Part shown: positions 1-30,160 of the stretch, one piece after another | Layout: each line of letters begins with the position of its first letter | Numbering within the stretch: position 1 is the stretch's first letter | IMG/VR virus record: IMGVR_UViG_3300025892_000094 | Span: 1 to 30,160 of that record | Length of the DNA stretch: 30,160 nucleotides | Origin: a virus | Taxonomy: Duplodnaviria > Caudoviricetes | Direction: 5' to 3' (one strand) | Notes under the pieces: model-generated | Database searches by the model: none | What the model saw: only the letters and a program-made list of their open reading frames with translations | What the model was told of the DNA's origin: nothing | Translations under genes and position numbers: made by a program

Positions 1-6
1 AAGTCT

Positions 7-1488
7 ATGCCACAACCTAAAAAGAAGTCTAAAACTAAAAAAATATTTAAAAAGAAAAAAGAAAACATTAAAAAAATAATATCTAATCCAACACCTAAAC
101 CTAAACCAAAACCAGCTCCTACACCTGTGGGAGACCCATTACCTAATGTGCCGTATCCTAACATACCTGTTCCTTCAGATGAAGAAGATATCGCAGATGA
201 TTTGCCTTTAGAACCGTTAGAGTTTGAAGATTTTTCAGATATGCCTAAACCGCCTCCTATACCACCCGTACCAAGACCGTCTATTCCTGTTCCATCAGAT
301 GAAGAAGATATAGCTGATGATGTAGAATTAGAAGAATTAGATTTTGATTCGTTTGAAGATTGGGAAGTACCGCCCCCTCCGCCGCCCTTTATTCCATATG
401 CTATGGTAGAGAATGAAACTGCTAATATAATATTACAGATGACAGATGGGAAAGCGAACATACAACCATTTAAAGACGCGCCACAACAAGATGTTAAATT
501 ATATCCTAAAGGTCGTGAAAACTCACACCCTATAATATTCTCTTTAGGTGTTACAGATGTTTTGAGTATAGAAGAGTTTAATAATATAAGAAAAACTTAT
601 TTTCAATCATTCGGCAAAGACCCAAAAGATTTACTTGATAGATTATACACAAGATTAGAGTATTCTGATTCTGTTGCAGGTGATGATAATTCGAACTTTG
701 GTGAATGGGATAAAAGAGAAACAACTTATTGTTATATAGCAAATAGAAAAACAGAAGATGGTATGATGATAGGTGATAAGATACAGGAGATGAGAAAGAC
801 TCTACAAGCACAAGTAGGTAATGACCCTAATAACACAACAGGACAAGATAATGATTTTACAAATGACATTATTAATGCTATATTAAATCAACCTGAAAGA
901 ACAAAATTAACGGTTCTAAAAGACAAAAAGAAAAACGACAGAAAAAATATTAAAATAAAAAGAGGAAGACCAGCACCTATGAATCCTGCGTTGATGCGAG
1001 ACCCTAATGCACAGCCAAGTCCAGGTCAAGACCCTCCTTCAGGAAAACCAAAGAGAACAAAGAAAAAGAAGCCAGCAACACCTCCTTCAAGTTATTTTGG
1101 TGGGGATGAGTGGCAAAATAATTTAATATATAGATTAGTTCCTAAATGGAAAACACTTGGTGCTGTATTAGGTAAAGCTGAAGCCGCAATAACTACTACA
1201 GACAGATTAAACGTAACGCAACGAGGAACTTATTTTAAAAACCAAGTAATGTATGGAACAGGAAGAGAAAGTGGAGGCGAAGACCCTGTACCATTTAGTG
1301 AACGAAGAAAATTTTGGGATTCAATGATAGAAGCAAGAGAGCCGGGTGCGTCTAAAGAAAAAAGTCAAAAGTCACGATGTAGGGCAGCTGAATCAGAAAT
1401 AAAAGAAGATGGTAGTTATAATTATTTAAAGAGACTAACAGGTCCAAATGGTCCTTCAGATGTTAGAACATATCAATCGAGATTATAA
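7..1488 (+). CDS. Hypothetical Pro/Lys/acidic low-complexity protein, possibly 5'-truncated
   Basis: 493-aa ORF; the frame is open from position 1 (AAG TCT ATG), so it may begin upstream. Pro-rich and acidic repeats; stop overlaps next start (TAATG). Confidence 0.75.
   Translation: MPQPKKKSKTKKIFKKKKENIKKIISNPTPKPKPKPAPTPVGDPLPNVPYPNIPVPSDEEDIADDLPLEPLEFEDFSDMPKPPPIPPVPRPSIPVPSDEEDIADDVELEELDFDSFEDWEVPPPPPPFIPYAMVENETANIILQMTDGKANIQPFKDAPQQDVKLYPKGRENSHPIIFSLGVTDVLSIEEFNNIRKTYFQSFGKDPKDLLDRLYTRLEYSDSVAGDDNSNFGEWDKRETTYCYIANRKTEDGMMIGDKIQEMRKTLQAQVGNDPNNTTGQDNDFTNDIINAILNQPERTKLTVLKDKKKNDRKNIKIKRGRPAPMNPALMRDPNAQPSPGQDPPSGKPKRTKKKKPATPPSSYFGGDEWQNNLIYRLVPKWKTLGAVLGKAEAAITTTDRLNVTQRGTYFKNQVMYGTGRESGGEDPVPFSERRKFWDSMIEAREPGASKEKSQKSRCRAAESEIKEDGSYNYLKRLTGPNGPSDVRTYQSRL
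166..405 (+). repeat. Two-copy 120-nt (40-aa) tandem repeat inside ORF1
   Basis: PVPSDEEDIADD is encoded at 166-201 and 286-321 with only synonymous differences; each copy is followed by an acidic/aromatic stretch and a poly-Pro tract. Confidence 0.85.
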
Positions 1489-2276
1489 TGATAGATTATG
1501 ATAAAATACGACAAATTCAAGATAACACTATGAGAGCAGTTCCTAATGCAGGAAGCGTACCTGACAACACATCTTTTATATATGTTTCTAATGGTACTTT
1601 AGTTAAAAAAGGAACTTCTTATCATATACATTATACATTTGACTTTGAAGAATATTATATGACGGGTGAAAGTCACGGACCTACATCTCGAATAATTAAA
1701 CCTTTGAATCCTGTAGACGAAAGTAATTTCTCTGCTTACACTAATAACTTTGGAAAAACATACGAACCAATGGCAGATGTTTTTATAAAAGAAGGACCGG
1801 AATCTAATGATTACGTTAATGGTTCATTTACACGATATTTTGTTATTAGAAGAAATGACCCAAGTGAAGGTCTTAAAGAAGTAGATGAAGATTTTGATTC
1901 TCCGTTATATGAAAAATTTAGTATTGAATGGAGATTAACAGGGAAAGCTAAAGATGTGTTCACTCAAAATAGAAGAACGGTTTTTGATGAAAATTTTAAA
2001 CATCCCGGTCTTGATAGAATGTTATCTAATTATATAGAATACTACATTATACCAACAGCAAGTGAACTTTCAAAACAACGTAAATCATTAGGTATTGAAA
2101 AAATACCAAGAGATGCAAAAGGAAACATAGTTGTTCCTGCACCTACACAGAGTATACCTCTACAAGAAAAAAACAATGAAATAGTTCCAAAGAAACTTAA
2201 AAAAACAGGTAGCGCATTATCAGGACCGCCGGCAGGTGTAATGACAGGAGGAGCAGGCGGAAACGTAAGTTATTAA
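1488..2276 (+). CDS. Hypothetical phage protein
   Basis: 262-aa ORF translationally coupled to ORF1; no catalytic motif recognised. Confidence 0.8.
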   Translation: MIDYDKIRQIQDNTMRAVPNAGSVPDNTSFIYVSNGTLVKKGTSYHIHYTFDFEEYYMTGESHGPTSRIIKPLNPVDESNFSAYTNNFGKTYEPMADVFIKEGPESNDYVNGSFTRYFVIRRNDPSEGLKEVDEDFDSPLYEKFSIEWRLTGKAKDVFTQNRRTVFDENFKHPGLDRMLSNYIEYYIIPTASELSKQRKSLGIEKIPRDAKGNIVVPAPTQSIPLQEKNNEIVPKKLKKTGSALSGPPAGVMTGGAGGNVSY

Positions 2277-2285
2277 AAATAATAC

Positions 2286-2314
2286 TTGACATTATCAATA
2301 AAAAGTTATATATT
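2286..2314 (+). promoter_or_regulatory. Sigma70-type promoter
   Basis: TTGACA (2286-2291), 17-nt spacer, TATATT (2309-2314), A/T-rich upstream sequence; lies in the intergenic gap. Confidence 0.8.
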
Positions 2315-2319
2315 AAGAC

Positions 2320-3591
2320 GTGGTTATAATAGAAAAGTACAACCAATTTGAGGACTTTGTGGATGAATATCGTTCTTCTGATTGGGTGTTCTTACATTTC
2401 ATAGGAAGTAAAAACAAACATCCATTAAACGATTATCCGTTGATGCTATACGTACGGTTATCTAACGATAACGAATATATGCTATCATTCAATCACGATG
2501 AAGCTCCTGAACTAACTTTAGATTGTTTATTACATTTAGATACTGATGTTCCTAAATACGTAGCAGATATAAAAGCAGTTTGCCACTTTGCTAATTTTAG
2601 TAACGTTATTGATTTACAACAAGCAGAGTTTCAGAAACAAGGAAATTTAGTTGATAATCATATATTCCTGACTACTTCACATAGATATTTTCATTCTAAA
2701 GGGATGAATAATTTTGTTATTCCTTTAATGAAACATTTAGAGTATTGTCAAGATTTGTTCACAAACTATAAAGAAAATATAGGTGATGAATATAATGAGT
2801 TTTATTCAGATGCTAATAAAGTATTTGCAGATGTAGAACGAGTTGGATTATGTGTCAATCCACTAAGAGTACCAGCTGGACAATCAGATAATGTTTCGAA
2901 AGACCATTTGATGTTTACTAATTATAATGTGTTGACTCCTACAGGTAGACCGAGTAATACTTATGATGGTTTAAACTTTGCGGCTATGAATAAAAGTGAT
3001 GGTTCACGTAAGATGATAGAAAGTAGATATGATGAATTAATTGAATTTGACTTTGATGCTTATCACGTAAGATTGATTGGTAAGATTATAGGATATGATT
3101 TTGGTGCTGAGAGTGTACACGAACATTTTAGTAAACTATATAACGTATCTTACGAAGAGTCAAAGACGATGACTTTTAAGTATTTATATGGTGGTGTACC
3201 TGATGATATAGCAAAAACACACGAATTTTTCGGTAAGGTTAAGAAATATTACACTAATCTGTGGTCACGTTTTAAGAGAGATAAAGTTTTAGTAACTGAT
3301 ATTTATAAAAGAAGAATAACATTAGATGTAAAGGACTTTTATCCTTCAAAACTTTTTAATTATATGATACAAAGTTTAGAAACAGAGAGAAACATATTAG
3401 TATTAAAGAGTTTGTTAAAAAAAACAAAAGACTTTAAAAGTACGTTAGTATTATATCATTATGATAGTTTTTTGTTTGACTACAATAAAAACGATGGAGA
3501 TAAATTTGTTGAAATTGTTCAAAAAGAGTTACAACAAGATGGATTCCCTGTCAAGATGAAACGAGGTAAAAACTACGATGAACTCATTTGA
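2320..3591 (+). CDS. Short, divergent family A (PolA-like) nucleotide polymerase
   Basis: TPTGRPSN (cf. TATGRLSS), motif A DFDAYHVRL, motif B SKTMTFKYLYG, NYMIQ (cf. NAPMQ), motif C HYDSFLFD. Only 423 aa; GTG start. Confidence 0.8.
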   Translation: MVIIEKYNQFEDFVDEYRSSDWVFLHFIGSKNKHPLNDYPLMLYVRLSNDNEYMLSFNHDEAPELTLDCLLHLDTDVPKYVADIKAVCHFANFSNVIDLQQAEFQKQGNLVDNHIFLTTSHRYFHSKGMNNFVIPLMKHLEYCQDLFTNYKENIGDEYNEFYSDANKVFADVERVGLCVNPLRVPAGQSDNVSKDHLMFTNYNVLTPTGRPSNTYDGLNFAAMNKSDGSRKMIESRYDELIEFDFDAYHVRLIGKIIGYDFGAESVHEHFSKLYNVSYEESKTMTFKYLYGGVPDDIAKTHEFFGKVKKYYTNLWSRFKRDKVLVTDIYKRRITLDVKDFYPSKLFNYMIQSLETERNILVLKSLLKKTKDFKSTLVLYHYDSFLFDYNKNDGDKFVEIVQKELQQDGFPVKMKRGKNYDELI

Positions 3592-5899
3592 TAAACTGCT
3601 TACCAATATATCTTGGATGTATGATAAAGGCTATCCTGACTTCACTATAAAAGAAGATAGAGAAGCATTATACGATTATCTCTTATCTATAGGATTTTCA
3701 CACTCTGATGTTATAGAATTATCTGAAAGATTTATTAGAGAAGACGATGAGTGGTGGACAAAATTGTCTCCTGAACAACAAGCACAATATATTAAAGACC
3801 ACCCTAAATCACAAAAAGCATTAGATGCTAAAGAAAAAGAAGACGAGGATGATGAAGAAACATCAGAAAAGCCAAAAGATGATATTGATGTTAAAGTAGA
3901 AAAACAAAAAGAAAAATATGCGGAGAAAGGTTTAGATGAATTTGGTAAACCTACAGGAGAACCTAAAAATCCTAATTTAGATAAAGACATTACAGGAAAA
4001 GTAGGACCTAAAGGTGAAAAAGTAGAAGTCTTAAAAGTACACCATGGACTTGATAATGTTAATGCAGGAGTTCAAGAATCAAACGTTATTCCTGATGAAG
4101 ATAAGAAAAATATAAGTTCTGCTATTCAAAAGATTAAAGAAGAAAAAGTAGAAACAATGACAGACGATGAGATAAATTCATTGAGAAGATGGGTAGCAGT
4201 AAAAGACCAAAAAGGACAGCCTGATGAAGAGAAACGAAGTGCTGAATTTTACATAGCAGACATAAGTCCAAATGATTGGAGATTCGGTAACAAAAGTGTA
4301 GGTGGCGGAGAACCTGCAAGACAAGCAAGAAAAAAAGCAACAATGACAGGTGGAAAAGGTAAAGCACCATATGATGAAATAGTAAAATTAGCAGATGCAG
4401 TTGGACTAAAAATGGCATCACCAACTAATTCAAGAACCACTTCAAAGATGATGGCTCCTACAGCAATAAATAAAAAGAGAAAAGAAGAAAAAATTAAGAT
4501 AGACAAAAAGAAAGGTAAAGTTGTAAGTGCAACTATTGCAGGTCAAACACATACGAAAAAATCTGTACCAAGAATAAGTGATGTAGAAAAAGCTTTGATA
4601 GAAAAAGGTATGGACGCTGGTGAAGCGAAGAGAAAAGCAAGAAAAGCAGTATTAGGTATACAAAGATATAATGACCAAATAGATTTATTAGCAGAGACAG
4701 CTGAGGCAAGTAAAGGTAAATTAGAAGTAGTTGATTATGGTGATACAAGTACTACTGAAGGTAAAAAGACTGCAATTAATCAATGTTTACAAGACTTAGC
4801 AAATACATTAGAAGAAAAATTAGAAAGTACTACGCCTCCTCATCCACCATTATCAAGAAGCCATTATGAGTTAGCAGAATTAATTAGAAATGTAAAAAAC
4901 CCATTAGAAGACCCTGAATGGGATAATCTATCATTTGAAGAACAACAAGAAAGAGCAAATAAATTTAATGAAGATATGGGGCAAATATTAGTAGAGATGA
5001 ATGCATTAGGTGATATGATGACTTCACGTGCTGAAGTAGCAGAAGCTATAACTTATATGCACAGATTATCACAAGGATTTACTGCTATTTTACCATCATC
5101 TGAAACTTTTAAAGTAACTGATGTTTATGCTATAAAAGACCCAGGCGATACAAAAGACCCTGAAAAATTAGCAGAATCAATACAACAAGTATTAGTTAGT
5201 ATTGAAGTATCAGGCGGTGAAAGTGTAAAGTATGATGCAGGAGCTAGGTCTTCTTCTGCTGGTAAAGTATCGTTAACCGTTTATAAGAATAAAAGCACAC
5301 GAAAAACTATAAATGATTTACTTGATACATATGATAAAGTTTACAATGGAGATGATTATCCACCAAGTGATGAAGTTATAAAAGAGTTAGATGATGTAAG
5401 AGATGCAACTAAAGCACAAGTTGTAAATGATGGTATTATGACAGAAGAAGAATATGATAAGATTTACAACGCAGGATTAGAAACAGGCGAGAAAGCTTTT
5501 TCGGCATTTATGAAAAAAGCGGGGAATAAAGGAAAACTTATGAAAGCAGGGTTTACTGAAGATGATTTGAGAAGAGTTAAAGAAACTTTTATGAAACATT
5601 GTGCGCACGGAAAAGTAATGGCAGGAATAAATAATCGTGATACAGAATACAATAAGTTTAATAATGTTGCACACAAGATATCAGGATTTAAAAAAGATTC
5701 AGACACAGACGAAGTTATTAAAAAAGGTAAATATAAAACCGTAGAAGCAGATGGTATAAATACTATTTCAGGAATGGATTTTAGTTGTGACCAAGGATTT
5801 AGTATCGCATCGCCACCAAAGAAAAAGATAAGTCCTGAAAACACTAATCCATCAGCAATCGTAGCTTTAGACGCGCAGACAGGAAAAAAAGTTAGATAA
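3578..5899 (+). CDS. Large hypothetical protein with possible C-terminal PD-(D/E)XK-like nuclease domain
   Basis: 773-aa ORF with a charged N-terminal half; C-terminal E..E...LPSSETFKVTD...ESVK pattern resembles restriction-endonuclease-fold motifs. ORF is solid, function tentative. Confidence 0.6.
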   Translation: MNSFDKLLTNISWMYDKGYPDFTIKEDREALYDYLLSIGFSHSDVIELSERFIREDDEWWTKLSPEQQAQYIKDHPKSQKALDAKEKEDEDDEETSEKPKDDIDVKVEKQKEKYAEKGLDEFGKPTGEPKNPNLDKDITGKVGPKGEKVEVLKVHHGLDNVNAGVQESNVIPDEDKKNISSAIQKIKEEKVETMTDDEINSLRRWVAVKDQKGQPDEEKRSAEFYIADISPNDWRFGNKSVGGGEPARQARKKATMTGGKGKAPYDEIVKLADAVGLKMASPTNSRTTSKMMAPTAINKKRKEEKIKIDKKKGKVVSATIAGQTHTKKSVPRISDVEKALIEKGMDAGEAKRKARKAVLGIQRYNDQIDLLAETAEASKGKLEVVDYGDTSTTEGKKTAINQCLQDLANTLEEKLESTTPPHPPLSRSHYELAELIRNVKNPLEDPEWDNLSFEEQQERANKFNEDMGQILVEMNALGDMMTSRAEVAEAITYMHRLSQGFTAILPSSETFKVTDVYAIKDPGDTKDPEKLAESIQQVLVSIEVSGGESVKYDAGARSSSAGKVSLTVYKNKSTRKTINDLLDTYDKVYNGDDYPPSDEVIKELDDVRDATKAQVVNDGIMTEEEYDKIYNAGLETGEKAFSAFMKKAGNKGKLMKAGFTEDDLRRVKETFMKHCAHGKVMAGINNRDTEYNKFNNVAHKISGFKKDSDTDEVIKKGKYKTVEADGINTISGMDFSCDQGFSIASPPKKKISPENTNPSAIVALDAQTGKKVR

Positions 5900-6291
5900 T
5901 GATAGATTCACAACTACTTTGTACTTTCTCTAACAAGAAAGAACTTACTGAAATGGTCTTACTCATCAAAGAGTCTGCACCACTTTCTATGAAAAAACTT
6001 TATGTTTTAGAAAGAACAGAAAACTCTAATGAGTTAATGTTGACCTATAATGTGTTAAAATCAGAAGTATCGGGATTTCTCCCTAACACAATATTATTAC
6101 ATCGAAAGAAAGAAACAAATACACTATACACAATCAATGCAGTTAACATTATAATTAGGAATGCTAACAACGGTATCTTAGACACATCGTATAGATTACA
6201 ATGGAACAACTATCGTAATTGTATTTTATTGACAAATAAACAAGGCTTAAACAAAATAGATACACGATTAAAAGAAATTATTGATTTATAA
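5899..6291 (+). CDS. Hypothetical protein
   Basis: 130-aa ORF with TAATG coupling, immediately upstream of the SSB gene. Confidence 0.8.
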   Translation: MIDSQLLCTFSNKKELTEMVLLIKESAPLSMKKLYVLERTENSNELMLTYNVLKSEVSGFLPNTILLHRKKETNTLYTINAVNIIIRNANNGILDTSYRLQWNNYRNCILLTNKQGLNKIDTRLKEIIDL

Positions 6292-6317
6292 AAATAAATT
6301 AACGTTTTGAATTTTAC

Positions 6318-6352
6318 AACCATACTTATATATGAATGGTTACTCAAGTAAC
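6318..6352 (+). promoter_or_regulatory. Putative regulatory site upstream of SSB (12-mer motif plus two inverted repeats)
   Basis: ATACTTATATAT at 6322-6333 (identical copy at 25909-25920); AACCAT-N12-ATGGTT at 6318-6341; GTTACT-CA-AGTAAC at 6339-6352. Confidence 0.5.
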
Positions 6353-6389
6353 AATTAACAATTAAATAATAACAATAGGAGAATATCAA

Positions 6390-7142
6390 ATGGATATTAC
6401 AGCAATACGCAAAAGGTTAGAGCAACTTCAAACTTCTAACACGAAAACCAATAATCTTTGGAAACCACAACCAGGAAAACAAGTAGTCCGAATCGTGCCT
6501 TATCAACACAATAAAGAGAATCCTTTTCAGGAACTTTTCTTTCATTATGATTTAGGTGGCAAGACTTATTTGTCTCCGATAACATTTGGTCGTCCTGACC
6601 CAATCGAAGAGTTTGCACAAAAACTTCGTTCAAGTGGTAACAAAGATGATTATCAGATAGCAAAGAAACTCATGGCTAAAATGAGAACATTTGCACCTGT
6701 AATAGTTCGTGGTGAAGAAAGCGAAGGTGTTCGATTTTGGGGCTTTGGTAAAATGGTTTATCAAGAGCTTCTATCTGTAATAGCAGACCCTGATTATGGT
6801 GACATCACAGATTCAATGAATGGTCGTGATGTAACGGTAGAATTTATTTCTGCTGAAGAAGCAGGAAAGAACTTTCCTGTTACTAACATAAGGGTCAAGC
6901 CTAATCAAAATCCAATCACAGAAGATGATAAGATGCTTGATAAAATGTTGAATGAACAACCAAACATTCAAGAAATGTATCAAGAGAAGACCTATGAAGA
7001 ACTTACTGAAGTTCTTAATACTTGGTTGACTCCATCTGAAGAAGAGGGTAATGATAAAGGCGATTCGGTGACAACTGAAGTTCTTTCCAAGAAAACGGTT
7101 AAAGACACTTCAGAAGCGTTCGACCAACTCTTCAATAAGTAA
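6390..7142 (+). CDS. Single-stranded DNA-binding protein, T4 gp32-like
   Basis: LWKPQPGKQVVRIVP, ELFFHY, DPIEEF, VRFWGFGK, DYGDITD..GRD, acidic tail ending FDQLFNK. AGGAG SD; directly upstream of the recombinase. Confidence 0.8.
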   Translation: MDITAIRKRLEQLQTSNTKTNNLWKPQPGKQVVRIVPYQHNKENPFQELFFHYDLGGKTYLSPITFGRPDPIEEFAQKLRSSGNKDDYQIAKKLMAKMRTFAPVIVRGEESEGVRFWGFGKMVYQELLSVIADPDYGDITDSMNGRDVTVEFISAEEAGKNFPVTNIRVKPNQNPITEDDKMLDKMLNEQPNIQEMYQEKTYEELTEVLNTWLTPSEEEGNDKGDSVTTEVLSKKTVKDTSEAFDQLFNK

Positions 7143-7162
7143 TACAACGTAAACAGAAACTC

Positions 7163-7188
7163 GGGGCGGGCATAAGTTCGCCCCATTC
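7163..7188 (+). terminator. GC-rich hairpin; weak terminator or mRNA-stabilising stem
   Basis: GGGGCGGGC-ATAA-GTTCGCCCC (9 bp including 2 G-U), followed only by ATTC. Confidence 0.55.
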
Positions 7189-7204
7189 GAATAGGAGTTA
7201 TAGT

Positions 7205-8308
7205 ATGTCTAATACTAAAGACGGGTTAGAGGGTCTTTTGGCCGACACCCTAAACAAAAAATTTAGCAATCAAAAAGTAGCTTACTTTCTTGATGGTAGT
7301 GATACAACACCCACAGATATTAGAGAATTTTTATCTACAGGTTCGAGTATATTAGATTTAGCAATATCTAATAGACCAAATGGTGGTATAGCTGTTGGAA
7401 GGATTACAGAAATTAATGGTTTAGAGTCAAGTGGTAAATCATTACTCGGTGCACATATACTTGCAGAAACTCAAAAGAAAGATGGTGTAGCAGTTTATAT
7501 AGATACTGAAACAGCAGTTAGTGAAGACTTTTTACAAGTTATCGGTGTAGATAGTAGTAAAATGTTATATCTTCATCTTGAAACGGTAGAAGACATATTT
7601 GAAGCTATTGAAGAGATTGTGACTAAAGTTCGTGAAAGTGATAAGAATAGATTAGTAACAATATTAGTTGATTCAGTAGCTGCGGCATCTACTAAATTTG
7701 AAATGGAAGCTGATTTTGATAAAGATGGATATGCTACACACAAAGCAATCATCATATCTAAAGCACTTCGTAAAATTACTCAAATGATAGGTAGACAACG
7801 TGTAGCACTTGTATTTACTAATCAGTTAAGACAAAAACTTGGTGTTATGTTTGGTGACCCTTATACAACATCAGGCGGTAAAGCATTGCCTTTTCACGCT
7901 TCAACTCGTATTAGATTGAAGAACAAAGGTCAGATTAAAGATACAAAAAAGAATACAATCGGAATGACTATAACATCACAAGTTATCAAGAATAGATTAG
8001 GCCCGCCTTTGAGACGCGCAGACTTTCCTTTATACTTCGATAGAGGTATAGATGATAAATCATCTTGGTTACAAGTTATGAAAGAATATAAACTTCTTAA
8101 ACAAACAGGCGCTTGGTATACTATAGAACACGAAGGTGAAGATATCAAATTTCAATCAAAAGATTTTGAGTCTATTCTTGAAAAACACGATGGCTTAGCA
8201 GATGTGTTGTATGAAAAAATTTGTAGTGTCTTGATTCTTAAATATGATACTTCAGCTCTTGGATTGGATGATGTTGTAGAAACTGATGAACCTGCGGACG
8301 AGTTATAA
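7205..8308 (+). CDS. recA: RecA/UvsX recombinase
   Basis: LSTGSSILD, GRITEINGLESSGKS (Walker A), YIDTE, ILVDSVAA (Walker B), FTNQLR, TSGGKALPFHAS, KNR. Confidence 0.95.
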   Translation: MSNTKDGLEGLLADTLNKKFSNQKVAYFLDGSDTTPTDIREFLSTGSSILDLAISNRPNGGIAVGRITEINGLESSGKSLLGAHILAETQKKDGVAVYIDTETAVSEDFLQVIGVDSSKMLYLHLETVEDIFEAIEEIVTKVRESDKNRLVTILVDSVAAASTKFEMEADFDKDGYATHKAIIISKALRKITQMIGRQRVALVFTNQLRQKLGVMFGDPYTTSGGKALPFHASTRIRLKNKGQIKDTKKNTIGMTITSQVIKNRLGPPLRRADFPLYFDRGIDDKSSWLQVMKEYKLLKQTGAWYTIEHEGEDIKFQSKDFESILEKHDGLADVLYEKICSVLILKYDTSALGLDDVVETDEPADEL

Positions 8309-9234
8309 TGAAGATATTGATTACAGGCGGTGCTGGTTTTATAGGTACTAATTTAATTAGTAAGATACTCAAAGAACAACCTGAAGCGTATATTCAAGTA
8401 TTAGATAACTTTTCAACAGGTTATCATCATAATAGAATCGATAGCGACAGAGTTATATATCACGAGTTTGATGTTGCAGACTATTTCTTTCAACAACGTA
8501 TAGATGATATTGTATTAGGGGATGACTCAGAAGGTACGCCTGACATAATATATCATCTTGCGGCATTAGCGAGAATACAACCTTCATTTGATGAACCGAT
8601 GAATACATTTTCATCTAACACAATCGGTACACAAAATATATTAGAATGGGCTAGGATGAGAGGCAATATACCTGTTGTTTATGCTGGCTCAAGTTCTACT
8701 CATGGTGACCACTTTGCTAATCCATATACTTTTTATAAGTACAATGGTGAGTTGTTGTGTGAGTTATATTCTAAAGTGTATGATTTGCCTACTATTATAA
8801 CAAGATTTTATAATGTATATGGTGATTATATGATTCCTTCAGGTAGTGCATATGCTACGGTTGTTGCAGTATTCGATGAATTGAAAGAACTCGGCAAGCC
8901 TTTAACGGTTACAAACAATGGTGAACAAAGAAGAGACTTTACTCACGTATTAGATATATGTAGTGCTTTGATTGCTTGTCAAGGACGTAGTGATTTGAGA
9001 GCAGAGTACTTTGAATTAGGAACAGGTAAAAACTACAGCATAAATGAACTTGTTAAATTGTACAAATCTGATAGTGTAAATATAGGACCAAGACCCGGAG
9101 AAATGGATGTTACATTATGTGAAGACATTAATGCACACAAACTTTTAGGATGGATACCTGAACATTCACTTGAAGATTACATAGCACAAAAAGTAAAGGA
9201 ATACGATGAAAAAACGATACCTAAGTCTGTTTGA
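8308..9234 (+). CDS. NAD-dependent nucleotide-sugar epimerase/dehydratase (extended SDR)
   Basis: ILITGGAGFIG, DNFSTG, HLAA, YxxxK (YTFYK), RFYNVYG, GEQRRDFTHV. Confidence 0.92.
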   Translation: MKILITGGAGFIGTNLISKILKEQPEAYIQVLDNFSTGYHHNRIDSDRVIYHEFDVADYFFQQRIDDIVLGDDSEGTPDIIYHLAALARIQPSFDEPMNTFSSNTIGTQNILEWARMRGNIPVVYAGSSSTHGDHFANPYTFYKYNGELLCELYSKVYDLPTIITRFYNVYGDYMIPSGSAYATVVAVFDELKELGKPLTVTNNGEQRRDFTHVLDICSALIACQGRSDLRAEYFELGTGKNYSINELVKLYKSDSVNIGPRPGEMDVTLCEDINAHKLLGWIPEHSLEDYIAQKVKEYDEKTIPKSV

Positions 9235-10210
9235 CGAAATAAAAAATAACCCGTCAAAACCAACAGAGTTAAATGACCATGTGTTAGTAATAGATGGTCT
9301 AAATAACTTTATCAGATGCTTTAGTGCTATTCCTATGATGAGTGACAATGGTTATCACGTAGGGGGGATGATAGGATTCTTGAGGTCGTTGAGTTATGTA
9401 ATAAGACTTATACAACCTACAAGAATCCTAATAGTCTTCGATGGTAAAGGTGGTTCACAGAAACGAAGAAAACTCTACCCTGAATACAAAGCAAACCGTG
9501 CTTTTAAATCTAAACTAAATCGTAAAGTAGAGTTTACTAAAGATGGCGGTGAAAGACAATCTATGATACAACAGATGTCAAGATTGATGGAGTACTTAGA
9601 ATGTTTACCTGTACAAACTTTTTCTCTTGACAATATGGAGGCAGATGATGTAATTTCATACGTAGCAAACAAAGGAAATTTCAGCCGTTGTACTATAATG
9701 TCTACAGACAAAGACTTTCTACAATTAGTAGATGACAGAATAAATGTTTATAGCCCTTCAAAGAAGAAGTTGTACACTACTGAAACTTTAATGGAAGAGT
9801 ATGATATACATCCTGAAAACTTCTTGATGTACAGAATGGTTGATGGTGATAAATCTGATAATATTCCAGGTGTACGAGGCATCGGATTGAAAACGTTAAT
9901 GAAGATATGTCCTGAAATGGCTACTGAACCTGTTTCATTAAAAGAATTGGTTAGTAGAGATAACAGGTTATCAGATAATTTAGACATTTTAAAAAGAAAT
10001 TTTGAATTAATGGATTTGAGAGAGATAATTATAAGTGGCAGTGCGAAACAAAAAATTCTTGATTTTGTTGACAATCGGCCACATCACTTAAATAGTTATA
10101 AATTTCGACAAATGTATATTGAAGACGGATTTTCTAATGAGATAAAAAACTTAGAAGTGTGGTTACGTGAAAGTTGGGCTTCATTAGATATTCTTACGAG
10201 AAATGGGTAG
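9206..10210 (+). CDS. 5'-3' exonuclease/flap endonuclease (T4 RNase H, PolI N-terminal-like)
   Basis: LVIDGLN, VFDG, RRKLYPEYKANR, EADDVI, STDKDFLQL, GDKSDNIPGVRGIGLKT. Confidence 0.93.
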   Translation: MKKRYLSLFDEIKNNPSKPTELNDHVLVIDGLNNFIRCFSAIPMMSDNGYHVGGMIGFLRSLSYVIRLIQPTRILIVFDGKGGSQKRRKLYPEYKANRAFKSKLNRKVEFTKDGGERQSMIQQMSRLMEYLECLPVQTFSLDNMEADDVISYVANKGNFSRCTIMSTDKDFLQLVDDRINVYSPSKKKLYTTETLMEEYDIHPENFLMYRMVDGDKSDNIPGVRGIGLKTLMKICPEMATEPVSLKELVSRDNRLSDNLDILKRNFELMDLREIIISGSAKQKILDFVDNRPHHLNSYKFRQMYIEDGFSNEIKNLEVWLRESWASLDILTRNG

Positions 10211-10370
10211 AAAAATAAAATATAAAACAGACGAAGAACGAAGAGCCGCTCAATTAAAGTGGTCTCAAAACTATTATTTAAAAAATAGGCATAGAGTTTT
10301 GGATAAAGCAAGACAACGATATCAAAGTAAAAAAAATCAAAAATTAAAAAAGGAACTTTATGGCGAATAA
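10203..10370 (+). CDS. Small basic hypothetical protein (55 aa), absent from ORF track
   Basis: Translated by hand: MGRKIKYKTDEERRAAQLKWSQNYYLKNRHRVLDKARQRYQSKKNQKLKKELYGE*. Fills the gap and overlaps both neighbours. Confidence 0.7.
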   Translation: MGRKIKYKTDEERRAAQLKWSQNYYLKNRHRVLDKARQRYQSKKNQKLKKELYGE

Positions 10371-11742
10371 AGAAAACTTAAATCAATATAGCCCTACGTT
10401 TCAATCGAAAGTAGTGTCTTCTTTATTAAGTGACAATACATTCACAGCACAAATTTCTGATATTATGAATCCTGACTATTTTGAATCAGATTCAAATAAG
10501 TTTTTAGTAAAGACTATAATGGCATATTTTATAGAGTATAAAAATGTCCCTACACTTGAAGTATTAAAAGTTAAAACAGATGAAATAGGTAACGATGTTT
10601 TAAAAGTAGCAGTAGTAGAAAGTTTAAAAGAATCTTGGCGACATATAGAAGCTACAGATTTAGAATTTGTTAAAGAACAAGTACTTGGATTTTGTAAAAA
10701 TCAAACATTAAAAAATGCTATTATAGAGAGTGTAGATTTACTTGAAGGTAAAGATTATGATAGTATAAAAAGAATTATAGATGATGCTTTAAGAGCAGGT
10801 ACTGATAGAAATCTTGGACACGAGTATTTAATTTCACTTGAAGAGAGATTGAATCAATCAGCACGTGATACGGTAAAAACAGGTTGGGATACTATTGATG
10901 AAGTTATGGATGGTGGATTGGCAGGCGGAGAGTTAGGTGTTGTTGTAGCACCCGCAGGTATCGGTAAGTCTTGGACTCTTCAAGCATTAGGTGCTAATTG
11001 TGTTCGAGCAGGATTGAGTGTAGCACACTACACATTAGAATTAAATGCTGAGTATGTTGGTTTGAGATACGATACAATATTTTCAGGAGTCCCTACAGGA
11101 AATCTAAAGTTTTATCAAGATGATGTTCAAAAGAAATTAGATGCGATAAAAGGTTACTTACTAATAAAGTATTATCCTACAAGAACTGCTTCTGTTCAAA
11201 CACTCGCGGCACATATTAAACAAATGGAATTACAAGGAAAACTTCCTGATATGATTATTGTAGATTATGCTGATATATTAAAGCCGATAGGTAACTTTAC
11301 AGAAAGACGACATCAACTTGGTAACATATATGAAGACTTGAGAGGCATGGCAGGAGAATTTGGAGTTCCAATATGGACTGCTTCTCAAGCAAATCGTTCA
11401 GCACTTGAAGAAGATGTTATTGACGCAAGTAAGGTAGCTGAAGATTATAGTAAAGTAATGACTGCTGACTTCGTTATCAGTATGAGTCGTAAAGTAGAAG
11501 ATAAGATAGCAAACACAGGCAGATTTCACGTAATTAAAAATAGATTTGGTGTCGATGGTATTACGTTTCCCGCAACTATAAATACTAATACAGGACACAT
11601 TCAAATATTCGACAAACAGACACAGCAAGGACAGAACGTACAAGGTAAAATGAATAATCACGATGAGTTTTTAAGAAAATCATTAGGTCAGAAATATAAA
11701 GACTATAAAACTAACAATAATGATATGAAAGGCTTTGATTAA
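10360..11742 (+). CDS. Replicative DNA helicase, DnaB/T4 gp41-like (SF4)
   Basis: TGWDTID, GGLAGGELGVVVAPAGIGKS (Walker A), HYTLE, IIVDYAD, IWTASQANR, KNRFG. Confidence 0.93.
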   Translation: MANKENLNQYSPTFQSKVVSSLLSDNTFTAQISDIMNPDYFESDSNKFLVKTIMAYFIEYKNVPTLEVLKVKTDEIGNDVLKVAVVESLKESWRHIEATDLEFVKEQVLGFCKNQTLKNAIIESVDLLEGKDYDSIKRIIDDALRAGTDRNLGHEYLISLEERLNQSARDTVKTGWDTIDEVMDGGLAGGELGVVVAPAGIGKSWTLQALGANCVRAGLSVAHYTLELNAEYVGLRYDTIFSGVPTGNLKFYQDDVQKKLDAIKGYLLIKYYPTRTASVQTLAAHIKQMELQGKLPDMIIVDYADILKPIGNFTERRHQLGNIYEDLRGMAGEFGVPIWTASQANRSALEEDVIDASKVAEDYSKVMTADFVISMSRKVEDKIANTGRFHVIKNRFGVDGITFPATINTNTGHIQIFDKQTQQGQNVQGKMNNHDEFLRKSLGQKYKDYKTNNNDMKGFD

Positions 11743-11801
11743 AATGTGTATATATTCTAATTATATTTGTTACGATTTAAAAGACTAATAAGGATACAGA
11801 A

Positions 11802-13811
11802 ATGGAAAAATTTAAACTCTCAGAAAATTTTATTAACGGATACAAACGCAAAAAGGCACCATTCGGTTTTAACGGATTAGGTGAATTAGTTTATATGCGA
11901 ACCTACTCACGAATCAAAGAAAATGGTAAAAATGAACGATGGTGGGAAACGGTACAACGAGTCGTAGAGGGAACTTACTCTATGCAAAAAGATTGGATTG
12001 AATCACACCAATTAGGGTGGAATGCGTGGCAAGCTCAAAAGTCTGCTCAAGAAATGTATGAGCGAATTTTTACAATGAAATTCTTGCCTCCTGGACGCGG
12101 TCTGTGGGCTATGGGTACACCTATCACAGAAGAAAAAGGATTATACGCCGCCCTAAATAATTGTGCATTTGTATCGACAAAAACACTAAAAGAAGACTAT
12201 GCTAAACCATTTACATTTTTAATGGATGCAAGTATGTTAGGTGTTGGAGTTGGATTTGATACAAAGGGTGCAGGAGAGATAGTAGTTAAAGGCATTGACA
12301 AAAAGAAAAATGAACAAGTATTTCAAATACCTGATACTCGTGAAGGTTGGGTTGAGTCGATGAAACTATTATTAGAAAGTTATTTTCATGGTCAAGGTAA
12401 AATGAAATTTGATTACTCAAAGATAAGACTTGCGGGAGAACCGATAAGTGGTTTCGGTGGAGTAGCAAGTGGACCTGACCCGTTAGAAGAAGTTCATAAT
12501 AGTATCTCTGAAGTTTTAGAAAAGAATAGTGGAAAAGATATTACAATTACAACAATCGTAGATATAATGAATCTAATCGGTAAATGTGTTGTAGCAGGTA
12601 ATGTTAGAAGAACTGCTGAGATTGTATTTGGTGAGCCGGACAATGAAGAGTATTTAGATTTAAAGAATTATAAAGTTAATCCACATCGTGACCAATATGG
12701 TTGGACATCTAACAATAGTATATTTGCTGAGTTAGGAATGGATTATACAGAAGCAGCAAAAAGAATTAATGATAATGGAGAACCAGGATTTGCTTGGTTG
12801 GACAATATGAGGAAGTATTCAAGAATGAAAAATGGGGGTGATGATAAAGACCATAGAGCTATGGGTGGTAATCCTTGTTTAGAGCAGACACTTGAATCTT
12901 ACGAGTTATGTTGTTTAGTAGAAACGTTTCCTGACAATCACGAAGACTTTGACGATTATGCACGTACCCTAAAATATGCGTATCTATATGCAAAGACGGT
13001 TACATTAGGTAGAACTCATTGGAGTGATACAAATCGTGTGATGTTAAGAAACAGAAGAATTGGTTGTAGTGTAAGTGGTGTAGCTCAGTTTATTACTAAT
13101 CGTGGATTAGATGAACTGAAGAATTGGTTAAACGATGGTTACGATGTTATTCAAGCTTGGGATAAACAATATTCTGATTGGATGGCTGTACCTAATTCTA
13201 TAAAGACTACAAGTGTTAAACCGAGTGGAACGGTTTCATTATTAGCAGGCGCTACACCTGGTCTCCATTATCCTGAATCAAGATTTTATAAAAGAAGAAT
13301 GAGAATATCAAAACATTCAGATTTATTAGAACCTATGAAAAAAGCAGGTTATCATATAGAACCAGCATTTGGTTCTGAAGACACAACAATGGTTGTAGAA
13401 GTTCCTGTTGATGTTGGTGAGAATATCAAAACAGCAGGAGAACTTTCAATATGGGAACAATTCTCTTTAGCAGCATTTATGCAAAGACATTGGGCTGATA
13501 ATCAAGTTAGTTGTACGGTAACGTTCAATCCTGAAACAGAATCAGAACAAATTGCCCCTTGTTTGAATTATTATCAATATCAGTTAAAAGGCATAAGTTT
13601 GCTACCAAGACACGAATTAGGTGCTTACAAACAGATGCCTTACGAAGCTATTGATGAGAAGACTTATCAAAAAGAGGTTTCGAAAATCGGTAAGCTATCA
13701 TTTGGTGTAATTAAGAATGAAGAAGCAGATGTAGATAAATTCTGTAATAATGATTCTTGTGAAATTATTCCAATGACAGGTGATAACGATGACCAAGACT
13801 ATGCAAATTAA
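11802..13811 (+). CDS. nrdJ: Class II adenosylcobalamin-dependent ribonucleotide reductase, monomeric RTPR type
   Basis: RTYSR, PPGRGLW, NNCAF, GNVRRTAE, NPCLEQ active-site loop, TSVKPSGTVS, C-terminal redox cysteines FCNNDSC. No small-subunit gene adjacent. Confidence 0.92.
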   Translation: MEKFKLSENFINGYKRKKAPFGFNGLGELVYMRTYSRIKENGKNERWWETVQRVVEGTYSMQKDWIESHQLGWNAWQAQKSAQEMYERIFTMKFLPPGRGLWAMGTPITEEKGLYAALNNCAFVSTKTLKEDYAKPFTFLMDASMLGVGVGFDTKGAGEIVVKGIDKKKNEQVFQIPDTREGWVESMKLLLESYFHGQGKMKFDYSKIRLAGEPISGFGGVASGPDPLEEVHNSISEVLEKNSGKDITITTIVDIMNLIGKCVVAGNVRRTAEIVFGEPDNEEYLDLKNYKVNPHRDQYGWTSNNSIFAELGMDYTEAAKRINDNGEPGFAWLDNMRKYSRMKNGGDDKDHRAMGGNPCLEQTLESYELCCLVETFPDNHEDFDDYARTLKYAYLYAKTVTLGRTHWSDTNRVMLRNRRIGCSVSGVAQFITNRGLDELKNWLNDGYDVIQAWDKQYSDWMAVPNSIKTTSVKPSGTVSLLAGATPGLHYPESRFYKRRMRISKHSDLLEPMKKAGYHIEPAFGSEDTTMVVEVPVDVGENIKTAGELSIWEQFSLAAFMQRHWADNQVSCTVTFNPETESEQIAPCLNYYQYQLKGISLLPRHELGAYKQMPYEAIDEKTYQKEVSKIGKLSFGVIKNEEADVDKFCNNDSCEIIPMTGDNDDQDYAN

Positions 13812-13821
13812 TAAAAAGCGG

Positions 13822-13855
13822 ACAGGCAGACGGCACACCTGTAGAAAAATGTGCC
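13822..13855 (+). ncRNA. Predicted H-type pseudoknot, candidate cis-regulatory RNA
   Basis: S1 ACAGG (13822-26) / CCTGT (13838-42); S2 GGCACA (13832-37) / TGTGCC (13850-55); L1 CAGAC, L2 zero, L3 AGAAAAA. All pairs Watson-Crick. Confidence 0.6.
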
Positions 13856-13885
13856 AATGTTCAACACAACAATAGGAGAATGATT

Positions 13886-16615
13886 ATGACTTATCGTAAT
13901 CTAATCTCAGTATTAATGATGTCTTTTAGCCTTGTTTTCGGACAAGCAGTTACAGGATATGTTGGTACTGAAGATGGTCCACTCGTTGGAGCGAATGTAG
14001 TTGTTGAAGGAACTGAACTTGGTGGAGTAAGTGACGATGAAGGAAAATTCGTTATTGAAACAGGTTCAGGTAACTTTGATATTACTGCATCGTACATCGG
14101 GTTCATCGCCCAAACTCAAAAAGTAGAGATTGGCGATATAGTTGCTTCAGTTAGTTTCAATTTAGAAGCTGATGTAGTAGCGATGTCGGCACTTGAAGTT
14201 TTAGCTTCAAGAGCTGATGAAACAACACCTGTTGCTTACACTAATATTAGTAAAGAAGAGATGGAAATCAGACTTGGTAGTCAAGATATTCCAATGATTC
14301 TTAATACTACACCAAGTGTATATGCAACTAACCAAGGCGGAGGTGCGGGTGATGCTCGTATCAATGTACGTGGTTTCAACCAAAGAAATGTTGCTGTGAT
14401 GATAAACGGTGTTCCTCAGAATGATATGGAGAACGGATGGGTTTATTGGTCTAATTGGGACGGAGTAGGTGATGCTACTTCTTCAATTCAGATGCAAAGA
14501 GGTCTATCAGCTGTTAATCTCGCAACACCATCAATTGGTGGAACTATGAATATTATCACAGACCCTGCAGCGCAGGAGAAAGGTGGTAAGTTCAAACAAG
14601 AAGTAGGTGAGGGAGGATTTCTTAAATCTACTATTAACTATAACTCAGGTCTTATCAATGATAAGTTAGCTTTGAGTGGAACTATAGTTAGAAAAACCGG
14701 TGATGGATTCATTGACGGAACTTGGACAGATGCGTGGGCTTACTATGCAGGTGCAAGTTATGCCGTTAGTGATAAACAACGATTCGAGTTGTATGGAATC
14801 GGTGCACCACAAAGACACGGACAGAACTTATATAAGCAAAATATTGCTACTTACTCTCAAGAGTTAGCAGGTAGTATTGATGGTTATAATGATTCTGCGT
14901 ATGTTTCAGGCGAGAAGTTTGAAACTGAAGCAGGTAGGTTCTATAATCAGAATGTCGCTCCTGTAGACCCTTCTTATAAAGGTAAACAATACTTTTATAT
15001 GTATGGTGATAAAACACAGGATAGATATAGTTCTGATTTCTTAAATGAAAGAGAGAATTTCTTTCATAAGCCTCTCGTTAACTTGAATCACTTTCTTGAT
15101 ATCAATGACGATATGAGGTTAAGTTCAGTAGCATATTGGAGCGGTGGTTCCGGTGGTGGTACAGGAACTTATGGTAGCGTAAGTAGGATGCCCGCGATAG
15201 AAGGAAGCCCTTGGTATGCAAGTTCACCTTGGACTTGGGATTGGAATGCTGAAATAGCACAGAACTCTGCTAATGTAGATTCTTCTTTTTCAGACACAGA
15301 AAATCGTTCAACAGGTATACTTCGTAATTCAATCAACAGACAGAACACTTATGGTTTAATTTCAAAGTTAAACTATGATGTATCAGACGAACTTGAAGTT
15401 CAAGTTGGTATTGATTGGAGAACAGCCGGTATTGAACACGCTCGTGAAGTTCGTGATTTACTCGGCGGTGACTACTATGTAGACTATGCTGATGACAATG
15501 CTCCTGACGGAAAGAAAGTTGGTTTAGGCGACATAATTGCTTATCACAACGAAACAACGGTTGATTGGTTTGGTGCTTTCTTACAAGGTAAGTATGATGT
15601 TGAGAAGTTCAGTTTATATGGTATGGGTGGAATATCTACTATTGGATATACTTATCAAGACCATTTCTCTGTAGAGAAAGAACTTGTCGAAGCAGATGCA
15701 ATCACAACATTTCAAGTTAAAGGTGGTGGTAGATTCAATCTTGATGATAGACTATCAGCATTTGCTAATCTTGGATATGTTCAGAAGCCACCAATCTTAG
15801 ATAACGTTATCGATTATAATGGTAATGTTTCTCAGAATCCTGATAACGAGAAATTCACATCAATGGAAATTGGTGGTGAATATAATAGTGGGTTAGTGTC
15901 TATCAAGGGTAGTTATTATAACACTCAATGGAAAGACAGAAACCTAACTAAGTCTGTTACTACAGGACAAGGTGACTCAGGTGATACTGACATCATTTAT
16001 CTTACAGGTGTAAATCAATCACACTCAGGTGTAGAGATTGAGTCTAAAGTGGCTCTTCACGAAATGGTTGATGTTGACTTCATCGTAAGTTTAGGTGATT
16101 GGTATTTCGATGGAGATGCTAATGGTGACTATACTGAGATGGAATACAATGATGATAATCAAATCATTGGTCAAACATCTACTGAGTATAGATATGCTCT
16201 TGACAAACTAATGGTTGGTGATATGCCACAGACATCTTATGTTGGTGGTCTTACACTAAAACCAATAGATGGTTTAAGAGTACAAGGTCTGTACAAGTGG
16301 TATGATAATCACTTTTCAGATTGGTCTCCTGATAGTCGTGAAGTTGATGGTGACGCAGATAGAGCGCAAGTATGGAAAACTCCATCTTATGGTAAGTTAG
16401 ACTTACACGCTTCTTATAAGTTACCTGAGATAGCAGGACTTGATATGACTATATCAGCTCATATGTTCAACGCACTTGATGGTGTTTATGTTCAAGATGC
16501 TGTTGATAATTCAAAGTATAATGGGTATGGTGACAAAGTTCACGCTCCTCATAATGCTGAAGTATTCTTGGGTACACCAAGACACTTCAATATTGGCTTA
16601 GCAGTCAATTTCTAA
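13886..16615 (+). CDS. TonB-dependent outer-membrane receptor with N-terminal carboxypeptidase-regulatory-like extension
   Basis: Signal peptide, PLVGANVVVEGT..G..SD..GKF extension, TonB-box-like LEVLASRA, plug motif INVRGF...VMINGVP, C-terminal FNIGLAVNF beta-signal. AGGAG at 13874-78 favours ATG 13886 over 13880. Confidence 0.92.
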   Translation: MTYRNLISVLMMSFSLVFGQAVTGYVGTEDGPLVGANVVVEGTELGGVSDDEGKFVIETGSGNFDITASYIGFIAQTQKVEIGDIVASVSFNLEADVVAMSALEVLASRADETTPVAYTNISKEEMEIRLGSQDIPMILNTTPSVYATNQGGGAGDARINVRGFNQRNVAVMINGVPQNDMENGWVYWSNWDGVGDATSSIQMQRGLSAVNLATPSIGGTMNIITDPAAQEKGGKFKQEVGEGGFLKSTINYNSGLINDKLALSGTIVRKTGDGFIDGTWTDAWAYYAGASYAVSDKQRFELYGIGAPQRHGQNLYKQNIATYSQELAGSIDGYNDSAYVSGEKFETEAGRFYNQNVAPVDPSYKGKQYFYMYGDKTQDRYSSDFLNERENFFHKPLVNLNHFLDINDDMRLSSVAYWSGGSGGGTGTYGSVSRMPAIEGSPWYASSPWTWDWNAEIAQNSANVDSSFSDTENRSTGILRNSINRQNTYGLISKLNYDVSDELEVQVGIDWRTAGIEHAREVRDLLGGDYYVDYADDNAPDGKKVGLGDIIAYHNETTVDWFGAFLQGKYDVEKFSLYGMGGISTIGYTYQDHFSVEKELVEADAITTFQVKGGGRFNLDDRLSAFANLGYVQKPPILDNVIDYNGNVSQNPDNEKFTSMEIGGEYNSGLVSIKGSYYNTQWKDRNLTKSVTTGQGDSGDTDIIYLTGVNQSHSGVEIESKVALHEMVDVDFIVSLGDWYFDGDANGDYTEMEYNDDNQIIGQTSTEYRYALDKLMVGDMPQTSYVGGLTLKPIDGLRVQGLYKWYDNHFSDWSPDSREVDGDADRAQVWKTPSYGKLDLHASYKLPEIAGLDMTISAHMFNALDGVYVQDAVDNSKYNGYGDKVHAPHNAEVFLGTPRHFNIGLAVNF

Positions 16616-16619
16616 AATG

Positions 16620-16654
16620 ATAAATCGGGGGGATTAATTTCCCCCCATTTATTT
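16620..16654 (+). terminator. Intrinsic (Rho-independent) terminator after the TonB-dependent receptor
   Basis: GGGGGGA-TTAATT-TCCCCCC stem (16627-16646) followed by ATTTATTT. Confidence 0.8.
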
Positions 16655-16665
16655 CAAAAAAACAC

Positions 16666-16694
16666 TTGACCTTTAAAGGTTTTCTTCGTAAGTT
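16666..16694 (+). promoter_or_regulatory. Sigma70-type promoter for the dut-polB-clamp operon, overlapped by a palindrome
   Basis: A-tract, TTGACC (16666-71), 17 nt, TAAGTT (16689-94). Same ACTTGAC context as the promoter at 2284-2290. Perfect palindrome ACCTTTAAAGGT at 16669-16680. Confidence 0.6.
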
Positions 16695-16720
16695 TAAACG
16701 TAAATTGAGAGAGTATAATT

Positions 16721-17230
16721 ATGAATACACTAAGAATTAAAGTCTTGGATGAATCTTTAGAACCACTATATAAAAAAAGAGTAAACGTAGAAGGCGATGC
16801 GGGTGTAGATTTATATTTTCCTGAAGAAGTCGTTGTGCCAGGAAAAACATTAGGAATGAAAATAGATTTAAAGATACAAGCAGAGATGTGCCAAGCAGTT
16901 AATAAACAACTAACACAAAACATACCACCCGAAATGTTACAAGGAATGAATATAGAAGACAGGTATTTATCTTATAAAGTCGTTCCACGTTCTTCAATAA
17001 TAAAGACTCCTTTGAGAATGGCTAATTCTGTAGGTATAATGGATGCGGGTTATAGAGGAAACTATATGGTCCCTGTAGATAACTTATCAGATGAAGATTT
17101 TATTATTGAAAAACATACAAGACTTTTTCAAGTAGTAGGAGCTAATTTAGATTTTATTAATGTAGAGTTAGTAAACACATTAAGTAATTCAAAACGTGGT
17201 GACGGTGGCTTTGGCTCGACAGGCAATTAA
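16721..17230 (+). CDS. dut: Trimeric dUTPase
   Basis: Five motifs: DAGVDL, PRSS, GIMDAGYRG, RLFQ, RGDGGFGSTG. Confidence 0.95.
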   Translation: MNTLRIKVLDESLEPLYKKRVNVEGDAGVDLYFPEEVVVPGKTLGMKIDLKIQAEMCQAVNKQLTQNIPPEMLQGMNIEDRYLSYKVVPRSSIIKTPLRMANSVGIMDAGYRGNYMVPVDNLSDEDFIIEKHTRLFQVVGANLDFINVELVNTLSNSKRGDGGFGSTGN

Positions 17231-19746
17231 TGTATCAAAATATTTATTTCGAAATAAAAACTAAAAAAGTTCATCTTTGGGATGATGTCAAGGGTTACGA
17301 GACTTTCAAGTTTAAGCCGTATGCCTACAAGAAGTCACCTACGGGTACCTATACTTCGTTATTTGGAGATAAATTAACAAAGGTATACAACTACGACCCT
17401 AAACAACGTGGATTATTTGAATCAGATGTACCTGCAGAAACTCGTGTATTAGTTGACAGATATGCAGACTCAGATGAGATTTCAAAAGGACATAGAACTT
17501 TATTTTTTGATATAGAAGTAAAAGTTACAGAAGGATTTCCGAGTCCTGATGAAGCGCCTAATGAAGTAACATCAATAGGTTTTAATGATTGTACAGATGA
17601 TACATACCATTGTTTAGTATTAGACCCTGAAGGCAAAGTTGATTTAAATCATCCTGATATACTTAGAAATAATTTTAATGTTGAGACATTTGATTCAGAG
17701 TTTGATTTACTACAAAGATTCTTCGCAAGATATAGAGAAATAAATCCGACTATTATATCAGGATGGAATACAGAGAAATTCGATGTTCCTTATTTATATA
17801 ATCGTGCTTGTAAAATAGTAGGTAAAAAAGTAGCGTCTATGTTTAGTCCTATAGGAATCGTACAATGGTCAGACTTCAAAAGTAAACATAGGATAGCAGG
17901 AGTATCACATTTAGATTATTTATTTTTATATCGTAAGTTTACATATACAGAGAAATCAAGTTATCGATTGGATGCTATAGCAGAAGAAGAACTCGGAGAG
18001 AATAAAGTTGAGTATGAAGGTACACTCAATGATTTATACAATAATGATAGAACACAATTTGTTTTATACAACGTACAAGATGTAGCAATCGTAGACAAAC
18101 TCAATAAGAAATTAGATTTCATCAGTATTACACAAGCACTAACTCACTCCGGACACGTTCCTTATGAAAATGTGTTTACATCATCACGATATCTTGAAGG
18201 TGCTATATTAGTTTATTTGAGAAAACTTGGGATTGTAGCTCCTGACAAAAAGCCTAAACCTAAATTAGCAGAAGACTTTCAGTTTGCAGGTGCACACGTA
18301 GCAGTACCACAAAAGGGTAAACACGATTGGGTATTTGATTTAGATGTTACATCTATGTATCCTTCTGTTATTATGTCTCTGAACATATCACCTGAAACTA
18401 AATTAGGTAAACTCGAAGAATGGAGTGAACAAGATTTTATTCGAGAAGTAGAAAAGGTATATAAAATTAATGATGACTATGGTAACGAAGTAGCATCAAT
18501 GAGTTATGAAGCCTTTAAATCATACGTAACAGATAATAAGATTTCTATTTCAGCAAATGGTGTATTATATCGTACTGACAAAACAGGTCTGATTCCCGCT
18601 ATTCTTTCTAAGTGGTTTGATGAAAGAGTAGAATATCGTAAGTTAGCAAAGAAGTTTGGTAACGATGGTAATACAGAACGTTATGAATATTTTGATAGAA
18701 GGCAGTTGATTCAAAAAATTATGTTAAATAGTTTATATGGTGTTCTTGGGTTATCAGTATTTAGATTCTATGATATTGATAATGCTGAAGCTACTACACT
18801 AACAGGTCAATCATTAATCAAGTTTAGTAAAACTATTACTAATCACTTCTACAATAATGAATTAGGAACTGATGACGACCACGTGATTTATATTGATACT
18901 GATTCTATTTTCGCATCTGCGTTGCCATTAGTAAAACATAGATACCCGAATGAGAATACTAATTCAAAATCAATGATGAGTAAACGTATTCTTACAATAG
19001 CATCAGAGCTACAAGCATATCTTAATAAGAGTTATGATTATTTTGGTGAGAAGTTTTGTAATATTAAGAATCATAAGTTTGAAATTAAACAAGAGGTTAT
19101 TGCTATATCAGGATTGTTTATTGCTAAAAAACGATATGGTATGAAGATAATTAATGATAACGGAGTTGATGTCAACAAGGTTATGGTAAAAGGTATTGAT
19201 ACCGTTCGTTCAAATTTTCCTAAGGCTTGTGGTAAACTTTTAAAAGAAGTTCTTGATGATGTTCTTGCTAACGTTCCTAAAGAGAAGATTGATGACAGAA
19301 TTTTAAATTTTAAGTCTTCTATGAATACAATGCCTATTGACAATATATCGATGCCTACAGGTATTAAAAGTTTGAAGAAGTATACGCAACGTAAATTAAA
19401 AAAACAAACATTTAGTAAGTTCAAATCAGGAGCTCCTGTACACGTTAAGTCTGCTGTAAATTATAATGATTTATTATTACATTTTGAGATTTCTAAACAA
19501 TACTTATTAATAAGTTCAGCAGAAAAAATCAGATGGGTCTATCTCACAAAGAACCCATTAGGTATCGAAAGTTTAGCATACAAAGGTTATGAAGACCCTA
19601 TAGAAATTCTACAATACATTCGTGATTACATTGACTATGACAAAATGTACGATAAAAATCTACATCGAAAGATTATGATGTTTTACGAAGCAATGGGTTG
19701 GTCTAAACCGGTAGATAAAAAGTTTACATTAGAGAGGTTCTTTTAA
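17230..19746 (+). CDS. Family B DNA polymerase (T4 gp43-like) with 3'-5' exonuclease
   Basis: ExoI FFDIE, ExoII GWNTEKFD, ExoIII YNVQD, DVTSMYPS, KIMLNSLYG, YIDTDS, KKRY, KGIDTVRS. Confidence 0.96.
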   Translation: MYQNIYFEIKTKKVHLWDDVKGYETFKFKPYAYKKSPTGTYTSLFGDKLTKVYNYDPKQRGLFESDVPAETRVLVDRYADSDEISKGHRTLFFDIEVKVTEGFPSPDEAPNEVTSIGFNDCTDDTYHCLVLDPEGKVDLNHPDILRNNFNVETFDSEFDLLQRFFARYREINPTIISGWNTEKFDVPYLYNRACKIVGKKVASMFSPIGIVQWSDFKSKHRIAGVSHLDYLFLYRKFTYTEKSSYRLDAIAEEELGENKVEYEGTLNDLYNNDRTQFVLYNVQDVAIVDKLNKKLDFISITQALTHSGHVPYENVFTSSRYLEGAILVYLRKLGIVAPDKKPKPKLAEDFQFAGAHVAVPQKGKHDWVFDLDVTSMYPSVIMSLNISPETKLGKLEEWSEQDFIREVEKVYKINDDYGNEVASMSYEAFKSYVTDNKISISANGVLYRTDKTGLIPAILSKWFDERVEYRKLAKKFGNDGNTERYEYFDRRQLIQKIMLNSLYGVLGLSVFRFYDIDNAEATTLTGQSLIKFSKTITNHFYNNELGTDDDHVIYIDTDSIFASALPLVKHRYPNENTNSKSMMSKRILTIASELQAYLNKSYDYFGEKFCNIKNHKFEIKQEVIAISGLFIAKKRYGMKIINDNGVDVNKVMVKGIDTVRSNFPKACGKLLKEVLDDVLANVPKEKIDDRILNFKSSMNTMPIDNISMPTGIKSLKKYTQRKLKKQTFSKFKSGAPVHVKSAVNYNDLLLHFEISKQYLLISSAEKIRWVYLTKNPLGIESLAYKGYEDPIEILQYIRDYIDYDKMYDKNLHRKIMMFYEAMGWSKPVDKKFTLERFF

Positions 19747-20021
19747 TGATGAGAATATTTCATAATTCACAAATGAGTTGTAAAAATTGTGCATATGCTG
19801 TTTCTTTTATGGAACGATATAAATTTGAATATAAATTAGTTGACATTTCAGATGTTAAAAACAATGATGAATATTTAAAAGCAGAAAATGTTTTACACGA
19901 ACTTAGATATGATATCGGGATTCTCCCTTTTGTAATGATAACTGATGAGAATGGGTTTACAGGATTCCCTTCTCCGGAAACAGAGTACGAAATTTTAGAA
20001 TACTTAGAACAATTAAATTAA
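19746..20021 (+). CDS. Glutaredoxin/thioredoxin-fold small protein
   Basis: N-terminal CKNC (CxxC), cis-Pro-like ILPFV, then GF; 91 aa. Confidence 0.6.
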   Translation: MMRIFHNSQMSCKNCAYAVSFMERYKFEYKLVDISDVKNNDEYLKAENVLHELRYDIGILPFVMITDENGFTGFPSPETEYEILEYLEQLN

Positions 20022-20040
20022 ACAATAAGAGGTTACAATA

Positions 20041-20757
20041 ATGAATAGAACATACTTAGATAGTTTCATATCAAAATATTATCTTGGCGGTCTGATATCA
20101 AACACAATATGGAAAGTTAGAGACAATACTTTACACACTTCTTTTACTACTGAAGGTAAAGAAATGTTGGGTTCAGTAAAATTTAATAACTTTACACAAC
20201 CTGATGCAGATTTAGGCATAGTAGATACTGAAAGATTAATTAGAATCTTATCAGTATTGAATGGTGATTGTAAACTTGATTATCAAAAAGTCGAAGATAG
20301 AATCATAGCTATGAAGTTACAGGATGATAACGCAGAAGTTAAATTTAATCTTGGAGATTTATCTATATTTGGCGAGAGTGCTAAATTAAAAAATGTTCCT
20401 GACTTTGAATTAGTTCTACAGATGACAAAGCAAGCCGCAGTAGCATTTGTAAATGGCTGTAATGCTATTACTGAAAGTAATCATTTTACGGTAGTAGGTA
20501 GTGATGATTCATACGAACTTGTCGTAAACTATGATAGAACAAAGAATCTTGATATGATAAGAGTTCCTGTTAAAGTGATAAGCAGTGGTGACATAGATGG
20601 ACTATCATTCGCATCAGACCATCTAAGAAGTATTATTAATGCTAATAAAGATTCAGATAGTATTTCTATCTCAGTTAGTTCAGCAGGATTATTGAAGTGT
20701 TCTTTCTCTTCAAATTCTTATAATGCTGACTACTTTCTTGTTGCAATGGACAAATAA
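20041..20757 (+). CDS. Sliding clamp (T4 gp45/PCNA-like)
   Basis: 238 aa, beta-rich, C-terminal YFLVA; lies between the polymerase and the clamp loader; GAGG SD. Confidence 0.75.
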   Translation: MNRTYLDSFISKYYLGGLISNTIWKVRDNTLHTSFTTEGKEMLGSVKFNNFTQPDADLGIVDTERLIRILSVLNGDCKLDYQKVEDRIIAMKLQDDNAEVKFNLGDLSIFGESAKLKNVPDFELVLQMTKQAAVAFVNGCNAITESNHFTVVGSDDSYELVVNYDRTKNLDMIRVPVKVISSGDIDGLSFASDHLRSIINANKDSDSISISVSSAGLLKCSFSSNSYNADYFLVAMDK

Positions 20758-21695
20758 TGAGTAAAACAAATACACTTTGGGTTGAGAAGTATCGTCCTGC
20801 TCTTCTTGATAACTACATCGGAAACGAACATCTGAAGAAGCAAATAGATAGAAACATAGAAGAAAATGATTTACCTCATTACTTGTTTTATGGCGGAGCA
20901 GGTACAGGTAAAACAACACTCGCTAAAATTCTTGTAAAGAATATTGATTGTGATTATCTATACATTAATGCATCAGATGAAACAGGCGTAGATAATATCA
21001 GAACTAAGATAAAAGGTTTTGCTATGACATATTCTACTGCTATCTCTAATATAAAAATTGTTATATTAGATGAGTGTGATTATATGTCCGCATCAGCACA
21101 AGCCGCACTTAGGAATCTAATGGAGTCTTATTCATCACATTGTAAATTTATACTGACTTGTAACTATAAAGAAAAGGTCATTGACCCTTTACAAAGTAGA
21201 TGCCAAGATTATGAATTGATTCCGCCTAACAGAGCTGAAGTAGGTAAACATTGTGTAAAAGTTCTTGAACAAGAAAATGTTGAATACGATATAGAGACTA
21301 TTGCTACAATTATAGACGCTTGTTATCCTGATATCAGAAGAGTAATTAACTATCTTCAGAAACAATCTATTGATGGTAAATTAAATTCAGGTGTAGAAGA
21401 ACTAAGAGATTCAGATTACAAGTTGAAACTGATTGAACTATTAGGTGACAAGTCACTAAACAAGAAAGATGCTTTTGTAGCTGTACGTAAACTTTTGATG
21501 AAGAATAAAGTTAGAGACTTTACTCCTTTGTTTAGTTTAATGTATGACAGATTAGATAAGTTAGCAGATAAAGGTAGTCAAAAAGCTGACATAATTTTAT
21601 TATTAGCTCGTTATCAAAATATGGATAGTTTAGCAGTTGATAAAGAAATTAACATAATGGCTATGTTTGTAGAAATATTAGGAGTTTTAAAATGA
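20757..21695 (+). CDS. Clamp loader AAA+ subunit (T4 gp44/RFC-small-like)
   Basis: LWVEKYRP, GGAGTGKTT, INASDE, ILDECD, AQAALRN, LQSRC. Confidence 0.95.
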   Translation: MSKTNTLWVEKYRPALLDNYIGNEHLKKQIDRNIEENDLPHYLFYGGAGTGKTTLAKILVKNIDCDYLYINASDETGVDNIRTKIKGFAMTYSTAISNIKIVILDECDYMSASAQAALRNLMESYSSHCKFILTCNYKEKVIDPLQSRCQDYELIPPNRAEVGKHCVKVLEQENVEYDIETIATIIDACYPDIRRVINYLQKQSIDGKLNSGVEELRDSDYKLKLIELLGDKSLNKKDAFVAVRKLLMKNKVRDFTPLFSLMYDRLDKLADKGSQKADIILLLARYQNMDSLAVDKEINIMAMFVEILGVLK

Positions 21696-21919
21696 ATCAA
21701 CAAGAAGTACAAGTAGACATAAGTAAAGCAGAAGATATAACGTGCGAGGCACAAGATTGTGGTAGTACATACTTTCAACCTGTAATGGCAATGAAGAGAT
21801 TATCTCCATTAGTATCTCCTACAGGACAAGAAGCAATAGTTCCTATTCAAGTCTATGCGTGTATCAAATGCAACGAAGTTCCTGAGAAGTTTAAACGGGA
21901 GGCAAGTACTCTTGGCTAA
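21692..21919 (+). CDS. Small putative Zn-ribbon protein
   Basis: 75 aa with CEAQDC and CIKC cysteine pairs; ATGA coupling. Confidence 0.7.
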   Translation: MNQQEVQVDISKAEDITCEAQDCGSTYFQPVMAMKRLSPLVSPTGQEAIVPIQVYACIKCNEVPEKFKREASTLG

Positions 21920-22385
21920 CGTTAAAAGCTTTTATGATTTTTTAAAGAGAATCACAAGTAAACAATATCAAGAGAATGAAAAATTTTGGAACTCTCTTGA
22001 TGATAGTAAGAAGAAGTATAGTCAATATATGATTAATCGATATCTGTCAATGGAACCTGATTTTATTACTTCAGTAAACGATGTACAGATACAACAGGGT
22101 TCAGCAAAACTAAAAGATAAGTATCACTTTTTATTGTGGTCAGAGTTATTGCCGAACTATAAATCATTTTTTTTTAAATACATAGGTAAGGATAAAAGTA
22201 TGAATTGGCCCAAACAATGGTTAGAAATAATCTCAAAACACTTTGAAATATCACTAACAGAAGCCCATGAAGCTATGGAGATGTATATGATTTCTGCAGG
22301 TGGTAAATTAGAATTATATGAACACTTAACAAGATACGGCATAACCGAAAAGGAAATACGTAAGGTATACGATTATGAATCTTAA
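21912..22385 (+). CDS. Clamp loader small subunit (T4 gp62-like)
   Basis: YSQYMINRYLSM and FFKYIGK resemble gp62-family motifs; downstream of gp44. Start reassigned to TTG 21912 because of GGGAGG at 21897-21902. Confidence 0.65.
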   Translation: MANVKSFYDFLKRITSKQYQENEKFWNSLDDSKKKYSQYMINRYLSMEPDFITSVNDVQIQQGSAKLKDKYHFLLWSELLPNYKSFFFKYIGKDKSMNWPKQWLEIISKHFEISLTEAHEAMEMYMISAGGKLELYEHLTRYGITEKEIRKVYDYES

Positions 22386-22953
22386 AAACCGAGTAAACGA
22401 AGGCGATAGAAACTTTCATTCAATGTTAATACAAGAACTTGAATGGGGTATTAATACAGATACAAACACTTTATATCTTGCAGGTGATGTTGGAGGTGAG
22501 ACTTTACACTCAGGTGCTATTCATATGGATATCTTAAATAGATTTAATCCTGGTATGGATATTACTATTAACATCAACTCGTTTGGTGGTGATACGTATG
22601 CTATGTTTGGACTCATAGATAAGATGAGAAGTATGCCTGTAAAGGTAAATACTATTTGCCTTGGAACTTGTATGAGCGCAGGAGCAGTAATACTTGCTGC
22701 GGGAACAGGAGTTCGAAAAGCACATAAAAACTCAAGTATAATGATACACGATGGACAAATTGGTATACAAGAAAAAGTTGCTGACTTTCAACGAGCATCA
22801 GAACATTTCAAAGACTTAACTGATAGATGTAATAAATTAATGGCAGAAGTTACAAAAAAAGACTTTGATTATTGGACAAACATTAGTAAATTTGATTGTT
22901 ACTTAACTGCTAAAGATGCACTTGATGTAGGAATAATTGACGAAATAATATAA
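22375..22953 (+). CDS. clpP: ClpP-family serine protease subunit
   Basis: ININSFGG, GTCMSAGAVILAAG (Ser), IMIH (His), FDCYLTAKDALDVGIIDEI (Asp). Confidence 0.9.
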   Translation: MNLKNRVNEGDRNFHSMLIQELEWGINTDTNTLYLAGDVGGETLHSGAIHMDILNRFNPGMDITININSFGGDTYAMFGLIDKMRSMPVKVNTICLGTCMSAGAVILAAGTGVRKAHKNSSIMIHDGQIGIQEKVADFQRASEHFKDLTDRCNKLMAEVTKKDFDYWTNISKFDCYLTAKDALDVGIIDEII

Positions 22954-22954
22954 T

Positions 22955-23563
22955 ATGAGTAAACATAAAGTAATTAGAAACAACTCCGGTCAAGACTTAA
23001 TATATCCTACTAAGCCTGACTTGAAGATACAAAATATTTTAAGTAATGAAGAATGTAATTTTTTACGTTCTTTAACTGATGTATTTGAAGAAGATACTTC
23101 TCCACTTGTAAGTCTTAGAAGACAAAACAAAGGCTTGTATGAAGTAGATAGGCAATATTGGACATTTAGAGAATATCCACACTTCTTGTTGAAATTACAT
23201 AAAAAATTGTGTTATTATTATGATGAAAAAATAAATTTACCTCATCATTGGCACATTATGAAATATAGAAATAAAGGCGATGGTCTTGGATGGCACGCTG
23301 AAGGTAGAATAAGTTATGTATCGTTTTCTATTAATCTAAGTGACTCTGATGAACACGTAGGTGGAGATTTTCAATTAAAGAACAACCCTAAATTAACATT
23401 AAACAAAGGTGACGGTGTATCATATTCAGGACACTCTACACACAGAGTATCTCCTTTAGAAAGTGGTATAAAATATAGTCTTGTTTGTTGGATGAAAGAT
23501 GCATCAAGAATGAAAGCAGTATATGAAGAACCATTTCCTTATGATAACGAAAAGAAAGCATAG
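22955..23563 (+). CDS. 2OG-Fe(II) oxygenase superfamily protein
   Basis: ILSNEEC, KY...LGWHAE, SINLS, GGDF, HRVSPLESGIKYSLVCW. Confidence 0.85.
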   Translation: MSKHKVIRNNSGQDLIYPTKPDLKIQNILSNEECNFLRSLTDVFEEDTSPLVSLRRQNKGLYEVDRQYWTFREYPHFLLKLHKKLCYYYDEKINLPHHWHIMKYRNKGDGLGWHAEGRISYVSFSINLSDSDEHVGGDFQLKNNPKLTLNKGDGVSYSGHSTHRVSPLESGIKYSLVCWMKDASRMKAVYEEPFPYDNEKKA

Positions 23564-23571
23564 GAGCTATT

Positions 23572-23970
23572 ATGCCTAAAGCAATAAAAGAAGCATCAAC
23601 AAAAAAAGATGTTACATTTAAATTACAATCTCACCCGATTGTAGAACAGATGGAAAAAGAATGGCCTGAGATGACTACAGAGTTTCAGAGGTTACAACGA
23701 GAACAATACGAATTATTCTGTAGAAAACAACACGATTACGGTCCAGGTAATATTTCAGTTGGTACACAATTAGTAACATCTGAAGAGATAAAGTTATCAC
23801 TCACAGGTCTTTGGTTCAGAATGAATGACAAAATACAGAGACTTAAAACATTATTGATGAGTGGTAAAGATAATGCTGTACAAGGTGAGCCTATTGAAGA
23901 TGCTTACTTAGATGTGAGTAACTATGGTATTATGGCTACAATCGTAAAGAATGGTAAGTGGGGTAAGTAA
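23572..23970 (+). CDS. DUF1599 / nucleotide-modification-associated domain 1-like protein (all-alpha NTP pyrophosphohydrolase-like)
   Basis: KQHDYG, RMNDKIQRL, EPIEDAYLDVSNYGI; AGGAG SD. Confidence 0.75.
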   Translation: MPKAIKEASTKKDVTFKLQSHPIVEQMEKEWPEMTTEFQRLQREQYELFCRKQHDYGPGNISVGTQLVTSEEIKLSLTGLWFRMNDKIQRLKTLLMSGKDNAVQGEPIEDAYLDVSNYGIMATIVKNGKWGK

Positions 23971-24086
23971 TGGATAGTTTAGTTTGGGTAATCGCTATAT
24001 GTTTGTTAGCTGTATCTACAGATGTTATAGATTGGGTATGTGATAAAGTAGCTGATAGTTTTAATAAACGTGAAAGAAACAAATAA
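23970..24086 (+). CDS. Small putative membrane peptide (38 aa), absent from ORF track
   Basis: MDSLVWVIAICLLAVSTDVIDWVCDKVADSFNKRERNK*; TAATG coupling to the upstream gene; hydrophobic N-terminus, basic tail. Confidence 0.6.
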   Translation: MDSLVWVIAICLLAVSTDVIDWVCDKVADSFNKRERNK

Positions 24087-24258
24087 ACGTTGGTATCACA
24101 TCAAAGCGAGAGATATGGATATATCCCAACCAAAGGGTAAAGTTGTTACATTTTGGTTATTTGGTGAAAGTGAATCAGATATTATGAAAATACTTAGTAC
24201 AAAAAATGTTAAAGATGTAGAGTGGGTAAAACAAAAACAACCGGAGTTTGATAATTGA
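24070..24258 (+). CDS. Small hypothetical protein
   Basis: 62-aa GTG-start ORF filling the gap and overlapping the next start. Confidence 0.6.
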   Translation: MKETNKRWYHIKARDMDISQPKGKVVTFWLFGESESDIMKILSTKNVKDVEWVKQKQPEFDN

Positions 24259-25094
24259 AGCAAGTAAGTTATAGTCAATATTCATTGTGGAATAGTTGTC
24301 CGTATCAATGGAAGTTACAATACGTAGATAAAATTAAAACAAGTGAACCATCTATACACACTATTTTTGGTAGTGCTATGCACGAAGCTATACAAACATA
24401 CTTAGGATGTATGTATAACTTTACTATAAAAGACGCTGATGAACAAGACATAGAAGATTTACTTAGACGGAAAATGAAAGAGTTTTATCAGAAAGAAATA
24501 GTCGAAACAGATAAACTTGATTTAGTATCACAAGAAGATATGGTTGAGTTTTATCAACAAGGCGAAGTGATAATAGATTACTTCAAAAAGAAACGTGGAC
24601 AATACTTTAATAAAAAGAGTTGGTCACTATTAGGTATAGAAGAAAAATTAGCAATACCTATCAGAGGAGACTTAAACTTTCTTGGTTATATTGATGTAGT
24701 TATCAAAGATGAGATTAGCGGTAAGATAAAGATTATTGATTTGAAGACTGCAACGATGGGTTGGAACAAATATCAGAAAGCAGATGTTATAAAGAGTGAC
24801 CAATTACTATTGTATAAAGAATATTATGCTAAGAAACACGATGTACCTGTAGAGATGATTGATATTGAGTTTCTTATCTTCAAAAGAAAATTGTGGGAAA
24901 AAGCTGAGTTTCCTCAAAAGAGAATACAAAGACACGTTCCGGCAAATGGTAAGCCAAGTATGAATAAGATGAGGTCAAGATTCGAAGAGTTTTTAGACGC
25001 TTGTTATGAAAAAGATGGAAGTGTAAAAGAAGGAATTAACTATGAAAAGTGTCAAGGTAAATGTAAAGCGTTTACTAAATGTAAGGGTTTATAA
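24255..25094 (+). CDS. PD-(D/E)XK nuclease, Cas4/RecB/AddB-like
   Basis: SYSQ...CP, FGSAMH, GYIDV, IIDLKT, QLLLY; C-terminal CQGKCKAFTKC completes a 1+3 Cys pattern typical of Fe-S staple nucleases. TTG start after GGAG. Confidence 0.88.
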   Translation: MKQVSYSQYSLWNSCPYQWKLQYVDKIKTSEPSIHTIFGSAMHEAIQTYLGCMYNFTIKDADEQDIEDLLRRKMKEFYQKEIVETDKLDLVSQEDMVEFYQQGEVIIDYFKKKRGQYFNKKSWSLLGIEEKLAIPIRGDLNFLGYIDVVIKDEISGKIKIIDLKTATMGWNKYQKADVIKSDQLLLYKEYYAKKHDVPVEMIDIEFLIFKRKLWEKAEFPQKRIQRHVPANGKPSMNKMRSRFEEFLDACYEKDGSVKEGINYEKCQGKCKAFTKCKGL

Positions 25095-25513
25095 TGCAAT
25101 ATAGAGATATGAGAATAAGTGTTAGAATGTTTTTGGATGATTTTATAAATCCTCCATTAAGAGATTATGTAGTTTTTTATTTAGAAAAAGTTGAGAAAAC
25201 TTTAAAGTTGCCTGTTCATCACGTATTTATTTATGATGAAGTTGAAACTATGAAAGTAAAAGAATTTTCTGATTTTATAGTAGAAAAACTAACACACAAA
25301 ACAGAAATTATTCCTGTAGAAAAAGTTAGACCGCAAGACCATATATGGATGAACTTATTACCTAAAAAACATAAAGATTTAGGAGCAGCGACTTATAGTT
25401 CATATTATGAAGAACCGGTTGAAATCTTCGCAGGATTAAAAGCATTTAACGATGCCGCAGTTTTCGTAACATCACCTAAACCCGAAAAGGAAGAATGGAA
25501 AAACAAAAAGTAG
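25094..25513 (+). CDS. Hypothetical protein
   Basis: 139-aa ORF with TAATG coupling. Confidence 0.75.
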   Translation: MQYRDMRISVRMFLDDFINPPLRDYVVFYLEKVEKTLKLPVHHVFIYDEVETMKVKEFSDFIVEKLTHKTEIIPVEKVRPQDHIWMNLLPKKHKDLGAATYSSYYEEPVEIFAGLKAFNDAAVFVTSPKPEKEEWKNKK

Positions 25514-25905
25514 CTATCATAGGTAGCAGGGAGTATATTAATAAAAGAAAGATTCAAGAGTTCATATTCAAATTAAAAGAAAAGTATAATGGAGATGTTG
25601 TTATTGTCTCAGGCGGAGCAAAGTATGGTGCTGATAAATATGCTAAGAGATTTGCTTTAGATTTTGATTTAGATTATCACGAGTTTCCTCCTTTTCACGA
25701 ATCACACAATATGCATTGTGTTTTAGATAAATTTTATTATAACAAACCTTATAATGTAGGAAACTATCACGGAAGAAATAAAAAGTTAGTTGATTACTCA
25801 GATATGGTTATTGCCTTTGTTCCTAAAGAAGTTACTAATGGAACACGTTCAGCAATAAGATACGCAGAAGAATTAGGAAAAAAGTTTGTTATAATAACAG
25901 GTTAA
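25495..25905 (+). CDS. SLOG-superfamily (YspA/DprA-like) nucleotide-binding protein
   Basis: VAIIGSR, VSGGAKYGADKYA, RNKKLVDYSD, GTRSAI. Confidence 0.8.
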   Translation: MEKQKVAIIGSREYINKRKIQEFIFKLKEKYNGDVVIVSGGAKYGADKYAKRFALDFDLDYHEFPPFHESHNMHCVLDKFYYNKPYNVGNYHGRNKKLVDYSDMVIAFVPKEVTNGTRSAIRYAEELGKKFVIITG

Positions 25906-25929
25906 CATATACTTATATATACATATATG
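25906..25929 (+). promoter_or_regulatory. Second copy of the ATACTTATATAT motif within an inverted repeat
   Basis: ATACTTATATAT at 25909-25920; CATATA-N12-TATATG at 25906-25929; intergenic. Confidence 0.5.
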
Positions 25930-25940
25930 AGAGAAATGTT

Positions 25941-26144
25941 ATGAGAAAATCTGAATTGAAGTTGACTTCGGTCAAAGTTTATAAACCACTATATCACAAA
26001 TTCAAAGTACAAGCAATGGATGAAGAGTTTACATTACAAAAACTTGTTAATCGTTGTATGGATATGTATATGAATGATAAGTCTTTTAGAAACAAAATAT
26101 TTGAACACACAAACTTAGCGCTATCAGGGAGTATGAACTTATGA
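25941..26144 (+). CDS. Small protein, possible ribbon-helix-helix DNA-binding fold
   Basis: 67 aa; beta-strand-like LTSVKV followed by two predicted helices (KPLYHKFKVQA; TLQKLVNRCMDMY). Confidence 0.55.
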   Translation: MRKSELKLTSVKVYKPLYHKFKVQAMDEEFTLQKLVNRCMDMYMNDKSFRNKIFEHTNLALSGSMNL

Positions 26145-26290
26145 GAGATATACCAAATATAGAAAATATATTGAACTCTATAGTAAATTTATTATCATTA
26201 ATAGAAACACGGCTGTCAAAAATAGAAGAAAAATTAGAACCAGCTAAAAAAAAGAAAGTAACAAAGAAAAAAGAGGTTATAAATGGCTGA
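26141..26290 (+). CDS. Small coiled-coil/basic hypothetical protein (49 aa), absent from ORF track
   Basis: MRDIPNIENILNSIVNLLSLIETRLSKIEEKLEPAKKKKVTKKKEVING*; ATGA overlap upstream and overlap with the next start. Confidence 0.65.
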   Translation: MRDIPNIENILNSIVNLLSLIETRLSKIEEKLEPAKKKKVTKKKEVING

Positions 26291-27728
26291 TATACAATTA
26301 CCTAAATTAAAAAAGGTAGAGAAGGAAGAACAACCTACAATAAAACCCGAACATAAAAAAACTATTTTACTATTATCAGATGATTGTAGAATGACTTCAG
26401 GTGTCGGAGTTATGTCTTTAGAAATTATTAGACAAACTTGTCACGAGTTTAATTGGGTACAAATCGGCGGAGCAATAAAACATCCTGAAGAAGGAAAGAA
26501 ATTTGATTGTTCTGAAGATTTGAGAAAAACTTCAGGAGTAGAAGATGCATACTTAGTTGTACATCCTACTTCAGGTTATGGTAATGATGAAATAGTTAGA
26601 AGTCTAATGGATACATATAAACCTGATGCTATTATGATTTATACTGACCCTCGATTTTGGAAATGGTTATTTGCTATGAGTCACGAGATAAGACAACAGA
26701 TTCCTATTTTCTATTATAATATATGGGATGACTTGCCGTTTCCTCATTGGAACGAACCATTTTATGAATCAGTTGATTGTTTAATGAATATCACTAAACA
26801 AACTTATAATATTGTTGAGAATGTTAGAAAACAAGTTCCTGTAAAAAGTTGGGAAAACACTCTTGTTCCTCACGGTATAAATGAGAAAGTTTTCTTTCCT
26901 ATAACAAAAGAACACGAAGACTATAAAGACTTCTTAAAATTTAAAGACCAAAATGTTATTAATAAAAATGTTGACTTTATTGTATTATGGAACAACAGAA
27001 ATATTAGAAGAAAACTTCCAGGTGATGTTGTATTATCTATGAAACAATTCGTTAGTAAACTTCCTGAAGAAAAACGTGACAATACTTTATTAGTAATGAA
27101 GACACAGCCTATAGATGATAATGGTACAGACTTAATAGAAGTTGTGAAGAACTGCGCTCCTGAATTAAATGTTTTATTCTTTGCTGAACGTAACGATGAA
27201 AGACATATGAACTTTATTTATAATATGGCTGATGTAACTATTAACATAGCATCTAATGAAGGATTTGGATTAGGAACGGCTGAGTCTTTAATGGCAGGAA
27301 CACCTATAGTTGTAAATGTTACAGGAGGTCTACAAGACCAATGTGGATTCAGAAAAGAAGATGGTAAACTTTTAACGAAAGAAGATTACACAACAGAGTG
27401 GGGCTCTAATCACGATGGTAAATATAAAGACCACGGAGAATGGGTGAAGCCTGTATGGCCCGCTTGTCGTTCTCTACAAGGTTCTCCTCCTACTCCTTAT
27501 ATCTTTGATGATAGACCTAAATGGGAAGATGCCGGAGATATGTTATATGAGTGGTATGAAACTTCTCACGAAGACAGAGAGAAGGCAGGTCAAGCCGGAA
27601 GAGAATATTGTCTACGAGAAGACACTATGTTATCAGCAAAACATATGGGTAATGCCGTTATTAAATCAGCAAATGATTGTTGGGATAATTGGGAACCTGT
27701 TAAACAATTTCAAGTATACGAGGTATAA
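26283..27728 (+). CDS. Glycosyltransferase, GT-B fold (GT4-like)
   Basis: ILLLSDD...SGVG, VPHGIN, NRNIRRK, NEGFGLGTAESLMAGTPIV..TGGL. Confidence 0.9.
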   Translation: MADIQLPKLKKVEKEEQPTIKPEHKKTILLLSDDCRMTSGVGVMSLEIIRQTCHEFNWVQIGGAIKHPEEGKKFDCSEDLRKTSGVEDAYLVVHPTSGYGNDEIVRSLMDTYKPDAIMIYTDPRFWKWLFAMSHEIRQQIPIFYYNIWDDLPFPHWNEPFYESVDCLMNITKQTYNIVENVRKQVPVKSWENTLVPHGINEKVFFPITKEHEDYKDFLKFKDQNVINKNVDFIVLWNNRNIRRKLPGDVVLSMKQFVSKLPEEKRDNTLLVMKTQPIDDNGTDLIEVVKNCAPELNVLFFAERNDERHMNFIYNMADVTINIASNEGFGLGTAESLMAGTPIVVNVTGGLQDQCGFRKEDGKLLTKEDYTTEWGSNHDGKYKDHGEWVKPVWPACRSLQGSPPTPYIFDDRPKWEDAGDMLYEWYETSHEDREKAGQAGREYCLREDTMLSAKHMGNAVIKSANDCWDNWEPVKQFQVYEV

Positions 27729-27729
27729 A

Positions 27730-29001
27730 ATGAGTAAATTAGTAACGGTTATAGGTCCTGTAGGAACTCGTAGTGGATATGGTTCACACGCAAGAGATAT
27801 AGTTATCTCTTTATTAGATTTAGGATACGATGTTAAAACACTACCTATTAGATGGGGAAACACTCCACAAAACGCATTAGACACATCTAATGATAGAGAT
27901 AATAGAATTATAGAAACATTAGCTGTTGACGGAAAAATAGATAGACAACCGGATATGCATTTTCACGTTAGTGTTCCGATTGAATTTCAACAAGTTGGTA
28001 AAGTAAATATAGGAATTACTGCGGGTGTTGAATGGACTATTCCTAATCCTCAATGGGTAGATGCTATGAATTTTGTTGATTATAATTTAGTTCCATCACA
28101 ATTTGTTAAGGATGTATTTACAGGTTGTCAATTTGATTTTAAAGACCCACAGACTCAACAACCCAAACAAGTAAAACTTCAAAAACCTATTGATGTTTTA
28201 TTTGAAGGATACGATGAAAACATATATAAAAAGACAAATGAATTTAGTGAATCATTAGTTAATGAAATGAATCAAATTGATAATGAATTTTGTTTTCTTT
28301 ATGTAGGACATTGGTTACCTGGTCCATTAGGACACGATAGAAAAGATACAGGGATGATGATAAAAGCATTTTTAGAAACATTTAAAAATATTGATAATCC
28401 CCCTGCACTTGTTTTAAAAACTTCTCAAGTTGATTTCAGTCCTGTAGACAAATATGAAGTAATAAAAAAGATAGAACAGATTAAAAGTCAAGTAGGAGCT
28501 ACTAATTTACCTAAAGTATATCTTCTACACGGAGAGTTATCTGATATTCAAATGAATGAATTATATAATCATCCTAAAATAAAAGCTATGATTTCATTTA
28601 CTAAAGGTGAAGGATTTGGTAGACCATTGTTAGAGTTTAGTACAACAGGAAAACCTGTTATCGCTCCGGCATTTTCAGGACACGTAGACTTTTTAAATAA
28701 AGATATGTCTACATTATTAGCAGGCGGGTTAGTTCCTGTACACGAAAAATCGATACAAGAATCTTACAGACACGCAGACGCTAAATGGTTTACCGTAGAT
28801 TATAATCAAGGTGCATTTGCTATGAAAGAAATTTATTCAAAGTATGATAAGTTTTTACCGAAGTCTTATTTACAGAAACAATTTTCTGAAAACTTTACTT
28901 TAAATAAAATGACAGAGAAACTTGGAGAGTTGTTACAGCCAATAGAAAGTAACATTACTACACAAGTTCCTGTAACATTACCTAAACTTAAAAAGAAATA
29001 G
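27730..29001 (+). CDS. Glycosyltransferase, GT-B fold (GT4-like)
   Basis: GPVGTRSGYG, FLYVGHW, DRKD, KGEGFGRPLLEF..TGKPVIA..SGHVDFL. Start reassigned to ATG 27730 (GAGG SD, 1 nt after the upstream stop). Confidence 0.9.
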   Translation: MSKLVTVIGPVGTRSGYGSHARDIVISLLDLGYDVKTLPIRWGNTPQNALDTSNDRDNRIIETLAVDGKIDRQPDMHFHVSVPIEFQQVGKVNIGITAGVEWTIPNPQWVDAMNFVDYNLVPSQFVKDVFTGCQFDFKDPQTQQPKQVKLQKPIDVLFEGYDENIYKKTNEFSESLVNEMNQIDNEFCFLYVGHWLPGPLGHDRKDTGMMIKAFLETFKNIDNPPALVLKTSQVDFSPVDKYEVIKKIEQIKSQVGATNLPKVYLLHGELSDIQMNELYNHPKIKAMISFTKGEGFGRPLLEFSTTGKPVIAPAFSGHVDFLNKDMSTLLAGGLVPVHEKSIQESYRHADAKWFTVDYNQGAFAMKEIYSKYDKFLPKSYLQKQFSENFTLNKMTEKLGELLQPIESNITTQVPVTLPKLKKK

Positions 29002-29003
29002 AT

Positions 29004-29483
29004 ATGGAACAAAAAGCAAAATGTCCTACTTTTAGTGGAGAACTTCATACTTGTTTTGTTGAAGAATTAGATAACGGATTCAAATCGTATTTATGTTTTG
29101 ATTGTGGCTATACTTCAAACTCTGCATTGAAAACAGGAACAGATGAATGTAAAACAGAAACACAAAACTATACACAATTAGTTAAAGACTTGAAGATAGA
29201 AGATGAAGAGACAGGGTTAGAATGGTATCCTTCTGTTATCAATATGGGACCAATGGGATTAATTTATCCTGAAGGTTCTCGTGAGTTGTGGAATTGGAAA
29301 GTTGCTAAAGTAAAAGAAATACCTGAAGATAAAAGAAAGAACTATCCTAAAAAAGATGGCGGGTTTTATGAAACATTTCTTGATGTAGAACAAGCAGAAT
29401 CTTTTGCGAGTTTTGAATTTCTTAAAGCGTGTGAACATTTAGGAATTACTCAAAATGTAAACAAGGGTGTAGAAGGTAAGTAA
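29004..29483 (+). CDS. Hypothetical protein with putative Zn-binding cysteines
   Basis: 159 aa; CP...C...CFDCGY. Confidence 0.75.
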   Translation: MEQKAKCPTFSGELHTCFVEELDNGFKSYLCFDCGYTSNSALKTGTDECKTETQNYTQLVKDLKIEDEETGLEWYPSVINMGPMGLIYPEGSRELWNWKVAKVKEIPEDKRKNYPKKDGGFYETFLDVEQAESFASFEFLKACEHLGITQNVNKGVEGK

Positions 29484-29485
29484 TA

Positions 29486-29917
29486 ATGGCTAAACAACCA
29501 TATAGTTGGGGTAAGGTTGAACGTGGTGATATAGTTTCTTTTAGATATCAAGGTTCAGATGGTCGTTCTACAAAGAGAAGTGTTATTGTACTTGAGAAGA
29601 GGTTAAAACATCCTAATTCTAAAAACTTTTTATTACACGGATATCAATTAGATGTAAGAAACATTCCTGCTATTAGGTCTGAGTCTGCTTTGATAACTTT
29701 ATTTAAAAAGATTGGTACACCACAAGAAGTAGATAAAGAAGATAACATCATAAAAATATTAGTAGAAGGAAGAAGTCCACAAGTGTATTCACGAACAAAA
29801 ACTTTAATTAAAAAATACGGAATCTATAGAACTTATTATTATGATAAAGCAACAAGAAATCAGATATTTCTTGAACCTGTAAAAATAGACCCGAAAGTAT
29901 TGGATAAGATATTATGA
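29486..29917 (+). CDS. Hypothetical protein, possible WYL/SH3-like fold
   Basis: 143 aa; IVSFRYQGSDGRSTKRSV and YRTYYYDK resemble WYL-domain ends. ORF is solid, fold tentative. Confidence 0.55.
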   Translation: MAKQPYSWGKVERGDIVSFRYQGSDGRSTKRSVIVLEKRLKHPNSKNFLLHGYQLDVRNIPAIRSESALITLFKKIGTPQEVDKEDNIIKILVEGRSPQVYSRTKTLIKKYGIYRTYYYDKATRNQIFLEPVKIDPKVLDKIL

Positions 29918-30160
29918 TTAGTTACGCAATAACATCACACAATGAAACTTATGAATTAAAAACTCTTCTTGATGAATTGATGAAATGGAAGATTCAAGAT
30001 GAAGATGAAGTGGTTGTTCTTGATGACTTCAGTTACGATAGTCACTTAGATATGTTGAAGCCTTATATTGATTGTGGATTCATTGATAAATTTGAACAAA
30101 AAAAATTAAAAAAAGATTTTGCTTCTCATAAAAATTACTTAAATTCTCTATGTACAAAAG
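29914..30160 (+). CDS. Glycosyltransferase family 2 (GT-A), 3'-truncated by window end
   Basis: Translated by hand: MISYAITSHNE...EVVVLDDFS...DFASHKNYLNSLCTK; ATGA coupling; no stop before the window end. Confidence 0.8.
   Translation, partial: MISYAITSHNETYELKTLLDELMKWKIQDEDEVVVLDDFSYDSHLDMLKPYIDCGFIDKFEQKKLKKDFASHKNYLNSLCTK

Follow-up and report, generated by a model that had tools for sequence, protein, structure and literature searches.

A conserved pseudoknot in the leader of a TonB-dependent receptor gene of T4-like marine phages, a putative cis-acting RNA

The pseudoknot and its genomic setting

What does a compact RNA fold do in the gap between a ribonucleotide reductase gene and a transporter gene of a T4-like phage, and to which of the two genes does it belong? 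The window, meaning the whole analysed stretch of 30,160 nt, was a 30-kb contig of a T4-like phage encoding gp32, UvsX, a DnaB-like helicase, class II ribonucleotide reductase, dUTPase, PolB and the clamp loader. The gene nrdJ (11802–13811, + strand) was annotated as adenosylcobalamin-dependent ribonucleoside-triphosphate reductase, with 364 bits against TIGR02505 at a cut-off of 340. It was the usual upstream neighbour and ended with a stop codon at 13809–13811. A gap of 74 nt, housing the pseudoknot, separated it from the gene for a TonB-dependent receptor of 909 amino acids (13886–16615, + strand) with Plug and CarbopepD_reg_2 domains. The receptor start was moved from 13880 to 13886 as the most likely position, which corresponds to the 909-aa database form and lies 7 nt past the Shine-Dalgarno (SD) sequence. 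The receptor gave no match to the BtuB model, and its single-sequence structure prediction reached a pLDDT of only 28. An intrinsic-terminator-like hairpin ended the receptor gene (16627–16656, + strand), and a fold of −8 kcal/mol or better was present 3' of the receptor stop in 57 of 57 loci. By eye, four of these 57 folds were tRNA-like sequence, and in some phages tRNA-like sequence was found in place of the post-receptor terminator or 3' of nrdJ. For the + strand from 12960 to 14055, no sigma-70-like site was listed, and there was no consensus promoter near the motif.

Several further features were noted in the window and in related phages. The gene 32 leader (6291–6390 of the window) was long and A/U-rich, with a linker and SD at its end much like those of the receptor, and a GC-rich hairpin was located 3' of gene 32 (7142–7205). 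A promoter-like sequence of the type TTGAC-17 nt-TATATT recurred 5' of PolB in relatives, and a weaker one was present 5' of dUTPase in the window (16660–16720), both as judged by eye. A relative of 165 kb held T4-like capsid, portal and sheath genes. It also encoded tmRNA, bS21, peptide deformylase, ThyX, three Mom-family proteins, a DruA-like protein and a large sugar-modification cluster. In some phages, a glutamine synthetase gene was located between nrdJ and the receptor (e.g., 4524–5528 in one locus), and two more loci showed the beginning of this gene. A conserved hydrophobic coiled-coil protein without clear family was encoded 5' of the receptor in some phages (635–1480, 405–1397 and 1701–2564 in three loci).

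The fold was an H-type pseudoknot of 34 nt (13822–13855, + strand) with Watson-Crick pairs throughout. It was preceded by a short spacer ending in GCGG (13812–13821, + strand). The 5' strand of stem 1 (13822–13826, + strand), in which the closing GG was invariant, paired with its 3' strand at 13838–13842. Loop 1 comprised 5 nt (13827–13831, + strand); its C and A were kept in 89 of 90 distinct cores and its G in 81 of 90, while the last two bases were free. The 5' strand of stem 2 (13832–13837, + strand) paired with 13850–13855. Loop 3 (13843–13849, + strand) had 7 nt with five adenines at its end; it measured 8–9 nt in a few phages and was shorter in one case. A mostly unstructured A/C-rich linker of conserved length (13856–13873, + strand) led to the SD sequence AGGAG (13874–13878, + strand), located 7 nt 5' of the likely start. 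Both stem pairings, the 5-nt loop 1, the 7-nt A-rich loop 3, the linker and AGGAG had been described in the initial annotation and were all borne out by the sequence. Its 5-bp stem 1 was present as pairing, but the core was reduced to 4 bp because the outer pair was often broken in relatives. The absence of a loop 2 was true of the window; yet the junction pair 13837:13850 never covaried and was A-C in 3 of the 90 cores, so that loop 2 may be 1 nt.

On either strand of the window, the pseudoknot was the sole Watson-Crick H-type fold with at least seven G-C pairs. None of 40 dinucleotide shuffles (one strand each) yielded a comparable H-type fold with at least seven G-C pairs. Nested folding alone was unremarkable (z = 0.04 to −1.32 for three + strand pieces), and support for the pseudoknot therefore rests on comparison. 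Loop 1 would make major-groove contacts with stem 2, and loop 3 would pack in the stem-1 minor groove. By analogy, the loop-1 cytosine and the loop-3 adenines may form triples.

Conservation and association with the receptor gene

Homologous leaders were collected with the receptor as query, which gave 360 viral relatives; 80 were kept, nine of these without leader. In a search by geometry, with no sequence consensus, the identical 34-nt geometry was found in 71 of 71 protein-selected loci with intact leader. A second, partly overlapping set obtained with a cellular query carried the element in 76 of 76 loci, with four left out and a small bonus for consensus bases in the search. Among the 28 distinct protein-selected cores, 95.5% of cells were paired, compared to 19–50% in slid registers. 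Six of the 11 pairs changed on both sides, in both stems, and 0 of 500 shuffles reached this. On the receptor tree (FastTree, 57 phage rows, without recombination model), both sides of pairs 3:19 and 14:31, numbered within the 34-nt core, changed together four times each; pair 2:20 co-changed once and pair 12:33 changed state ten times. Across the 90 distinct cores, pair 2:20 was C-G in 82 and U-A in 8, pair 3:19 A-U in 71 and U-A in 19, and pair 14:31 A-U in 64 and G-C in 26. Pair 12:33 occurred as A-U (69), G-C (12) and G-U (9). The junction adenine A16 was invariant, with U or C as its partner at position 29. Altogether, 16 of the 34 positions were invariant or nearly so. Only one of 18 viral-collection matches with a base other than C at position 6 was a real copy. 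The comparison of homologous leaders proposed at the outset thus detected compensatory changes in both stems, and on this comparative evidence the pseudoknot is real and under selection.

The Rfam scan, also proposed initially, gave no match to preQ1-I, SAM-II, cobalamin or other riboswitch models, at E ≤ 5 on the window and E ≤ 10 on 131 nt; Rfam models score no pseudoknot pairs, and a remote likeness could escape them. Conservation in all 71 loci, covariation and the empty Rfam scan uphold the initial annotation of a conserved cis element of the receptor gene without known riboswitch match.

The G-U variants in stem 2 favour an element acting as + strand RNA. A minus-strand terminator at 13842–13822 was considered and rejected; it is stem 1 reversed, no minus-strand gene ends there and the same variants favour the + strand. 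Near-identical contigs from RNA libraries of three studies, which may include DNA, extended over the 3' portion of the fold and the start of the receptor gene. Contigs starting exactly at 13827 were not accepted as a transcript end, because 13827–13856 is the 30-mer where related phages branch and the start is an assembly-graph break. Contig depth was discarded as well. In one set of four runs, depth was low over nrdJ and dUTPase and high over the receptor among the matches listed; contigs cannot rank genes, and cellular homologues add depth. Another set of four runs came from a single study and may hold DNA. A TTCACATA-like box was found just 5' of the fold in 74 of 143 distinct leaders, and GCGG in 77 of 143. 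Both were kept whichever gene preceded, and similar letters occurred in some cellular leaders. An interpretation of the TTCACATA box as promoter was not adopted, as it follows different upstream genes and no conserved −35 sequence was seen by eye.

Pattern searches and gene order were used to assign the element to a gene. Among the 120 viral pattern matches listed (about 340 estimated), 107 had a receptor match downstream; the other 13 had nrdJ upstream and downstream sequence that was short or weakly matching. Metagenome matches showed a similar distribution: among 120 listed (about 530 estimated), 116 lay in the receptor leader and four were unrelated and non-pairing. In the loci selected by nrdJ (n = 80), the motif was scored after nrdJ in 42 that continue with the receptor gene and in three truncated ones. 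It was absent in 18 of 18 loci with PolB next, in two with other genes, in two truncated loci and in eight cut at or near the nrdJ end. Five further receptor loci comprised four with glutamine synthetase inserted, in which the motif stood before the receptor, and one with a longer loop 3. In three loci, receptor and motif were located behind an unrelated gene. One copy per contig was present in four of five large contigs searched, the fifth being without leader. No second gene association of the motif was found in the viral, metagenome and genome searches. A 3' element of nrdJ was rejected, since the motif was missing after nrdJ whenever another gene followed. Because the motif tracks the receptor whatever lies upstream and is missing when PolB follows nrdJ, gene order indicates that the pseudoknot is the leader element of the receptor, separate from nrdJ.

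Cellular homologues and likely host

The nearest cellular receptor examined was 65% identical and named from Marinimicrobia. The phage receptor copies formed one clade inside ten cellular ones. Because of this nearest relative and the nesting of the phage clade among cellular copies, Marinimicrobia are the likely donor and the likely host phylum. The element was absent from the leaders of cellular homologues in 30 loci of the likely host class and 29 loci of a second phylum, a few of these leaders being truncated. Searching 185,579 species genomes with the strict pattern returned six matches, none of them a true cellular copy: two were non-pairing and four showed phage synteny in unrelated bins. 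Contigs with phage gene order were observed in bins of Flavobacteriales, Pelagibacter and an archaeon and were most likely mis-binned. With a stem-2 covariance model, the best match in 151 Marinimicrobia genomes reached 20.6 bits, compared to 46–59 bits for true copies. Two of the top full-length matches were located inside ORFs, one of them antisense, and copies in host genomes were rejected.

Among 60 cellular loci scanned with Rfam, only tRNAs were found beside the homologues, except for TPP riboswitches before four distant paralogues. These TPP-riboswitch receptor paralogues had 30–37% identity at the N-terminus. Directly downstream and co-oriented, a deoxynucleoside kinase gene was present in 2 of 30 cellular loci and a nucleotide pyrophosphatase/phosphodiesterase gene in three of the five closest second-phylum matches; most neighbours varied. 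These neighbours give a weak hint that the receptor substrate may be of nucleotide type. A link to cobalamin was rejected, with no BtuB model match and neither a cobalamin riboswitch nor a cobalamin family beside the homologues scanned.

Candidate functions and known systems

The distance between fold and AUG was narrow, with quartiles of 28, 29 and 30 nt and a range of 24–39 nt in 157 distinct linkers of 52% mean identity. The distance between stop codon and stem had quartiles of 13, 18 and 23 nt and a range of 5–100 nt. The SD sequence was 7 nt from the AUG in 102 of 141 leaders. A small hairpin was present in 7 of 10 linkers of 33 nt or more, compared to 11 of 147 shorter ones. The spacing ruler is not strict, because these eleven short linkers hold a hairpin too. 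Counted over all 157 distinct linkers, the optional hairpin occurred in 18, mostly longer ones, with apparent compensatory variants. Predicted SD access was 0.72 with the fold locked and 0.56 with the 5' strand of stem 2 blocked, and the median probability of an unpaired SD with the fold locked was 0.77. A conserved anti-SD alternative was not found; native leaders had −2.78 kcal/mol, compared to −2.73 for swapped, −2.55 for linker-shuffled and −2.81 for strand-shuffled leaders. No terminator was predicted downstream of the fold on the + strand. The footprint of the accommodated 30S subunit is given as −18/+10, and steric control by a preQ1 aptamer is described as lost at a 4-nt gap (PMC9410914). 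The pseudoknot sits just outside this footprint, too far for steric control of the preQ1 type.

The explanation tentatively preferred here, with confidence somewhat short of even, is a ribosome-loading (S1/30S standby) element that would fold by itself without ligand, probably stabilised by triples, with protection of the mRNA as a possible second effect. A rigid fold would result from ten or eleven canonical pairs and from triples of the loop-1 C and the loop-3 adenines, and S1 or the 30S platform would grip it. Next, the SD and the open linker, rich in A and C, would enter the 30S cleft, and receptor output from the distal end of a long replication transcript would increase. The same fold may shield processed receptor mRNA from RNase E/G, with the terminator hairpin closing the 3' end. 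Ribosome loading is consistent with the fixed register to the AUG despite dissimilar linkers, the compensating hairpin of long linkers, an SD predicted to be most open with the fold locked and the lack of a selected alternative pairing. In tisB, a 5' pseudoknot is reported as required for binding of S1 and 30S (PMC7708055). T4 gene 32 is described as having a pseudoknot 67 nt upstream, then an unstructured A/U-rich linker, and as giving the most stable mRNA of T4 (PMC3014915). Luteoviral pseudoknots are described as stabilised by a triple with a protonated C and by loop adenines that lie in the minor groove of stem 1 (10.1101/2024.12.07.627321). Against ribosome loading, there is no obvious need for a standby element: the SD is strong and accessible as it is, and the fold is missing from the cellular homologues. 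The fixed spacing would suit a protein operator equally well. In addition, 16 near-invariant positions of 34 would exceed the need of a loosely specific S1 contact and suit a specific protein or ligand.

A translational operator is rather unlikely. A phage or host RNA-binding protein would spread over the linker and SD, or trap 30S there, and turn the receptor down in the manner of gp32. The layout is that of T4 gene 32: the distance from the start of the pseudoknot to the AUG is 64 nt here and 67 nt in T4, and an unstructured A-rich stretch follows the fold (PMC3014915). The fixed register, the highly conserved base identity at the junction and the occurrence in phages only point the same way. 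However, an outer-membrane receptor would not be plausible as autogenous repressor, and the leader of the window gp32 lacked such a fold. The window gp32 has 0 Cys and hence lacks the zinc site of T4 gp32, which is needed for pseudoknot recognition. No RegA-like regulator was named among 121 ORFs of the 165-kb relative or 10 window proteins, most of which had no family. A compact riboswitch is unlikely. Its pocket would be formed by the loop-1 bases and the junction, with an indirect effect on ribosome loading or mRNA decay; as ligand, a nucleoside or nucleotide would be more probable than cobalamin. Consistent with this are the restriction of the element to an importer leader, the preQ1-I-like size, closing G-C pair and A-rich loop 3, the invariant junction adenine with its U/C partner and the nucleotide-related genes directly 3' of some cellular homologues. 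Opening of stem 2 also drops predicted SD access from 0.72 to 0.56, and riboswitches are described as present in marine phages, if rare (PMC9004378). However, the anti-SD fold was no better than controls and no + strand terminator followed; the element is too distant from the SD for steric control (PMC9410914), fully paired without ligand, not found in the cellular genomes searched and devoid of the preQ1-binding U and C. A classical riboswitch is disfavoured because there is no conserved anti-SD/terminator switch, the fold lies outside the 30S footprint and the binding bases of preQ1-I are missing. With no cellular copy and no second gene association found either, the ligand sensor suggested by the initial annotation has lost ground. 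A phage-invented riboswitch class without cellular counterpart, whose junction would bind a nucleoside or nucleotide and tune ribosome loading at a distance, is quite unlikely; if true, receptor import would be matched to nucleotide supply for phage DNA replication.

It is very unlikely that the element acts on stability alone; in that case RNase E/G would cut in the AU-rich spacer, the rigid fold would protect the receptor message afterwards, and initiation would not be affected directly. Of the 61 genomes scanned from the likely host class, 59 had RNase E/G, and a terminator stands at the 3' end. The consensus for RNase E cleavage is given as RNWUU (PMC5222698). It occurred at most 25 nt upstream in 108 of 131 leaders, compared to 47 in shuffles, and in 1 of 104 linkers. 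T4 gene 32 mRNA is reported to be cut at −71, next to its pseudoknot (PMC3014915), and scanning by RNase E to be hindered by obstacles (PMC7509114). However, RNWUU was equally common after other stops of a related phage (51/85 versus 17/28) and often overlapped the nrdJ end; the apparent enrichment at the spacer vanished against this post-stop control and was dropped. The narrow AUG spacing would also remain unexplained. Of the nuclease block and the protein operator raised by the initial annotation, the operator stays, and the 5'-3' exonuclease form of the block is weakened because RNase J was not found in any of the 61 host-class genomes.

The element is a real, uncatalogued, phage-specific cis-acting RNA of a known architectural kind with a putative function. 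No description of the motif was found in the literature; the alignment files of PMC10690425 (8,495 IMG/VR candidate RNAs) and the supplement of PMC5737381 were outside this search. The text of PMC10690425 and four of its supplementary files listed no candidate before Plug or CarbopepD genes, in a table that stops 25 nt from the gene. In a widespread clade of marine phages, a strictly conserved pseudoknot stands in front of an importer gene that probably came from the host, and the cellular relatives of this importer have no such fold. This suggests that phages can equip the metabolic genes they have captured with post-transcriptional control of their own. With 34 nt and natural compensatory variants, the element is directly testable. 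A ligand, if found, would define a new riboswitch class and give a substrate clue for an uncharacterised Marinimicrobia transporter family; an enhancer would represent a minimal, portable translation element.

Among known systems, preQ1-I riboswitches are described with a G in the P1 closing pair, an A-rich loop 3, and a loop-1 U and a specificity cytosine (PMC11625349). The element here shared the size of about 34 nt, the H-type fold, the G-C closing stem 1 and the A-rich loop 3. Pair G5-C17 and the five adenines were present in 90 of 90 cores, which were constrained by the pattern, and were also invariant in the protein-selected alignment. Unlike preQ1-I, it had a C in place of the loop-1 U (89 of 90), an A always before the 3' strand of P1 in place of the specificity C, a stem 2 of six pairs and no coupling to SD or terminator. 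No queuosine family was detected among 121 scanned ORFs of the 165-kb relative, and the downstream gene is the receptor. The luteoviral frameshift pseudoknots of ScYLV and BWYV also have a C at the start of loop 1 and an A-rich loop facing stem 1, but loop 1 and stem 2 are longer in the element here. A recoding signal was rejected, because the element is intergenic, 3' of the stop codon and without conserved slippery site; in addition, stop and stem are 5–100 nt apart instead of a fixed 5–9 nt, and the upstream gene is interchangeable. The gene 32 leaders of T4, T2 and RB69 likewise belong to T4-like phages, hold an H-type pseudoknot about 65 nt before the AUG with an unstructured A-rich stretch to the ribosome-binding site (RBS) and lie inside a polycistronic message. 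In contrast to them, the element here precedes a transporter gene, and repeated UUAA is not general in its linker. In tisB, a pseudoknot is likewise located 5' of a single-stranded stretch, away from the RBS; the tisB RBS, however, is sequestered and about 100 nt away, whereas here the SD is open at a spacing of about 29 nt. The element belongs to neither group, although by analogy its mode of action would come closest to that of the gene 32 leader or of the tisB standby pseudoknot.
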